Positions 1 through 64,000 of a stretch of DNA of 64,000 nt are shown piece after piece. The notes under the pieces were generated by a model that made no database searches, was not told where the DNA came from, and saw only the letters and a program-made list of their open reading frames with translations. The stretch is from a phage. The translations under genes were made by a program, and so were the position numbers. Location of the stretch: the sequence record PZ379177.1; one strand, written 5' to 3'. How positions within the stretch are numbered: the first letter of the stretch is position 1; every line of letters begins with the position of its first letter.

Positions 1-66
1 TTGCGCTGAATTGATGAATTTCATAAGTAACGCCAAACAAGTCAATTACTTTATTCTTTCTCATAT

Positions 67-939
67 TTATGCCGATGGTGCAACGCCGCCCGTCACCGTA
101 AATATATCATCACGACTTGCTAAATCATATTCAAGTTGCATGATGACAAATGTGGTGTCGTTCAAGCTTGGGTTTAAGACTGATTTGAATTTAACACCTT
201 GTGCAAGCTTCAAATCTGCGTTATACATACAAGTAAAGTCTGCACCCCACTCGTTCCACATCGGTATTCCGACAAATTCCTCAATGACCGTAATCTGGTC
301 TGGATTTAGAATTTTGTCTTTATCCTTGGCAATTAACGTATCGTCATCAATGTATGCCGCGATGGAGTTGCGTTGATAGTTCTGGATCTCAAGCAGCAGC
401 GCAGCAGCGACATATGTCGTTCTTCCTGGATTCACAAGTCGCTGATTGTTAATCGACGTATCACAAATAACAGTATCGATGTCCATTTGTTTTGCAGACC
501 ATTCCACAAACTCTTTGAAAGTCGGGTTGGATGGCGCAGCTTGAGTGATGAACTTAGTTCTGTTTATTTGGTTGGTGTAGCAAGTGATTCTGATGACAAT
601 ATTCGGCGGCGGCGCTGTTATCTCAACTGTCGTCACCTGTCCCTTGTATACCAAGTTGCTGCTGATTACATTCCCTTCTCTGTATCCAGCTTCAATAGTC
701 ACGTTGACGTAGTTCGCCGCCAGCTGGCCTTGATCACGCAGACGTTTGTTGAATGCCGTGAAGTTGGAAAGCAGGTACTCTCTCAAGTACCCTGTTAATC
801 CTGCGACTTCAATCGTGGCCTTATTCTGAACGGAAAGTGCTGCCTTTTTGATTCGGCATCTAAGCATCAATCCTTCGTCAAGCACTTGGCTTGTGCCATC
901 CGGCATGGATAAGGTGACTTTAAGGATTCTCTTTTTCAA
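67..939 (-). CDS. hypothetical tail/baseplate protein, immediately downstream of the tape-measure-like gene
   Basis: 290-aa ORF, 4-nt gap to upstream gene, position in tail module; no motif recognised. Confidence 0.4.
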   Translation of the reverse strand: MKKRILKVTLSMPDGTSQVLDEGLMLRCRIKKAALSVQNKATIEVAGLTGYLREYLLSNFTAFNKRLRDQGQLAANYVNVTIEAGYREGNVISSNLVYKGQVTTVEITAPPPNIVIRITCYTNQINRTKFITQAAPSNPTFKEFVEWSAKQMDIDTVICDTSINNQRLVNPGRTTYVAAALLLEIQNYQRNSIAAYIDDDTLIAKDKDKILNPDQITVIEEFVGIPMWNEWGADFTCMYNADLKLAQGVKFKSVLNPSLNDTTFVIMQLEYDLASRDDIFTVTGGVAPSA

Positions 940-943
940 ATGA

Positions 944-3124
944 TCACCACTTCAAAGGTGTAGCAGTAAGGTTGTTTATGTCGTTGATATCATCTTGTTC
1001 AAGCACGCGCTTAGTCTCAATAGCCGTGCTTCGTGGGTCTTGAGCGCCGTTGACGTTGATGACAACGTTTTTCTGACCCATAGTGATATCACGCCCACCA
1101 GGTCGACTATTCGCGGAGAGGTCGCCGCCGTATTTCTGGAACGCCTCAAGCTGGAATGCCGCAAGACGAGCATTCTTCATCGCTTCGGCCTGAATGTTCG
1201 GTCTTACGCCTGGAGTTGAAGCCAGCTGCATGTTTTTAATATAATCCCTTTGCGTTCCAAGTTTAAGGTAAGTTTGAGCAAAGTCAATATCACCTTTGTT
1301 AACTTGCCCTTGCATCAGCTGCTCAACTGGCACGTTTAGGTATCCTGCAATGGCTTCTTGCAACTGTCTGTATTGCACCGTTTGGCGGGATTGGCCTTGT
1401 ACTGGTGCATAGCTTCCTTTCGGCGCTTCTGCTCCGCTGCCGCTAAGAACTGGAGTAACTGGTGCACCTTGCGGCGCTCCTGTGGCGTATTCTCCATTCG
1501 CCTGTCGGTCGAGAGCAGCCATCACCTTGCCAGGATATGCACGGGTGTTCTTTCCCCATCCGCTGCGGTCATATCCACCGTGATACATAGTCAGGGCAAG
1601 ATTCCAATCGCCATTGGCAGCGGTTAAATATTCCTTGAGAAGTTGAGCGCCGCCCATAATGTTTTGTCTTGGGTCGTTACCGTCTGTAATGCCAAGTCCC
1701 TTGAAGTTGGAAGGCATTATTTGCATCAATCCGGTCGCGCCTGCTCCGCTCACAGCGTTAGGGTTGAATCCAGATTCGACTTCTGTGACGGCCTTCATCA
1801 TCGCAACAGGGATTCCATAACGCTTGGAGGCTTCCTCATAGATTGAGTCATATGCAGTCGGATTTCCTGACCCCAAGTTGTTGCCTACGGTCGCACCAGT
1901 GCTTAGTGCTGGCGTGCCAGGCATTGCGGATTGGCCTGCGCTTCGTCCTATCTCACCAGCCCATGCAGCCCACGCTTGTCGCTCATCAATAACACCAGCA
2001 AAGGTTGAAACGGCGCTTGAAAACAGGTTTATATCGCGAGTGAAAAGTGCTTGCGCAGAACGTTGTTCAGCCGCGTTTTGCTCCTGGTTCCTCTGGCGTT
2101 TCACATCGCCGTCAGCCATCTGAGTTATCCATCTATCAACGGCACGCTCGTGACGCTCGTTAACAGCCGCCTGTTTATCGAACGGGTGTTTCAAATCAGC
2201 GATGAAATTGTCGACAAATTCAGACCATCCATCAGACATCCTTTGGAACATCATCTGGAATCCTTCGACTGTATCGGCGGTCTTGCTGACAAGCATCGAG
2301 AATGCAGGCATCACGTTCTCACCGATTACCAGTTCAATGCGTCGCCAGTCTTCTTGAATTTGGCCCATGCTGTTTCGTATCGTTTCAAGCGCAGCCTGCT
2401 GTCTTTGCAGCTTCGCCGTTTCTTCGTCGCTTATACGGGTGCTTTCTTTGACTGATTGATTTCGCTCACGAAGCGCACGGACTTCATCGGCGGTAAAACC
2501 TGCCAGAGCACCAATAGCACGAGCGGTTTGCTCATTCACACTTCTCAGCTTTGTGCCAATTTCATCAAGCAGCTGGTTTGTGTCTTTGATGCCGCCGTTA
2601 CTGTTGAAAGGACTGGTCCCCATCTTGTTCAGAAGCAAGTTATCCTTGTTCATCACATCGGGGTTGGTGTATGCGTTAAATGCGAGATTAGAAGCCTTGC
2701 TGATTAAATCCCTTGACCCTTGCGCACCAAGAACTCCGCCTGAACTTTCATTCAATTGTCGCTGTAGTTGCTCCACTCCGATTGGTGAAAGCCCTGCTTC
2801 AAATCCAAGCTTCCTTTGCGCTTCATATTCTTTTCGAACATCAACGATTGATTTAACGACAACAGCCAATCCTGCAACAACAGGAACGAGCGCGGCGAAG
2901 CGATAAGTAAGCCGCGCAAGGATTCCGTCAATAGACCCCAGTTCAGCTGTGAGAGGCTTCAACTCACCAAACACATCTTTGAATGCTCCGGTGAAGTCTT
3001 TACCAGCGGACTTTGCCTTTTTGTTTGTCTGATCAACCTTATCTTGCAATTGCTCAAGACGATTGATGGACTCTTTCAAGTCCACCGTATATTGAAGCAC
3101 AAATTTTTCTAATGAGTCAGACAC
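944..3124 (-). CDS. tail tape-measure-like / tail lysin protein with C-terminal soluble lytic transglycosylase (SLT) domain
   Basis: 726 aa; coiled-coil N-terminus, hydrophobic segment ALVPVVAGLAVVV, SLT-like motif VTEVESGFNPNAVSGAGATGLMQIMP near C-terminus. Confidence 0.65.
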   Translation of the reverse strand: MSDSLEKFVLQYTVDLKESINRLEQLQDKVDQTNKKAKSAGKDFTGAFKDVFGELKPLTAELGSIDGILARLTYRFAALVPVVAGLAVVVKSIVDVRKEYEAQRKLGFEAGLSPIGVEQLQRQLNESSGGVLGAQGSRDLISKASNLAFNAYTNPDVMNKDNLLLNKMGTSPFNSNGGIKDTNQLLDEIGTKLRSVNEQTARAIGALAGFTADEVRALRERNQSVKESTRISDEETAKLQRQQAALETIRNSMGQIQEDWRRIELVIGENVMPAFSMLVSKTADTVEGFQMMFQRMSDGWSEFVDNFIADLKHPFDKQAAVNERHERAVDRWITQMADGDVKRQRNQEQNAAEQRSAQALFTRDINLFSSAVSTFAGVIDERQAWAAWAGEIGRSAGQSAMPGTPALSTGATVGNNLGSGNPTAYDSIYEEASKRYGIPVAMMKAVTEVESGFNPNAVSGAGATGLMQIMPSNFKGLGITDGNDPRQNIMGGAQLLKEYLTAANGDWNLALTMYHGGYDRSGWGKNTRAYPGKVMAALDRQANGEYATGAPQGAPVTPVLSGSGAEAPKGSYAPVQGQSRQTVQYRQLQEAIAGYLNVPVEQLMQGQVNKGDIDFAQTYLKLGTQRDYIKNMQLASTPGVRPNIQAEAMKNARLAAFQLEAFQKYGGDLSANSRPGGRDITMGQKNVVINVNGAQDPRSTAIETKRVLEQDDINDINNLTATPLKW

Positions 3125-3127
3125 AGT

Positions 3128-3544
3128 TTACCCCTTGTTTGGAGTCTCGCCGCTGAGGAATGGCGCGATTAATCGCATCGATTCGCCGATGAATGCTGCA
3201 GCCATTTCGCCGCCAGCTTGTTCCCAGTAGCCTTCACGCTCGGCGTGAGTATCTGGGTTTATACCGTTCTCCATGAGGACTGCTTCGAAGACTTCTTTAA
3301 GGTTTTCCCAGTCACCAAGATGGTTGTCAATTAGTGCACCAGTGCTTAATGGGATTTCTTGGCCCACATCAAGCTCGACTTTTGCGAAGCTCAACACTTC
3401 CATCGTATACTCTGAACGAAACGCAGGGTCCTTCGACATTGCAAATTCGACAAAGCGACGCTGAATATTCCAGCCTTCCATCGCAGTCATTTTGCTGATT
3501 TTGATTTCTACTGTACGACCAGTTTGTTTGTTGGTGATCTTCAT
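3128..3544 (-). CDS. hypothetical protein (possible tail assembly chaperone by position)
   Basis: 138-aa ORF tightly packed upstream of tape-measure-like gene. Confidence 0.4.
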   Translation of the reverse strand: MKITNKQTGRTVEIKISKMTAMEGWNIQRRFVEFAMSKDPAFRSEYTMEVLSFAKVELDVGQEIPLSTGALIDNHLGDWENLKEVFEAVLMENGINPDTHAEREGYWEQAGGEMAAAFIGESMRLIAPFLSGETPNKG

Positions 3545-3545
3545 T

Positions 3546-4106
3546 TTATATTCCTACTGTTGATTTTATTTTATTATATAACGAACTCACAGTTGTAGTC
3601 AAACTGACTGGTTCTTTAATAGCAACACCATTTGATGATTCGTCTGCAGATTGTTTAGGGTCGAAGCTTCCTTGAATGCTAAATGACGTTTGCTCGAAAG
3701 TTATTACTATTGAGACTCCATTCAAGTTTTCTTCTGACTGGGTTATTTCAACGTCGGACATCGACATTTTACTGGCAATGATGCTTCGAGAAGTTATTGA
3801 AAATGTGACTTCGTCATCATCAAATGAATTTATGATATTTTCAATTGTAGACTGGTCATTGCAAATTACGTTTAACGCCATATGGGCTGGCATTACAACC
3901 TTTGCCGCCTGTAAATTGCTTACTGATGACGTGCTTGATACTTCGACAACCTGCATGGCTGTACCAGCAAGAGGGAATTGAGTTGTTTCTGCTGGGGATG
4001 TTATTTCTGCAGAAACAGGTGAAAGCCTTGTCCAGACAGGAAGACCTGTTGACTCATTCGTTATGGTCAAAGATTGACCAGAAAGCAGAATCGAAACGAA
4101 GTCCAT
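3546..4106 (-). CDS. hypothetical tail-module protein
   Basis: 186-aa ORF, 1-nt gap to neighbour, same strand operon. Confidence 0.4.
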   Translation of the reverse strand: MDFVSILLSGQSLTITNESTGLPVWTRLSPVSAEITSPAETTQFPLAGTAMQVVEVSSTSSVSNLQAAKVVMPAHMALNVICNDQSTIENIINSFDDDEVTFSITSRSIIASKMSMSDVEITQSEENLNGVSIVITFEQTSFSIQGSFDPKQSADESSNGVAIKEPVSLTTTVSSLYNKIKSTVGI

Positions 4107-4639
4107 CAGAACATCCCCTTGATACCATTCATCACCTTTGTAGCGACGCCAGTGACGCTGGCAGAAGTTTCTTTTATGTATGCAATGCCGCGCTCTATTA
4201 CTGTTGAGTCGCCTGCCTGCGCTGTTTGAATAGACACATCCTGCTGTGTTAATATCTCATGGAAGACCAATTGTATGGGCTGAGATGTTATATTGTCAGC
4301 GTCCTGGCTGAAGTTGTTATTTTGCAGCACCATACGTTCGAATATTAGACCACGGGAATTAATTGTGTATATAGTCGACCTGTTTTGCAACATCTTAGCT
4401 ATTGCATCTGATGCGCTTTTCGTCTGAGCTATCACGGTGACAGTGAGTATTCGCGGCATCTTTACTCTGCCATCGACAATATAGCTGCCGTCTTCCCTTT
4501 GGTTTTTGAATATCTTCGCTTGGAGTCTTATTTTAACGTTAACAATCGCCCAACCAAGCGTTGACACTTCCCCAAGGTTGAAGCTTCTTATTGTGAAGCT
4601 TCTGTTGGAAAGACTATATGACAATAAATCGATAGCCAT
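4106..4639 (-). CDS. hypothetical tail-module protein
   Basis: 177-aa ORF, start/stop overlap with neighbours. Confidence 0.4.
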   Translation of the reverse strand: MAIDLLSYSLSNRSFTIRSFNLGEVSTLGWAIVNVKIRLQAKIFKNQREDGSYIVDGRVKMPRILTVTVIAQTKSASDAIAKMLQNRSTIYTINSRGLIFERMVLQNNNFSQDADNITSQPIQLVFHEILTQQDVSIQTAQAGDSTVIERGIAYIKETSASVTGVATKVMNGIKGMF

Positions 4640-5136
4640 TAAATTGACCCCAATATGCTCTGCACCACGCCTTTTGCAATTTGCGATGTGCTCTGTGCGC
4701 CGCCGTAGCTGGCAAACACGAATGTGTATCTGTTTGTCTTACGACGACCGGACTGCTCAATGGAGTCGCCAAGCGGACCGCTGATGATGGTCCCGTTCGA
4801 AAACGCCACTCTGCCGCCATCAGGATATGTAATAAGCATTGATGTGACATCCTGGATAGGAAGCCACTTGAATCCGCCTTTACGAGCGGAAAGCAAAAGC
4901 TTTAGGTTTATGTCATCTTCAGTGTTTGGGATCACCGCAATGGATACGCGAACGACGGCGGCCTTGTCATAAATACAAATGCCGCCGTCATAAGTAAGTT
5001 GATAGCCTACTGATTCAACTTCCTCAATAATTAGCGAATCCTGGTCATCAGACAAAGAACTGATATTCAGCCCAACAGGAAAAGATTGGAGAGCGACAAT
5101 TCTAATGCTTGTGCCAAATCCACTAATATTGACCAT
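4639..5136 (-). CDS. tail tube-like protein, paralog of 6087..6554
   Basis: 165 aa; N-terminus MVNISGFGTSIRIVA and later blocks align to 6087..6554 product (MINVSGFGASIRLVA; LTYPSG/ITYPDG). Confidence 0.5.
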   Translation of the reverse strand: MVNISGFGTSIRIVALQSFPVGLNISSLSDDQDSLIIEEVESVGYQLTYDGGICIYDKAAVVRVSIAVIPNTEDDINLKLLLSARKGGFKWLPIQDVTSMLITYPDGGRVAFSNGTIISGPLGDSIEQSGRRKTNRYTFVFASYGGAQSTSQIAKGVVQSILGSI

Positions 5137-5138
5137 GT

Positions 5139-5405
5139 TTACTCCGCAGATGCAGATTTAACTGCTGCAAGAATTTCATCCTTATAAGAAAGACCTTTGA
5201 TGTCAATCTCATGTTCCTTTGCATAAGCCTTCAATTCAGAGACGCTCATTGAATCAAAATCAACTTTCGATTCCACTTCCTTCTCTTCAACCTGTTCTTT
5301 CTTCTCCGCAACAGGGTTTGAAGTCTTTTTGAATAATTCCGATGCGTCTTCAAATTTTTCGCCAAATTTCATGACGCCATTAGCAAAATGAATTACTTGT
5401 GCCAT
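5139..5405 (-). CDS. hypothetical protein
   Basis: 88-aa ORF in tail operon, acidic, no motif. Confidence 0.4.
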   Translation of the reverse strand: MAQVIHFANGVMKFGEKFEDASELFKKTSNPVAEKKEQVEEKEVESKVDFDSMSVSELKAYAKEHEIDIKGLSYKDEILAAVKSASAE

Positions 5406-5761
5406 TATTGATTACTCACCTTTATACGTTCGCCATAAATAGTCACCACTTCAGCGGTGAATCCAAGAATACCGTTTTGGATGGTGACAGTCAATGAGTC
5501 GATTCCGGCAACGTCTGCTTTCTTCAGAATAGCATCTGCAATCGACTTTCTCGCACCGTCTTCATCAACGGGCGATTTGAAAACAGTGCCTAAATAATCG
5601 ACTCCGTTTTCAACATCGTACAAGTCTTCACCAAGTCGCAGTTGATGCGCTGCCTTGATAACTTGTACCATGGCCTTTTCTCCTGACAGAATATTCAAAT
5701 TTCTTCCATCAGGCAGAAACAGGTCGTTGTTATCATTAACTTCAATCGTTAGAGTTGTCAA
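5405..5761 (-). CDS. hypothetical protein
   Basis: 118-aa ORF, start overlaps upstream stop. Confidence 0.4.
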   Translation of the reverse strand: MTTLTIEVNDNNDLFLPDGRNLNILSGEKAMVQVIKAAHQLRLGEDLYDVENGVDYLGTVFKSPVDEDGARKSIADAILKKADVAGIDSLTVTIQNGILGFTAEVVTIYGERIKVSNQ

Positions 5762-6087
5762 ATTGCAAACTCCGCTTCAGCAGTTTTCTGGAATTCAGCC
5801 AACTCAGATTCTGACATGTAATATAAATTACAGCCGCCAGAGTTAAAATTCTCATAATCGGGTGTGCTGTCAAAAATAAAATTGCCGTACCCAATCATGA
5901 GATATTTATAAGGCACCATTGGTATACCACCAAAACAACGTACCCCCTGAATCAACAATTCGCCATTGCGGTAAACATCTGCGCACATGTGCTCAATTGC
6001 GGCGAATATGTGCAGCTGCCAATAAGCACCGTCAACGTTAAAGCTGATATTCTGGTTAGGTACGCTGTCAAGTGGTATTTGATACAT
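5758..6087 (-). CDS. hypothetical protein
   Basis: 109-aa ORF, overlapping start/stop with neighbours. Confidence 0.4.
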   Translation of the reverse strand: MYQIPLDSVPNQNISFNVDGAYWQLHIFAAIEHMCADVYRNGELLIQGVRCFGGIPMVPYKYLMIGYGNFIFDSTPDYENFNSGGCNLYYMSESELAEFQKTAEAEFAI

Positions 6088-6554
6088 TATAAAATCTCTT
6101 GGTTGCTCACGCCAGTTTTGACTACGTTCTCAAACTTAAAGCGATATTGACGTGTTTTTACACGACCCTGAGACTGGATGCCAGGAATTACTGAGCCAGT
6201 CGTCAAAGTGCCCTTGTTCAGTGTAATGACCATGCCAGAAGGGTAGGTCAGAATAAGGGTGATCACGTCTTTCGCAGAGTTCTTTCGCTTGCCTACACGG
6301 TTAGCCGCTGCCAGAACATCTAAGTTCACATCGCTTTCAGAAGTAGGGATGATGTTGACGCCTACTTCAAGAGGGTTGGCACGGTTCCATACTACCAGGT
6401 CACCGTTCAATCCCATTGCTGCTTCAGAGATTTGAAGATCAGGCGCGTCAATCGGATCAGCATCATCTGCGAAATCAGAAAGAGTTACACCATTTGGAAA
6501 AGTGTTTGATGCCACTAAACGAATCGAAGCGCCAAAACCGGAAACGTTAATCAT
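6087..6554 (-). CDS. tail tube-like protein
   Basis: 155 aa; directly downstream of sheath-like gene; paralog of 4639..5136. Confidence 0.5.
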   Translation of the reverse strand: MINVSGFGASIRLVASNTFPNGVTLSDFADDADPIDAPDLQISEAAMGLNGDLVVWNRANPLEVGVNIIPTSESDVNLDVLAAANRVGKRKNSAKDVITLILTYPSGMVITLNKGTLTTGSVIPGIQSQGRVKTRQYRFKFENVVKTGVSNQEIL

Positions 6555-6601
6555 TACAGATTCCTCTCAGAGAGATGGCCGCCAGTTACGGCGGCAATTA
6601 T

Positions 6602-8140
6602 TTAGATAAGAACGTCACGACCTTCAACGCGACGCACAGCATCATCTTTAGAGTAGATTAGCGTGTATGTTGCATAGTATTCGGTGCGCCCATCGGAAGT
6701 GGTTTCAGTATCAAAATCTACAGTCAGCCAGTAACCGATAGTTTCAACCTGCCGCCAAGCAGTGTTGTCACCGGAAGTTTGCGTGATGTATTGTTTCTGA
6801 ATCTCAGTCAGCGCCTTGCCAACAGAGATGGTGCCGTTCACTTTTGCGTTATCCACAGCAACCTGAATCATGGCTTGCACAGTCGCCTTCCCTTCTTCGT
6901 TAGCAGGGACGCGACCAAGATTCAAGAACATGCTGAACAGCTGAGATGTAATAGCAGACTTGAGCCACATTTCGTTGGCATAAGTGTTCATATCAACTGC
7001 TGCTGTCGACCCGCCCATCAATACGCCGCGCTGGAAGAATGCCAAGGTTTGTCCGGCCTGCTGAGTAGCACCGATGTAGTTCGCACGGTTTTGATCAGCA
7101 GTATCTGCGCGAGAGTCAGTTGAAACAGTCACGTTGCGAGTATCAAACTGATAATACATGTAGTTTTGAGTCGCATTCACAGTATTATAGTTTGTTGCCG
7201 CGAGGATTTCAGCAGGTGCTTGGTCGATGTAATCGTTGGCAAGGTTAGTTGCGCGAATCATCATGCCAACGCCTGAGTACCCTTTCAGAGCGGTGTAGTA
7301 TGACCCGATATTAGCGAACGAAGTCGAGAATAAATACATGTACATATTATTCTGCGAATGAGTCCACGCTGCCACAGCGGTAATTTCTTCCAGAGTTCGG
7401 TCAGCCCCAGCAAAAAGGAATGAGCCAAAGTTGTTGGAGATTTCCACAGATGCCGCGATGGCTTCTACCGGACTTGAAACGCCCTGGCCTGCAACGGTTA
7501 CGGTGCCAGTGGTGGTCCAACCCAATGCTTGAGACGGGTCGGTCGGTTGGCCTGTGACGTTGATAGACAGGTTGCCTGCACCAGCGGTCGACGGCGCTGC
7601 TTCCAGTGTAAACTGCTGAGTATTAGCATTCCAATACACTTCTGCATCAGCAAGTGCAGGCACCGACGTGCCACCAGCTGATGCAAATTTAGTATTGATT
7701 GCCGTTTCCAGAAGTTCAGCCACATTTGCCAGACTTGTTGCCGCTGAAAGGTTAATTGCGTCAGTCAGGTAGTCTGTACCATCATAAGTAATGCTTAAGA
7801 TAGCGCCAGTAAATGCTTGAAAAGTAGCAAGCACTTTAGGCTCAGTATCACCGATGACCATTGCTGGAATCGCAGTTGAAACAATGCGCGAGAAGCTGAT
7901 TGAATCAGGTGAGTTAATTTGCTTGCTGATGAATCCAAAATATAATGCTGCGCGCTTATATTCTTCGGAAGAATAACCGAAATATGATCCAACAGCATCA
8001 GCCGTTGAAAATTCTGCTACAATGCCAGGCGGCAGAACTGTATTAGAAGTCATGACGCGAAGAGACAGTTTGCGAACTGCAACAGCCGCGCCTGCTCCGA
8101 CCCCTGATACAATTTTAATATAACGAGATTGACTGATCAC
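6602..8140 (-). CDS. tail sheath-like protein
   Basis: 512 aa, Thr/Ala/Gly-rich structural protein followed by tube-like gene; assignment by gene order and composition only. Confidence 0.45.
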   Translation of the reverse strand: MISQSRYIKIVSGVGAGAAVAVRKLSLRVMTSNTVLPPGIVAEFSTADAVGSYFGYSSEEYKRAALYFGFISKQINSPDSISFSRIVSTAIPAMVIGDTEPKVLATFQAFTGAILSITYDGTDYLTDAINLSAATSLANVAELLETAINTKFASAGGTSVPALADAEVYWNANTQQFTLEAAPSTAGAGNLSINVTGQPTDPSQALGWTTTGTVTVAGQGVSSPVEAIAASVEISNNFGSFLFAGADRTLEEITAVAAWTHSQNNMYMYLFSTSFANIGSYYTALKGYSGVGMMIRATNLANDYIDQAPAEILAATNYNTVNATQNYMYYQFDTRNVTVSTDSRADTADQNRANYIGATQQAGQTLAFFQRGVLMGGSTAAVDMNTYANEMWLKSAITSQLFSMFLNLGRVPANEEGKATVQAMIQVAVDNAKVNGTISVGKALTEIQKQYITQTSGDNTAWRQVETIGYWLTVDFDTETTSDGRTEYYATYTLIYSKDDAVRRVEGRDVLI

Positions 8141-8152
8141 GTCGGTGTCCTC

Positions 8153-8638
8153 TTATTTAATGACTTGGCTGCTGACAGATTGCCACATGAGGCTGGTGTG
8201 AATCAAAGGCTTGTCGAATCCCTTCACACGTACAGTATATCTGGCGTTTGGTTGCCACGGTCCGTTTTTAATTGATTCGACAATCTTTGCTTCCATCGCA
8301 AGCCCAATTTGACCCAATGCCTGTCTAGCGTCTATTTTACCGGAAAAAATCTTTTTAGCAATTTTATTCTCTATTTCACTGCGCTCACTAACGAATAATT
8401 CATAGGCATATCTCATGAATGGTCTGGGTGGCACTTCCACCCTGACTGGGCCTTGTCCAAAGTTCAAAACGGCTATGTGACCAAATTCGTTAAGTCGCGC
8501 GACTTCTGACACCAGTATGCCTTCTCCACCAGTTTCTGAAGGGTATCTGGTGGAATCAAACCATCCTGCTTCAACAGTAAGACCCTTCATAGATTGAAGC
8601 GCCTTAATTTGTTTTTCTATCATTTTTGATTTTGTCAT
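8153..8638 (-). CDS. hypothetical head-tail joining/completion protein
   Basis: ORF 8153..8698 trimmed to internal Met (MTKSKMIEK) to avoid 59-nt overlap. Confidence 0.4.
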   Translation of the reverse strand: MTKSKMIEKQIKALQSMKGLTVEAGWFDSTRYPSETGGEGILVSEVARLNEFGHIAVLNFGQGPVRVEVPPRPFMRYAYELFVSERSEIENKIAKKIFSGKIDARQALGQIGLAMEAKIVESIKNGPWQPNARYTVRVKGFDKPLIHTSLMWQSVSSQVIK

Positions 8639-8639
8639 A

Positions 8640-9221
8640 TTACACCGGAACGTCACCCAAATCATTATTAACAGCTCTTGCCACTGCAGGAGTATCAATT
8701 GAAATTGCGTTTCTGTGAAGTATTACCAAATCAAAAGAAGGGAATGATTCGAATTGAGACATGTCATCATAAAACTTTTCATTATTATTCATGTCGATTC
8801 GATATACTGAAGCTTGGTGCTTTTTAAACCAATCTCTCAGATTAGCTTTATGAGTTATGAATCTTGCCAAATAAGTCAACACGTCATTAGCAGTAGGCTT
8901 TTCTGGATTGCCAGGAACTTCTGGGAATAAGCCGCTGATTTGAAAACGTGTTGCGTATATCTGATCTTCAATATCTTTAAATTTTCCGTTTACAAATTGA
9001 GACTCATCATTGACAAATTCACTTTTCCTCATGGACCATCCAAACGGAACTGAGAATAAAAGGTTAAACCAAATTTGGTCACCAGTCGGAATACCCTGTT
9101 GAGTCGGTTGATACTTTTTCTGGACCGGAACAGCAGAAAGGTCTGCACGACTATACGCCGCCAGACCTTCTTCAATTCGCGTTGCCAGCATGTCAATCAG
9201 GTCGACATCTGTCATATACAC
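8640..9221 (-). CDS. hypothetical protein
   Basis: 193-aa ORF in structural operon. Confidence 0.4.
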   Translation of the reverse strand: MYMTDVDLIDMLATRIEEGLAAYSRADLSAVPVQKKYQPTQQGIPTGDQIWFNLLFSVPFGWSMRKSEFVNDESQFVNGKFKDIEDQIYATRFQISGLFPEVPGNPEKPTANDVLTYLARFITHKANLRDWFKKHQASVYRIDMNNNEKFYDDMSQFESFPSFDLVILHRNAISIDTPAVARAVNNDLGDVPV

Positions 9222-9222
9222 C

Positions 9223-9609
9223 TCAAGTAGACACTGGAAAGCTTTGTTTTATTTCCACGGCAAGGCAAGTCGTCCAACCATCTTGGTCAAACCATGTCGT
9301 TTCATCTTCCATTTTATACGTTTTCCCACCAAACACAAAATAGTCGCCGGAAGCGTCGCGGTCAAGGTCAACAATGTCTTTGTCTACCCAGATTTTGACA
9401 TAGTTCTTTTGAAGCTCCAATCCAAGCTCGACGTATTGATTTCGAAGAACAGCCTGCACCGAAGCAAGTAGCGTGATTGGTTCTTCATAAGTGGTAACGT
9501 AGTTGCGCATTTTATCAAGAGCGCGCCCCTTGTACATGTAATATTGAATCGGTTGGCGACCGATGACCTTTGTCGCAACTCGATATAAGTTTACGCCAGG
9601 AATCCTCAC
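9223..9609 (-). CDS. hypothetical protein
   Basis: 128-aa ORF in structural operon. Confidence 0.4.
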   Translation of the reverse strand: MRIPGVNLYRVATKVIGRQPIQYYMYKGRALDKMRNYVTTYEEPITLLASVQAVLRNQYVELGLELQKNYVKIWVDKDIVDLDRDASGDYFVFGGKTYKMEDETTWFDQDGWTTCLAVEIKQSFPVST

Positions 9610-10070
9610 CAGAATACCCCACCAATTTTACGAAATCCTTCGCGCTCTGGAAGACCGCCAAACGACAAGCCGCCGACAGCCAGTGCTTGCAGAAGCGCCC
9701 AAAGCGCCATGCCATAAGGAGTGCTTGAAAGCCAGTATTCCCAACCATCACTTGCAGGCGGCGCTACCTTATTCACGGTGATGTCACCGATTGTTGCACC
9801 AGTCACGAAGCCGCCTTGTTCAACTCCGTCACCAGAAGACACAGACACCTGTTGGTCTGTGGCTATGCATAAAAGATGAGCCGTCATATATTCCAATGCC
9901 AGCTCCAATTTACTGCCATTTAAAACACGACAAGGACTGTCTTGTGATTCAATAAATTCACATGCCATGTCATAGAATACTTGAAGCGTTGCGTCAGGGA
10001 ATTTGACCTGATCAGCAAACTGTGGAAATTTTATTCTGAACTTGTCGTAATCTAATGACATGGCATTCAC
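9606..10070 (-). CDS. hypothetical protein
   Basis: 154-aa ORF, 4-nt overlap with neighbour. Confidence 0.4.
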   Translation of the reverse strand: MNAMSLDYDKFRIKFPQFADQVKFPDATLQVFYDMACEFIESQDSPCRVLNGSKLELALEYMTAHLLCIATDQQVSVSSGDGVEQGGFVTGATIGDITVNKVAPPASDGWEYWLSSTPYGMALWALLQALAVGGLSFGGLPEREGFRKIGGVFW

Positions 10071-10075
10071 CTTAT

Positions 10076-10540
10076 TTAAACGCGGAACAAATCATCTTCT
10101 TGGTCGCCGCTCAATTTAACCTTGATGCGCTTGTCAGCAGTTTCACGCGTCATAGGTGCGAACGGGTCATCTGACATGCCGCGCACTTCTTTAGCGACAG
10201 CCTTGTGATTGCCAACGATGTCGTGGTTAACCACTTTAACCAGACCTTTTTCAAGGTGCTGCTTGAATACGTGATGATCTTTTAAATGTTCAAAATCAGC
10301 ATCGCTTACAACGGTGACGATTCCTTCAGGAGTCCACAAAGGTGCACCATCAGCGCCTTTTGCCATTTCACCAAAGCCGGAAGTTGCCGAAGTAAGACCA
10401 GCACCGCCCTTGATCAGAATCTGTTTGCGAATATTTGGAAGAGCGCCTGAACCAGCTTTTGCGTTCGGATTTTCTTTCACTTCCGTATAGAAAGTGTAGT
10501 TGACTGACATAGACATAGTTGAAACGATGTATTTTGGCAT
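10076..10540 (-). CDS. hypothetical structural protein
   Basis: 154-aa ORF downstream of capsid gene. Confidence 0.4.
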   Translation of the reverse strand: MPKYIVSTMSMSVNYTFYTEVKENPNAKAGSGALPNIRKQILIKGGAGLTSATSGFGEMAKGADGAPLWTPEGIVTVVSDADFEHLKDHHVFKQHLEKGLVKVVNHDIVGNHKAVAKEVRGMSDDPFAPMTRETADKRIKVKLSGDQEDDLFRV

Positions 10541-10655
10541 TTTGTAGTCCTATTTATATAAGCCTCAGATAAGCCCCTACAGCCCTTGAGGTCTATTGAT
10601 ATGGGGCGAAGCCTTTCGACCACGCCCCATGTGTTTTACTGTGTAATCACAGCAA

Positions 10656-11795
10656 TTAGATACCAGTCATACGGACGACTGCGAAAGGACGCTTGAGCAG
10701 AACGCCTGCTGTTGCGTTTGCGTAGTCTTCAACGTAGCTCTTAGCACGTTTCTCAACGCCCAGAGTCATGAACTTAGTCTGGACCAGCTGACTGAATACT
10801 GAACCATCATCGCTTGAGCCATCAATTGAGGAATCGATGTGATCAGCGTACAGATATGCCACATTCAGGAAAGTCGGGTCACTGCCAAGTGCGCCGTTGA
10901 GTTCCGGTGCAGATTTGATCTTCATCTTCGGATAAGTCTGGGTGATCCAGTCACGTACAGAAATACCGAAGTCGGTGGTGTTTGACAGCCAATCAATAGA
11001 GTTGGTCGGCAGCGCCAGAGTCATGTCAACCTTCTCTGGATCAATCTGGTCCTGAGAGTTTACACGAATTTGACGAACCATCAAACGGATGTCTGCAGTC
11101 ACCTGTTGGAAGGTCGCAGTAGCCCAGCCGGAAGTGGTGTTTGAAGTCATCGCCGCTGGCAGGTTTGGATCATTCAGGAAGCCGAACGTGCGGTTGTTCC
11201 CGTTGTACCAACCATAGAAGCCGATTGCGTTACGCATGATTTCCAGAGATACAGCAGCCTGCTGGCGCTTGGTTTCTGCGGAGTTCAGACGCATCGCAGA
11301 CGCGCGACCTTCTTCCAGCATGCCGACTGCCATGCCCATTTCACCGCGAACGATGGAACGGCGTTCAAAGTTTACGTTCCAGCTTGCCAGAGGAATAGCG
11401 GTGAAATCACCATATTCAACTGCGGTGCCAGCTGGTTCAACAATGCCCTGAACGATTTCTGCATCTTCCCACTGGCCAACGGTGTCAATACCAACCAGCT
11501 CGTCAATTTTACGAGCAGCGGTCATGATTTTGACGAAGCCAGGCAGCCACTGTTGCAGGAACTGCAGCGGGGTCGGGATTGATGGCGTGGTCTGCGGCGC
11601 AGTAAATGCGGCGTCACCTACGCGGAAAGCGCCTGCACGGTTTAAGTGCTCAATCTGATCACGCACAATCGCGGAATCAAACACAATACCGATACGCGCA
11701 AGCTGGGAAACAGCCGCGTCGGTCACGGATTGCATATCAAAAGGGCGCACCTTGCTCGCTGGGAGGCGAGAGTGTGTTTGGCTAATGCGAGTCAT
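10656..11795 (-). CDS. major capsid protein (putative)
   Basis: 379 aa; position after scaffold-like gene; followed by a 115-bp hairpin-containing intergenic region; composition typical of coat proteins. Confidence 0.55.
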
Positions 11796-11809
11796 TATTC
11801 ACCTGCCTA

Positions 11810-12427
11810 TTAACGAGTCAATTGTACAATGGTATAAGTGGAAGACTGGACGCTTGGGCCGGAAAGGGCAATAGCAGTCGGGTCAATCACAATACCGCCT
11901 GGGATGGCAACCATGCCAGTTGGCAGTGAGCCAGTATAGGCGATAATTGCACCGATAGGCAAGTTGTTCGGGTTGTTGCCGCTGGAAATGCCTTTAGGTA
12001 CATAAGCGAGCAGGTCGCCGTAGTTCAGCGTCTGCGGGCTGGTGCTTGGGTTGAATACTTCAACTACGAGGCCCGTGCACATATCATAGAACTCGCCTTC
12101 GCTATATTGAGGCAGAACCATGCTGGCACCCAAAGGACCAGTAGAGTTGCCATACAGCGCGTAACGCTTGCTATTGCCGAGGATGCCGTAGTAGTTGGTG
12201 CCGCCCAGCTCAACTTCAAAGTCCTGCGCGCCCAAAGTTTTGGTTTGACCAGTACCCATTAAGGATACGTCAGTCTTAAAACCGAACACACGGCTGATGG
12301 CGTTTACGTTTGCGCCTTCGTTGGCGTTGGCAATTCGGCCTGGCTTCCCACGCTGTGGGCCGTCGCGAACGATGTCGCCAGGAAAGCCAGTTGTATATTG
12401 ACGGCCTACACTAGTTTGGAAAGTCAT
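11810..12427 (-). CDS. hypothetical head protein (decoration-like?)
   Basis: ORF trimmed to Met (MTFQTS) preceded by AAAGGGG RBS; Gly/Ser/Thr-rich. Confidence 0.45.
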   Translation of the reverse strand: MTFQTSVGRQYTTGFPGDIVRDGPQRGKPGRIANANEGANVNAISRVFGFKTDVSLMGTGQTKTLGAQDFEVELGGTNYYGILGNSKRYALYGNSTGPLGASMVLPQYSEGEFYDMCTGLVVEVFNPSTSPQTLNYGDLLAYVPKGISSGNNPNNLPIGAIIAYTGSLPTGMVAIPGGIVIDPTAIALSGPSVQSSTYTIVQLTR

Positions 12428-12429
12428 AT

Positions 12430-13848
12430 TTATTCCCCTTTCAACCAAGCTTCAAATGCTTCGTCAGTTGCTGCAGAATCCGCAGCGGCCTTTTGTTTTG
12501 CGACTACACGCTGTTTTTGACCGTGTTCAACGCCGCGCAGATAGTTATCCACAACGTCAAACTCAGCACCATCAACGCACTTCAAGCCTAACTTTTTAGC
12601 GCCATATTTCGCTACGGACTTGGAGTCCATAGTTGCATGATCAAAGGCACCAACAACTTTAGACAGGCGCTGGTAGAGGCTATTCTTACGAGCAGAATCA
12701 GCGTAGAAAGCAGCAACTGCTGAATCAGATGCCATTGAGTGTTCCCCTTTTGCTGGACCTGGCGACGCTTTCGCCGCTTTTGTCGGTTTGTCATCTTTTT
12801 CGACCGAAGCCCCCTTTACGTTGCTGTTTTGCAGGCCGCTAACCACATCTTCAGCTTTGTCGCAAGGTGATACATCTTCAGCCTTGACTTCAACTTCTTC
12901 GTCTTTGACTTCGGCTTCAACTTCTTCTTCATCACCTACCGCGCCACCTTTCAGTTTTGCAATAAGTGCTTCGATTTGGCTGATCAGTTGCGGAAGCTCG
13001 CCACCAGCGTGAGATTCAGTTTCAACTTCAAACTTCTCTTCACCTTCTGGAGTCTCTTCAGCTTCTGCTTTGACTTCTGGATCAACCATCACTTCTTCAC
13101 GTTCTTCGGTTGAATCCTTCTCTTCTGCTTTCACTTCAACTTCGTCCTGATGAGCAGCTTCGGTGCTCTCTTCATTCAGAAATTGTTCGAGCGCAGGGAT
13201 CAGTGATTTCAGCTGTTCAACAGCATTATCACGCGCTTTACCTTTTAACGGTTTTGGCATGTCTAAATCCTCGTTGGATGGTGTTACAGTCGTCAAACAA
13301 AGATGGTCAAAGCAACGACCATCCAGCACCCGTGCACCTGGTACTCGACCAACGTCCACGAGAGCAATGTGGTTGCCGCGAAGAGTTGTCTGTACCACTT
13401 CATACGGCTGCCCGTCAAACTCTCCAGACTGTATGATGAATTCACAGTCATAGCCCAAAGACAAGTCAACCTTTCCAGAATCGATGGCTTTCTTCAGACG
13501 ACGGCTAAAAACTTTAAGATCGCCGCGCATCCATGGCTTGTCATAATAAACATTGCCAGTTAGAACGCCATCAACGCCATACTCTTCGGGTGCTGTGTTA
13601 TCCTCATCACCTTCGAATCCAGAAAGCATTTCGTGATTGTCTATGAAAGGGATATTTTTGAATGAATCTATCGCTTCGGGGTCTTTCACCGCTGACTCTG
13701 GGCGATAAACTTTTACGATGCGATTCGGATCACCATCAAGTCCAACCTGACCTGCAGAATAATCAAAAATGCCAAATGACGAAATGGGACAACCCACAAT
13801 CGTCAAGAATCCATTTTTGTCAATTTCGCGTGCCGTTTGCATTCGCAT
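12430..13848 (-). CDS. scaffolding protein with N-terminal prohead-protease-like domain (putative)
   Basis: 472 aa; C-terminal half highly acidic (E/K/V/A low complexity) typical of scaffolds; first gene of leftward structural operon. Confidence 0.45.
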   Translation of the reverse strand: MRMQTAREIDKNGFLTIVGCPISSFGIFDYSAGQVGLDGDPNRIVKVYRPESAVKDPEAIDSFKNIPFIDNHEMLSGFEGDEDNTAPEEYGVDGVLTGNVYYDKPWMRGDLKVFSRRLKKAIDSGKVDLSLGYDCEFIIQSGEFDGQPYEVVQTTLRGNHIALVDVGRVPGARVLDGRCFDHLCLTTVTPSNEDLDMPKPLKGKARDNAVEQLKSLIPALEQFLNEESTEAAHQDEVEVKAEEKDSTEEREEVMVDPEVKAEAEETPEGEEKFEVETESHAGGELPQLISQIEALIAKLKGGAVGDEEEVEAEVKDEEVEVKAEDVSPCDKAEDVVSGLQNSNVKGASVEKDDKPTKAAKASPGPAKGEHSMASDSAVAAFYADSARKNSLYQRLSKVVGAFDHATMDSKSVAKYGAKKLGLKCVDGAEFDVVDNYLRGVEHGQKQRVVAKQKAAADSAATDEAFEAWLKGE

Positions 13849-13958
13849 CCACCCTCAAATAAGTATTGTGTATTATATCTAATGAAAAAAACTTAGGCAA
13901 ACAATAATTATGGTTTGAATATGTATAACAACCGATATAGCCGCGCCTTAATTAGTGT

Positions 13959-14221
13959 GATACGGATGATACGGATAAAATGAGGCGTATTTTTATCCGT
14001 ATCGGTGTATAAGCCGCGCTATCACTGGTGTGCTACGGATGATACGGATGATACGGATACTTTTCATATATAAGAGTTTATAAAAAAAATAAAATTAAAT
14101 TAGATATATAATTTTAAATTAATTTATTTGAATTCCTATAAAGTATCGCGGCAACGCGTATCATCCGTATCATCCGTAAGATTCTTTTGAAAACAACTAC
14201 TTACTTGATACGGATGATACG
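13959..14221. repeat. complex regulatory repeat module copy 1: inverted arrays of 9-bp GATACGGAT units flanking an AT-rich core
   Basis: GATACGGATGATACGGATA at 13959 and 14041, ATCCGTATC in opposite orientation at about 13995 and 14156-14184; core 14060-14150 is >85% AT. Confidence 0.6.
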
Positions 14222-14265
14222 TCATTATACGCGTAAAATCCTGCGGCAATCCATTGCCAGGCGAT

Positions 14266-14403
14266 TCAGTGAATATTAAAAAGCACTCCAGCAACTAAAA
14301 CGCCAATCAGCATCGAGTCGTAAACAGCCCATTTCCAAGAAAGCAAAGAGTTGCAATTAATATTTCGCACTTTAACGTAACGTGACTGAATAATCTTTTG
14401 CAT
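14266..14403 (-). CDS. small membrane protein (45 aa), not in ORF track
   Basis: ATG at 14403 preceded by AGAGGAAG RBS overlapping upstream stop; product MQKIIQSRYVKVRNINCNSLLSWKWAVYDSMLIGVLVAGVLFNIH has a C-terminal hydrophobic helix. Confidence 0.35.
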   Translation of the reverse strand: MQKIIQSRYVKVRNINCNSLLSWKWAVYDSMLIGVLVAGVLFNIH

Positions 14404-14413
14404 AACTTCCTCT

Positions 14414-15334
14414 TTAGTTCAACTTAATTGCGGTGATCTGTCCGTAAACGGTAGATGTCAATGCGTCTGTGCATTGATAGTTTAGATACACGTTGCCAGG
14501 CGCGGCAAGAGTAATTATCTTTGTTGGGATATTGCCGCCGAAACGACCTGCAGCCCGAATGCCAGCTGACATTGTAAATGCATCATCCGTAATATCTGAA
14601 TTACTTGTTGACAGCTTGACTGTAATTCCGGTATTCGCTTGAACTCCTGCTGTCGCGACAGTCAACTGACTTGCTGTCACAAGCCATTTCCCTGCAGGCA
14701 GGTTTAAGGTTGCCAGATTCACCAGAGTTGTCGGAGGATTGCTTACGCTGTTGCTTGCGTTCTGCACAGTGCTTGCAGCAGCATTAAGGACGCCAGAACC
14801 ATCAATTGATAGTGTCGTTCCTACCTTTATGCCACCCAAGGTTGATGCTGATGCAATCGGTAATGAGTATTGAGTCACACTAATTGTACCGTCACCTGCA
14901 ACGCTTATGCCACTTCCTATTTTGACGCCGCCAAGAACAGAAGCCGTTGCCGCTGGTAGTGTGTATTGGTTGCTGCTGGATTTGACTACCTTAACGGCGA
15001 CAGCATTCTTGGACCCTCCAGACTCCATGCCTATAATCACTGCTTCTCCAAAAGCGATGGCGATCGTAGATGCAGTTAAACCAGTCTGCACGTCTGTTAT
15101 GTTCATTTTGGGAACTGAAAGTGTCAGATTCGGCTTGCTGGTAGAATCGCCATCATTACCGATCATAAAGAACTGGCCAACTGAATTGTATCCAGACGCC
15201 AATGGCGGACTCAATGGAACAATCAGGTTTTTATCGGATGTGAATTCCGAAACAATCGCCAAACCGTTAGCATATACAGCAGGCAATACTGGCGTTTGTC
15301 CAGATAGAGGAAACGTGCTGATTGGTATCGTCAT
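14414..15334 (-). CDS. fibre-like structural protein with internal sequence repeats
   Basis: repeated block ATASVLGGVKIGSGISVAGDGTISV / ASASTLGGIKVGTTLSIDGSGVLN; start trimmed to internal Met to avoid overlap. Confidence 0.45.
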   Translation of the reverse strand: MTIPISTFPLSGQTPVLPAVYANGLAIVSEFTSDKNLIVPLSPPLASGYNSVGQFFMIGNDGDSTSKPNLTLSVPKMNITDVQTGLTASTIAIAFGEAVIIGMESGGSKNAVAVKVVKSSSNQYTLPAATASVLGGVKIGSGISVAGDGTISVTQYSLPIASASTLGGIKVGTTLSIDGSGVLNAAASTVQNASNSVSNPPTTLVNLATLNLPAGKWLVTASQLTVATAGVQANTGITVKLSTSNSDITDDAFTMSAGIRAAGRFGGNIPTKIITLAAPGNVYLNYQCTDALTSTVYGQITAIKLN

Positions 15335-15341
15335 AATGACC

Positions 15342-16193
15342 TCAAATGATTGGTATTTTTCTGCACTTGCAGTGTATCGCCCATCCAGGAGGACCGATGT
15401 CACCCTTTTTGAACTTCAACTCTCCGCCCACTTCCCATAGACGCTTGTCATCAAGTTTGAATCTCATTCCGTCGACATGTTCATGAGAGATTCGCGGCTC
15501 CTTTCCTGCTCCTGAGTGCGCCCATTCAAATTCTTCAACTCCATTCTGGCGCATCCTTTCATCGCTTAGAACGCAATACAATTTGCTTGTCTGGTCTTTA
15601 GCGATTAAGTCGACTCTCTTTGCAGAGAAGTGTTTTACGTTTCGCAGCGCCGCCTGAATGCCTGACGTGCCTTGCTGGGCTGGGTCGGGCGAAGTCAGCG
15701 AAAGCATGACTGCTTCGTACACTCTGTTGTGAATATCCTCGCCGACCTTAGTCACTAGAGTCGTGTTAAACGTCTCGCTTGTTCTAAGAGTGTTCTCAAC
15801 GAATTTGTTATATGTGGCCTTTGGCGCTTCTATGCCTGCGGACTTAAGGCTGGCGAATGTAGCAGAAGTAGCACCCTTTTCAACCGACTTGATAAAATCA
15901 GCGGCAATCTTCGACCCAACACGAGCAAACGCCTTTGCCCATTTCAGCTGCAGACGTTTCATAAGAGTTTGGAATGTTGAATCAGCAGAGTCTTGCGCAA
16001 AGAACTTCTGCACCTGCTTCTTTTCAAGCCACTCTGAAATTCCTGCCTGATAGTCATCAATCATCGCATAGCAAAGACCTTTCATCTCACGACGGTAGGC
16101 CATCGCAATAGCGTTTGATGGGATTATCGGACTGCCGCGCCCGATTCTATCGGGTGAGCGGCGTTCACGTTTTTTCGAAGCTTTAAAAGCCAT
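15342..16193 (-). CDS. head morphogenesis protein, Mu gpF / SPP1 gp7 family
   Basis: motifs HEHVDGMRF and GPPGWAIHCKCR near C-terminus; located directly downstream of portal. Confidence 0.7.
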   Translation of the reverse strand: MAFKASKKRERRSPDRIGRGSPIIPSNAIAMAYRREMKGLCYAMIDDYQAGISEWLEKKQVQKFFAQDSADSTFQTLMKRLQLKWAKAFARVGSKIAADFIKSVEKGATSATFASLKSAGIEAPKATYNKFVENTLRTSETFNTTLVTKVGEDIHNRVYEAVMLSLTSPDPAQQGTSGIQAALRNVKHFSAKRVDLIAKDQTSKLYCVLSDERMRQNGVEEFEWAHSGAGKEPRISHEHVDGMRFKLDDKRLWEVGGELKFKKGDIGPPGWAIHCKCRKIPII

Positions 16194-16194
16194 A

Positions 16195-18603
16195 TCAACC
16201 TTGCTTCGGTGAATTAGTAGGATTATTGAGTGCTCCGTATGCTTGAGAGCAATCACCCTTCAACCACTCCTTGAATGAGTTCACATCTAATTCGTGGATT
16301 GAGTCGAATCCGTTCCAACCGTTACCAAATGATGCTTGATAAGCTTCTTTCGCTTCTTCTGCTGAATCGAATCCAAGCATACACTTGTGTTCATCAAACT
16401 CGCCAGAGTAGTTATCGTTTTGGTTCACGATAAAGACTTTCGGCGACTTCAGATTTGGACCCACAAAGCAGTCGACTTCATCACCGTCTGCGCCCTTGGT
16501 GCCCTTGATGAATCCGTAGTGGTGCGGCATCTTCACGGCCCATTCACCGTCAAGGCTGTTTCCTCTACGAATGCTGTTTCGCGGATTCTCAATGCCAAGA
16601 ATCATTCCGTGCAACTTCATCTTAGGTAATGATGCTGCGTCCATTTTACCCACGTTGTGGCGTAAGTTGACGACGTGTCCTTTAACGCTTGGAAGGGTAG
16701 ACGGTTGCACCGACCGTGAATCTTTTTGAGGGTCAAAATCCACATCCTGACCTTCTTTCAGGTAGTAATCCGCAATACCCTCCAGCCCTTCTTTCAACTG
16801 CGTTAGGACATCAACCTGATGGCTTGATTCATCACCGGTATCGTCCATGTTGATTTCGACAGGCGCTTTGTCAGGGTTTTCCGCCAACTCACCACGCGCA
16901 GCACCCTCTGGCATAATACCTGTTTCGCTATAGAACTGGCCGCCCATCTTAACGACATCAGCTTTCGCCTGTTCAATATCGGCCTTACCTTGCAGGACTT
17001 CACCAGCAGACTTGCCAAGCAATGCCATATTCTCTGGAGACATCCCTGGGGTTTCTTCTGCTGCGTCTTCCGGCAGACGGTTGTAGCCGCTGTTTTTGTC
17101 GTCTTTGATGCGGTCGCGCTCTTCATCAGGAGAAATGACGCCAGCATCAATAAGAGTTTTGCCAGTGTTGGCTCGCTTATCATTGATTTCTGCAAGTTGA
17201 GTAGCAGTAAGTGAGCCAACTGGTTCCCATGCAACCTTAACATCGACATCCACCCCTTCTGATTTGAGAAGGATTTTGTAATGGCGGTCGAGAATTTTTG
17301 TCAGGTCATGCTGCTGGCACGTTTCCAACTCTTCGTGATAGCTGACCATCTCGAATTCACCAGTGGCGTTAAAGCCTTTTGGCGAAGTCCCAAGCAGTTT
17401 GGTCGACGGAACTTTTGCGATTGCGGCCACAAGCTGGTACTGGTTCATGATGATGCTGTCGAAGTCTGACAAGTTGATGTCAAACTGGTCCATCTCTTCT
17501 TTTTGGCCAAGCACTTTGACTGCATAGTTGTCGCGGTACTTGATCCACATCATCAGACGTTCTGCAAAAGACCGCTCATTGGCAATAGCCTTGTCAACGT
17601 CGGTCCGCAGCGTCGTTGTACGCTTGGACATCGCCAGCAATGGCGCTTCGTTGGCGGTACGTTCAGCGGCATAGATGCGTTCATAAATCTGCTGAGTCAG
17701 AGGGATGCCGCCGTAAATATAAGTCGGCTTGAGAATATCAGCTGGCTCATCGTTGCGCAAGATTATGAGGTGGCTGCGATGATAACGTTGTCCGCTGATT
17801 ACCCAATATTCTGGGTCATAGAAGTGCTGTGATGCAGGGTCTGCCGTGTTTTCAGACGTCAGAAACGGCATCATCCAATAAGGGTCAACCTGAATGATTC
17901 CCTTATAAGACCCCTTTGTCACACCATCAATGTTAAAAGGCTTGCTGTAATATTCTGGGTCATCGCTACGCACATCAAATATGATGACGCGGATACCAAA
18001 AATATTTTTGAATCGTTCGGCTTCAACTAAGTGCTCTTTGATATTAAATTCTTTATCAATTTGCTTTAGGCGTTCGCTTGCCTGTACTGACAATTCTGAC
18101 TCAGAACTGGATTTGACTTCCCAACCTTTACGGACCGCATCGCGGCCTACCATGGAACACGCCTTGTTCACCAGCCAATGCTGTGCGATGATGGCACAAG
18201 CTTGATAGCCGATGAATGACTGTGACAGATACCAGTTTTGAAGTTGAATAGGTACTGTGTATGGGTTGACTTGCCCTTCTGAACTGATGTTCTTTAAGGC
18301 ATTATCCATAACCTTTTTGGATACTGTTGCGGAATCGACTGAACGACCTTTTATGATTGCAACACCATCGCCATTAATATCAGGCTCATATAAAGGGAAG
18401 TCATCAACCGTTTTAAAGGTCGGTCGATTGCTTTCAGTCTTTTCCCAGCGTTGACCGCTGCCGCGCCTTTCAAGGCGTTCAAACGGTGCCAATGGGTCGC
18501 CTGGCGGCATCTCCGCTGGTTCGGCTTCTGGTTGCGTCTTCTCCCAGAGTTTTATGCCAAGAATTTTCATTGTTAACGCCACCTGACAGTGAAAGGGAAT
18601 CAA
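16195..18603 (-). CDS. portal protein with C-terminal inorganic pyrophosphatase-like domain
   Basis: 802 aa between terminase and Mu-F-like gene; C-terminal HHYGFIKGTKGADGDEVDCFVG and AEEAKEAYQASF resemble family I PPase YGYINHTLSLDGDPVDVLV and AEAAKAEIVASF. Confidence 0.6.
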   Translation of the reverse strand: MIPFHCQVALTMKILGIKLWEKTQPEAEPAEMPPGDPLAPFERLERRGSGQRWEKTESNRPTFKTVDDFPLYEPDINGDGVAIIKGRSVDSATVSKKVMDNALKNISSEGQVNPYTVPIQLQNWYLSQSFIGYQACAIIAQHWLVNKACSMVGRDAVRKGWEVKSSSESELSVQASERLKQIDKEFNIKEHLVEAERFKNIFGIRVIIFDVRSDDPEYYSKPFNIDGVTKGSYKGIIQVDPYWMMPFLTSENTADPASQHFYDPEYWVISGQRYHRSHLIILRNDEPADILKPTYIYGGIPLTQQIYERIYAAERTANEAPLLAMSKRTTTLRTDVDKAIANERSFAERLMMWIKYRDNYAVKVLGQKEEMDQFDINLSDFDSIIMNQYQLVAAIAKVPSTKLLGTSPKGFNATGEFEMVSYHEELETCQQHDLTKILDRHYKILLKSEGVDVDVKVAWEPVGSLTATQLAEINDKRANTGKTLIDAGVISPDEERDRIKDDKNSGYNRLPEDAAEETPGMSPENMALLGKSAGEVLQGKADIEQAKADVVKMGGQFYSETGIMPEGAARGELAENPDKAPVEINMDDTGDESSHQVDVLTQLKEGLEGIADYYLKEGQDVDFDPQKDSRSVQPSTLPSVKGHVVNLRHNVGKMDAASLPKMKLHGMILGIENPRNSIRRGNSLDGEWAVKMPHHYGFIKGTKGADGDEVDCFVGPNLKSPKVFIVNQNDNYSGEFDEHKCMLGFDSAEEAKEAYQASFGNGWNGFDSIHELDVNSFKEWLKGDCSQAYGALNNPTNSPKQG

Positions 18604-18732
18604 TCTATATTATAAATATTCATGTGTTTGTAAGCAAATGATATGTATGGTGATCATAAATAGTTCATAAAATATTTTGCTTTTGTATCATTTTGAGTTA
18701 TATTTTAGTTAACTAAACGAAAGGAGATTGAA

Positions 18733-19149
18733 ATGAGCACAACAATTGTATTTGTCGTCCTACACAACGGCGAAGTCGTTAACGTATGCGAATATGAAGA
18801 AATGGCAAAGGCCACTGCTGCGAGATACGAAGGTGCTACTATTGACCCGTGGATTTTAGATGCGCGCAGCGTCTTGCAGGCGACTTTAGATGAGTGGTTG
18901 TTGGGTCGCAAGGTCTATCCAGTAGACAACATCGACTCAATTCAAGGCGAAACAGTATACTTTGAAGATGAATGCGTTCGCGGCATCGGCAAATTTATGG
19001 GATTATGTCCATCTTCATCCAAAAATAAATTTTATCGTATTCAAGTTGAAGAAAACGATATGTTTGACAAAGTCACGCGCTCGATTGTTCCTGGCGGCGG
19101 CACTCCAATCTTTATGGCAGAATCAGACATCAAGGGGATTATCAAATGA
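18733..19149 (+). CDS. hypothetical protein
   Basis: 138-aa ORF with strong RBS AAAGGAG 6 nt upstream of ATG. Confidence 0.5.
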   Translation: MSTTIVFVVLHNGEVVNVCEYEEMAKATAARYEGATIDPWILDARSVLQATLDEWLLGRKVYPVDNIDSIQGETVYFEDECVRGIGKFMGLCPSSSKNKFYRIQVEENDMFDKVTRSIVPGGGTPIFMAESDIKGIIK

Positions 19150-19385
19150 GAACTTTAACCGAACTCGATGTTTTGAAAGATGTTGCAGCCGCGCTGGGCG
19201 TTGAAGTCTCCGAAAAGTCGACACTGGGTGCGTTGCGTCGCGATTTACTCGAAGCCGTCGACCGCAACGATTTTGATCGTAAGTGTTTGCAAAAGAAGAT
19301 TCGACAGGCAGTAAGGGCGGGTAAGCGATTCCGTGCCAGGTCGTTTGCCGCAAGAAAACTCGACCTTCAGCACGGAATGCTTTAA
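19146..19385 (+). CDS. hypothetical protein
   Basis: 79-aa ORF, ATGA start/stop overlap with upstream gene. Confidence 0.45.
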   Translation: MRTLTELDVLKDVAAALGVEVSEKSTLGALRRDLLEAVDRNDFDRKCLQKKIRQAVRAGKRFRARSFAARKLDLQHGML

Positions 19386-19388
19386 TTG

Positions 19389-20849
19389 TCAAAGGTTAGA
19401 GAAGAAGCCGGATGCTGCAACAATTGGTTTCATCAACGCCATGATTGCTGCGTCCGCTTTGTTAGGCGATTTGACTCCACGCTTTGCCATATCCTTTTTC
19501 GATTCAACTTTAAACTTACCAAGCACAGACGTGTCTTTGCGCGGCGCTGACATCTCAAAAAGAAATGTCTCAATTTCTTCCGCAGACCAAGCAGGAATCC
19601 CAAGTTCTGGAATGCCGTCTGTGTCGATGGAAATCAGCTCATCAGTCGGGTATACGGCCTGCCCTGTTGCATACTCATATGTCTTCCTGAATCGTTCGGC
19701 AATCTCAGTCCATTTTTGCGCTTTTATGTTTGCGAAATGGTCTTTATTGAGTATTTCAACGTGTGGTAACTCAAGGAAGACGTCATCAGGATCATCAACA
19801 GCACCTTGCGCGTTGAACGCATTAAATTCGATTCTTGGGAATGTTGGATTTTCATGGATTGCATACTCATTAAGCTCATCAAATTTTGAACCAGCAAATG
19901 CACCAACACCGATGGCGTCATAGGTAATTGATGCGCCGAATGTTAATGCATCTTTCCAAACTCCGCTTGCGGACTTAAGCAATTCATCTTCCAGACCTTC
20001 CCATGTCTTGATGCCGCGCAATACGTTGCCCGTGACAAATGCTGTGGCGTTTAAGTCGTCGCCGTCGTCTGCCACGTCAAAGCCTATGCGGTTAGACCCT
20101 GACAAGCTCCATCCCAGCGTAGGGTGTTTGTGTAGGTTTAGCGCGGCCTTGACGAATGCACGGTTTATGACAGACTTGTCGCCGCCTGTCTTCGGTACTC
20201 CGCCATAAACGTGTTCTGCCTTTTTCGGGTCGCGCTCATACATGCCAGCAATAACGTCCAGCATTGTTTGCGACAAGAATGGATTGTCCTGCCAGTTAAT
20301 CTTCTTAACGATGGCGTTCTTCGGCGGTCGCATGACAAAGTTCTGGTAGACGAAATCAGCCTCTTCATCAGGGTTAAATATGATCCATATTTCGGACCCT
20401 TCCTTACGAATTGTCGGCTCAATAATGTCCCACTGCTCTTCAGTCAGCGCGTGCGCTTCCTCAAGCCAAAGAACATCAACGCCTTCTGTTGATTTGATTT
20501 CGTCAACGTTGCGTGCAATACCGTAAAATAAAAATTCAGATTTTGTTCTTTTGTGTTCAATAGAGTTCTTTAATAAGTTGAACTCGTCTTTAAAATCAGA
20601 AATCTCTATTTTGTCTTTTAATAGCGTATATACTGATTCAGAAATCTTGTTCTGGAATTGTCGGACGCAAAGGAATTTTAATTTAAAGTTTGCCGCCAAA
20701 TAAATAGCAAAACCAGCGGCATCATGCGATTTGGAAGATGCACGACCGCCGTATATTACTTTGTATCGCGCTTTCGTCTTCCAGACTTCTCTTAAAGCAG
20801 GATTCAACTGGTACATGACTTTCCAATTATGTGTTAATATTTTATTCAT
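19389..20849 (-). CDS. terL: terminase large subunit
   Basis: 486 aa; Walker A-like KVIYGGRASSKSHD near N-terminus, acidic nuclease-type C-terminal half. Confidence 0.8.
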   Translation of the reverse strand: MNKILTHNWKVMYQLNPALREVWKTKARYKVIYGGRASSKSHDAAGFAIYLAANFKLKFLCVRQFQNKISESVYTLLKDKIEISDFKDEFNLLKNSIEHKRTKSEFLFYGIARNVDEIKSTEGVDVLWLEEAHALTEEQWDIIEPTIRKEGSEIWIIFNPDEEADFVYQNFVMRPPKNAIVKKINWQDNPFLSQTMLDVIAGMYERDPKKAEHVYGGVPKTGGDKSVINRAFVKAALNLHKHPTLGWSLSGSNRIGFDVADDGDDLNATAFVTGNVLRGIKTWEGLEDELLKSASGVWKDALTFGASITYDAIGVGAFAGSKFDELNEYAIHENPTFPRIEFNAFNAQGAVDDPDDVFLELPHVEILNKDHFANIKAQKWTEIAERFRKTYEYATGQAVYPTDELISIDTDGIPELGIPAWSAEEIETFLFEMSAPRKDTSVLGKFKVESKKDMAKRGVKSPNKADAAIMALMKPIVAASGFFSNL

Positions 20850-20967
20850 ATTATAGTTTGCTTGCGACAGCTATATCAAGTAAAATTATGATTCCAGCTT
20901 AGTATTGGATAAAGGGTGATCTTTTCGGCCAGATTCTTTCTGGCCATTTTTTTATCAGGAGTAAATC

Positions 20968-21198
20968 ATGGCCCTAGTAAATATTCAACTCACTCCATCT
21001 TACACTTCCGTTCTTTCTGTTGCTGAAAACGTATCAGGCGCACTTATTCAAGTTCGCGGCGGTGCCGCAGAGATCTGTTTCGAAGAAAAAGCCGATGACA
21101 AGTTGATCGGAATAGCAGTTGTTGGCACGGTCACAATCCCGCCAGGCGTTGAGATTTTCGCGAAAGGAAGCGGCACATTAGTCGTGTCTTCTCACTAA
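20968..21198 (+). CDS. hypothetical protein
   Basis: 76-aa ORF preceded by AGGAG RBS. Confidence 0.4.
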   Translation: MALVNIQLTPSYTSVLSVAENVSGALIQVRGGAAEICFEEKADDKLIGIAVVGTVTIPPGVEIFAKGSGTLVVSSH

Positions 21199-21287
21199 TC
21201 ATTTGCCATGGACGGCATAAATTCACAAAAAGTTTGCCTTTCTGAAACTCTGCATTATAATCATATTAACTCAAAACCGGAGGTAAT

Positions 21288-21503
21288 ATGAAACTAATCG
21301 ACCGCGCCATCAAAGTCATTGATAATCACTCCACCGCGCTTGCTTTCGTGATGGGATTTTGTTTCACTGCTGCGTTTGGCGACGTTCACACATTCAAGTC
21401 TGTCATCTTGTGCTGGTCCATTTGGTCACTTATTTCTCTGGTTTTGATTCTTCCGATGACATGGCTTGTTCTTACTTGTCTGGAATCTCAAGGTGAAGAC
21501 TGA
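21288..21503 (+). CDS. small membrane protein
   Basis: 71 aa with two hydrophobic helices; RBS GGAGG upstream. Confidence 0.4.
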   Translation: MKLIDRAIKVIDNHSTALAFVMGFCFTAAFGDVHTFKSVILCWSIWSLISLVLILPMTWLVLTCLESQGED

Positions 21504-21724
21504 TGAGGCTATCAATCAAAGAGCGGGCAAAGCGACCCAAAAGGAGTGAGCCAAAGTCCAAATACACATGCATCGGCGGACCATTCGACGGTCAAGTGAT
21601 GTGGCTTTCAAAATCTAATCCATCGACGGTTGAGTTCAGCCTTCATGGAATGCGCGGCAGATACCTGCTAAATAGAGAAACAAGTGGCAGTACATTCGTG
21701 GAGTGGAAAGAAAATGGCAAATGA
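21503..21724 (+). CDS. hypothetical protein
   Basis: 73-aa basic ORF, start overlaps upstream stop. Confidence 0.4.
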   Translation: MRLSIKERAKRPKRSEPKSKYTCIGGPFDGQVMWLSKSNPSTVEFSLHGMRGRYLLNRETSGSTFVEWKENGK

Positions 21725-21947
21725 ATTGACTTTAACAGTACCAAAAGAAGTGCTAGACAAGGCATATGCAGATTCTGTAAAAGAATTGGCTGGAGTGCTT
21801 GGAATTGAAAATGAATTCAACGTTCAGCTGCAATTCCTTAAGGATACTCTTCAGATTAAAGAGAACAGAGAGGCGGGAAGTGGTGCGCCTTTAGCTTTAG
21901 CAATCCTCTATGCGGGACTTGTTTTGCAATCTGGAGATGAACTGTGA
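21714..21947 (+). CDS. hypothetical protein
   Basis: ORF trimmed to MANELT start with GTGGAAAG RBS. Confidence 0.4.
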   Translation: MANELTLTVPKEVLDKAYADSVKELAGVLGIENEFNVQLQFLKDTLQIKENREAGSGAPLALAILYAGLVLQSGDEL

Positions 21948-22143
21948 ATCGTTGGTGCAGTTGGAAGTTGAAACGTCTCGCCTGGGCCAATGCCGCCAAT
22001 TCTGCTGGCCCAATCACCGCTGGTGTTGGGTCGATATGGGATGGTGAGGGCCGTTGGGACTCGCTGTGTGGCACGCGCTTATTCTTTCGCGTAAAATAAT
22101 ATTCGCCCTTCCCACATCGGGAAGGGAATTTAAAGAGGTTATC

Positions 22144-22485
22144 ATGAACAACACTTTATCACAACTTCTAATATGGACCATCGCCGCTATCATCGGCACC
22201 GTTATTATGATGTCAAGTGCAAAGGCCGATACGGATATTTGCGGCAGACTTATGTCTGAGAATGGCGAGATTTATTATGGCAACTCAAAAGGTGATTATA
22301 TATCGACTGAAGTTTGCGCTCAGAAGAAAGCAGAAATGCAAAAGCAGTATCATGAAGATCAATCCATATCTCAGGCCGCGCTGATTGAATTAAGTATATC
22401 AGCCATCATCTTTCTAATCGTTTTTATGCTCATTATTAAACCAAATAATGACAGCAACCGTCATATTCCTCTCAAAAGAAATTAA
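22144..22485 (+). CDS. secreted/membrane protein
   Basis: ORF trimmed to MNNTLSQ start with AAAGAGG RBS; N-terminal signal-like helix and C-terminal hydrophobic helix. Confidence 0.45.
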   Translation: MNNTLSQLLIWTIAAIIGTVIMMSSAKADTDICGRLMSENGEIYYGNSKGDYISTEVCAQKKAEMQKQYHEDQSISQAALIELSISAIIFLIVFMLIIKPNNDSNRHIPLKRN

Positions 22486-22523
22486 GGCTATAATACGGTT
22501 GTCGACAAAACGAGGACCGTAAA

Positions 22524-24866
22524 ATGCCAAGGCTAATATTCAAAAACAACTTTGAGGTCGCGCTCGCTCAGCCAACGACGACTTCAAACACCACAATCAC
22601 AATTCGCTCAGGGTCGGGCTTTCCGACCTTGGGCGCAAACGAGCGTGTAGTGGCGACAATCGTTGACGCTGCAACAGGCCTCCAATTCGAAATCGTCACA
22701 GTAACAGCCGTTGTTGGAAACGTCCTGACCGTGCAGCGTGCACAAGAAGGAACTGCAGCGCGTGCATGGGCAGCTGGCGATTTACTTTCCATTCGAACAA
22801 CTGCCGCGACTTTGACGGGTACTGTCCGAAACTTTGGAGAGATTCCCTCAGGCATCAACCTTAATGCGCTTACTGGCAGCTGGTTCGGTCAGTATTATCA
22901 ACCTTCTAGTGGCGCAGCATCAACTGCGCTTAATTACCCACTCCAATCGTCTGGCGTGCTGGAAGTAATTCAAATTTCAGCAAATGCTTGCTCACAAAAA
23001 TACACTACCACAGTAGGTTTTGAATATAATAGAACATTTGATGGCGCATCATGGTCACCTTGGAAGAGGGTTTATAGCGAACTCGATGTAATCCCAGTCT
23101 CCAACGGTGGTACAGGTCAAACTACCATCCAAGGAATGAAGTCTGCTTTTGGATTCGGGCAAGTCGCTGATCAGAATATTGTTCCTACTTCGATGGGCGG
23201 CACAGGCTCAGCAGACAACGCTCAAGCATGGCTAAATATTCGTCCACAAGGCTCAACACCGCTTGCTGGCGACCCAGTTAACGACTATGATGCGACAACT
23301 AAGCGTTGGGTTGAGAACTTAGTTAACACAGGCACCGTTGGCCCAAGTATGAACGGCGTCATGAACTATGGTGTTGGTGATTTCCATCTTCGCAATAGTA
23401 GATCATATATTCAGCAATACGAAGTCGTTGCAGACGGGCAATTACTAAACCGTGCTGACTGGCCTGAACTTTGGGCATATGCACAGATGCTTTCACCCAT
23501 TGCAGATGCCGATTGGCTTGCGGATAAGTTCAAACGTGCAAAATATTCTTTAGGCAACGGAACAACGACATTCCGTGTCCCAGACCTTAACGGTGTCCAG
23601 ACAGGTTCTGTACGGGCGCTGTATGGGCGCGGCGATGGCGGAAACTCCACTGCGAACGGTCAAATATTCGAATCTGCCGCGCCAAACATCACAGGCTCAG
23701 CCGCAGGTGTATCGGCAGGCACTTATGCGCAAATTTTTGGCACAGCCGTCCGAGGTGCTTTTTACACAAACAATGATTTGTACCCTCAAGGCGCTGGCGA
23801 CACCATACCTGTTGGAAGCGGTGCAGTAGAGGGTCGTCTCAATACAATAAATATTGATGCATCCAGATCAAGCCCGATTTATGGAGCAGCAACTGACGAA
23901 ATCATGGGCCGCAACTTTGTAGGCATTTGGGTTATTCGTGCATCGGGCGGATTTGTTGCCGCGAATACGCAATGGCAAGTTATCAATGCTGATGCTGTTC
24001 GCCCAGGGTCTGGAGTGAAGGCATCTTCTGGACAGGTAAAGGCACAATACAAAATTGGGACGACAGTTGAAGCAGAAGCAGGATTGCGAAGCGATGCATA
24101 CATGGATGGTATGTATTACGCAATAATGTCTGTCTACAACAAAACAAAAGGTGTTACAAAGGAATTTGCATTTGGCGATGATGGAATGCTGAATGGTGAC
24201 AGATACACTGCAAGATATGGCACATTGATGGCTTGGAGTGAGACTGGTACTAGAAGGGGAACATTCTCGATTGAGAACCAGTCACTTGCGGCGAACTATG
24301 CATTCAATAGTCTGCTCAGTGGTGGGCAATCGGTATCAGCAGGATATTATACTTCTACACACTTTGGCATGATTCACAATGACGGTGGAAGCTTTGCTCA
24401 ATCGTGCTGGCACGTGGTTGGTGACGAAAACAACGGGTATGGTTGCCGATTGGCGATTCAACCAAACAACGATAACATATTCTTTTATCGTTGGGTGCCT
24501 GGTGATACCGCTACTTATACACTTGCAAAGAATGCTGTGTCTGATGAAAGGCTTAAATCTGATATCACTGATGTCTCTGTTGATAAGGCTTGGGCGAATA
24601 TTGCTGCGCTTAACTTTGTTAATTTCGTCTATAAGTCCGATGAACAGCAAAGGTTGCGGCGCGGCATCATAGCACAGCCTACAGAGTTAATTGAGCCTCT
24701 TTATGTTAAAACTCGTAAATTTTACGACGACAACAATGTGCAACAAGAGCAAAAGGAGCTTGACACAACTCCAATGCTTCTTGACACGATGCACGTGGTT
24801 CAGGAGTTGATGAAAAAGGTTGAGTCACTAGAGGCAGAGATAGCCGCGCTGAAATCAGCAAAATAA
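22524..24866 (+). CDS. tail fibre protein with C-terminal intramolecular chaperone (peptidase S74-type) domain
   Basis: 780 aa; C-terminal block SDERLKSDITDVS...ALNFVNFVYK...GIIAQ typical of auto-cleaving fibre chaperone domains. Confidence 0.7.
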   Translation: MPRLIFKNNFEVALAQPTTTSNTTITIRSGSGFPTLGANERVVATIVDAATGLQFEIVTVTAVVGNVLTVQRAQEGTAARAWAAGDLLSIRTTAATLTGTVRNFGEIPSGINLNALTGSWFGQYYQPSSGAASTALNYPLQSSGVLEVIQISANACSQKYTTTVGFEYNRTFDGASWSPWKRVYSELDVIPVSNGGTGQTTIQGMKSAFGFGQVADQNIVPTSMGGTGSADNAQAWLNIRPQGSTPLAGDPVNDYDATTKRWVENLVNTGTVGPSMNGVMNYGVGDFHLRNSRSYIQQYEVVADGQLLNRADWPELWAYAQMLSPIADADWLADKFKRAKYSLGNGTTTFRVPDLNGVQTGSVRALYGRGDGGNSTANGQIFESAAPNITGSAAGVSAGTYAQIFGTAVRGAFYTNNDLYPQGAGDTIPVGSGAVEGRLNTINIDASRSSPIYGAATDEIMGRNFVGIWVIRASGGFVAANTQWQVINADAVRPGSGVKASSGQVKAQYKIGTTVEAEAGLRSDAYMDGMYYAIMSVYNKTKGVTKEFAFGDDGMLNGDRYTARYGTLMAWSETGTRRGTFSIENQSLAANYAFNSLLSGGQSVSAGYYTSTHFGMIHNDGGSFAQSCWHVVGDENNGYGCRLAIQPNNDNIFFYRWVPGDTATYTLAKNAVSDERLKSDITDVSVDKAWANIAALNFVNFVYKSDEQQRLRRGIIAQPTELIEPLYVKTRKFYDDNNVQQEQKELDTTPMLLDTMHVVQELMKKVESLEAEIAALKSAK

Positions 24867-24873
24867 TTCACTC

Positions 24874-24900
24874 AAGGCGCTGAAAAGCGCCTTTACTTTA
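24874..24900 (+). terminator. rho-independent terminator
   Basis: hairpin AAGGCGCTGAAAAGCGCCTT followed by T-rich tract, 8 nt after tail-fibre stop. Confidence 0.5.
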
Positions 24901-24947
24901 TGCTCGATTAAGTTATACTCATTATACGTTAACAAGTGAGGTGGTTC

Positions 24948-25154
24948 ATGGAAATTAAAGTATTGTCCGATTTTGTGAAAAGTATCGAAGCCAAAGGCAT
25001 GACAATCAAGGCCAAAGGCAGTCTCGTTTGCATTGATAAGCAACAAAGCGATCAAAGTATATCACTTGATGATATCAAAACGATGCAAAAGCTCAATAAG
25101 AAAGGTGCTTTGCACGAGTTCTTAACGGATATTGGAGCAGTGGACAATGGATAA
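24948..25154 (+). CDS. hypothetical protein
   Basis: ORF trimmed to MEIKVL start with GAGGTGG RBS. Confidence 0.4.
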   Translation: MEIKVLSDFVKSIEAKGMTIKAKGSLVCIDKQQSDQSISLDDIKTMQKLNKKGALHEFLTDIGAVDNG

Positions 25155-25248
25155 AGAGGCACGGCGCTTTGCATTTTGGGGCACGGTTTGTGTTGTCTCC
25201 CTGTTTGGGATAGTTTACGCAATCATTCATGCTGCTGCGGCATAAATT

Positions 25249-25644
25249 ATGATCATCGATATTGAAAAGGCGCTTAAGCGTGAACTGACACCAGGCGCAA
25301 CTCCTGGTGAAGAAGCCTACTACCGACCAAAGTCGCAACGCACCAATGATATTCCGGTCGCCAAGCGTACAGTGAATAAAAACGGTCAGCGGTCGCGACC
25401 GCGCTCTATCCGGTCCGGTGAGAAGCTGAAAACGATTCGTCAGTGTCTACAACGCCTCGAAATCATGGGTTGTCGCGCTTATATCGACCCTGATGGAAAG
25501 GTTCTGGTGAGAATTGGCAATAGTACACAACTACAAGACGGATTGCCCTGCGGCGAATCCAGACCCATAGCCAAGACCGACCGTGTAGCTACTGGCCGCG
25601 AGATTGAGGAAAGTTGGTTGGGTGCTTTCTTATTAAAATATTGA
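25249..25644 (+). CDS. hypothetical protein
   Basis: 131-aa basic ORF. Confidence 0.4.
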   Translation: MIIDIEKALKRELTPGATPGEEAYYRPKSQRTNDIPVAKRTVNKNGQRSRPRSIRSGEKLKTIRQCLQRLEIMGCRAYIDPDGKVLVRIGNSTQLQDGLPCGESRPIAKTDRVATGREIEESWLGAFLLKY

Positions 25645-25651
25645 GGATTAT

Positions 25652-25849
25652 GTGAATCAAAATGAATCAGTAGCATTCTTACAATGGCTGGAAGGTGTGG
25701 TGGAGTATTACGCTCCAAAAGACCGCTTCATCTTTCAAGGAAAAAGTTACAAGCGCAAAGGGCAGGCCCAGAAAGCAGCGCGTAAGTACTGGAAGGAAGT
25801 TTATTCAGAGTTCTTTCAGCAGATGGGCAGCACAGTTGGTATCGATTGA
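25652..25849 (+). CDS. hypothetical protein
   Basis: 65-aa ORF. Confidence 0.4.
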   Translation: MNQNESVAFLQWLEGVVEYYAPKDRFIFQGKSYKRKGQAQKAARKYWKEVYSEFFQQMGSTVGID

Positions 25850-25944
25850 TGAATGTTGATTTCGTGATGTTTTTGATCATATTGGCGATAAGTTCAGTAT
25901 TTGTTGTCGCTATGATCGCGCTTATTGATTGGTTGGATAAATAA
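25849..25944 (+). CDS. small hydrophobic protein (31 aa), not in ORF track
   Basis: ATG shares its A with the upstream TGA stop; product MNVDFVMFLIILAISSVFVVAMIALIDWLDK is a single transmembrane helix. Confidence 0.3.
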   Translation: MNVDFVMFLIILAISSVFVVAMIALIDWLDK

Positions 25945-26602
25945 ATCGTGGTTTTGGTGATTTTGGTGATTTAACCGTGAATCGTGGGTCGCTGTGGCGG
26001 CCCTTTCTTTTGCCTGCCGCGCAGGAGTGTACTGCAAATTTACTGTGGGCACAAAATAGTACGGTACTGTCCAGGACTTTTTCTTTGAAAAGTTAGTGGA
26101 CCAAATGTGTCGTATTTTGATTAGTGTACTGCAAATTCCATCAAGTAGCAAAACGCACCAAAAGACCCATGCCATAAAAACCACACGAACGCAATAATCA
26201 ATCGCCGTTACAGTTTCCAGCGTTACAATTCGAAAGCGAATGATTCGATGCATAATAATATGAAGCATAATGATTCGAAAGCTAATGATTGCGTGTAGGA
26301 TAATATCGGTGGGGATTATTCTAGATGCATGTAATTTCGCATGCGTACTATTTTCGGACGAAGGGTCGGCATATTCCTCGTTTTAGTTCGGAACGAAGGG
26401 AAAGTTTTGCGCCTTTATAAAACAATGACTTACGCGACCCGCCCTAACGGTCCGATATAGGTGTCTATATAAAACAAGGACTTACGCGATGTTCTCCATT
26501 TAACGTAATACCCGTTATGCGAACTAAGGCGCATCTCGACGAAGATTATGCGACGACGAAGGGAAGGATAAAGGAGTTTTCGCGGAGAAGCGCATCGAGA
26601 TA

Positions 26603-26634
26603 GGGACGAAGAAAAGCCGCGACTAAGCGCGGCC
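26603..26634 (-). terminator. rho-independent terminator closing the leftward arm of the atypical cassette
   Basis: minus-strand hairpin GCCGCGCTTAGTCGCGGC followed by TTTTCTTCG, about 20 nt after the 26654 stop. Confidence 0.4.
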
Positions 26635-26653
26635 TATTAGTAACGGAAGGGTA

Positions 26654-26944
26654 TTATAAGGAAACGATTTTAAAGAAAGAGTAACGGCCTTCGCCTTCGG
26701 ATACCGCGAGATATTCGCCGCCGAACTCCGTAGCAAAATAAACCTTGCCTTCGATAGTAACGCGGAAGGTAGAAATATCTTCCTCTTCGAGTTCCGTAAA
26801 TTCGCTAAAATCGATAGGACTATGAAGCTCCTCGATAGTCGCATCTACGTTAAAGAGATAAACGTTTTTAAGTTTTTCGCCAAATACGTTAGAGTTTTCG
26901 GAAGTTTCGGCGCGAGCGTTACGGATAGCGGCTAAAGTAATCAT
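26654..26944 (-). CDS. hypothetical small acidic protein (cassette gene 1)
   Basis: 96 aa; AGGAGATTATTATG initiation context; CG-rich codon usage unlike flanking phage genes. Confidence 0.55.
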   Translation of the reverse strand: MITLAAIRNARAETSENSNVFGEKLKNVYLFNVDATIEELHSPIDFSEFTELEEEDISTFRVTIEGKVYFATEFGGEYLAVSEGEGRYSFFKIVSL

Positions 26945-27045
26945 AATAATCTCCTAGTTGGGTCGGGAGGGTAGCGACCTATTCGCTACCTCATCCCCTC
27001 TCGATATAAAACATTATAGTCTTAGTGTACGAAGAAGTAAAGCAC
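26945..27045 (-). promoter_or_regulatory. sigma70-type promoter plus structured 5' UTR for cassette gene 1
   Basis: minus strand TTTACT-N17-TATAAT, then hairpin GGTAGCGA-ATAGG-TCGCTACC, then AGGAG RBS. Confidence 0.5.
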
Positions 27046-27052
27046 TTTTTCA

Positions 27053-27355
27053 TTATTCTGCGATAAAATATTTATAAGCTTTATCGCCTTCTACGTCGAT
27101 ATACTCGACGATAATTAACGCTTCGCCGCGAGGCGTAACCGTCTCGATAAGGGTAACGGCTTCGTCGTCGGTCTTCGCGAAGCGGATGGCGCTACGTTCG
27201 GCATACTTCATATCGTCGAAGGAAAGGCCGATGAAGGCGACCGCGCGGACCTTAATGGCGCTAGATTCTAGTTCCGCGTTAACGGCGGCGATAAGAGAGC
27301 GAACAGTTAAGCGGTCTTCGTCGTAAGTAAGGATGGAAGAGATTAAAGTAGTCAT
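27053..27355 (-). CDS. hypothetical small acidic protein (cassette gene 2)
   Basis: ORF trimmed to MTTLISS start with GGGAGCTTTATTATG context; same atypical codon style. Confidence 0.55.
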   Translation of the reverse strand: MTTLISSILTYDEDRLTVRSLIAAVNAELESSAIKVRAVAFIGLSFDDMKYAERSAIRFAKTDDEAVTLIETVTPRGEALIIVEYIDVEGDKAYKYFIAE

Positions 27356-27396
27356 AATAAAGCTCCCGATGCTAGTAGAAGAAAGGGCCATCGCCC

Positions 27397-27579
27397 GTCT
27401 CGATATAAACAAGTATACGCGAGTGTACGAAGAAGTAAAGAAAAAAGATAAAATAATTTATCGCATTTTTATCTAAAAAGTGCTTTACTTTTTTCTACAC
27501 TATATTATAATGTACTCATATCGGGACGGGATGAGTTAACGAATAGGTCGTTAACGCCTCTCCCAACTAGGAGTTTATT
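27397..27579. promoter_or_regulatory. divergent promoter pair with central palindromic operator and structured 5' UTR
   Basis: leftward TTTACT-N16-TATACT; rightward TTTACT-N16-TATAAT; between them AGATAAAA-N13-TTTTATCT; rightward UTR hairpin GTTAACGA-ATAGG-TCGTTAAC then AGGAG RBS. Confidence 0.5.
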
Positions 27580-27894
27580 ATGGCTATCGTTACCCGCTTT
27601 ACCCTCGAAAACGCAACCGCCGAAGTCCAGGGCGTTACGCTTACTTACGGCGAAATTCTCGCTAAATTCTCCGGCGTTCGCTTAGGCGAAGAAATTAACG
27701 ACGCGACGGTAATCGAGCAACTCGCTGCTTCTCGCTTAGAGCGCGACGAAAACGGATTCTTCGAAGTCGATGCGGAATTAAATTTATGCGGTAAAACGGC
27801 GTTTATTAACGAGTTCGAACTCGCCGTTTTAGTTAATTACGATAGCAAAGCTTACGCCTTCGCCCTCGAATTAATCGAAGACGACGAAGAGTAA
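27580..27894 (+). CDS. hypothetical small acidic protein (cassette gene 3)
   Basis: 104 aa, acidic C-terminus IEDDEE; AGGAGTTTATTATG context. Confidence 0.6.
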   Translation: MAIVTRFTLENATAEVQGVTLTYGEILAKFSGVRLGEEINDATVIEQLAASRLERDENGFFEVDAELNLCGKTAFINEFELAVLVNYDSKAYAFALELIEDDEE

Positions 27895-27974
27895 GAGAGG
27901 ATTTTTAGAGCGTCGTGCGCGGCGCTTTAATAAAATTCTTTCGCGCCTAGCGCCCTAACAAATAGGAGTTTATT

Positions 27975-28601
27975 ATGGTTAGCTTAAATCGCTTTTCTAC
28001 TAGCGGCGACGTTATCGCAACTAAGACCGCCGACCTCGTTGCATTCTATAATGCAAATTCCGGCTCAAAACCGATTAAGAAGTTTGCGGACCGCCGGACC
28101 GCCGAGACTCGCGTAATCGCGTTAATCGAGTCCTTAAACGCGCTCGATGCGCCGTCCAACGAGTCGCCCATCCCCGACGCGAAGGCGCGCGAGGAAGTGT
28201 CCAGCGATGTAAAAACTCATAAGGCGCGTGCGGTCGTTAAAAAGGCTGAGCCGACCCAGGAAGAACTCGACGCGATGACCGACGAAGAATATGAAGCCTT
28301 CGTTAAGAGCGGTTTAAATGATAGTGCAAATTGCGTAGTGCAAAATGGAACTCCTTCCCATCGCCGTTCGAATAGCGAAGGTATTGCAAAAAGCTGGGAT
28401 AATAAGGAAGTGGCGCAAAAGCGTCTCACCCGTAACGGTGTCATGGTCGAGGGTGTAGGCGAGTTCAAATCGGTCCGCGTAGCGTTCGCTGCGCTGGGAT
28501 TACCGGATAGCAAGCACATTCGCTTCCGCATGAAGCTTAAGGAAGCTGGGCGCTTGAACTTCGAGTTCGGCAACAAGTCCTACACCTTCCAGATTATCTA
28601 A
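27975..28601 (+). CDS. hypothetical protein (cassette gene 4)
   Basis: 208 aa; identical AGGAGTTTATTATG context; contains two ATAGTGCAAAT-type motif copies in its coding sequence. Confidence 0.6.
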   Translation: MVSLNRFSTSGDVIATKTADLVAFYNANSGSKPIKKFADRRTAETRVIALIESLNALDAPSNESPIPDAKAREEVSSDVKTHKARAVVKKAEPTQEELDAMTDEEYEAFVKSGLNDSANCVVQNGTPSHRRSNSEGIAKSWDNKEVAQKRLTRNGVMVEGVGEFKSVRVAFAALGLPDSKHIRFRMKLKEAGRLNFEFGNKSYTFQII

Positions 28602-28607
28602 TAGAAT

Positions 28608-28631
28608 GGCGGCCCTTCGGGGTCGCTTTTC
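28608..28631 (+). terminator. rho-independent terminator closing the rightward arm of the cassette
   Basis: hairpin GGCGGCCC-TTCG-GGGTCGC followed by TTTT, 7 nt after the 28601 stop. Confidence 0.4.
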
Positions 28632-28651
28632 ATAGTGCAAATTGGTGGCTT

Positions 28652-28915
28652 ATGAATACGCTCATTCTCATCGCTACGTTATCCATCGGAAGTGGTCGCA
28701 CCTTATCCCTTTACGACCATAGTGCAAATTGCGCTTATCCTACGCGCGTTGCGGCGATAGTTAATAGTGCAAATAAGATGCTATTCGAGACTTGCTGGCG
28801 GGTCGATAACGAGAAAGGTCGGGTAGTCTTAGGTTATAGTGCAAATCTGCTGGTGGAGTCGTTCGATTGGACGGTTGAAGGTCGTAAATTGTTACGGAAA
28901 GTGACTAAAAGATGA
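28652..28915 (+). CDS. questionable ORF (87 aa) carrying three in-frame copies of the 11-mer
   Basis: weak RBS; motif copies read as HSANCA, NSANKM, YSANLL; may be a repeat region rather than a gene. Confidence 0.25.
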   Translation: MNTLILIATLSIGSGRTLSLYDHSANCAYPTRVAAIVNSANKMLFETCWRVDNEKGRVVLGYSANLLVESFDWTVEGRKLLRKVTKR

Positions 28916-28976
28916 CTTATAATAATACACTTTCTAACGCGTTTATGGTTGTAACCTTCCCCGTCGTATTACCGAT

Positions 28977-29016
28977 GGCCCTAGAAGTGGAGAAAATGTG
29001 TTCTAGGGCCGTTTTA
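28977..29016 (+). terminator. rho-independent terminator
   Basis: perfect 10-bp inverted repeat GGCCCTAGAA...TTCTAGGGCC followed by GTTTTA. Confidence 0.5.
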
Positions 29017-29029
29017 TAGTGCAAATTGG

Positions 29030-29503
29030 CTAGTGGCGGGAGAATTGCTCACCTTCTTTGGCCGCCTCTCCAAAATCCTTGTAGAAATCGTCCATGGAAC
29101 GGCCCATTTTACTATTGCCGTTTTCATCAATCATCGTGATGCCGTAGATGATATTCAGTTCACGAATAGCATTAAGTTTGGCTGACGCCGCGACTTCTGG
29201 ATCACGCACAAGCTTGACCAAATTGTGAATTGCACCTTTTACGCTCCACAAATCCTTGAGTGGCATCTCTTCCATACGCTTTTTGAAGCGCATCTTGTAG
29301 TATGGATTGCGTTGCGCGCAAAGGATTCGCTGGCCAGTGTAGTTATCCGTTGCAACTTCCATTCCAAATACTAGTGCAAAAGCTGCGCGCATGTCATGGC
29401 CCTGAATAACAAGGTCAATGAACTCATCGAATAAAGCCTGATTGTGCTCTGCAAATCGCGGGTCTTCAAAGTCTTCAGGCATCGCTACATAATCTTGACT
29501 CAT
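29030..29503 (-). CDS. hypothetical protein (speculatively terminase small subunit-like)
   Basis: 157 aa with normal phage codon style; no clear SD; both candidate ATGs lie inside copies of the 11-mer (read as TTTGCACTATG on the coding strand). Confidence 0.45.
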   Translation of the reverse strand: MSQDYVAMPEDFEDPRFAEHNQALFDEFIDLVIQGHDMRAAFALVFGMEVATDNYTGQRILCAQRNPYYKMRFKKRMEEMPLKDLWSVKGAIHNLVKLVRDPEVAASAKLNAIRELNIIYGITMIDENGNSKMGRSMDDFYKDFGEAAKEGEQFSRH

Positions 29504-29654
29504 AGTGCAAAATCCCATAGTGCAAATTAATAGTGTGAATTATACAATGGATGGACATTATATTCAAGTGCAGATTGATGTTCATTATGGCTATAAACGT
29601 ACACAAATCATAGTGCTGAATGGATAACGGACCGTGGTGCGTGGTGTACTGTTT

Positions 29655-30004
29655 GATACGGATAAAAGAAATCCATCCCTTTCGCCGCTTGTTATGCAAA
29701 TCAATGACTTAGCCGCTGCTGGCTGGTTTAAGCGTATCATGACGTATCATCCGTATTGCCGCAAGTCTTTGTTTTTACTTATATCTTACGGATAATACGT
29801 TAAATATATAAATTAACATAAGTATGAGGATGTAGAAAAAAAATTAATTTAAATTAATTCAAAATGGAGTTAATTAATTTTTGAAATAATTCTGGTTACA
29901 ATAAGGAAAAATGGCGTATCATCCGTATCATCCGTAAGATTCAGTGTACAAATCCAGGCGCGGCGCACCCTAGCGCCATGATACGGATAAAAACCTATCC
30001 GTAA
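29655..30004. repeat. complex regulatory repeat module copy 2 (GATACGGAT units flanking an AT-rich core)
   Basis: 29-bp block GCGTATCATCCGTATCATCCGTAAGATTC identical to 14156-14184; GATACGGATAAAA at 29655 and 29980; AT-rich core 29800-29900. Confidence 0.6.
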
Positions 30005-30319
30005 GAGTGTACGCTTCAATTAAAGAATCCAGGCGCGGCGCGGCTTTCACCACCACACACCACGGTTCACTCTCCAAAATCCGCACACTAAATTCCAAAA
30101 TCCAATGCTCATACTCCAAAAATAAATCCAAATTTCCATTTTATTTATTATTTTCATCCACAATATACTAAATTCTATCCGTATTAACCACGACTCAACC
30201 CACCACGATTCATGCCAATCACTTCAAAATTTCCATCGAAAACGACAAAAGGCCGCGTAAAGCGACCAATTGCACACATTCCATTATTCAAAACACGTAA
30301 ACGAGTGTTCTTTTATCCA

Positions 30320-30859
30320 CTATAATTTAGGCATCAATCCCTTTTCCGTTCTCCTTTTTATCTCGTCTTCTATCATTTTATTGGTCACTCTATAGCCAAT
30401 CCTTTCCAATTCCATTAATACTTCCTTTTGGTATTTTCTTATTTTCACAATGTCAACCGTATCCCTCCAATAAGATAATACCTTCTTAATGACTGACTTT
30501 TCCATTTTATATCTGGCGGTAGTCATATACTTCATTTTAAAAATAGAGTTGATCGCATCAGTCTTTAACCATTCCTTTCTTAATTCAGGATGATCATTCC
30601 AAAGAGTAATGGCGAACTCCTGCGGACTTTTGCACCTGCTTTGAAGCTCCTTTATATAGTCAGCCGTTTTTACTTTTCTATCTAAACGCGCGCGGCAAAC
30701 GGTGCACTCTTCCTTGAGCAACCAATCGGCCTTCTTATCAATTTGCAAAGTTGAATTGCCATCCCTTTTATACCTGCCGCAAAAGCTTATGCCTTCATCT
30801 TTTAAGAAGTAATGCAACTCTTTAGAGTATTTCGCTTTACGCCAAAAGCCTCCCATCAC
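30320..30859 (-). CDS. hypothetical protein
   Basis: 179-aa basic ORF. Confidence 0.45.
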   Translation of the reverse strand: MMGGFWRKAKYSKELHYFLKDEGISFCGRYKRDGNSTLQIDKKADWLLKEECTVCRARLDRKVKTADYIKELQSRCKSPQEFAITLWNDHPELRKEWLKTDAINSIFKMKYMTTARYKMEKSVIKKVLSYWRDTVDIVKIRKYQKEVLMELERIGYRVTNKMIEDEIKRRTEKGLMPKL

Positions 30860-31425
30860 CCCTCCTTAACTACCCGATAAGCAACAACGTCCCAAGCTTC
30901 TCCGTGGTGATCCCAATGCAAAACACTCGAGTGAATTTGATCATTGCCACGTTCGCCGTTACGCATTTTGAATTCAACCATTTCCCCAGGCACCGGATTA
31001 TCGCCACCAAACCACACGGTCCACGCTTCCTCCTTCGGCGCATCAGAATCCACGCCTATAGTAGCAACGACGTCATGCAACTGCTTAACGAGCGCCGACG
31101 CATCACGGACTTGTGAGCGTAATGCAACCAACTCGCGTTGCACTTCACTGTATTTCGCTTCCAGCGCGGCATAATCAGCAAACTTCACATATGAACCAGA
31201 GGTGTCATCACCCTCTGTATTGAGCCATGCATCATTGCAGTTTACTGCATACGTTTTAACTTCACCGCATTTCGGCTCAAGCGCGACGCGACTTTTTACT
31301 TCACTGTATTTCGCTTCCAGCGCGGCATAGTCCTCATATTCAACATAGCCGCCTTCATCATCCTTTACAACTTCGCATGTGCAAGCGTGCTGCGTGCAAT
31401 AATCAACATCATAACGTTGTATCAT
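30856..31425 (-). CDS. hypothetical protein with internal tandem duplication
   Basis: 189 aa; repeated block DYAALEAKYSEV encoded by duplicated DNA around 31138-31175 and 31288-31325. Confidence 0.45.
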   Translation of the reverse strand: MIQRYDVDYCTQHACTCEVVKDDEGGYVEYEDYAALEAKYSEVKSRVALEPKCGEVKTYAVNCNDAWLNTEGDDTSGSYVKFADYAALEAKYSEVQRELVALRSQVRDASALVKQLHDVVATIGVDSDAPKEEAWTVWFGGDNPVPGEMVEFKMRNGERGNDQIHSSVLHWDHHGEAWDVVAYRVVKEG

Positions 31426-31642
31426 TTAACTTCTCCAAAATTTCGATGGCGATTTGTGTTTGCTTCTCAAGAGCAAGACGCAACATGTCAATTTGCAAGT
31501 CACGGTGGGCCAGTTCAGCGGCGATGTCTGACTTGCGGTAAAGTCCTTCATGAGTCATGGCATAGATGTGGCGCGTATAATAGCCGCCCTCGTCGAGTTG
31601 CTCGATGTCACGTTGCCCGACTGCGTATTGTTTATCGGTCAT
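31409..31642 (-). CDS. hypothetical protein
   Basis: 77-aa ORF in tightly packed leftward block. Confidence 0.35.
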   Translation of the reverse strand: MTDKQYAVGQRDIEQLDEGGYYTRHIYAMTHEGLYRKSDIAAELAHRDLQIDMLRLALEKQTQIAIEILEKLNDTTL

Positions 31643-31695
31643 GATGCATCCTTAGTTGGATAAAATTTAGGATTGGCCTTGTAGAATGCTTTGAG

Positions 31696-31971
31696 TCATG
31701 CCTTTGCTTCGGCAATGCTGCTGAACTCTTCCTTGGAGAGTCCGGTGCGGTCCTCGCCTGCGACCTTGAAATGGATGCGCACCTTGAGCCGAAGGTTGGT
31801 TGCTCTCGCGTAGTGGCCTTCATAGCCGTGATGGTCTAGGCTTACGATTGCGGCGAGAAGCTCGCAATCTTCTTTATCTGGATTGCCGCTGTAACAAGTC
31901 GGCCAGCCGCGACGTTGGAATGACCTGTATGAGCCTGTTGGCTCAGGGTCCACGTACCATTTCAATTTCAT
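31696..31971 (-). CDS. hypothetical protein
   Basis: 91-aa ORF. Confidence 0.35.
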   Translation of the reverse strand: MKLKWYVDPEPTGSYRSFQRRGWPTCYSGNPDKEDCELLAAIVSLDHHGYEGHYARATNLRLKVRIHFKVAGEDRTGLSKEEFSSIAEAKA

Positions 31972-32291
31972 TCAAATTTCTCCGTTTCTTTAATACACTG
32001 TAATACTTCTTCAAGGCCGACTTCAACTTGAACATTGCTTTGACGCATCTCATCAATGAAGTCATCTTCACAGCGTATCGGGTTGTGCATTGTTGATATT
32101 TCAAATACCTCGACGTGACTTACCAAAGGCAGAAGGTGCTTCCTTACTAGTTTGATCAAAACATCGTGGGAGTCTTTGTCTTTTAATTCTGATTCAATAT
32201 TGTTTTCTTCACAGAAAAGTGACACGATGTCACCATCCATGAATCCGAACTTAGATGCAAGCGAACGCGCCTGCAAGTTAAGAGTTTTCAT
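31968..32291 (-). CDS. hypothetical protein
   Basis: 107-aa acidic ORF, 4-nt overlaps with neighbours. Confidence 0.4.
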   Translation of the reverse strand: MKTLNLQARSLASKFGFMDGDIVSLFCEENNIESELKDKDSHDVLIKLVRKHLLPLVSHVEVFEISTMHNPIRCEDDFIDEMRQSNVQVEVGLEEVLQCIKETEKFE

Positions 32292-32686
32292 TTGACCTTC
32301 TCCAATTGGAATCTCGCTTCTGGAAAGCCTGCGACAAACATGTCACGGCCCTCGACATCACGCTTCACGAACCAACGCATCCCGTTGACGACCGTGAAGA
32401 CAATTTGCCTTCCATCAATAATAAGTCCTTTTGCCTCATAAAGCAAATAAGTCTGCCCGACTTTGAAGCTTAACATATCCTTGCTTGTGCTGGTGCACTT
32501 AAGCCGCCACTGGGTGAGATTGGATTCGCTTGCCTCGATGTCAACAACCTTACCGCGCAGCAGCGATGTGCGCTGAAGCTCTTGCATTTGCTCGTCGAAC
32601 GTTAGCTCACGGCCTTCTTGCTCTTCCATTATTCCTCCACGACGCGATGATAGACATTCTTGCGCCGCTTTGCCTTGTACAGACAA
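32288..32686 (-). CDS. hypothetical protein, paralog of 33366..33728
   Basis: shared block FKVGQTYLLY vs FKVGETYKLF. Confidence 0.4.
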   Translation of the reverse strand: MSVQGKAAQECLSSRRGGIMEEQEGRELTFDEQMQELQRTSLLRGKVVDIEASESNLTQWRLKCTSTSKDMLSFKVGQTYLLYEAKGLIIDGRQIVFTVVNGMRWFVKRDVEGRDMFVAGFPEARFQLEKVK

Positions 32687-32773
32687 CGGTCGCCGCTGCG
32701 GTTGTAGATGTTAAGCCAGGTGCGCTTACTAATCTTATATGGCACATGCGGCTTGATGAATAACAAACGGGCT

Positions 32774-33067
32774 TTAAGATTGGATGTCATAATATTTACC
32801 TCCAGCCATATTTTCTTTAATCTCTTTTAATGCCGCGCGACCTGCTTTTGTCATCACCACGGATGAATAGCGCGTCGGGTCTTTCTCCCCTGGCACCGCC
32901 CAATCAACAAGGCCCAACCGGAATAAGACAGGGATTGATGGCGCATTGATGTCGTGAAACAGTGATGGCCGCTTTTCATAAGCCTTCTTGCGGTCGCCGC
33001 GCAGCATGTATGGCGTTCCGTCTTCCATCCGGTACAATGTTTGAATTTGCGCTAGACTTAGTCTCAT
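32774..33067 (-). CDS. hypothetical protein
   Basis: 97-aa ORF. Confidence 0.4.
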   Translation of the reverse strand: MRLSLAQIQTLYRMEDGTPYMLRGDRKKAYEKRPSLFHDINAPSIPVLFRLGLVDWAVPGEKDPTRYSSVVMTKAGRAALKEIKENMAGGKYYDIQS

Positions 33068-33369
33068 AGCTCCCCTCCAAACGTTGCAACACGGATGCCG
33101 CGCCGCTCGAACGTTAACATTGGGTTAAGGCCGTCAGCGCAAGTGATGAACAAATCATCAACGATAAGCTCATATCCGCCGACGTAAAGGATGAATGTGT
33201 CATCGCTGTTCTTCAACAGCATTATGGCAGCAATTCCGTTTTTGTTATTATTGAATCCGTGCACCGTCACCTCACCGACTTGCCTTTCAGTAAAGGTTTT
33301 AATGGCACCACAGTTCACGGCTTCTTGCAAAGCGTTCAAAATCTTTTTCTTCATCGCTTCGGTACTCAT
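33064..33369 (-). CDS. hypothetical protein
   Basis: 101-aa ORF, 4-nt overlap. Confidence 0.4.
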   Translation of the reverse strand: MSTEAMKKKILNALQEAVNCGAIKTFTERQVGEVTVHGFNNNKNGIAAIMLLKNSDDTFILYVGGYELIVDDLFITCADGLNPMLTFERRGIRVATFGGEL

Positions 33370-33728
33370 AGCTCACCCTCTTTAAAAACAAAGCCGCTGA
33401 TAACAGATTGATAGTAGTTCACGCCGCGCACCTCTACAACCTTGCAGCGATGGGCCTGGCCCTTATGTTCTATCCACCAGACTTCCATATCAGGCAAGTT
33501 GTTGCGACGCGTCAACCAGCCGTGAAACAGCTTGTATGTTTCGCCGACCTTAAAAGGTTTCAGCGTACCGTAAGAATCAACCTTGAATGCGCAGACAACA
33601 TCTTTGCTGTCTTTGTGCACCGCGTCATGAAATAATCCGCTTCTGCCAAACCTTTCGTCGTAACTCATAATCATTTCTCCTTTGCTTGATGAACTAAGTA
33701 TAATACAGACAAATAAAAAGGCAAGCAT
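33366..33728 (-). CDS. hypothetical protein, paralog of 32288..32686 (true start may be internal Met MSYDERF)
   Basis: 120-aa ORF; shared FKVG[EQ]TY block. Confidence 0.4.
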   Translation of the reverse strand: MLAFLFVCIILSSSSKGEMIMSYDERFGRSGLFHDAVHKDSKDVVCAFKVDSYGTLKPFKVGETYKLFHGWLTRRNNLPDMEVWWIEHKGQAHRCKVVEVRGVNYYQSVISGFVFKEGEL

Positions 33729-33746
33729 TTAGCTCACCTTTTTGAA

Positions 33747-34007
33747 TTAAATATTCTTTGCCTCTTCGTGAAGGCCGACCGACCTTAGTTTACGCCGCAA
33801 GTAAGCTTTCTTTTCGCTCTCCCGTCCGGCTGGAGTGACGCGCCAGCGTAATGTGTTCTCCAGATTCTTGCGACGGTTGTGCTCGTCGAGTAGCTCTACC
33901 AGTGCCTTTGCGTCGTCGAGTGTTAACGCCACGGGCCGCGACCCATTAACGGCTTGTCGAAGCTTCCGCGCGGCAACGGCCAACTTAGTCATCGGACCCT
34001 TGTTCAC
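33747..34007 (-). CDS. hypothetical protein
   Basis: 86-aa basic ORF. Confidence 0.4.
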   Translation of the reverse strand: MNKGPMTKLAVAARKLRQAVNGSRPVALTLDDAKALVELLDEHNRRKNLENTLRWRVTPAGRESEKKAYLRRKLRSVGLHEEAKNI

Positions 34008-34396
34008 GGCAACTCCTTATTCATCGGCGTTATGGACAGCACCTTCACTTCAGTGATGTCACGGTTGTATTCGCGCTTGATTTGTAGAATCTGGGATTGG
34101 ATGCGCGCGATAAAGTGCGACGTGATTCCTTCCTTAACGTTAATCCAAGCCGCAAGTTGGATTGAGTCGATGTCACTTCTCAATGTCGTTGGGCAGTTAA
34201 TAGCACTTGGCGCACCGCTCGCACCGTAAGCCAGTTGCGCGTCATAAGCTGAATACTTGAATGACACCAGAAACATTCTTTCTTCAAGTTCGCTTTCGCT
34301 CTTAGGATTCTTATCACAGTTAATCATGTGCTGCACGAACTCTTCGTGTGGAAGGTGCATCACATCGTGGCAATAAGGGCAACGCTTCATTCTCAT
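34004..34396 (-). CDS. hypothetical Cys/His-containing protein
   Basis: N-terminal CPYCHD...H...H...C zinc-finger-like motif. Confidence 0.4.
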   Translation of the reverse strand: MRMKRCPYCHDVMHLPHEEFVQHMINCDKNPKSESELEERMFLVSFKYSAYDAQLAYGASGAPSAINCPTTLRSDIDSIQLAAWINVKEGITSHFIARIQSQILQIKREYNRDITEVKVLSITPMNKELP

Positions 34397-34629
34397 TTTG
34401 CATACTCCATAGCATATTGCTGCAGCTTAAATGCAGCCTTTTGTAATTGTTTACGACGCTCATTCAATTCTTTCCATTCTTCTTCAGGACAATTTAGAGA
34501 GTAGGCCTTGTTTGCAATCTTGATTAGTGATAAATGCGTTTGTTGAAAGCGCGACACCATACGCAACTCGTTGCGCTTGTTGAAAGACAGCTTACCCAGC
34601 GCGGCATTCATAATTGCACCTCGACACAC
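34393..34629 (-). CDS. hypothetical protein
   Basis: 78-aa ORF. Confidence 0.35.
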   Translation of the reverse strand: MCRGAIMNAALGKLSFNKRNELRMVSRFQQTHLSLIKIANKAYSLNCPEEEWKELNERRKQLQKAAFKLQQYAMEYAK

Positions 34630-34925
34630 GATTCACTAGCCTCGAAGCCCCACCCCTCCAGGCCGACTTCGCCGCAACAGCGCACACTTGCCCAGCCAGT
34701 CATGAGCCATTGGTGATACTTTTCGAAGTATGTCGGCTTTTCTGAGTAACAATGAACAAGGCCGTTATCGTCAATGGCCACGTAACGCGTCCAAGGTGCA
34801 ACGGGTACAACTACGTCGCCGTGGTCTTCTGGCCAAGGCTTGATGTGTACAGCTGTGTTCAAGTCTACGTTTAACACGCTTCCTAACCGCTCGTCTTGTT
34901 CCTTGTCGATTCCTAAGTAAATCAT
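34608..34925 (-). CDS. hypothetical protein
   Basis: 105-aa ORF. Confidence 0.4.
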   Translation of the reverse strand: MIYLGIDKEQDERLGSVLNVDLNTAVHIKPWPEDHGDVVVPVAPWTRYVAIDDNGLVHCYSEKPTYFEKYHQWLMTGWASVRCCGEVGLEGWGFEASESCVEVQL

Positions 34926-35010
34926 AATTCACCTCGCTTGTTTGTCTTGATGAAAAGAGTATAAGTATTGATAAAAGAAAAGGCAAGCATTTAGCTCACC
35001 TTTTTGATAT

Positions 35011-35343
35011 TCATTTTACATAGTGGAGTAGGTCAATCTCTATCTCGTGCCGCGTCCTTGTTATCTTTGTATCACCCGTCCGATGGGAGAATTGATAGAA
35101 GAAAGAGTCTTTGTGAGCACCTCGTTCAAACGTCATGCTGGCAATTCTGCACCCGCATATTGCATCAAGCTTTGCTCCGTTGGACAAAAGGTTGAATGTC
35201 AATACAGTGTTATCCATCCTTGCGTTTTGTTTGATGCACTTCTTTAAGAAGTAATAAGAATCAGCAAAAGAATTGGCCTTCTTCCATACTTCTTTTATCA
35301 ATCCACGCTCATGCGCGGCGAGTATCTGATCACGGGTCATCAC
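35011..35343 (-). CDS. hypothetical protein
   Basis: 110-aa ORF. Confidence 0.4.
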   Translation of the reverse strand: MMTRDQILAAHERGLIKEVWKKANSFADSYYFLKKCIKQNARMDNTVLTFNLLSNGAKLDAICGCRIASMTFERGAHKDSFFYQFSHRTGDTKITRTRHEIEIDLLHYVK

Positions 35344-35642
35344 TGCACCTCTGTTATTCCGGTAATTCGAACGATGACTGTGTCATCCAAATTGAACTGC
35401 TGCCGCGCGACGCGTTTGATGTCGTCCTTAAGGTCCGCAATCAACTCCCTTGTTAACACTGTACGCTCTGAAACGTCATATTGAACGTCAAAGGTATACT
35501 CGCCATAAAATACCGCGCCATTGGGAAGTTGCACGACATAGAATGCCATATACATCGCATTGATATAATCTTCCATTATACATTCTCCGAATCTTGATGA
35601 TATTTCGTAAGCCATTTTTGATATCGAAATAAGCAATCGCAA
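35340..35642 (-). CDS. hypothetical protein
   Basis: 100-aa ORF. Confidence 0.4.
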   Translation of the reverse strand: MRLLISISKMAYEISSRFGECIMEDYINAMYMAFYVVQLPNGAVFYGEYTFDVQYDVSERTVLTRELIADLKDDIKRVARQQFNLDDTVIVRITGITEVQ

Positions 35643-35857
35643 GCCTTTTTATTGCTTTTAAATCTTTCTAAGAAAAGAGTGTCAACTCCCATTGTTAAGG
35701 ATTCGTCACAGCTCGAACGACCTACCAGCCACAAGCTATAAGTCTGAATGTCCAACCCATAATTTCTATCAAGATTCAAACGCACTTTTAACGGCCTTTC
35801 ACCTTGCTCTTTTTCGAATTTCGTTAATCTTTCTTTAAAAGTATCTTTATTCATTAT
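35576..35857 (-). CDS. hypothetical protein
   Basis: ORF trimmed to internal Met MNKDTF to remove overlap. Confidence 0.35.
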   Translation of the reverse strand: MMNKDTFKERLTKFEKEQGERPLKVRLNLDRNYGLDIQTYSLWLVGRSSCDESLTMGVDTLFLERFKSNKKACDCLFRYQKWLTKYHQDSENV

Positions 35858-36201
35858 ACATTCTCCACGGGTCGACGGATGAGTTTGCGTAATCCTTCGG
35901 GCCATACCTTCTTGATGACGGCCTTCGCTGGGCTGGATGAAAGCTTCTTCAGCTTCAATAGAACACAGCCTTCATCATCGTTCGGTTGCACCTGGATAAC
36001 GACGCGCGCTTGTCGGTCGATGACCATGACATCGCCAACGCGAATGTCTTTTACCAACACGCCCATCTCCTTCGTGCCGGATACGCCAATCACATGGTCG
36101 CATCGAACGCGCGGCGGTAGCAGCGTGCCACCTTCAGCCATCTCACGCACGCGCTTCTTGATCTCTGCGCCATACAGCACTTCGTCTTTAACATGAGCCA
36201 T
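35854..36201 (-). CDS. hypothetical protein
   Basis: 115-aa ORF. Confidence 0.4.
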   Translation of the reverse strand: MAHVKDEVLYGAEIKKRVREMAEGGTLLPPRVRCDHVIGVSGTKEMGVLVKDIRVGDVMVIDRQARVVIQVQPNDDEGCVLLKLKKLSSSPAKAVIKKVWPEGLRKLIRRPVENV

Positions 36202-36670
36202 GGTCGAGTACCTTATAAAGAGTGCAAGAAGGACTGCTGAATTCCCTTAATGCATAAGCCACGTTCAAGCTGCCAGGTTCTTTCTTTGCGTTTGTCACTT
36301 CCATGTATTGGCAGCCGTTTATGCTGTATCGTCTTACTACAACAGCATTGAAAATCTGACTGCCGTAATAGACGCAGACGATAACATCACCGACTTCTAT
36401 TTTATCAGCCGGAACAGGTTTAAGGCGCGGCTTTTTATCAACATAAGTTTTAATAGGAACTTTTACGCAACGTGATTGATGATGGACAAGTCTTTCAACA
36501 TGCCTTTTTGTTGGCGGTAAGATATTGAATGACTCAACACCTGCAAACTCGTTGTCGATAAATGTATTTATTTTCATCCTTAATGGCATTGGGACGTCGC
36601 ATTGACTTGCTGCCGCTAAAATAATTGCGGCTTCTGATTTACTTAACATTAAAGGGCGATGGATGATCAT
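36188..36670 (-). CDS. hypothetical protein
   Basis: 160-aa ORF. Confidence 0.4.
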   Translation of the reverse strand: MIIHRPLMLSKSEAAIILAAASQCDVPMPLRMKINTFIDNEFAGVESFNILPPTKRHVERLVHHQSRCVKVPIKTYVDKKPRLKPVPADKIEVGDVIVCVYYGSQIFNAVVVRRYSINGCQYMEVTNAKKEPGSLNVAYALREFSSPSCTLYKVLDHGSC

Positions 36671-36824
36671 AATTAACCTCTGATTTGTGACACAAAACGT
36701 TTATAATGTTCTTTGGCTAAGACGCGTGCGCGCTCTTTTGTATGGCCGCTGGCTTCAAGTACGCGGCGAAGCTGCTTGATTGCGTCCGCTTTACTAATCT
36801 TGTTATCGTTAAACTGAAATTTAT

Positions 36825-37046
36825 TCATGCTTCACAAGCCGCCTTAATTTGACGTGGAGTAACGATGACTACTTCACCAACCAGTGACTTGTCATCTTCT
36901 TTTACCGTATCGATTCGAACGCGATAGTGATTGCGACCGCGCGAATCAGTAAGGTATTGATCCAGCTCAAGGATGGTGCCTGCGCGCATATTCTGTCCTG
37001 ACATCCAACTGATGCGGTCCCCAGCCTTAAGAGTTTTCTTGCTCAT
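36825..37046 (-). CDS. hypothetical protein
   Basis: ORF trimmed to internal Met MSKKTLK. Confidence 0.3.
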   Translation of the reverse strand: MSKKTLKAGDRISWMSGQNMRAGTILELDQYLTDSRGRNHYRVRIDTVKEDDKSLVGEVVIVTPRQIKAACEA

Positions 37047-37053
37047 CTTCAAC

Positions 37054-37332
37054 TCACTTATAATATTTAAACATAGCCGCGCAAAAGTCTTGCATGGCAT
37101 TCTTAATTTGCTTCTTGAACAACGGGTCGTGCATCGTTTCAACATTCGTCTTAATCCGAACGTGACCGATAACATCAAACGCAGTTGCCGGCATCGGCTC
37201 ATAGATTTCATGATCGTTCAATATTATATCTAGTCTTGACTCAGAAATCACGGGATAATTCTTTCCAGCAGTAAACTGGTCATCAATCGATGACGTGCAC
37301 TTGACAAAGAACACTTTGTATGTAGAAATCAT
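37054..37332 (-). CDS. hypothetical protein
   Basis: 92-aa ORF. Confidence 0.35.
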   Translation of the reverse strand: MISTYKVFFVKCTSSIDDQFTAGKNYPVISESRLDIILNDHEIYEPMPATAFDVIGHVRIKTNVETMHDPLFKKQIKNAMQDFCAAMFKYYK

Positions 37333-37767
37333 AGTGAGTCCTTCGGGCCGCAGTAGCGCCCGTCCAGGTATCGGTCGTATTGGATTAAAGCGAATGTTTT
37401 CAACGAAAGGTTACGGCGCTTAAACAGGTGACCCGTTGATGGATTCTGCTCGTGCGCCGTAGGATAAAGGCGTGTCAGGTAGTGGATGAGGACTTGTAAA
37501 GCCCTACGTTGCTTTGTTATTCTCCCTTGTGTATTCATGGCTGAATCTACCCTCTGTCAATATCCGGTCGTGGATGACTATACCAGTGCACCGCAGGCGG
37601 TTGGCATTGCTTCGCGCCTTTGCTGCTTGATGAGGATTGAACAAGCCAAATAAACTAGCCTTAAAAGCAAACTGGTAATATTTGATTAAGGTACTAAGTG
37701 CTAACTCAATCCTGTCTAAATTAATCATAATATCACCTCGTCAGAAAAGCAAATATTTTGATGATAA

Positions 37768-38415
37768 TTATCCTGTGGCCTGCATATTGCGTACATACTT
37801 CTGCTCTAATGAATAGATGAAGTCGGCGACCGTCAATCCTTTGGTGTGCCACTCATACATTGTGTAGCCTGTATTCAGGAAATAGCCGCGCACTTTATCC
37901 ATCGCTTCAGCTTCCTCCATGGAAGCCATCAGCGCGGCGACGTTATCATAAGAAGGCACAAATCCCTTCTTGCGTAGCGCATTGCGCAAATCTTTAGTTC
38001 TGAATCCAATCTTGCACGGGTCATCACGGCCCGTTGATGATGCAACCTTCGGCAAAGCAAGGAACTCTTTGAGGAACATCGAGATGTTCAGGTCGCCTGC
38101 ATCATCAAGCTTCTGGAGTCGGTTGCGACCGCGCCCCTTGAATTCACTCGCACGGGGGTGAGCGCCAAAACAGTGCGCACCTTCCAATTTAGGGTCGATG
38201 ATCATCAAATCTTTTCCTACGCGCAATTCAACGTAGTAAAGGTATGTCTCATCGACAAGCTTCGTGCGTTTACAGGTGATGGAGTCCTTATCGTAACCAA
38301 AACCACGCAACACGGTTGAAATCATCCGGTTCATTTCTTCTCCGTGAACGTCACTCTCTTTGTTCAGTTCACCGAGATGTTGAAAGAATTTAGCGATGTT
38401 GATTGCTTTATTCAT
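37768..38415 (-). CDS. hypothetical protein
   Basis: 215-aa ORF immediately downstream of primase-helicase gene. Confidence 0.45.
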   Translation of the reverse strand: MNKAINIAKFFQHLGELNKESDVHGEEMNRMISTVLRGFGYDKDSITCKRTKLVDETYLYYVELRVGKDLMIIDPKLEGAHCFGAHPRASEFKGRGRNRLQKLDDAGDLNISMFLKEFLALPKVASSTGRDDPCKIGFRTKDLRNALRKKGFVPSYDNVAALMASMEEAEAMDKVRGYFLNTGYTMYEWHTKGLTVADFIYSLEQKYVRNMQATG

Positions 38416-40085
38416 CAGAATTCATCCTTATCTCTTCCTAAAGAACGTTTGCGCTCAATAACCTTCTTCAAGAATTCAATATCTTCAGGGTCAGACTCGT
38501 CGCGAATAAGATACGCTAAGATAGTCATCAAGTCAGAAATGTATTCCCCTGCTTCATTCTTAATCAGCGGCGTAAAGTATCCACGCTGGTTGCGATAGGT
38601 CGCAGGCTCAAATCCAAGCTTCGACATGTGCGGCGCAAGGGTACGTGAGAAAGGCGACTTGCCGCACTTAGCTCTGAATCCCATAGCGATTGCACCACTG
38701 GTGATGTGCCAGCGTCCGCTGTGATGTCGGTCATAAGGCGCGGTAATGACGACTTCAACAAGGTCGTTGTCGACCATCTCATCACGGATAACGCCGCGAG
38801 CACGTTCCATTTCATTCTTGCTAAACTCAGTAAGCATGCGAGATGTTTCACCAACAAACGCGTTGTAACCTGCTTCGCCGTGCTTCTCCATCCATGCAGC
38901 GCACTCAGCCATCAATTGCCAAACGTCTTCTTTCAAAGTGGAAAGATCAGCTTGGAAGTCTTTCGACCAGTTCGGCTGCCCGTCCTTGTCAGCAAGTTGG
39001 CCAACAAAGATAGGATATACACGACGGTTGCCCGTGTCATCACGCTGCATACCTGCGTATTCGTTGCCGTCCATGATAGCAATCCACTGGCGTGGTTTAA
39101 CCTGCGTATCTTCAAATTTGAAGTCCAGGTCATCTTCCGTCTTAGTCAGGAATGCTTTCATGTTTTCGATGTCAGCCTTTTTAAAGCCTGTCATCTCGCC
39201 AACGTTCGCGATAATTGAGCGACCCGTAATAGCTCGCAAGAACGGGTTGAAGTTCTGCGCGGCCAAGTTCAACGGAATCGGTGTTGCGTGGCGGTCGTTC
39301 ATAATAGCTTCGCAAAGTAGCTTACTAAAATAACTCTTCCCTGCGTTCTGGCCGCCGATGAGCGCGATGGAGATTGGCGCTTGACATCCAGGGTTTGTCA
39401 GGCGGTTGTAGAGCGATAGCCAAAAATACACACCGATTTGTCGGTTTAACTCTGTATCGAACGGTCGGAATAGCTCGATAAGGTATTTTTCAATGCGCGC
39501 AGTACCGTCCCATTCAGGAAGCTTCTTGTAGAAGAAGTCCATCAGGTCGTCGCGCTGATAACGCATGGCCCATTCCTTATAGGATTGAGCGACCTGACGT
39601 GAGTTTGGGTTGGACAGTCCTGCTGCGTCGACAGCGGCAACTATCTCTGTGACTTCCAAAGTACGGTCGGTGAATGTTTCGCCGCGATGGTCGACTAAGC
39701 GCCCACGAAAAGTATCTTTGTGAGGGAATGGAACAACGCCACTTCCCTTATCAAACAACGCGTCGAAAACCGCATAACGGTTCATGTCACTCGTCCGGTC
39801 TGCCTGTAGAACGAAGTCATCTTTGGTAGGCTTGTAGTGAGGGAACTTGATTACCTGAAGTGAGGCGAGCAAGCGTGCTCTTTCAACCAAGTCTTCTTCA
39901 CCGTAGCATTCCATGCGCTCTGCATCTTTCTCAACAGCCTTATGCTGGAGGCTGATTTTAGCTCTGGTGCCTTGCTGCTCTGCCGCTTGCATCTCTTCTG
40001 AAACACCAGCGTCTTGAATTTCGTCAAAGATTGCACCAAATTCATCACCTGTATCCTCTGGAAGATTGTCATGTTCAATTGACAT
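38415..40085 (-). CDS. primase-helicase-type P-loop NTPase (D5/P4 family-like)
   Basis: 556 aa; Walker A IALIGGQNAGKSYFSKLL in C-terminal half. Confidence 0.55.
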   Translation of the reverse strand: MSIEHDNLPEDTGDEFGAIFDEIQDAGVSEEMQAAEQQGTRAKISLQHKAVEKDAERMECYGEEDLVERARLLASLQVIKFPHYKPTKDDFVLQADRTSDMNRYAVFDALFDKGSGVVPFPHKDTFRGRLVDHRGETFTDRTLEVTEIVAAVDAAGLSNPNSRQVAQSYKEWAMRYQRDDLMDFFYKKLPEWDGTARIEKYLIELFRPFDTELNRQIGVYFWLSLYNRLTNPGCQAPISIALIGGQNAGKSYFSKLLCEAIMNDRHATPIPLNLAAQNFNPFLRAITGRSIIANVGEMTGFKKADIENMKAFLTKTEDDLDFKFEDTQVKPRQWIAIMDGNEYAGMQRDDTGNRRVYPIFVGQLADKDGQPNWSKDFQADLSTLKEDVWQLMAECAAWMEKHGEAGYNAFVGETSRMLTEFSKNEMERARGVIRDEMVDNDLVEVVITAPYDRHHSGRWHITSGAIAMGFRAKCGKSPFSRTLAPHMSKLGFEPATYRNQRGYFTPLIKNEAGEYISDLMTILAYLIRDESDPEDIEFLKKVIERKRSLGRDKDEF

Positions 40086-40221
40086 TTAATCCTCCTGATA
40101 CGGCTTTGTTATATTGTTGCATGGATATATCCTTTCAGGGTGCGGTAAATAAACGCCAGATTTCTGGCGTTGTATATTAATATAGTAAAACTCAATTTAA
40201 AGCAATATAACTGGTGAACTA

Positions 40222-40512
40222 TCAGCAAGGAAATTGGTTGGCGTATGCCTTTCTCAATTTGTTTACTGATTGAACAGCATGAAGGTATTGGCAATCGGTG
40301 AAGATGCGGCGCAAATGATCCATAGAAGACAGGTCATCGTTAGTAACCACCAGAATCTCTTCCGAAGGACAGCCAGCTTCTTTGACAATCTCATTGAGAT
40401 TTGCGCCACTAATTTCTTCAACACGTTTCACCTCATCGATACCGTAAACATCAACGGCAACTTCGATGTCGTCATCGCTGATATTTTCACCATAAAGAAT
40501 TACAATATTCAT
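40222..40512 (-). CDS. hypothetical protein
   Basis: 96-aa acidic ORF. Confidence 0.35.
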   Translation of the reverse strand: MNIVILYGENISDDDIEVAVDVYGIDEVKRVEEISGANLNEIVKEAGCPSEEILVVTNDDLSSMDHLRRIFTDCQYLHAVQSVNKLRKAYANQFPC

Positions 40513-40631
40513 CCACTCACCCCTGCCAAATAATATGCCATATCCAATACATATAATAGCCCCAGGATGATGACAAGGGAAATGATTAATGTGTATTTCT
40601 TTACGGCTTTCATAAGTATCTATACCTAAAT

Positions 40632-40895
40632 TTACTGTTGAGGATCACCAATGGAGTCTGTTGCATCCCATTCAACGCGTGCTGTGCGCTCTGCTGGTGG
40701 GCAACCTTCGCCAGCGTAAAGCTCCACAACGCCTTCATGAGAGCAGCACTGGCACTCTACAAGGTCGCCATCTTCCCAGGCACCTTCCTCCGCGTTGCGA
40801 TGCTGCCGCACCTTGATAACATCGCTTGCACAGTTAGGACAAGTCGAGAGATTGCTGGTAACGTTCCAGGTGAACTCGTTACGGAAAGCACCCAT
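40632..40895 (-). CDS. hypothetical zinc-ribbon protein
   Basis: CPNCASD...CQCCSHEG motif; start trimmed to internal Met. Confidence 0.35.
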   Translation of the reverse strand: MGAFRNEFTWNVTSNLSTCPNCASDVIKVRQHRNAEEGAWEDGDLVECQCCSHEGVVELYAGEGCPPAERTARVEWDATDSIGDPQQ

Positions 40896-40896
40896 G

Positions 40897-41187
40897 CTAC
40901 ACCTCTTGATCTCTTTGCTGTTGAATCGCGGCTGAAGCTTCGTCAAAATTGACTGGCTCAACGGTGAACGTTGCACTGACCGTAAGGTTTTTAATAGTCA
41001 GCAGCGTATTGAATCGTTCGGCCTGAAGATTCATAGCGACATGCGTGGATACGTTAAGGATTGCCCCAACAACTTCCTCCACTGCGTAGCCTGCAAACAA
41101 AGGAAGAATCTGGTTGACAAGCTTAAGCTCGTTTTCAACACGAAGATTTTGTGCTTCTTCAACGGTCATCATTTTTGGTTCGTTCAT
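40897..41187 (-). CDS. hypothetical protein
   Basis: 96-aa ORF. Confidence 0.35.
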   Translation of the reverse strand: MNEPKMMTVEEAQNLRVENELKLVNQILPLFAGYAVEEVVGAILNVSTHVAMNLQAERFNTLLTIKNLTVSATFTVEPVNFDEASAAIQQQRDQEV

Positions 41188-41394
41188 TTTTATTCCTTAA
41201 CAAATTCAGAGTAGTGTTGGGCCGCAGCCGCTTGATGGTGAGCCATGACTCCTTGAAGGGTCGGAAGCTCTGCTGGTTTAGGTTCTAACGACTTTAACAG
41301 ACATTCAACCTCGATGTTCAATTCTTCGCTTTGCATGAATCACCTCTGCTTCAGTTCATAAAATGATTATAGTTGCTATGAAAATAAAAGCAAA

Positions 41395-42477
41395 CTATTT
41401 TATGCCACCTGCACGACGATTTATCATGTCAAGTTGATTCTCAATATAAGGCATGACGATTGCTTCAACAAAAGCAGTCCAACCTTTCTTGCCTTCCCCT
41501 TTCCGGTGACAGTCGTGAGCGCAACCGAAAACGAATTCATGTTCAGCGCCAGGGATTGGGCCGCGAAAATAAGCGCCGTATGGGTCGCCGTTGGTGTGTT
41601 CTTCACCCCAAGGACAGATGATGCGGCATTTGCCTGACATGTTTTCAACAACATCGCCATCGGACCCTTCACCCATCTTATTGCGAGCAAGGATTTGCTG
41701 GGCTATTTTATACCAAACAGCATCATATTTGTATTCGTCAACGTCAATTTGAATTTCACGCTTTTGCGGCATAACGACGTGGAAACCGAAGGCTTGGCAA
41801 ATCTCTTCGATTGTGTAGCGCAAAGAATAGTCTGCATGAACAAGTCGGCAGCGGAACGGGTCGCCGTTCTCATCGACATATTTATAGGGGCCGTCGTGAG
41901 TCACACGCTTGTTGTTGATGCACCCAGGAACACGGCCCACGCGCGTTACGTCTTTAATCGTGTTGTCGCCGCCCTTCTTGAGTACCATGTTAACGAAAGA
42001 CCCAAGGAACGCTTTGAACTGAATAAGATGGTCAATCGGTTCTTTAAAGAAGTACCAAAGCTGGTGGTTGTTCGGTGAAGTCTCGACGATGACAGTCGGC
42101 TTCAGTCGCTCGAAAAAGAATTCCAAATCTAAATCGCCTTTGGACCCTTTACCGTGACCGATGTCGTCGACCATCATCGCCATACCGTGACCAAAGGCCG
42201 ACTCTGTACGCCAGTATCGCATCTCACCCGTCTTTGGGTTGGGAGACTTACGCATCGAACTGATGCAAGCATAGCCGTTTTGGTGCTGCATGAGCGGCTT
42301 GCCCAACTTCCAAGGCTTAGGCCAGAAGCTGCTGTTGATCTTCTTGCCGCGTTCGTCGGTCTGTACCGTTGCTTCAGGAGCAAACACCGTCATGACGCGC
42401 TCATCTTCTGGAATGCCTCTTTGGAGTTCTGTTAAAAACTCTTCGATTATTTTTGCTTCTTCTCTTAAACTAGCCAT
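41395..42477 (-). CDS. replication-associated protein with C-terminal Cys/His cluster (possible primase-polymerase)
   Basis: 360 aa; acidic MMVDDIGHG motif and C-terminal CPWGEEH...CAHDCH cluster; no secure family assignment. Confidence 0.35.
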   Translation of the reverse strand: MASLREEAKIIEEFLTELQRGIPEDERVMTVFAPEATVQTDERGKKINSSFWPKPWKLGKPLMQHQNGYACISSMRKSPNPKTGEMRYWRTESAFGHGMAMMVDDIGHGKGSKGDLDLEFFFERLKPTVIVETSPNNHQLWYFFKEPIDHLIQFKAFLGSFVNMVLKKGGDNTIKDVTRVGRVPGCINNKRVTHDGPYKYVDENGDPFRCRLVHADYSLRYTIEEICQAFGFHVVMPQKREIQIDVDEYKYDAVWYKIAQQILARNKMGEGSDGDVVENMSGKCRIICPWGEEHTNGDPYGAYFRGPIPGAEHEFVFGCAHDCHRKGEGKKGWTAFVEAIVMPYIENQLDMINRRAGGIK

Positions 42478-42637
42478 CTTTCTTTCCTTCGGTGATCAAT
42501 ACCTGCAGTATAATATTGAGTGATACAAAGTCAACAATATTTACCATTTAGTTCACAATTTCGATTTACTTTGCTTTATACTATATCTGCAATTATACTA
42601 TCAGAAAATATTTCCGCACTAACAAAGGTCGCCTGAA

Positions 42638-42964
42638 ATGAACGAAAAAGAGACGAAGCAACGCGAACGTGCAACACACGTCGGCATCGTTGAGTCCTTC
42701 CTTAATACAAGATTGAATTCAAGCCTAACAATCATGCGATTCCTGGGTCAACCAGACAGAATCAAATTTATTTTTGCCGCAAATCCGGTATCGCTGTACA
42801 TCCCTGTTGAATCCATGGCGTACTTAGTGCGCGACGAGAAAGGATGGAAGATACCAAACACAACTGTTTTCTTCAGCCATGTTGATGGTGAGATGTTTGA
42901 ACGAAAAGAAGATTGCCATTTTATTCCAGTATATCTGGACCTTGACAGCGTAGTGGAGTTATAA
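42638..42964 (+). CDS. hypothetical protein
   Basis: 108-aa ORF, first gene of rightward replication block. Confidence 0.4.
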   Translation: MNEKETKQRERATHVGIVESFLNTRLNSSLTIMRFLGQPDRIKFIFAANPVSLYIPVESMAYLVRDEKGWKIPNTTVFFSHVDGEMFERKEDCHFIPVYLDLDSVVEL

Positions 42965-44148
42965 TGAGCATTCCAGAATTTAATGATGAGCCAGTGATTC
43001 AGTTTAACGCGCAACAAATCGATGCCATCGAGAAGGCCGTTGCATGGTACAAGCGATTGCAGGACGGTAAAACTACGAAGCGCGTGTTTTTCATTGCTGG
43101 CTATGCAGGGACTGGTAAAACCTCTATTGCTCGCGAGATTGTGCGCCGATGTGTCGGTGAGTACGGCGCTATCTATATTGCTCCGACCGGAAAGGCTGCA
43201 AGCCGATTAAAGCAAAAAGGCTGTCGTGGCGCTAAGACCCTTCACCAGTTCATCTATAACGTGCGCGGCGTTAACGATGACAATGAACCAATCTTCGCAA
43301 GAAAGTCAACGCTTGATGAAAGGCCGCACCTTGTCGTCCTTGATGAAGCTTCAATGGTCGGTGAGTGGGACACAGAGCGCCTTCTTGATCACCGCATCCC
43401 TGTCCTGGCATTAGGCGACATTGGACAAGTCCCTCCGGTAAAAGCCGCAGCCTACTTTACCGAAGAAGCCGTTGACGTACTGTTAACCGAAATCATGCGG
43501 CAGGGGAAAGAGTCAAACATAATCCGCGCCTCCTTCTTCGTGCGCCAAGGCAACCGACTTCCTCCGCGTGAATACGATGACGTCAAAGTATTGGCAGAAT
43601 CGCCGCGCGTTACTGCGTTGAAGAAATTCATGGGCAAAGATGATCAAATTATTTGCTCCTATAACAGCACCAAAGATAAATGGAATTCATTATTACGGCA
43701 AGTGAGCGGACGTATAACGCCAATGCCAGGAATCGGTGAGAAGGTTATTTGCACCTTCAACCAACACGGGCCAGGATTCTGTAATGGCGAGCAAGGGATT
43801 GTTATTAGCTATGAGCCAGTGCCGGACTTTGAAAGGGATGAAGATGAGTCGAATGAAATCATGTATGTTAATTTACGCTCATTGACTGATGGGAAAGATA
43901 TAAAGGTAAAGATCAATCCTCTTTCCTTCTCTACTGATCAGGAAGTGCGCAAAGAGGCCCAACGCGCTGTTGGAGGCATGGACTATGGCTATGTCATCAC
44001 GGTGCACAAATCGCAAGGCAGCGAGTGGGACAATGTGTGCGTGCTGGAAGAAATCTTGCACGGCGTTCCGTACTCCAAGATGATGTACACCGCTATCACC
44101 CGTGCTAAGAAGAATCTGACCGTGTACCGTGATTTGAAAGCGCGTTAA
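42964..44148 (+). CDS. Dda/RecD-like superfamily 1 DNA helicase
   Basis: Walker A GYAGTGKTS, Walker B VVLDEASMV, motif VI VITVHKSQGSEWDNV. Confidence 0.75.
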   Translation: MSIPEFNDEPVIQFNAQQIDAIEKAVAWYKRLQDGKTTKRVFFIAGYAGTGKTSIAREIVRRCVGEYGAIYIAPTGKAASRLKQKGCRGAKTLHQFIYNVRGVNDDNEPIFARKSTLDERPHLVVLDEASMVGEWDTERLLDHRIPVLALGDIGQVPPVKAAAYFTEEAVDVLLTEIMRQGKESNIIRASFFVRQGNRLPPREYDDVKVLAESPRVTALKKFMGKDDQIICSYNSTKDKWNSLLRQVSGRITPMPGIGEKVICTFNQHGPGFCNGEQGIVISYEPVPDFERDEDESNEIMYVNLRSLTDGKDIKVKINPLSFSTDQEVRKEAQRAVGGMDYGYVITVHKSQGSEWDNVCVLEEILHGVPYSKMMYTAITRAKKNLTVYRDLKAR

Positions 44149-44307
44149 TGTTGACGTAAATTTACGAAAAATAAAACTGAAAATCAGTTTAATTAAAGTG
44201 GCATTGCCGCCATAGTTTTTAGTTGCTACTGGCGGCGACTGAAGGCATAATTAAGTTATCCCAAACGGGGAATATAAAATAAACTAATTTATTTAAGGAC
44301 TGTGAAT

Positions 44308-45147
44308 ATGGCCGAAGCAATCAAAGTATTATCTAAAGAAGAAAAACAAGCAGCCGCAGCAGAACGTCGTCGCGTGGCTGAAGAAAAACGCCTGGCTAAA
44401 AAGAAAGAAGCCGAAGAAAAACGCCAGAAGCGTGAGCAGGAAAAACAAGCCAAGCGTGAAGAAGCTGCGCTGAAACGCAAGCAAGCTGCTGATGAGAAGG
44501 CTCAGAAGCGTGCTGAAGAAGCAGCTAAGAAAGCTAAAGAGCGTGCAGAAAAGGCTGCCGCTAAGAAGGCAGAGCGTGAAGCCGCTAAAGCCGCTAAAGA
44601 AATTGAAAAGGCAAAGGCGAAAGAAGAAGCCAAGCGCCTGAAAGCTGAGCAGGCTGCGGCCAAGAAAGCTGAGCGTGATCAAGCCCGTGCTGCAGCGAAG
44701 GCCGAAAAAGAGAAGGCAAAAGAAGAAGCTAAAGCGAAACGCAAGGCAGAGCGTGAAGCTGCTAAGATTGCGGCGAAAGAAGCTGCAGAACAGCAGAAAG
44801 AACAGCGTAAGAAAGAAGCTGAAGAACGTCGCAAAGCCATCGCAGAACGTAAGGCTGCTAAAAAGGCAAACGGTCAGCGTCGTGCAAAAGCCACTCACTT
44901 CATCTACACTGGCAATGGCCTGAGCCAGCCGCAAGAGCATTCCACCCGTGGACGCGTTCTGGCGGCGATCAAAGAAGGCGAAGTTGGCGTGGCGCAGTCT
45001 ATCGATGAGCTGGGCGAAAAAGTTAAAGATCAACTGTTTGGCGCTTCCGTTCGCTCCTACCTGAGCAAGCTGGAAGAGATGGGCCACATCGAGTTTGTCG
45101 ATGTTGAATCCAATGACGATGCCGAAGACGGTGATCAAGCGGAATAA
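44308..45147 (+). CDS. Lys/Ala/Glu-rich coiled-coil protein with globular C-terminal domain
   Basis: about 190 aa of KAE low-complexity repeat, then a non-repetitive 80-aa C-terminus; RBS AAGGA before ATG at 44308. Confidence 0.5.
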   Translation: MAEAIKVLSKEEKQAAAAERRRVAEEKRLAKKKEAEEKRQKREQEKQAKREEAALKRKQAADEKAQKRAEEAAKKAKERAEKAAAKKAEREAAKAAKEIEKAKAKEEAKRLKAEQAAAKKAERDQARAAAKAEKEKAKEEAKAKRKAEREAAKIAAKEAAEQQKEQRKKEAEERRKAIAERKAAKKANGQRRAKATHFIYTGNGLSQPQEHSTRGRVLAAIKEGEVGVAQSIDELGEKVKDQLFGASVRSYLSKLEEMGHIEFVDVESNDDAEDGDQAE

Positions 45148-45175
45148 CCTGTAGGACGGTTATGTAGCGGTAATT

Positions 45176-45203
45176 GACCCACACTTGTTGTGGGTCTTTT
45201 TTC
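45176..45203 (+). terminator. rho-independent terminator
   Basis: hairpin GACCCACACTTGTTGTGGGTC followed by TTTTTTCG. Confidence 0.5.
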
Positions 45204-45281
45204 GTCTGTACTAAATAGAAATGACTTGTTGCTGTAAAATAATTTAGCTATTATACTTCTCATATCACCCACAAAGGACAA

Positions 45282-46277
45282 ATGAACATGAAACAACCTG
45301 TAATGATTATCGGCGGCGGCTTGGCAGGACTTATTACCGCGTGTCACTTCCCGAACTCTATTGTGTACGAAGCAGGGGAGCGAGCGCCACAGCACAAGGC
45401 GCTGCTACGCTTTCGCGGCGAAGAAGTAAGCCGTATTACCGGAATACCTTTTAAGGCCGTGACAGTTGACAAGGCTGTGTATTTTCGCGGTAACTACTAC
45501 CACGACCATTGCCCAATTAACCTTGCAAATATGTATTCCATGAAGGTCACCAATCAGTTTGGCAGCCGTTCAATCATGAAGCTTAAGACTGCAACGCGTT
45601 ATATTGCGCCTGATGACTTTTATGATCAGCTTGTCGACAAACTGGGTGACCGCATATTCTTTAATACTCCGGTTGATACTCTTTGCGGCTATAGCGAGAC
45701 GCCAATCATCAACACGTCGCCGCTGCCAGTAATGATGAAGCTTGCTGGGATTGATCAAAAGCTTGATTTCTCATTTGATAAAGCAAACATTCGCGTTTAC
45801 CGCTTTAAGATTAAACGTAAGTGTGATTTGTATCAGACAATTTACTTCCCTGACTACTCCGTCAGAACTTACCGCGCATCAATTACTGGTGACACACTTA
45901 TCATTGAAACCATTCCTTTGGTCAGCGTGAGTGAAGCTGCAGTTGAAGCCGCTGGCGGCATCACTCGTTACCGTGACATGAAGCTGCGCGCAGAAGTCGA
46001 CGAAGTGTTGACAGCCTTTGGCCTCTCATGGAGTGACATCGCTCTTGAAGAAGTTGAAAAGGTCGACCAGAAATATGGCAAGATTGTCGACATTCCGAAA
46101 GACTTGCGACACGCCCTACTCCTGCAGCTGACCATGGATTTAAACGTGTTTAGTGTCGGTCGATTTGCTACCTGGCGCAACATTTTGCTTGATGACGTCG
46201 CTCATGACCTTGTTGAAGTTGAAAAACTCATCAAAGCAAATAACTATCAAAAATTTGCTTATATTGCTAATAAATAA
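45282..46277 (+). CDS. FAD/NAD(P)-binding oxidoreductase (putative)
   Basis: N-terminal dinucleotide-binding motif MIIGGGLAGL. Confidence 0.5.
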   Translation: MNMKQPVMIIGGGLAGLITACHFPNSIVYEAGERAPQHKALLRFRGEEVSRITGIPFKAVTVDKAVYFRGNYYHDHCPINLANMYSMKVTNQFGSRSIMKLKTATRYIAPDDFYDQLVDKLGDRIFFNTPVDTLCGYSETPIINTSPLPVMMKLAGIDQKLDFSFDKANIRVYRFKIKRKCDLYQTIYFPDYSVRTYRASITGDTLIIETIPLVSVSEAAVEAAGGITRYRDMKLRAEVDEVLTAFGLSWSDIALEEVEKVDQKYGKIVDIPKDLRHALLLQLTMDLNVFSVGRFATWRNILLDDVAHDLVEVEKLIKANNYQKFAYIANK

Positions 46278-46342
46278 TTTGCTTTCTGCTTCAATGGGCG
46301 TATACTTTAATCATTGAAGCAGAACTCATAGAGGAAACGAAA

Positions 46343-46789
46343 ATGAAACGAATCACTGGAATCGCGCTTGCCGCGACTGCTATTCTCGGCACCATGTATA
46401 TGGAAGCGACTGAAGCCGCTGTCCGTACTTCCGATTCAATCGCTGTTTACGATTGTGAAGCGATGGACGGTAAGACCGCAGCAACGACTGGTGCAAAGAT
46501 TACCACTTACATCGGTGTGAATGAGCAAGAAGGTCTGAATATTCAGATTCAGGGATTCACGGGAAAAGGTGTCAACCGGACTCCGTGGATGCAACGTTTC
46601 ACTTTCGTCCAGCCTCGTTCAACTGGCGGCTTTATCAACCTGATTGGTGAAAACCGTTCTGGTGCAGAAATCTTTACATCAATGAGTTCTAATAATGAAC
46701 CAAAGAAAAGTTTTCAGTTGCTTTATAACGCACAATTCGTTTATCATTGCGTTTTCTCTGGTGATCAGCAACTGGTAAATTACCGTTAA
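46343..46789 (+). CDS. secreted protein of unknown function
   Basis: N-terminal signal-peptide-like segment MKRITGIALAATAILG. Confidence 0.45.
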   Translation: MKRITGIALAATAILGTMYMEATEAAVRTSDSIAVYDCEAMDGKTAATTGAKITTYIGVNEQEGLNIQIQGFTGKGVNRTPWMQRFTFVQPRSTGGFINLIGENRSGAEIFTSMSSNNEPKKSFQLLYNAQFVYHCVFSGDQQLVNYR

Positions 46790-46802
46790 TAGGATAATTA
46801 AA

Positions 46803-47576
46803 ATGAAAGTTGAATTAGTAAGATACACCCAAGATGCACTTGAACTTCTGCTGGAAACAAAGAACACGCGCATGACTGGCAAGCCTGTCTCTGAGATGAC
46901 AGAGTCAGAGAAACAAGAGCACTGGCGATATATGCTTGACACCATCAAGTCACCTTTTGACTTTGTGGACTATATCTTTGACATCACCGACGTGTCTAAG
47001 AACATGACCCATCAAATGGTGCGCACCCGCACAGGCGCATATCAAGAGCGCACCAGTCGCGCTCAGGAGTCGTCAGCGTTTGATGCGATTCGTCCGAAGG
47101 CTTTTGAACATCCTGAAGGGTCCACAAGCGTGCTTGGCGAAAAGTGGGATGATGCCATGGCGACTATTGACGCAATCTATCAAGAGTTGCGCGCGGCGGG
47201 TGCAGAAATCCAAGATGCGCGTGGCGTCCTGCCTTCGAATATGCAAACGCACATCATGGCCAAGTTCAACTTGCGCACGCTGCAACAAATGGCATCCAAC
47301 CGCCTCTGCACGCGCACTCAAGGCGAGTACCAAAACGTATTTCGCGCAATGGTTGCTGAAGTTCTTAATGTGCACCCGTGGGCAAACCCTCTCTTACAGC
47401 CGCTGTGCATCGGTATGGGTAAGTGCGCATTCCCTCGTCACGGTAAGGCCCATTGCCCTTGGTATCGTGATTGGATGGATACCACTGCACAGCAAGAAGA
47501 ATTACGCATCCAGTTTTGGGATGCCGCGCCAATCACCAATAATCCAGTTGCCAAAGATGGAGTATCAAAAGGATGA
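46803..47576 (+). CDS. ThyX-like flavin-dependent thymidylate synthase homolog (putative)
   Basis: overall resemblance to ThyX; the RHR-x7-S signature region reads RTRTGAYQERTSR, so the His appears replaced. Confidence 0.45.
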   Translation: MKVELVRYTQDALELLLETKNTRMTGKPVSEMTESEKQEHWRYMLDTIKSPFDFVDYIFDITDVSKNMTHQMVRTRTGAYQERTSRAQESSAFDAIRPKAFEHPEGSTSVLGEKWDDAMATIDAIYQELRAAGAEIQDARGVLPSNMQTHIMAKFNLRTLQQMASNRLCTRTQGEYQNVFRAMVAEVLNVHPWANPLLQPLCIGMGKCAFPRHGKAHCPWYRDWMDTTAQQEELRIQFWDAAPITNNPVAKDGVSKG

Positions 47577-48421
47577 AAACCTTAAACATTTTTGATTTAG
47601 ACGGCACCATATTTAATGACGCTTGGCGTTTACAATACATCGATAAAGAAAACAAGAACTATGATGGCTATCACGAGCGATTGACTCATGATGATCACTT
47701 TCCTAATATAGCTTCGCAAGTAGGCTGGTCACTAAGTGAAGGCGCTGTTGAGTTCTGGACAGCGCGACCTAACAAGTGGCGTGCGACTACAACTAAGAAG
47801 TTGGAAGATACTTTCGGATGTATGCCTGGCGTAATCATACGCATGCGCGGCGATGATGATTTGCGTAGCGCGGCAGCATTGAAAGCAGATTACATGCGTC
47901 GACTCCCTTCAGGCTATGATCAGGTGTATGTGTACGACGACCGCGCAGACGTTTTGGATGCCATGATCATTGAAGCGCGTCCAAAGACTGGCGTCACGTT
48001 CCGATTCTACCTTTGCACCAATGGTAGCTTCACGGAATACCACACACTTTTTAACCGCTCTAATAAAGCGAAAGTGCCTACTACGCAGGACACGCTGGGA
48101 GATTCGTTAGAAGCAACCAAGCCTGCCACCGCCGCCGATATTCTTGATGCGATGGCCGCGACCTTCCGTGAGCGCAACGCCGTTTATGGCGATAACGCTG
48201 TGATGGTAGGTCAGGTTATGCAGGTGCTTTTCCCTAATGGCGTAACGTTGAAAACGCCGGAAGACTACCACATGTGGCATCTGTTCGAGCTTAAGATTGT
48301 CAAGCTTACACGCTTTGCAATCAGCGGCCTGAAGCACGAAGACTCTATACACGATGATGGTGTTTACAGCGCCATGTGTGAACGTCTTGTCAACACCCAT
48401 AATATTAATTTCAATAAATAG
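47573..48421 (+). CDS. HAD-superfamily hydrolase fused to C-terminal domain of unknown function
   Basis: HAD motif I IFDLDGTIFN near N-terminus; ATGA overlap with upstream gene. Confidence 0.55.
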   Translation: MKTLNIFDLDGTIFNDAWRLQYIDKENKNYDGYHERLTHDDHFPNIASQVGWSLSEGAVEFWTARPNKWRATTTKKLEDTFGCMPGVIIRMRGDDDLRSAAALKADYMRRLPSGYDQVYVYDDRADVLDAMIIEARPKTGVTFRFYLCTNGSFTEYHTLFNRSNKAKVPTTQDTLGDSLEATKPATAADILDAMAATFRERNAVYGDNAVMVGQVMQVLFPNGVTLKTPEDYHMWHLFELKIVKLTRFAISGLKHEDSIHDDGVYSAMCERLVNTHNINFNK

Positions 48422-48485
48422 TTTACTTGTGCGTTTCGATGAGTTATATTTATCTCATCGAAACGAAGTCCAAAAGGATAAATAA

Positions 48486-49169
48486 ATGAAAAAAGTAATT
48501 GTTGTAACTGGCTGCAATTCCGGTCTTGGTAAATCCATTTTTGACACCCTTGGTGCTTACGGTCATGAAGTTGTCGGTATTGATTTGGAGAACGGCTATG
48601 ACATCCGTAACGCGAAACAGATGAAAGAGCTTCTCTCTCAATACGACGTAGAAGGCTTGATCAACTGCGCTGGCGTCAACTCCAACAACTGGTTCGAAGA
48701 TGTTAACTACGAAGAGTTCAATCGCGTTATGCACACCAACGCCTTCTCTTTCGTCAACACGACTCAGGCCGCGCTGAAAAGTCTTATTGACAACAAAGGT
48801 TTTGTGATCAACATCGTTTCCAACGCTGCGCATATTCCTATGACGTCCAGCTTGTGTTATAATGCATCCAAGGCTGCTGCGCTTATGATTAGCAAGCAGA
48901 TGGCTCACGAGCTTACGCCTAAGTACGGAATCACGGTATTCTCTATTAGTCCTAACAAGCTACGTGGTACTGGCATGTCCAAACAGATTGAAGATGCTGT
49001 TTGCGCGACTCGCGGCTGGACTCCTGAGTATGCTGCTGAATACCAGAAAAAGGCGTTGATGAACGGATTGGAGACTGAGCCGCAAGTAATTGCTGACTTC
49101 ATTCGCCATATCTTAATTACGGGCGCATGGCGCTTTATGTCTGGTACTGATATTCCATTTGGGAAATAA
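48486..49169 (+). CDS. short-chain dehydrogenase/reductase (SDR)
   Basis: cofactor motif VTGCNSGLGKS and catalytic YNASKAA (YxxxK). Confidence 0.7.
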   Translation: MKKVIVVTGCNSGLGKSIFDTLGAYGHEVVGIDLENGYDIRNAKQMKELLSQYDVEGLINCAGVNSNNWFEDVNYEEFNRVMHTNAFSFVNTTQAALKSLIDNKGFVINIVSNAAHIPMTSSLCYNASKAAALMISKQMAHELTPKYGITVFSISPNKLRGTGMSKQIEDAVCATRGWTPEYAAEYQKKALMNGLETEPQVIADFIRHILITGAWRFMSGTDIPFGK

Positions 49170-49171
49170 AT

Positions 49172-49342
49172 CATGACTATCAAAGTTGTTGTAGAAGTGA
49201 TTGGCGACGTAGCAGAAGTGAAGATTGATCAAGAAGGTGTTGGATTTGAAGTAATAAGAATCGAAAACGCAAAGATTAACCACGAGCGCGTCGGTGCCAT
49301 TGAGACTTATTCCATCGAAGGCAACACAGTAATTAATCAATA
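49172..49342 (+). CDS. small hypothetical protein (56 aa), not in ORF track
   Basis: ATG 2 nt after upstream stop; product MTIKVVVEVIGDVAEVKIDQEG... Confidence 0.3.
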
Positions 49343-49363
49343 ATATTTAATTAAGGAAACAAA

Positions 49364-49915
49364 ATGCCACATTTTAAAATTGAACAAATCGCCCTGTCAA
49401 TTCCAGGTGCTCAGCGCGCACAGAATTTCCTGGCTAAAATCGGCCTGACAGAATGGTTCCATGATCACGTTGTTGCTACTGGTCGCGTATTTGAAGCTGA
49501 TGTCTTTAAGGGTCAGCGCGGCGATTGCACCAACGAAGCTGACTTGCGCTTCAACTATCAGGCTGGCAACGGCACCGATGGCGGCGCTGGTAAGCCTCTT
49601 GAGCTTGAAATTCTTGACTATACAAAAGGTTGCAACTGGATTCACGAAAACATCGAATACATCGATGCGCACGACAATCAGGTTAGCCATCTTGGTATGC
49701 ACGTGACTGCCGCTGAACTTGCTGAATGGCGCAAGTTCTTTAAAGAAGAAGGCATTCAGGTTGCGCAGGAAGTCGTAACCGACTCTCACACCAACCCAAA
49801 TATTGCTGGTCAGCGTCGTTACAACTATGTGATCTTTGATACGCGTGAGATCATCGGCGTTGATTTGAAGTTTATCGTGCGCTTGAATCAAGACGGTACT
49901 CCGTACACTGTATAA
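49364..49915 (+). CDS. hypothetical protein (possibly VOC/glyoxalase-like)
   Basis: 183-aa ORF with RBS; fold assignment is a guess. Confidence 0.4.
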   Translation: MPHFKIEQIALSIPGAQRAQNFLAKIGLTEWFHDHVVATGRVFEADVFKGQRGDCTNEADLRFNYQAGNGTDGGAGKPLELEILDYTKGCNWIHENIEYIDAHDNQVSHLGMHVTAAELAEWRKFFKEEGIQVAQEVVTDSHTNPNIAGQRRYNYVIFDTREIIGVDLKFIVRLNQDGTPYTV

Positions 49916-49931
49916 CGAATCGTGAATCTGT

Positions 49932-49957
49932 GGCCGTCCTAATGGGCGGCCTTTTTG
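49932..49957 (+). terminator. rho-independent terminator
   Basis: hairpin GGCCGTCCTAATGGGCGGCC followed by TTTTTG. Confidence 0.5.
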
Positions 49958-49969
49958 TAGGAGGCCAAT

Positions 49970-50512
49970 GTGTTATTTCTCCCTTATGACTTCGAAACAA
50001 CCGGATTGACCGTGCACCCGAAAGCGCCGCTTGGGATGCAGCCGCGCCCTATTGAATTTGCAGGTCTGTTGACAGACGGCAAAGAGATTATTGAAACGTT
50101 TGAATTCATAATTAATCCTGAAATCGTGATTGAAGAAATTATCACAAAGATTACCGGATTAACAAATGAAGACCTTGAGTGCAATCCACCATTCATCAAT
50201 TTTGTCCCGCAGCTAAAAGAAATCTTCAAGAAGACGGCTGCCACTATCGCGCACAACCATGCGTTCGATAAAAACATTCTTGATTATGCACTACAGCGCG
50301 AAGGACTTACGCTTGATGATGTTAATTTTCCAGAAATAAACATTTGTACAGTTGAGCAAACCTTGCCTATTTTTGGCCGAAGAGTTAAGCTTCAAGAGCT
50401 GTATGAATTATATTTCGGAAAATATGAACAGAAACACCGTGCATTAGACGACGTAATATTACTGCACAAAGTCTGCCAACAAATTGGCGTATATGACATC
50501 TGGAGTAAATAA
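49970..50512 (+). CDS. DnaQ-like 3'-5' exonuclease (DEDD family)
   Basis: Exo I motif YDFETTGL; GTG start with GGAGG RBS; directly upstream of polymerase gene. Confidence 0.7.
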   Translation: MLFLPYDFETTGLTVHPKAPLGMQPRPIEFAGLLTDGKEIIETFEFIINPEIVIEEIITKITGLTNEDLECNPPFINFVPQLKEIFKKTAATIAHNHAFDKNILDYALQREGLTLDDVNFPEINICTVEQTLPIFGRRVKLQELYELYFGKYEQKHRALDDVILLHKVCQQIGVYDIWSK

Positions 50513-53409
50513 TGTTTCCACAATTGAGAGTTCGCAGCGGTTACACGTTCAAAGAAGTTTATGGACGGCATCCTGAAATTATAGCACGGCTCAAAGAGTT
50601 GGGCTGCGAAGTCGCGGCATTAGTTGATAACAACACATGGGGTCACGTTCGCTGGGAAAAGGAATGCCAGAAAAATGATATTAAGCCTATGTTTGGAATG
50701 GAGATTCCAATCATCGACCCTGATGCGGACCCGAAAAAGGGATTCAAACCGAAGGCTTGGATATTGGCCCTTGACTTAAAATCTTTTTACAACGCTACAA
50801 CACTTGCAACGCAGCGTGGTGGTCTTACCCGTGCAGAGTTCGGGGCGCTTGATGGCGTCGTTAAATTCTGTGGCGGTGCCGTGGAACTGCTGCGGCCAGA
50901 GGACTACGACTATATAGACGTCAACCCATCGTCGTTCCTTTTGGCAAAGCGCCAGGCGTTGGCTCATCGTAGCAGTGGAAGGCCGCTGGTTTTAACCGGA
51001 TACAATCACATGCCTTCTCCTGAGCACGTTGACTTCGCTTATGCGTGGGAAGTGCGCGACACGGTTAAGCCGCATTGCATCGTTGACGTTGAAGACTTGC
51101 GCAAACAGCTTAAAGGCATCTTGACTGAAGATGAGCTTGATCAGGCAACGGCCAATGCCGTGGACATCGCGAACGGCATAGTCGGACTTGACTTGAAATT
51201 GCGTAAGGCACCGATTATTCACCTTGCTGGTGACATGGTAAAGCTTGCTCGCGAGGGGATGGAGTACCGTCTAAAAGCAGGTCACATCAAAGAATGGACT
51301 CAGGAATATGAGGACCGCTTCAACGAAGAAATTCACCAGATTCAGCTGAAAGATTTCGACTCATACTTTCTGGTGGTAGCGGACCTTGTACGATTCGCAA
51401 AAACAAAAATGCTAGTCGGTCCTGCGCGCGGCTCATCGGCTGGTTCACTTGTTTGCTATTGCCTCGGCATCACGGAAGTGGACCCAATACCGTATAAACT
51501 GCTTTTTGCCCGATTCATCGACGTAAGCCGCGCCGACCTTCCTGACATCGACATCGACTTTGAAGATACCAAACGCTATATGGTGTTTGATTATCTTAAA
51601 GAGAAATACGGCGAAATGAACGTTGCAAAGCTTGGCAACATTAACACGCTTAAGGCCAACTCAGTAATGGCGCAGGTTGGTAAGAAGTTCAACATTGGAT
51701 ACCACGAAACGGCCAACATTAAAAACGCACTGCTTGAATACTCATCCGGTGACGCCCGTTATGGCCACGGCCTGGAGGATACCTTTGCCACAACAACCAC
51801 GGGTCAAGAGTTTGTGGCCAAATATCCTGATGCCGCGCGTTGCATGGGCGACCTTGAGATTCACCCGTCTCACACAGGTGTTCACGCAGCGGGAATCATT
51901 GTGTGTAATGACCCAATCTCTGATTATTGTACTGTAACTGCAGAAGGGATTGCACAAATTGATAAGCCTGACAGCGAATACCTTAACCTTTTGAAGCTTG
52001 ATGCGCTGGGCCTTCGTACTCTCGGCATTATTTCTGATACAGGCGTTATTGATGCTGAAACGCTCTACGGCATCAAGCTTGATGATCAAAGCGTCCTTGA
52101 CATTCTTAACGAAAACAAGATGTCAGGCATCTTCCAGTTTGAAGGCGACGCTGTACGCTCAGTAACAAACTTTGTGCACGTCGATAACTTTAACAAAATC
52201 GACAACCTGACGGCTTTGGGTCGACCTGGCCCGTTGTCATCCGGTATGGCCCAGAAATACATTGAACGCGCAGCAGGGCGTGCGCCGATTGAATACGACG
52301 TGCCGCAGCTTGAGCCGTACTTAAAAGAGACTTACGGCGTGTTCCTTTACCAAGAGCAAATCATGGCCGTGGTTAAAGAGATTGGTTCATTTGACTGGGC
52401 GAAAACATCCGCTGTGCGTAAGGCAATGTCAGGCCGTAAGGGTGAGGAATACTTTAACAAGCTTGGCGAAGACTTTGTTGCAGGCGCAATAAATAACGGC
52501 GTACCGGAAGCGGATGCAAGAAAGCTTTGGCAGGCGATGGCTACGTTCGGGTCATGGGGCTTTAACAAGTCGCACTCCGTGTCATACGCGGTCGTGACCT
52601 ACTGGACCTTGTGGCTTAAACGACACTACCCGTTGGAATTTGCCGCTGCTTGCTTACGCGCTGCTAAGGACGAAGACCAGACGATTGCGATATTACGTGA
52701 ACTTGCGAAGGAAGGCGTGGATTATGTGCCAATCGACCCTGATCACTCTTCAATGAACTGGACCATCGCTAACGGAAAGCTAATCGGCGGCATCATGAAC
52801 GCGAAAGGGTACGGAATGGTGAAGGCGATGAAGTATATCGAAGCACGTGAAGCCGGAACCTTAACGCAAAAGCAAAAGGACGCATTGGCCAATGCTGAAG
52901 TAAAATACGGCGACCTTACAGAGATGCACACAAAGTTCGGCTGGGCGTATAATGACCCGTATCTGATTGGTGTGACGTCCGGCGCTTCAATACGCCAGAT
53001 GAAGGAAGTCGGTGATGACGAGCGCGCAATAGTAATCGGCAAGTTGACAAAGAAAGTGCTTGCGGACGAGAACGAAGCAACACGCATCCGTAAACGACTT
53101 GAGCGCGGCATCTATACAAAGCACGGCAAGCTTAAAAAGGGTCTTCAAGTTGATGGCCGCTACGCAGAGTTTGACCAGTACGGGAACAAGCTTGAGACTC
53201 AGTTCATCGACCTTATGTGCAAAGACGACTCGACCGACTCGCCAATGCGCTTCAGGATTCGCCCAGAGAAGTTCCAGAAGTACGGGAAGTACATTGCTGA
53301 AAACGTCGGGAACGGCGCATTCTTCCTGATGAAAGGTCGCAAGCTTGAAGGCATTGACATGTTCATCGTTGACGTGATCAAACAGGTGTATCCAGATGGC
53401 AACAAATAA
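50512..53409 (+). CDS. DNA polymerase III alpha (DnaE)-like replicative polymerase
   Basis: 965 aa; N-terminal PHP-like start, central GPARGSSAGSLVCYCLGITEVDP and DIDIDFE motifs. Confidence 0.7.
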   Translation: MFPQLRVRSGYTFKEVYGRHPEIIARLKELGCEVAALVDNNTWGHVRWEKECQKNDIKPMFGMEIPIIDPDADPKKGFKPKAWILALDLKSFYNATTLATQRGGLTRAEFGALDGVVKFCGGAVELLRPEDYDYIDVNPSSFLLAKRQALAHRSSGRPLVLTGYNHMPSPEHVDFAYAWEVRDTVKPHCIVDVEDLRKQLKGILTEDELDQATANAVDIANGIVGLDLKLRKAPIIHLAGDMVKLAREGMEYRLKAGHIKEWTQEYEDRFNEEIHQIQLKDFDSYFLVVADLVRFAKTKMLVGPARGSSAGSLVCYCLGITEVDPIPYKLLFARFIDVSRADLPDIDIDFEDTKRYMVFDYLKEKYGEMNVAKLGNINTLKANSVMAQVGKKFNIGYHETANIKNALLEYSSGDARYGHGLEDTFATTTTGQEFVAKYPDAARCMGDLEIHPSHTGVHAAGIIVCNDPISDYCTVTAEGIAQIDKPDSEYLNLLKLDALGLRTLGIISDTGVIDAETLYGIKLDDQSVLDILNENKMSGIFQFEGDAVRSVTNFVHVDNFNKIDNLTALGRPGPLSSGMAQKYIERAAGRAPIEYDVPQLEPYLKETYGVFLYQEQIMAVVKEIGSFDWAKTSAVRKAMSGRKGEEYFNKLGEDFVAGAINNGVPEADARKLWQAMATFGSWGFNKSHSVSYAVVTYWTLWLKRHYPLEFAAACLRAAKDEDQTIAILRELAKEGVDYVPIDPDHSSMNWTIANGKLIGGIMNAKGYGMVKAMKYIEAREAGTLTQKQKDALANAEVKYGDLTEMHTKFGWAYNDPYLIGVTSGASIRQMKEVGDDERAIVIGKLTKKVLADENEATRIRKRLERGIYTKHGKLKKGLQVDGRYAEFDQYGNKLETQFIDLMCKDDSTDSPMRFRIRPEKFQKYGKYIAENVGNGAFFLMKGRKLEGIDMFIVDVIKQVYPDGNK

Positions 53410-53818
53410 CCGTGAGCAGAAATACATATTCGTGCCTTTGAAGAAGCATTCAGAATCGGTATTGAAGCTTCAACGAATCGAGTCGATGACTGGTGATGGC
53501 GTGCCGGACGTAATCGGCACCAACCGGAAAGGGCGCGGCTTTTGGCTTGAAATGAAGTTCTTTGAATCGTGGCCTGCAAGGGCCACCACTGCACCTTTCA
53601 GAAATGCATTTGAGAAAGGCCAATGCAGCTTTCTTTCTTCGTGGAATGATTGGAAATACCCATCATTTGTTCTGCTTAAGGTTGATTCTGAGAAGATGTT
53701 TTATTTAGTCCACCCTTCTATTGAATTAAAGCGTTATAATATTGCAGACGTTCAACGTGAGATAATCGTGAAGGGAACTATTCATCACATCATCAAGTAT
53801 TTAGAGGAATTGTCATGA
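53396..53818 (+). CDS. VRR-NUC domain nuclease
   Basis: GVPDVIGTNRKGRGFWLEMK motif; immediately upstream of SNF2 helicase. Confidence 0.5.
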   Translation: MATNNREQKYIFVPLKKHSESVLKLQRIESMTGDGVPDVIGTNRKGRGFWLEMKFFESWPARATTAPFRNAFEKGQCSFLSSWNDWKYPSFVLLKVDSEKMFYLVHPSIELKRYNIADVQREIIVKGTIHHIIKYLEELS

Positions 53819-55338
53819 AAACACAAGGAATGCGCCACCAATTATTGGCGCTTGATAAAGCAGGCCGCAGAAAATACTTTGCTTATTTTATGGAGCAGGG
53901 TCTTGGCAAAACCTGGACTGCTTTGGCAGAGTTTGAAAAGCACTTCACTGCTGGCGCGTTCGATGCCATGGTCGTCATCGCTCCAAACGGTGTCCACTCC
54001 AACTGGATTCGTCGTGAAGCACCAGAACACCTTTCCATCAAGTGGATTGGGCACTACTGGCGCGGCAACGACAAGATGAAGACTAAAAAGGGCAAGGCGC
54101 TTTGGGAGAAGATGTTTGCTGATCACTACCCTGAAGGCGAAGTGCCTGCGCGCATCTTCTCATTCAACATCGATACCGTCAACACACCAGTAGGTTATCA
54201 ACACATCGAGTCGGTCTTGAAGAAATACCGCTGCCTGATGATCATTGATGAATCGACTCGCATCAAAAATAACACAGCAAAACGCTCCATCAAGGTCGTG
54301 GAGTTGGGTCGGCTGGCAAAGGCCCGTCGAATCCTTTCTGGCACGCCGTTGCCGCGCTCGCCTGCGGATATTTACATGCAATATCACTTCCTTGAAGCAG
54401 GCTTGCTCGGCACCAAATCTTTCCGCGCCTTCAACTCTGAATTCACTGTGCTACTTGAAGCGCACGACCCAGAAATGCAAGCCATCCTCAAGAAAATCGG
54501 CGGCAATGGCTATGGGATTCCGCAAGTGCCGCGCAAAGACCAGTTTGGCCGACCGATGTACAAAAACCTTGACAAGCTTATCCGGCTGATGGAACCGCAC
54601 TATTTTCGTGCGACAAAAGCGGAATACTTGCCTGACCTTCCAGAGAAGGTGTATAAGTTTATCGACTTCGAGCTGTCGCCTAAACAACGCGATGTCTACG
54701 ATGAACTCAAGAATGAGTACAACTATTTGATGGAATACAAGGGCGAAGAAGAAAACGTCAAGTTTGAGATGATCGCATCTCGCACTAAGATGAAGCAGGT
54801 GACATCAGGCTTTGTTAAGGTGTATGATGAGATGGTCTACATGGAAGACAACCCACGATTCACAGCCTTTAAGGATTATGTGGAAGGGGTGCTGGAAGAC
54901 GACCCAGAGCGCAAATTCATTGTTTGGGCCATCTTTAAGGAAGAGATGAACCAGATTAAGGACTGGCTTGAGTCTGAAGGCGTGGTCACTGGTGTGTACA
55001 ACGGTGAAACATCAAAAGAGCAGCGCGAGTTCTTGATTGATGACTTCCAGAAAAACACAGTCGAGAACGGTGGAACGCAAGTGTTGGTGTGTCACGCAGC
55101 TGCGGCAGGCATCGGAATCACGCTTACCGCCGCCGACTTGGCAATCTATTATTCTTGCAACTATGACAACGAGTTGCGAAAGCAATCCGAAGACCGAAAT
55201 CACCGCATCGGCACCAAATCAAGCGTGTTGTATGTTGATTTTATTGGCGTTGATACCATCGACGAAGAAATTCAGCGTTCACTGAGCATGAAATCTATGC
55301 TTGCTGATCACATCCTCGACGGCAAAAAGATGAATTAA
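53815..55338 (+). CDS. SNF2-family helicase
   Basis: Walker A GLGKTWTA, DExx box MIIDESTRI, C-terminal helicase domain. Confidence 0.7.
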   Translation: MKTQGMRHQLLALDKAGRRKYFAYFMEQGLGKTWTALAEFEKHFTAGAFDAMVVIAPNGVHSNWIRREAPEHLSIKWIGHYWRGNDKMKTKKGKALWEKMFADHYPEGEVPARIFSFNIDTVNTPVGYQHIESVLKKYRCLMIIDESTRIKNNTAKRSIKVVELGRLAKARRILSGTPLPRSPADIYMQYHFLEAGLLGTKSFRAFNSEFTVLLEAHDPEMQAILKKIGGNGYGIPQVPRKDQFGRPMYKNLDKLIRLMEPHYFRATKAEYLPDLPEKVYKFIDFELSPKQRDVYDELKNEYNYLMEYKGEEENVKFEMIASRTKMKQVTSGFVKVYDEMVYMEDNPRFTAFKDYVEGVLEDDPERKFIVWAIFKEEMNQIKDWLESEGVVTGVYNGETSKEQREFLIDDFQKNTVENGGTQVLVCHAAAAGIGITLTAADLAIYYSCNYDNELRKQSEDRNHRIGTKSSVLYVDFIGVDTIDEEIQRSLSMKSMLADHILDGKKMN

Positions 55339-55412
55339 TATCAAAAATAATTTGACTTGTCATGGAAGATGAGTCATAATTACTTCATCGAAACGAAACA
55401 GAGGAATACAAA

Positions 55413-55676
55413 ATGGTACGCATCCTTGAACGTTACAAAAATGAAGCTACTGGCGCAATCGCTTTCAAACGTCTTTTGGTCAAAGAAATTGACGGGATGT
55501 TCCGCGTTGTTAAAGAGTTTGATTATGGCAACGGTGCTGGGGTGAATACCGTTATTATGCCTGGCATCAAGGCGTATAAAACCTTGAAAGGCGCTGAGAA
55601 GGCTTTGGCGGCTTGGAAGCCTGAACGTTATCAAATGACCCGTGTTGAAGGGCTAATGCAAGAAGGTAAAATATGA
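55413..55676 (+). CDS. hypothetical protein
   Basis: 87-aa ORF. Confidence 0.4.
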   Translation: MVRILERYKNEATGAIAFKRLLVKEIDGMFRVVKEFDYGNGAGVNTVIMPGIKAYKTLKGAEKALAAWKPERYQMTRVEGLMQEGKI

Positions 55677-56230
55677 GCAATATTAATTGGGAAGATGATT
55701 TGCCGCAGGTCGCTCCTGAGAGCATTCAAGAGCGCCTTGCGCGCTTAGTATCTGAACTGGCAGAACGCCAAGAAGCTTTGACAGAGCTTGAAGATGAAGC
55801 TGATATGCAAAAGCAGCGAATCAGTGAAATCAAAACTGTTCTGCTTCCTGGCGTTATGGATGAGCTTGGCGTGTCCGAAATCAAGCTTGAGGACAAGACC
55901 AAAATCAAGGTCGAGTCCAAGGTGAATGCTTCAATCAAGAAAGAAAACGAATTAAAAGTTTTCGATTGGCTTGTCAACAACGGTTACGGCGGCTTGATCA
56001 AGTCCAGCGTCACGGCTGAGTTCGGTCGCGAAGAAATCGAACAGGCGCAAGAGATTGTTGCCGCGCTGCGTGAAGATGGTGTTGAAGTCACATTGAAACA
56101 AGGCGTTCATTCTGCTACACTGAAGTCATTTGTAAAAGAACAGCTGGAAGCAGGCAATCCAGTTAGTGAAGATATTAGCGTTTTTGAATACAAAGAAGCT
56201 AAAATAACCTTGCCTAAAAGCAAAAAGTAA
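55673..56230 (+). CDS. hypothetical coiled-coil protein
   Basis: 185-aa acidic ORF. Confidence 0.4.
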   Translation: MSNINWEDDLPQVAPESIQERLARLVSELAERQEALTELEDEADMQKQRISEIKTVLLPGVMDELGVSEIKLEDKTKIKVESKVNASIKKENELKVFDWLVNNGYGGLIKSSVTAEFGREEIEQAQEIVAALREDGVEVTLKQGVHSATLKSFVKEQLEAGNPVSEDISVFEYKEAKITLPKSKK

Positions 56231-56289
56231 TTTAACCTTTATCTTGAAATCAGGTTGCCACGAAACTTGATACTATAGGAAAATATCAA

Positions 56290-57150
56290 ATGTCTAAGAA
56301 AGAAACTACCGAAGTTGCAGTGAAAAACACCCAGATGTCCGCTATGGCTGATTTTGTCGACATGACCGATTTTGGCGCTGGTTTTGAAGGTGCCGATGCC
56401 GATGCATATGCCATTCCTTTTATCGTCGTGCTGCAGAAGATGTCTCCTATGGTCGACGAAGATGATCCAAAACACGTTCCTGGCGCAAAAGCTGGCATGC
56501 TTTACAACACCGTTACTGGTGAGTTGTATGACGGCAAGAAAGGCGTGCAGATCATTCCTTGCGCATTCAAACGTACCTTCATTCTTTGGGGCGGTCGCGA
56601 GTCCGACGATAAAGGCTTTAAAGGTGAATTTACCAAAGAGCACGTTGATGCAGAAGTAGCGGCAGGCCGCGCTGTTGAGATCAACGGTAAAGTATTTGTG
56701 CCGGACGAAAACGGCAAGGTGCACGAGAAGAAGTCTCCTTACTACGCAGATACACGTAACCACTTCGTAATTCTGTTGAACGAAGAAACGGGTGAATTTG
56801 GTAGCGCAATGCTGTCTTTGACTTCTTCCATGATCAAGCCGTCTCGCATGCTGATGACCGCTCTGCAGCAGAAGAAAGTTCAGACTCCGCAAGGTCTGAA
56901 AACGCCGCCGACCTTTATGAACATCGTTCGCATGGGTACTGCATCCCAGTCCAAAGACGGCAACACCTGGTCCGTTCTTAAGTTTGAGCTGGAAGGTCTG
57001 GTGCAGGACAAAGGTCTGTACGAAGTCGCCAAGGCATTCCACAACGACGTAGTTGGCGGCAACGTTAACATCGACCGCAGCAAGCAAGAAGAAGCAAGTG
57101 GCGCTGCTGGCCCTGTCAATGAAACTCCGACCGACGCAGAAGAGTTTTAA
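56290..57150 (+). CDS. possible ssDNA-binding protein
   Basis: acidic C-terminal tail ending in Phe (TPTDAEEF), as in T7 gp2.5-type SSBs; replication-module context. Confidence 0.35.
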   Translation: MSKKETTEVAVKNTQMSAMADFVDMTDFGAGFEGADADAYAIPFIVVLQKMSPMVDEDDPKHVPGAKAGMLYNTVTGELYDGKKGVQIIPCAFKRTFILWGGRESDDKGFKGEFTKEHVDAEVAAGRAVEINGKVFVPDENGKVHEKKSPYYADTRNHFVILLNEETGEFGSAMLSLTSSMIKPSRMLMTALQQKKVQTPQGLKTPPTFMNIVRMGTASQSKDGNTWSVLKFELEGLVQDKGLYEVAKAFHNDVVGGNVNIDRSKQEEASGAAGPVNETPTDAEEF

Positions 57151-57169
57151 TCGACAATCAAATCAACAA

Positions 57170-57198
57170 GGCTGCCGATTGGCGGCCTTTTATTTATC
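57170..57198 (+). terminator. rho-independent terminator
   Basis: hairpin GCTGCCGATTGGCGGC followed by CTTTTATTTAT. Confidence 0.45.
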
Positions 57199-57207
57199 TG
57201 GTGCATC

Positions 57208-57726
57208 ATGATAGAAAGAATTGTACCGCTCCTGAAGATTCTGGCCCTTGTTGGCGCATTTGCCGCTGGATCATACGTTGAAGACCTGCAGCAAACCAAC
57301 GCATCACTGGCCAAGGATAATCAATATCTGACATCGCTTAATGAGCGTAAGGACAAGATAAATGCACTCGAAGAGCAAATTGCATCTTTACAGGTTGAAT
57401 CGGCATCGGCATATGAGAAGGGTCGCCAGGAAGCGCAACTGGTTGCTGATGACACTATTGCTAGTTACAAGTCTGGGAATATCAAGCTGCGCGAGCAACT
57501 CAGCTGCTCCCGTGAGTTACTCAGGAGTATGCCCGACTCTGCGACCACTGGACGCCTCTCTATCCCAGAAGGAAACTGTGGACTATCAGAAGAAGATGTC
57601 AGATTTCTTGTTCAGTTCGCCGCAGAAACAAACCGATTAAAAGAGAAGGTTAATAGCTTGATTGATACTTATAATCAGGCTAAAATAAAAATCGATCAAT
57701 TCAATGCATCAAAGGAAAATAAATGA
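57208..57726 (+). CDS. i-spanin (Rz-like)
   Basis: N-terminal TM helix IVPLLKILALVGAFAAG followed by long coiled coil; contains nested o-spanin ORF in another frame. Confidence 0.5.
   Translation: MIERIVPLLKILALVGAFAAGSYVEDLQQTNASLAKDNQYLTSLNERKDKINALEEQIASLQVESASAYEKGRQEAQLVADDTIASYKSGNIKLREQLSCSRELLRSMPDSATTGRLSIPEGNCGLSEEDVRFLVQFAAETNRLKEKVNSLIDTYNQAKIKIDQFNASKENK
57413..57640 (+). CDS. o-spanin (Rz1-like lipoprotein), nested within i-spanin gene
   Basis: MRRVARKRNWLLMTLLLVTSLGISSC signal with lipobox ISS-C; short Pro-rich mature part. Confidence 0.45.
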   Translation: MRRVARKRNWLLMTLLLVTSLGISSCASNSAAPVSYSGVCPTLRPLDASLSQKETVDYQKKMSDFLFSSPQKQTD

Positions 57727-58316
57727 AACAGATTTATGCAAACATTCGCCAGTGGGCTTCTGACCGTAACATCATCCAAGGTTGCGACCTTAAGGACCAA
57801 TACCCGAAGCTTATCAGCGAGTTTGGGGAGTTAACCGACCACGTTGATCAACTCCATGACCTTGTGTTCTTTGACCCTGAAATCGGATATACAGAGCAGG
57901 CCATTTGTGATTTGCAAGCCGCAATCAAGGACGACATCGGTGATTGCCTTGTTGTGTTAACTATTCTTGCCGCGCAAAATGGTGCAAAAATCGAAGACAT
58001 CAACGGCGGCGGTTGCGCTGACAAAGGCGCTCACCCTCATTCCTTTATCCTTCGCTTGGCGAAGACTCTCGGACGGCTTGGTGACGCCATTGCTAAAAAT
58101 CAAAGCATGGATATTGATGTCACTATCATGGCCGCAGTCGATTATCTTTCCGGCGTAGCGCATGATTATGGACTTCGACTGTCTGATTGCGCTCAAGCCG
58201 CCTATGAAGACATCAAGGACCGTAAAGGTGTGATGTACAACGGAACGTTTATCAAATCGACTGATCAGGCTTATGCCTATGCGCTGGAACAAGTGATGAA
58301 TAAGGAGTTTGAGTGA
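57723..58316 (+). CDS. MazG-like nucleotide pyrophosphohydrolase (putative)
   Basis: helical protein with EFGELTDH and DDIGDCLVVL motifs resembling MazG EExxE/D boxes. Confidence 0.35.
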   Translation: MKQIYANIRQWASDRNIIQGCDLKDQYPKLISEFGELTDHVDQLHDLVFFDPEIGYTEQAICDLQAAIKDDIGDCLVVLTILAAQNGAKIEDINGGGCADKGAHPHSFILRLAKTLGRLGDAIAKNQSMDIDVTIMAAVDYLSGVAHDYGLRLSDCAQAAYEDIKDRKGVMYNGTFIKSTDQAYAYALEQVMNKEFE

Positions 58317-59290
58317 TGGCAGGAGAAATCAAAGCATTAAAACCAATGAAAGGTTGCCAGCGTAAACAAATCATCGAGCGCGGCGAAGATGTGCCGCTGC
58401 CTTGCGGATTATCCTTCAAGGTCGATGGAATACGCGCGATGGCGTATGACAACTTGCCAATGGGCACATCCGGCATGGCACTGCGCAACATTCAAATCAA
58501 AAAAGAGTTCCTATTCTTGGGTGAATTGATTCACGGACTTGATGGAGAGCTAATTGACGGTAATCCGAATGACAAGAACGTCATGCAACAGGCCTATACT
58601 GCATGCATGAACACTGATGCAATCACTAACTTTACATGGTGGGTGTTTGATGACTTCAGCGACCCTGATTTGCCTTTTGAAAAGCGTTATGCAAACTATC
58701 GCGCTAGAGTTGCTGAAGTCAATCAGCACCTCATCAACCATGGTCGACGCCCATTCCTTCGCGCTCTCGAATATCGAAACATCGAAAATATGGAACAGTA
58801 CGCGGCGATGCAAATCGAAGCAGACCAACTTGGCTATGAAGGCTTGTATGGCAAGTCTTGGACGGGCAAATACAAGCATGGCCGCGCGACGCCAAAGTCA
58901 CGTGATGTGTGGAAGGACAAGCCGTGGACCGATGAGGAAGGACTGATCATAGACTTCGTTGAGATGATGGAGAACAACAACGAAGCATTCATTGATGAGT
59001 TGGGTCGCACTAAGCGTTCGAAAGAGGCTGAAGGCTTAGTTGCAAAAGGATACCTTGGATCATTTGTGGTTGTCAATCCAAAATATGTTGATGAGAAAGG
59101 TGAAATGATTCCTTTCCGCGTCTCCGCTGGTTCAATGCCTATGGCAGAGAGAAAAATGCTTTGGGAGAATCGCGAGAATTATCGCAACAAGTATCTGACA
59201 TATAAATTCTTCAACTTTGGCATCGTTGACGTGCCGCGCTCTGCCTTGTATAAATGCTTCCGTGATATTACCGATATGGAGTATTTTTAA
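58316..59290 (+). CDS. ATP-dependent DNA ligase
   Basis: adenylation motif I SFKVDGIRAM (KxDGxR); ATG shares its A with the upstream TGA stop. Confidence 0.6.
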   Translation: MAGEIKALKPMKGCQRKQIIERGEDVPLPCGLSFKVDGIRAMAYDNLPMGTSGMALRNIQIKKEFLFLGELIHGLDGELIDGNPNDKNVMQQAYTACMNTDAITNFTWWVFDDFSDPDLPFEKRYANYRARVAEVNQHLINHGRRPFLRALEYRNIENMEQYAAMQIEADQLGYEGLYGKSWTGKYKHGRATPKSRDVWKDKPWTDEEGLIIDFVEMMENNNEAFIDELGRTKRSKEAEGLVAKGYLGSFVVVNPKYVDEKGEMIPFRVSAGSMPMAERKMLWENRENYRNKYLTYKFFNFGIVDVPRSALYKCFRDITDMEYF

Positions 59291-59363
59291 CACACTGGAT
59301 AAATAATTGGTGCGTATAATCTATCGCGCCGTTTTCTAGAATTTAATATACAGTGTATACATA

Positions 59364-59393
59364 AAGCCGGAAATTTCCGGCTTTTCTTTTATT
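59364..59393 (+). terminator. rho-independent terminator
   Basis: hairpin AAGCCGGAAATTTCCGGCTT followed by TTCTTTTATTT. Confidence 0.5.
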
Positions 59394-59465
59394 TACTTTC
59401 GGCGTATTTACTTTCAAAACCTTGAGCCTATACTATTAATATTCATAATCAAAAGGTGAATTATA

Positions 59466-60008
59466 ATGAAAGCGAACAAATTAAAGATTGTTTTGATCAT
59501 CATCATGGCTATGCTGACAGTTATATTCTTCACCAAGACTGCATCGGCTGAAAATATGTTTACGCCGCCGAATGGAAGTGCAAAAGTTTTGACAAGATAT
59601 TTCAACAATGGGCAGTCATTTGAGTTTTGCTGGAATAAATACGACGTAATAAAAGAAAGATTTGACAAAGAAAAGATGTGCGTAATGAATGATCGCGGTC
59701 GGCAGGTCGTGTCGTTTGTGTTCGGAATGTCAATGGCAAAAGTTGATGCCCCTGAAATCGTTGTCAGGTATAATACATTGGACAGCGGCCTTGTCGACAA
59801 GACATACCCTGTTGCAGTAGACAGCAGGACAGGCGGCGCACTAATACTCACTCCAGAAGATAAATCAGATGTCGTTAACATGCTCATCAACAGCAAAGAC
59901 GTAATCGTGTTTTATCATATTGAAGGCGTATCAGACTACCAAATGGCCTACTATCCACTGCCCTTGAGAGATTCTTCAGGTAATGTTAAGACACAGGAAG
60001 CGCGTTGA
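59466..60008 (+). CDS. secreted/periplasmic protein of unknown function
   Basis: signal-peptide-like N-terminus MKANKLKIVLIIIMAMLTVIFFTKTASA. Confidence 0.45.
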   Translation: MKANKLKIVLIIIMAMLTVIFFTKTASAENMFTPPNGSAKVLTRYFNNGQSFEFCWNKYDVIKERFDKEKMCVMNDRGRQVVSFVFGMSMAKVDAPEIVVRYNTLDSGLVDKTYPVAVDSRTGGALILTPEDKSDVVNMLINSKDVIVFYHIEGVSDYQMAYYPLPLRDSSGNVKTQEAR

Positions 60009-60235
60009 CATGGGTGGTAGTTATGCAGAAAGATTTGGAAGAAAACAAAAGGCTGAAAAAGGCTTTGACGTCTCAAATCTTGTCCCTGTTGGTAAAGCTT
60101 ATTGGGGAGTCAATTAGCAACAAGGTGGCACGGGCCGCGATTGTGGGTGCAATTGGTATGGCGGGTTATTATTTCGACTTACCAGACATTGATACAAGTT
60201 CCGCTCCGCCCGTCCAAGTTGAAGCCGTAAAATAA
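60005..60235 (+). CDS. small membrane protein (holin candidate by context only)
   Basis: 76 aa with one hydrophobic helix AAIVGAIGMAGYYF; converges on endolysin gene. Confidence 0.3.
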   Translation: MTWVVVMQKDLEENKRLKKALTSQILSLLVKLIGESISNKVARAAIVGAIGMAGYYFDLPDIDTSSAPPVQVEAVK

Positions 60236-60237
60236 AC

Positions 60238-60262
60238 AAAGGCCCATATGGGCCTTTTTTCT
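60238..60262. terminator. bidirectional rho-independent terminator between convergent genes
   Basis: hairpin AGGCCCATATGGGCCT flanked by A-run upstream and T-run downstream. Confidence 0.55.
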
Positions 60263-60906
60263 TACATAACTGCTAGTGCATCTTTGTAACGCTTTCTTCG
60301 CAACTCACCGTGGTTTGCTGCATTCGGCGCGGCCCCGTTAATCCGCTTAACGGTTGAATCAAAATTTCCTGCATCCGCAAGAGGAATACAGCCGCTATTC
60401 TTAAAGAACCATGCCGCGCTGTCAGCAATGTATTTTGGTTCAGTCAGAATATCAGGATTGTTCAATGCATCGTATCCTGATTGACGCGTATATTCCGCAT
60501 AGTTGGCCTTGCCAGTAAGCTGAATGGCACCACGGCCACGATACTTCCAACCGTCGCCAGATGATACCGAACCGTTGCCCATGCGGTTTGCATATGTATT
60601 ATTGGCGATTTCCACAGGTTTACGTGCAATCGACAGGGCCAATGAGTTCGGGGCGCTTCCAGAACGACCGTTGACGCTGTAACGACTAGGCCATGTATTG
60701 GCAAGACCTTGAGCAGAGTAGTTGAGATTTTCCACAAAGGTCTTCAAGCTGCCCGTTTCTACTCCTACGTTTGCAAGGAATGCCGCGATGGCATTCTTGC
60801 TTTTGATTCCGTAGTGCTCACAAGCCTGCTTGAAAGGGTCCACCCATTTCTCTGCAACATCCATGCTGCATCCGGTCCCTTTAGATATTACGTTTGCGTT
60901 AATCAT
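60262..60906 (-). CDS. endolysin, glycoside hydrolase family 19-like
   Basis: motifs FLANVGVETG and GRGAIQLTGKANY. Confidence 0.65.
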   Translation of the reverse strand: MINANVISKGTGCSMDVAEKWVDPFKQACEHYGIKSKNAIAAFLANVGVETGSLKTFVENLNYSAQGLANTWPSRYSVNGRSGSAPNSLALSIARKPVEIANNTYANRMGNGSVSSGDGWKYRGRGAIQLTGKANYAEYTRQSGYDALNNPDILTEPKYIADSAAWFFKNSGCIPLADAGNFDSTVKRINGAAPNAANHGELRRKRYKDALAVM

Positions 60907-60914
60907 AAATCACC

Positions 60915-62759
60915 TTATGCGCTTCTGTACCAGCCATTCAAAACAACGTATCGCGGCAAAGTCGCAACAGCCGTTGGCACCGACTGCCCTGCATTGCCAG
61001 TGTTACCGACCACATCGTGAGTGTGAGCGGGAAGGGTATAGCTGTGGCTGTGATTGCCAGCGTAATTTATATTCAACCCATGGGTGTGTGATCCAGAAGA
61101 TTGAATATTATGAACGTGGTTGCCATTAGTTGACGTATTGTATTTGTAGTTATCCCAGTCGCCGCCTTTGCGACTTCCGAAGTTGTTGTGTGTCCCATCA
61201 TAAACGCCGTACCGCGCATCGCTAGTATTGGCTTCACCCCAGCTACTGTCATGGTGGTGGTTGCCTGCCGTGTCCATTCCGTGCACGTGAGCGCCGTTTT
61301 GACTGGTATCGCCTGTGTGGTTGTGGTTGCCTGCGTCTCCAGTGGTATTGGACCATGGACCACTTTGTCGCGTGGTAATGTTCACACTGTGATTGTGGAG
61401 AGGAAGCATGGCGGCGGTAAGGGTAACAGAGTCTGCTCCGCCTGTATCAAGACCGTTTCGTGCAGCGCCGGACGTTCGAATCACCATGTTATCAGGCAGT
61501 CGTGTCCATACCTGGCCGTAAGCGCCCAGTTTAGTATTCGGGTTGGTCCCGTTGGTGAGGAATCGAGTCTCACCGACTTCGAACACATCACCCATAGTGA
61601 TCAACTTCGCAGCCAAAGCATCGAGTTGGCGCTTTGTAACAAACTGTTGCGGCTCAGTAGCATCAACGCCGATTTGCGCCGCGCCAAACGCCTGAAGGAG
61701 ACGCCAAACAGTTCCGTCATAAATGATGGTGAATGGCAGCAATCCTACGATAGCGCCAGCTGGCAACTCGCCGCCGTCGAATCCAAGAACGGCAACTTTG
61801 TTTACACCAATGGTCACGGTGACAGGTCCGGTAGTCGTTACATCATTGACGATTGTCAGGCGACTACCTGCTGACGGAGGCCATGAATACCCTGCTGGAA
61901 CGGTGAGAATTATATCTTGCGCGCCTTTACCTGATGCAAGATTCGGCGTTCCAATTTGCACATCTTGAACAGTGGCATTTTGAATCCAAGCACTCCAAGC
62001 ACCAGAAGTATAAGAGCGAGTAAACAAATAGCCATTCATTGATGTATATTGCTGCAAGGCAAAGGTTTGCGCATCGACCTGCCAAGCGCAGACCTGCAGT
62101 CGACCTGCAACCTTCGTTGCGCCAACCGCATTCGGGATGTTAGAGCACAGAGCGGCGACGGCATAGGATTGAATGACGATAGTTGTGGATGTCGTGATGT
62201 TATCGAAGTCCACAAAACTTGAAATCAATCCGCGAACAAAGTACGGGTTTTGCGCATCGCCGCCAGCAGGCATCGGAATGTATTTTCGCGCTTCGCTGGG
62301 CAGTGTTAATTCCTGCCAAGATTCCGTTTCTCCGTTAGCTGGTACGGCGCTTGTGTTGCCGTCGACCACGCTCTGAAAGATGCGCCACTCAGGTGCTGAA
62401 GGCGTTCCAGAGTTGCTGACAACGATGGCATTTTTCGGGTATCCATCAGGCTTCAAGTCAGAAGAGAAATATTGTTGAGCGCCATGATCTTGAATAAACA
62501 TAAGGTTGTCTGTGATCAAATTCAGCAACCAGTTCATCGATTCGCGCTCAACAGCTTTCGCGGCGACGTTTCCAGCCTCCAGAGCAAGCGCATAGTCAGG
62601 GGTGTAGCCGCGCTGGAAGTTTACATAACCGCTTGGGCTTGCATCCGGCACCACGGATACATCACCGCTTTGCGCGAAAGGTCTGTTAATAAGTGTTGGC
62701 ATTGCCGTTCCTCTACACGATGTATTTAATTTTTGATAAAAGGGTCGATGCCCAATCAC
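60915..62759 (-). CDS. tail fibre protein with His-rich C-terminal repeats
   Basis: 614 aa; C-terminus has repeated HxH and GNH motifs (NHNHTGD, HVHGMD, NHHHDS, HVHNIQ, HTHGLN, HSHSYT, HTHDVV). Confidence 0.55.
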   Translation of the reverse strand: MIGHRPFYQKLNTSCRGTAMPTLINRPFAQSGDVSVVPDASPSGYVNFQRGYTPDYALALEAGNVAAKAVERESMNWLLNLITDNLMFIQDHGAQQYFSSDLKPDGYPKNAIVVSNSGTPSAPEWRIFQSVVDGNTSAVPANGETESWQELTLPSEARKYIPMPAGGDAQNPYFVRGLISSFVDFDNITTSTTIVIQSYAVAALCSNIPNAVGATKVAGRLQVCAWQVDAQTFALQQYTSMNGYLFTRSYTSGAWSAWIQNATVQDVQIGTPNLASGKGAQDIILTVPAGYSWPPSAGSRLTIVNDVTTTGPVTVTIGVNKVAVLGFDGGELPAGAIVGLLPFTIIYDGTVWRLLQAFGAAQIGVDATEPQQFVTKRQLDALAAKLITMGDVFEVGETRFLTNGTNPNTKLGAYGQVWTRLPDNMVIRTSGAARNGLDTGGADSVTLTAAMLPLHNHSVNITTRQSGPWSNTTGDAGNHNHTGDTSQNGAHVHGMDTAGNHHHDSSWGEANTSDARYGVYDGTHNNFGSRKGGDWDNYKYNTSTNGNHVHNIQSSGSHTHGLNINYAGNHSHSYTLPAHTHDVVGNTGNAGQSVPTAVATLPRYVVLNGWYRSA

Positions 62760-63945
62760 CAGTCAAGTCAGTTATATTCATGCTTGAAACATAACCGCCA
62801 GCAGCACTTCTTGGAAAGTTTACTGTCGCTACAACATCACCATTCGAAGCTATCAATTGAACTCCAGTCGCCAGTGACCCTGGGTTTTTGATGTATATAG
62901 AAGTTGCAGTTTTCTTTGCAAAATCTTCGCTTGTTGAAATCGCAAGCGCATTCATCGTATTACCAGAAACAAGCATCAAGCTTAAAATATCAAGTTCAAG
63001 AGTCGTACCAACTTCGGTCGGCAAGTCTTTCCCTGATATCAAACCGATGCTGATTCCACCTGTCGAACCATCCCAAGTCGTTCCTGCAACAATCTCAGCG
63101 GCAAGGTCAATTTCGATACGTTGCAAATCACCTGCGCCTATGCTGTAGAATTTAGGGATATAGCCGCCCATACCATCCGGTACGGTTACGAAAAGTTTTT
63201 GACCGTTCACCGTGTTGTTTTTAACTATTGCGATAAATGACAAAGGACCAGTCAGGCTGCCAGTGTATTTAGTAGCAAGTACAGCGCGTGCATAGCCGGA
63301 CGATGGCACAGTCCCTATTGTAGCGGAAAGCTTGAATGATGGAAACTGGTTGGGCACACCGCTTATTGGCGTTGCCGTTACCGTGTTGCCTCCGTCCTTG
63401 ACAATATTGCCAAAAGATGTGCCGTCATTGGGCTGTGTGTATCGCCAGTAGTTTGTGATCGCGGCACGTGGGATTTCACGACCAAAGTCATCTCTTGATG
63501 CTTTTGAGATTGAATAGTCGTTGACAAGTGCGCCGTCGATAACTTGGTTCACACCTTTCAAAGATTCAAGCTGTCGTATTACACCTTTGAAGTTGTTCAG
63601 CGACCACTCGTTTATGCCGCCAACTCTGATGATGCCGTCAGTGTTAATCCATGCGACACCTTCCGTTTCGAATCCTACTCGCGTGTCTGTTATGTTGCTG
63701 ACAGTCAAATCAATATCAGATAAGTCTGCGACTTCTTGGTAAAGCTGCCAACGTATCCCAGCGTTTGCTGGCAAGAATCCTTCATTCCTGTCGCCAACTA
63801 GCGTCTTAAAGTTATCAGACAAGTTGTTGGCAAAATAAGGCCCGATGACATATTCCATGTAATAGTCAGCGGTCGGCGGCGGCGGTACGCCGTCCAATCG
63901 GCTAACGTTCCATGAGCGTCTGATGCCGTCAGTCTCTGCAATCAA
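62713..63945 (-). CDS. tail fibre/baseplate-associated protein (putative)
   Basis: 410-aa ORF upstream of tail fibre in same operon; a further upstream gene probably continues beyond the window edge. Confidence 0.4.
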   Translation of the reverse strand: MIAETDGIRRSWNVSRLDGVPPPPTADYYMEYVIGPYFANNLSDNFKTLVGDRNEGFLPANAGIRWQLYQEVADLSDIDLTVSNITDTRVGFETEGVAWINTDGIIRVGGINEWSLNNFKGVIRQLESLKGVNQVIDGALVNDYSISKASRDDFGREIPRAAITNYWRYTQPNDGTSFGNIVKDGGNTVTATPISGVPNQFPSFKLSATIGTVPSSGYARAVLATKYTGSLTGPLSFIAIVKNNTVNGQKLFVTVPDGMGGYIPKFYSIGAGDLQRIEIDLAAEIVAGTTWDGSTGGISIGLISGKDLPTEVGTTLELDILSLMLVSGNTMNALAISTSEDFAKKTATSIYIKNPGSLATGVQLIASNGDVVATVNFPRSAAGGYVSSMNITDLTGDWASTLLSKIKYIV

Positions 63946-64000
63946 TGTTGCGTTTCCTGGGTACGGGTAGCCGCCGATTGAACCAGAGTACGCAAGTGAT

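What the first reader, a model, noticed from the sequence alone, without database searches (positions are those of the whole stretch)
60915..61500. His-rich HxH repeats at the tail-fibre C-terminus
The C-terminal roughly 150 residues of the 614-aa fibre contain at least seven HxH or HHH motifs interspersed with Gly/Asn/Thr. This resembles metal-coordinating fibre tips, where HxH repeats bind iron along a beta-helix. It would be the receptor-binding tip, and a GH19 endolysin is encoded immediately downstream.
Basis: partly seen in the sequence, partly recalled or inferred. Interest (0 to 1): 0.35.

Follow-up and report, generated by a model that had tools for sequence, protein, structure and literature searches.

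The report
T4-like histidine-rich tail fibre tip
The histidine repeats are real and mark a tail-fibre tip of the same kind as the iron-binding needle of phage T4's long tail fibre, but this was already described in 2025 for a 95.6%-identical fibre of a sister phage, so it is an ordinary, known feature.

Summary
The window is a Wifcevirus, an E. coli myovirus about 96% identical in DNA to EC150, TH35 and WFH. The ORF at 60915..62759 (-) is its conserved tail fibre. The real start is the ATG at 62702, giving 595 aa.

It carries eight HxH motifs at ORF aa 455-581 (window 61397..61017). These hold 17 of the 18 C-terminal histidines (shuffle P = 2e-5).

A profile of 34 homologous C-terminal domains hits the T4 gp37 tip (PDB 2XGF) at E = 8e-12. 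hhalign gives 98.3% probability, with seven of the eight motifs aligned one-to-one to gp37's seven iron-binding HxH. The same profile hits the T4 gp10 C-terminal domain for the collar.

The motifs lie 4 + 4 around a 44-aa insert. This fits gp37's out-and-back needle, so the distal tip is that insert and not the C-terminus. The insert is also where the orthologues differ.

The N-terminal 370 aa match the Pa193 gp47 baseplate anchor and shaft. A GH19 endolysin follows after 8 nt.

Humolli et al. 2025 modelled the Bas99 orthologue with AlphaFold 3 and reported a T4-like tip with conserved HxH motifs.

Metal binding and trimer geometry were not testable here. Verdict: observation confirmed, interpretation supported, already known, low interest.

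The parts
60915..62702 (-). Tail fibre gene: 595 aa plus stop. The listed 614-aa ORF from GTG 62759 over-extends into the upstream gene.
   Evidence: ATG at 62702 is preceded by AGGAA (62712-62708), and the upstream ORF's TAG is at 62715-62713. Orthologues are annotated as 594-595 aa starting MPTLINRPF. phrog_5717 'tail protein' E = 1e-175. dN/dS is about 0.02-0.04 outside the head.
61587..62702 (-). N-terminal baseplate anchor and shaft (ORF aa 20-391), Pbunavirus gp47 type.
   Evidence: phmmer against PDB: 9b45 'gp47 Tail fiber', E = 4.9e-31, aa 20-391 aligned to chain residues 3-368. Pa193 gp47 residues 1-350 form the baseplate-attached beads of six trimeric fibres (PMC11456595).
61410..61586 (-). 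Collar, N-terminal half (about aa 392-450; boundary approximate). Contains the conserved P407, W418 and G441.
   Evidence: Family profile A1 positions 2-66 align to the T4 gp10 C-terminal domain 2fkk, E = 1.4e-4. 31 of 34 homologues match Pfam PF21939 Gp10_C. AF2 monomer pLDDT is 86-97 here.
61251..61409 (-). Outward needle strand (aa 451-503) with HxH motifs 1-4: LPLHNH 455-457, GNHNH 479-481, GAHVH 491-493, GNHHH 501-503.
   Evidence: Motif positions. Motifs 1-3 align to gp37 HxH 1-3; motif 4 has no gp37 counterpart. His 491/493 are invariant, and 455/457 and 479/481 are at least 90% conserved in A1.
61119..61250 (-). Head insert (aa 504-547). This is the predicted distal tip where the chain turns back. 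Signature WGE...RYGVYD...DxDNYKYNTST.
   Evidence: It lies between the two blocks of four HxH. 14 of 44 positions vary among five Wifcevirus orthologues, against 26 of 551 elsewhere (Fisher P = 1e-7). dN is 0.16 here against 0.01-0.03 elsewhere. The same head subtype occurs in about 25 of the 154 retrieved homologues, with needles of 3-13 HxH.
61005..61118 (-). Return needle strand (aa 548-585) with HxH motifs 5-8: GNHVH 548-550, GSHTH 558-560, GNHSH 570-572, PAHTH 579-581.
   Evidence: Positions. Motifs 5-8 align to gp37 HxH 4-7. His 548/550, 570/572 and 579/581 are invariant in A1.
60918..61004 (-). Collar, C-terminal strand(s) (aa 586-614), ending LPRYVVLNGWYRSA.
   Evidence: G591, W610 and R612 are invariant in A1. 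It aligns to the last strand of gp10_C, 'PYITVYRWIRIA'. AF2 monomer pLDDT is about 95.
60262..60906 (-). GH19-type endolysin, co-oriented and starting 8 nt downstream of the fibre stop.
   Evidence: Pfam Glyco_hydro_19 E = 1.2e-7, 32.2 bits against cutoff 25.5. phrog_181 endolysin E = 1e-69. Annotated as endolysin in Bas99, Kyle and others.
60238..60257 (.). Bidirectional terminator-like hairpin that closes the fibre-endolysin transcription unit against the convergent plus-strand genes.
   Evidence: AAAGGCCCATATGGGCCTTT followed by a T-run on both strands. This is a consensus match only.
62713..64000 (-). 3' part of the upstream baseplate gene (orthologue of Bas99_0030, 912 aa), cut by the window end. 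It probably corresponds to the fibre-attachment (triplex) protein.
   Evidence: ORF list. phrog_4797 E = 2e-67. Synteny with Bas99_0030 and Kyle gp52. In Pa193 the gene before the fibre (gp46) carries the fibre-attachment loop. Equivalence with gp46 is inferred from position, not tested.

Best explanation
This is the conserved tail fibre of a Wifcevirus. It is built from two modules.

The N-terminal ~370 aa are a Pbunavirus-gp47-type baseplate anchor and beaded shaft. By analogy with Pa193, there would be six trimeric fibres per baseplate.

The C-terminal ~225 aa are a T4-gp37-type receptor-binding tip. A small collar domain (gp10/gp12-like) gives rise to a long needle. In the needle, each chain runs outward (four G-x-H-x-H motifs), forms a small head (aa 504-547) and runs back (four more motifs) to finish in the collar. 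In the trimer, each HxH from the three chains would supply six imidazoles around the three-fold axis and bind one metal ion octahedrally. That gives up to eight ions per fibre (Fe2+ in gp37; identity unknown here). The ions would rivet the intertwined strands into a rigid rod. The head at the far end would touch the cell surface.

Shown here: the motifs, their conservation, homology to gp37, gp10_C and gp47, and the 4+4 layout.

Inferred: trimer geometry, metal occupancy and receptor contact.
For: - Eight HxH motifs that are non-random.
- The histidines are the invariant columns across 34 and 86 homologues.
- Among five Wifcevirus orthologues all flanking His are invariant. The middle 'x' of motifs 2, 3 and 4 (aa 480, 492, 502) varies. 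The family-wide x is T/S/N/A and the preceding residues are G plus a small residue. This fits inward-facing His on a strand.
- Profile A1 hits 2XGF (gp37 tip) at E = 8.1e-12 and 2FKK (gp10 C-terminal domain) at 1.4e-4.
- hhalign gives 98.3% probability, E = 2e-14, with collinear motif-to-motif alignment.
- HxH counts before and after the largest gap differ by at most 1 in 132 of 150 homologues, with counts of 3-17. An out-and-back hairpin predicts this.
- The AF2 monomer is confident for the collar (pLDDT 80-97) and not for the needle and head (~50). This is expected if the needle only folds as an intertwined trimer.
- The tip aligns over its full length, at 27-35% identity, to Felixounavirus fibre tips. 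Cryo-EM of those shows collar, HxH needle and head (PMC12609058).
- The N-terminus matches 9b45 at E = 5e-31.
- A published AF3 trimer of the Bas99 orthologue has interface pTM 0.64 and is described as T4-like with conserved HxH for ion coordination.
- Iron at gp37's HxH sites is reported as critical for folding (PMC6957217).
Against: - The protein itself passes no Pfam threshold and has no single-sequence PDB hit in its C-terminal part. Homology to gp37 rests on the family profile and on a compositionally biased repeat. This could inflate scores, although the alignment is collinear and includes non-His positions.
- Metal identity and occupancy are unknown. According to my recollection of the literature, which was not checked here, T4 gp12 binds Zn rather than Fe.
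- The motif HHH 501-503 has no gp37 counterpart and is not universally conserved in the family.
- The mapping of the paper's 'Gp32' to GenBank Bas99_0031 is inferred. It is the only HxH fibre in the tail locus, but the numbers differ by one.
Confidence: 0.85

Rival explanations
1. The fold is the same, but the fibre is not a host-range receptor binder. It would act mechanically, for example as a spacer, a trigger, or a generic LPS-core 'short-fibre-like' anchor. Host specificity would lie wholly in the second, T-shaped fibre.
For: Humolli et al. note that the fibre is highly conserved across the genus and suggest 'a more mechanical role'. All four of their isolates depend on O16 O-antigen, which they attribute to the variable T-shaped fibre. 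That fibre is present here at 22524..24866. Overall protein identity among orthologues is 91-99.7%, with dN/dS about 0.02-0.04.
Against: The little variation there is concentrates in the head insert: 14 of 44 positions against 26 of 551 (P = 1e-7), with dN 0.16 against 0.01-0.03 elsewhere. There are two deep head alleles. This is the pattern of a surface that meets something variable. The same head subtype is reused on unrelated prophage fibres, as receptor-binding modules are.
Confidence: 0.25
2. The HxH ladder stabilises the needle without metal, through histidine stacking and hydrogen bonding, or binds metal only adventitiously.
For: Nothing here measures metal. Sequence conservation of His alone cannot separate metal ligation from other packing roles.
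Against: In the homologous gp37 needle, each aligned HxH holds an iron ion, reported as critical for folding. The strict H-x-H spacing with a free x is the ligand geometry seen there.
Confidence: 0.07
3. 'Trojan horse' reading: the fibre-bound iron is functional bait that lets the phage dock on siderophore or iron-uptake receptors.
For: The hypothesis is discussed in the literature for HxH-bearing fibres (PMC11705849). Up to 8 ions per fibre on 6 fibres would give 48 ions per virion (arithmetic).
Against: In the gp37-type needle the ions are buried on the three-fold axis, not exposed (description). Wifcevirus isolates depend on O-antigen. No evidence here links the fibre to iron receptors.
Confidence: 0.03
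4. The histidine repeats are chance low-complexity sequence, or an artefact of reading the wrong frame or strand.
For: The region is G/N/T/S/H-rich. Overlapping ORFs exist on the other strand and in other frames (61188..61874 +, 61073..61363 -).
Against: Shuffle P = 2e-5 even with the local composition kept. The histidines are invariant across distant homologues. There is strong purifying selection in this frame. The gene is annotated in this frame in all orthologues.
Confidence: 0.01

Closest known systems
Conserved tail fibre of Wifcevirus phages ('Gp32' of Escherichia phage ManiWeber/Bas99; GenBank Bas99_0031), Humolli et al., PLoS Biol 2025 (PMC11990801)
   Same: It is the orthologue: 95.6% aa identity over the full length and the same position between the baseplate gene and the endolysin. 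[quoted passage not shown]
   Different: The window's allele differs mainly in the head insert: window/Eco4M-7 type against Bas99/WFC type. The paper gives no motif count, no out-and-back mapping and no metal data. It stresses conservation rather than the head-localised variation.
T4 gp37 long tail fibre receptor-binding tip (PDB 2XGF)
   Same: It has a collar, an HxH needle and a head, with the chain doubling back. Its seven HxH motifs align one-to-one with seven of the eight here. In gp37, each HxH from the three chains coordinates one iron.
   Different: There are eight motifs (4 out + 4 back) here against seven (3 + 4) in gp37; the extra one is HHH 501-503. The head is 44 aa of a different sequence type (WGE...DxDN), against about 30 aa in gp37. 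The collar is closer in sequence to gp10_C than to gp37's collar. The tip sits on a 595-aa single-protein fibre attached directly to the baseplate, not at the end of a four-protein long fibre. No gp38- or gp57-like chaperone gene is adjacent; the endolysin follows directly.
Felixounavirus tail fibres (Bas63 gp26 STF and gp27 LTF; FelixO1 tail fibre)
   Same: Their C-terminal tips align with this one over the full 224 aa at 27-35% identity. Cryo-EM shows a gp37-like collar, HxH needle (six to seven motifs) and head.
   Different: The N-terminal anchors and shafts differ, as do the motif number and the head.
Pseudomonas phage Pa193 gp47 tail fibre (PDB 9b45; Pbunavirus)
   Same: N-terminal aa 20-391 are homologous (E = 4.9e-31). 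This part is the baseplate-binding loops plus beaded shaft, and there are six fibres per baseplate.
   Different: The 962-aa gp47 has an unrelated distal part, with no alignment beyond aa ~391 and no HxH needle match.
T4 gp10 C-terminal domain (PDB 2FKK; Pfam PF21939 Gp10_C) and the related gp11/gp12 head domains
   Different: gp10_C has no long HxH needle insertion. The window protein itself does not reach the Pfam threshold.

Membership tests
T4 gp37-type receptor-binding tip (collar-needle-head, PDB 2XGF) | Multiple G-x-H-x-H motifs in the C-terminal domain | tested here: met
   Eight motifs at aa 455-581. Shuffle P = 2e-5. The His columns are invariant or nearly invariant in the family.
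T4 gp37-type receptor-binding tip (collar-needle-head, PDB 2XGF) | Detectable sequence homology to the gp37 needle | tested here: met
   Family profile against PDB: 2xgf_A at E = 8.1e-12. hhalign 98.3%, E = 2.2e-14, collinear. The single sequence gives only a weak result: no phmmer hit and pairwise BLASTP E = 3e-4.
T4 gp37-type receptor-binding tip (collar-needle-head, PDB 2XGF) | Chain runs out to a small head and doubles back, so HxH motifs fall in two balanced blocks around a central insert | tested here: met
   4 + 4 motifs around a 44-aa insert. In 132 of 150 homologues the two blocks differ by at most 1 motif, although totals range from 3 to 17. This is indirect, sequence-level evidence only.
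T4 gp37-type receptor-binding tip (collar-needle-head, PDB 2XGF) | Homotrimeric intertwined needle with the HxH histidines facing the three-fold axis | not testable with these tools
   Only monomer prediction is offered. Needle pLDDT is ~50 in both monomer models, and no coordinates are returned. A published AF3 trimer of the orthologue supports the feature (interface pTM 0.64).
T4 gp37-type receptor-binding tip (collar-needle-head, PDB 2XGF) | One metal ion (Fe in gp37) octahedrally bound per HxH triplet | not testable with these tools
   This needs metal analysis or an experimental structure.
T4 gp37-type receptor-binding tip (collar-needle-head, PDB 2XGF) | Head domain contacts the host receptor | not testable with these tools
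   Circumstantial evidence only: variation among orthologues is concentrated in the head.
Pfam PF21939 Gp10_C (collar frame) | HMM score above the gathering threshold | tested here: not met
   No Pfam family for the whole protein at E <= 0.1 or for the C-terminal 225 aa at E <= 10, apart from PF14928 at 0.71. However, 31 of 34 aligned homologues match PF21939, and the family profile hits gp10_C 2fkk at E = 1.4e-4. It is a divergent relative by transitive evidence.
Pfam PF03335 Phage_fiber (14-aa HxH-type fibre repeat) | HMM score above the gathering threshold | tested here: not met
   Not reported for this protein. 10 of 34 homologues match.
Pfam PF07484 Collar / PF14928 gp12 receptor-binding domain | HMM score above the gathering threshold | tested here: not met
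   PF07484 is absent. PF14928 scores E = 0.71, 10.7 bits against a cutoff of 23.8.
Pbunavirus gp47-type fibre (N-terminal anchor and shaft, PDB 9b45) | Sequence homology over the baseplate-binding and shaft region | tested here: met
   E = 4.9e-31, aa 20-391 against chain residues 3-368. phrog_4900 E = 8e-45 over aa 20-395.
Wifcevirus conserved tail fibre (orthologue group) | More than 90% identity over the full length and conserved synteny (baseplate gene - fibre - endolysin) | tested here: met
   29 phage records at 91-99.7% identity over 100% of the length. Synteny holds in Bas99, WFC, ECML-117 and vB_Eco4M-7.

The most novel reading that the evidence does not exclude
The 'conserved, mechanical' fibre may in fact contribute to host recognition. 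Its distal head (aa 504-547) belongs to a distinct, reusable head subtype (W-G-E ... R-Y-G-x-Y ... D-x-D-N ... T-S-T). This subtype is mounted on needles of very different length (3-13 HxH) in unrelated phage and prophage fibres, for example in Xenorhabdus. Within Wifcevirus it exists as two deeply diverged alleles that look exchanged by recombination. If so, head swapping on a metal-riveted needle of adjustable length would be a modular way to retarget a secondary receptor, and the head allele would predict part of the host range.
Probability: 0.3. Interest if true: 0.35.

Novelty: already known. Interest (0 to 1): 0.12.

Why it matters
It matters little beyond correct annotation. The gene should be labelled a tail fibre with a T4 gp37-like, HxH metal-binding needle tip, not 'hypothetical protein' as in most Wifcevirus records. 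The receptor-facing part should be placed at aa 504-547 rather than at the C-terminus.

For phage engineering, head swaps should therefore target that insert and leave the eight HxH rungs intact. The head-localised variation is a small caveat to the published view that this fibre is invariant.

Tried and rejected
- Single-sequence searches of the C-terminal domain gave nothing: no PDB hit at E <= 10, and in Pfam only PF14928 at E = 0.71. A family profile was needed.
- The word-indexed homologue search found only 5 proteins. The exhaustive representative search found 304.
His-to-axis geometry therefore could not be tested.
- The record ECP_WGS_SA1 was dropped from the variation analysis because its sequence has runs of N that read as X.
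- dN/dS in the head could not be computed because synonymous sites are saturated. Positive selection is therefore not claimed, only elevated divergence.
- The chance or wrong-frame explanations, and the PF07484 Collar and gp12 receptor-binding-domain assignments, were considered and rejected (see the rivals and membership rows).
Full report
**What the window is.** Megablast of 55000-64000 finds 29 phage genomes covering at least 80% of the query at 90-97% identity. All are Escherichia or Shigella phages of the genus Wifcevirus (EC150, TH35, WFH, ECML-117, Bas98-101). tblastn with the ORF finds 29 records with the same protein at 91-99.7% identity over its full length. The target is therefore the conserved tail fibre of a known genus of E. 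coli myoviruses.

**Checking the observation.**
- ORF 60915..62759 (-) is listed as 614 aa.
- It contains eight H-x-H motifs at ORF aa 455, 479, 491, 501 (HHH), 548, 558, 570 and 579, which is window 61397..61017.
- These account for 17 of the 18 His in the last 174 aa, and that stretch is rich in G, N, T, S and H.
- With local composition preserved, shuffles give a mean of 1.75 motifs, and 8 or more in 2 of 100,000.
- No other ORF in the window has more than two HxH.
- The ORF start is over-called. The upstream gene ends with TAG at 62715-62713, followed by AGGAA and then the ATG at 62702. All annotated orthologues start there, at 594-595 aa.
- The gene 8 nt downstream (60262..60906, -) is a GH19-type endolysin.
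- A bidirectional terminator-like hairpin at 60238..60257 closes the unit.

**Anatomy of the fibre.** The N-terminal part (aa 20-391) matches chain 9b45 'gp47 Tail fiber' at E = 4.9e-31. This is the fibre of Pseudomonas phage Pa193. Its first ~350 residues were built into cryo-EM density as the baseplate-binding loops and beaded shaft of six trimeric fibres (PMC11456595). Beyond aa ~391 the two proteins are unrelated.

The C-terminal 225 aa have no single-sequence hit in PDB or Pfam. An exhaustive HMMER search found 304 representative relatives. Retrieved homologues with a C-terminal HxH cluster end in a similar hydrophobic-strand/W-x-R motif. They carry 3-17 HxH motifs, usually preceded by G plus a small residue and with a T/S/N/A middle residue.

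In an alignment of 34 such domains, the invariant and nearly invariant columns are mostly the HxH histidines, plus P407, W418, G441, G591, W610 and R612.

**Homology of the tip.** A profile of that alignment hits two structures:
- The T4 gp37 receptor-binding tip, 2XGF, at E = 8.1e-12, over the HxH region.
- The T4 gp10 C-terminal domain, 2FKK, at E = 1.4e-4, over the first ~65 and last ~25 profile positions.

hhalign of the profile against the gp37 segment gives 98.3% probability and E = 2.2e-14. The alignment is collinear:
- Motifs 1-3 here pair with gp37's first three HxH.
- Motifs 5-8 pair with its last four.
- Motif 4 (HHH 501-503) is extra.

31 of the 34 homologues match Pfam PF21939 (Gp10_C), and 10 match the 14-aa Phage_fiber repeat PF03335. 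The window protein itself reaches neither threshold, so it is a divergent member recognised transitively.

The same tip aligns over its full length, at 27-35% identity, to the tail-fibre tips of Felixounavirus phages. [quoted passage not shown]

**How it most likely works.** In gp37, each HxH from the three chains coordinates one iron on the fibre axis. There are seven irons along the needle, and they are reported as critical for folding.

Here the motifs are split 4 + 4 by a 44-aa insert (aa 504-547). Across 150 homologues, the numbers of motifs before and after the largest gap differ by at most one in 132 cases, even though totals vary from 3 to 17. An out-and-back hairpin needle whose two arms must stay equal in length predicts exactly this.

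I therefore place the distal, cell-facing head at aa 504-547. The C-terminus (LPRYVVLNGWYRSA) returns to the collar. There would be up to eight axial metal sites per trimer.

Natural variation agrees with this layout. Among five Wifcevirus orthologues:
- Every flanking His is invariant.
- The middle residues of motifs 2, 3 and 4 vary (aa 480, 492, 502).
- 14 of the 44 head positions vary, against 26 of 551 elsewhere (Fisher P = 1e-7).
- At the DNA level, dN is 0.01-0.03 in the shaft, collar and needle and 0.16 in the head.
- dS is about 0.5 outside the head and saturated inside it. This indicates two old head alleles exchanged by recombination on a strongly constrained scaffold.
- The head belongs to a recognisable subtype (WGE...RYGxY...DxDN...TST). 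About 25 of the 154 retrieved homologues share it, with needles of 3-13 HxH. One example is a Xenorhabdus prophage fibre, 67% identical over the head.

**What I could not show.** Only monomer prediction is available.
- With 34 sequences the model had pLDDT 61.6.
- With 86 sequences it had pLDDT 73.4: the collar was confident (80-97), but the needle and head stayed at ~50. This is as expected for strands that only pack in a trimer.
- Foldseek found nothing.

His geometry, trimer state, metal identity and receptor binding are therefore inferences from homology, not results.

**Comparison with the literature.** Humolli et al. (PLoS Biol 2025, PMC11990801) isolated four Wifcevirus phages (Bas98-101). 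[quoted passage not shown] The model was made with AlphaFold 3 and has interface pTM 0.64. They add that this fibre is highly conserved in the genus and may have 'a more mechanical role'. In their account, a second, T-shaped fibre with gp12-like and T5-like binding domains varies and probably targets O-antigen.

The Bas99 orthologue (GenBank Bas99_0031, 'tail protein') is 95.6% identical to the window protein and sits in the same place. The paper's number differs by one from the locus tag. I infer the identity because this is the only HxH fibre in the tail locus. The T-shaped fibre is present in this window at 22524..24866 (+).

**Verdict.** Four corrections apply:
- The fibre is 595 aa, not 614.
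- The structure is an intertwined needle rather than a beta-helix.
- The distal tip is the central insert, not the C-terminus.
- Receptor binding by this particular fibre is plausible but unproven.

The feature is already known for this genus and belongs to a well-known kind. The only mildly new points are the explicit 4+4 mapping onto gp37's seven iron sites, the balanced-arm rule across the family, and the concentration of variation in a reusable head subtype. Interest is low.

Noticed in passing
window 16195..18603 (-): The 802-aa portal protein (Phage_portal_3, aa 133-479) carries a C-terminal InPase domain (Pfam PF18823 'Inorganic Pyrophosphatase', aa 660-782, E = 3e-46). The same domain matches PHROGs of giant virion-associated and DarB-like proteins. 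A portal with an enzyme-like C-terminal domain may deserve a look.
   Followed up: partly
window 22524..24866 (+): There is a second tail fibre of 780 aa: phrog_6921 at E = 1e-209, a Peptidase_S74 intramolecular chaperone at aa 673-718, and a weak Collar match at aa 340-357. It corresponds to the variable T-shaped dual-binding-domain fibre described for Wifcevirus. It is encoded far from the tail locus and on the opposite strand.
   Followed up: partly
window 61119..61250 (-), ORF aa 504-547: The head insert of the fibre has two deeply diverged alleles among Wifcevirus genomes: window/vB_Eco4M-7 type against WFC/ECML-117/Bas99 type. dN is 0.16 here against 0.01-0.03 elsewhere, synonymous sites are saturated, and there is a one-codon indel at aa 532. 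The published description stresses that this fibre is invariant.
   Followed up: yes
proteins P0001, P0009-P0013, P0096 and others (representative search): The same head subtype (WGE...RYGxY...DxDN...TST) sits on needles with only 3-4 HxH in prophage fibres such as Xenorhabdus bovienii, and on needles with up to 13 HxH in others. Head and needle length therefore seem to be independently variable modules.
   Followed up: partly
window 57208..57726 (+) and 57362..57640 (+): A 92-aa ORF is embedded in another frame inside a 172-aa ORF. The pair is annotated as Rz-like spanin and o-spanin in Bas99. The spanins lie about 2.5 kb from the endolysin and on the opposite strand, so the lysis genes are split between two transcription units.
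   Followed up: no
window 60238..60257: A perfect 8-bp palindromic hairpin (AAAGGCCCATATGGGCCTTT) has T-runs on both strands. It lies between the endolysin and the convergent plus-strand genes, and is a likely bidirectional terminator.
   Followed up: no
L006 (Pantoea phage PA1) 2998..4866 and L007 (Pantoea phage Kyle) 3001..4887: Kylevirus phages of Pantoea keep the same fibre-then-endolysin synteny and the same two-module fibre, at 31-36% identity. Their needles are longer: Kyle has 9 HxH, and the related representatives P0007 and P0030 have 12 and 11.
   Followed up: partly
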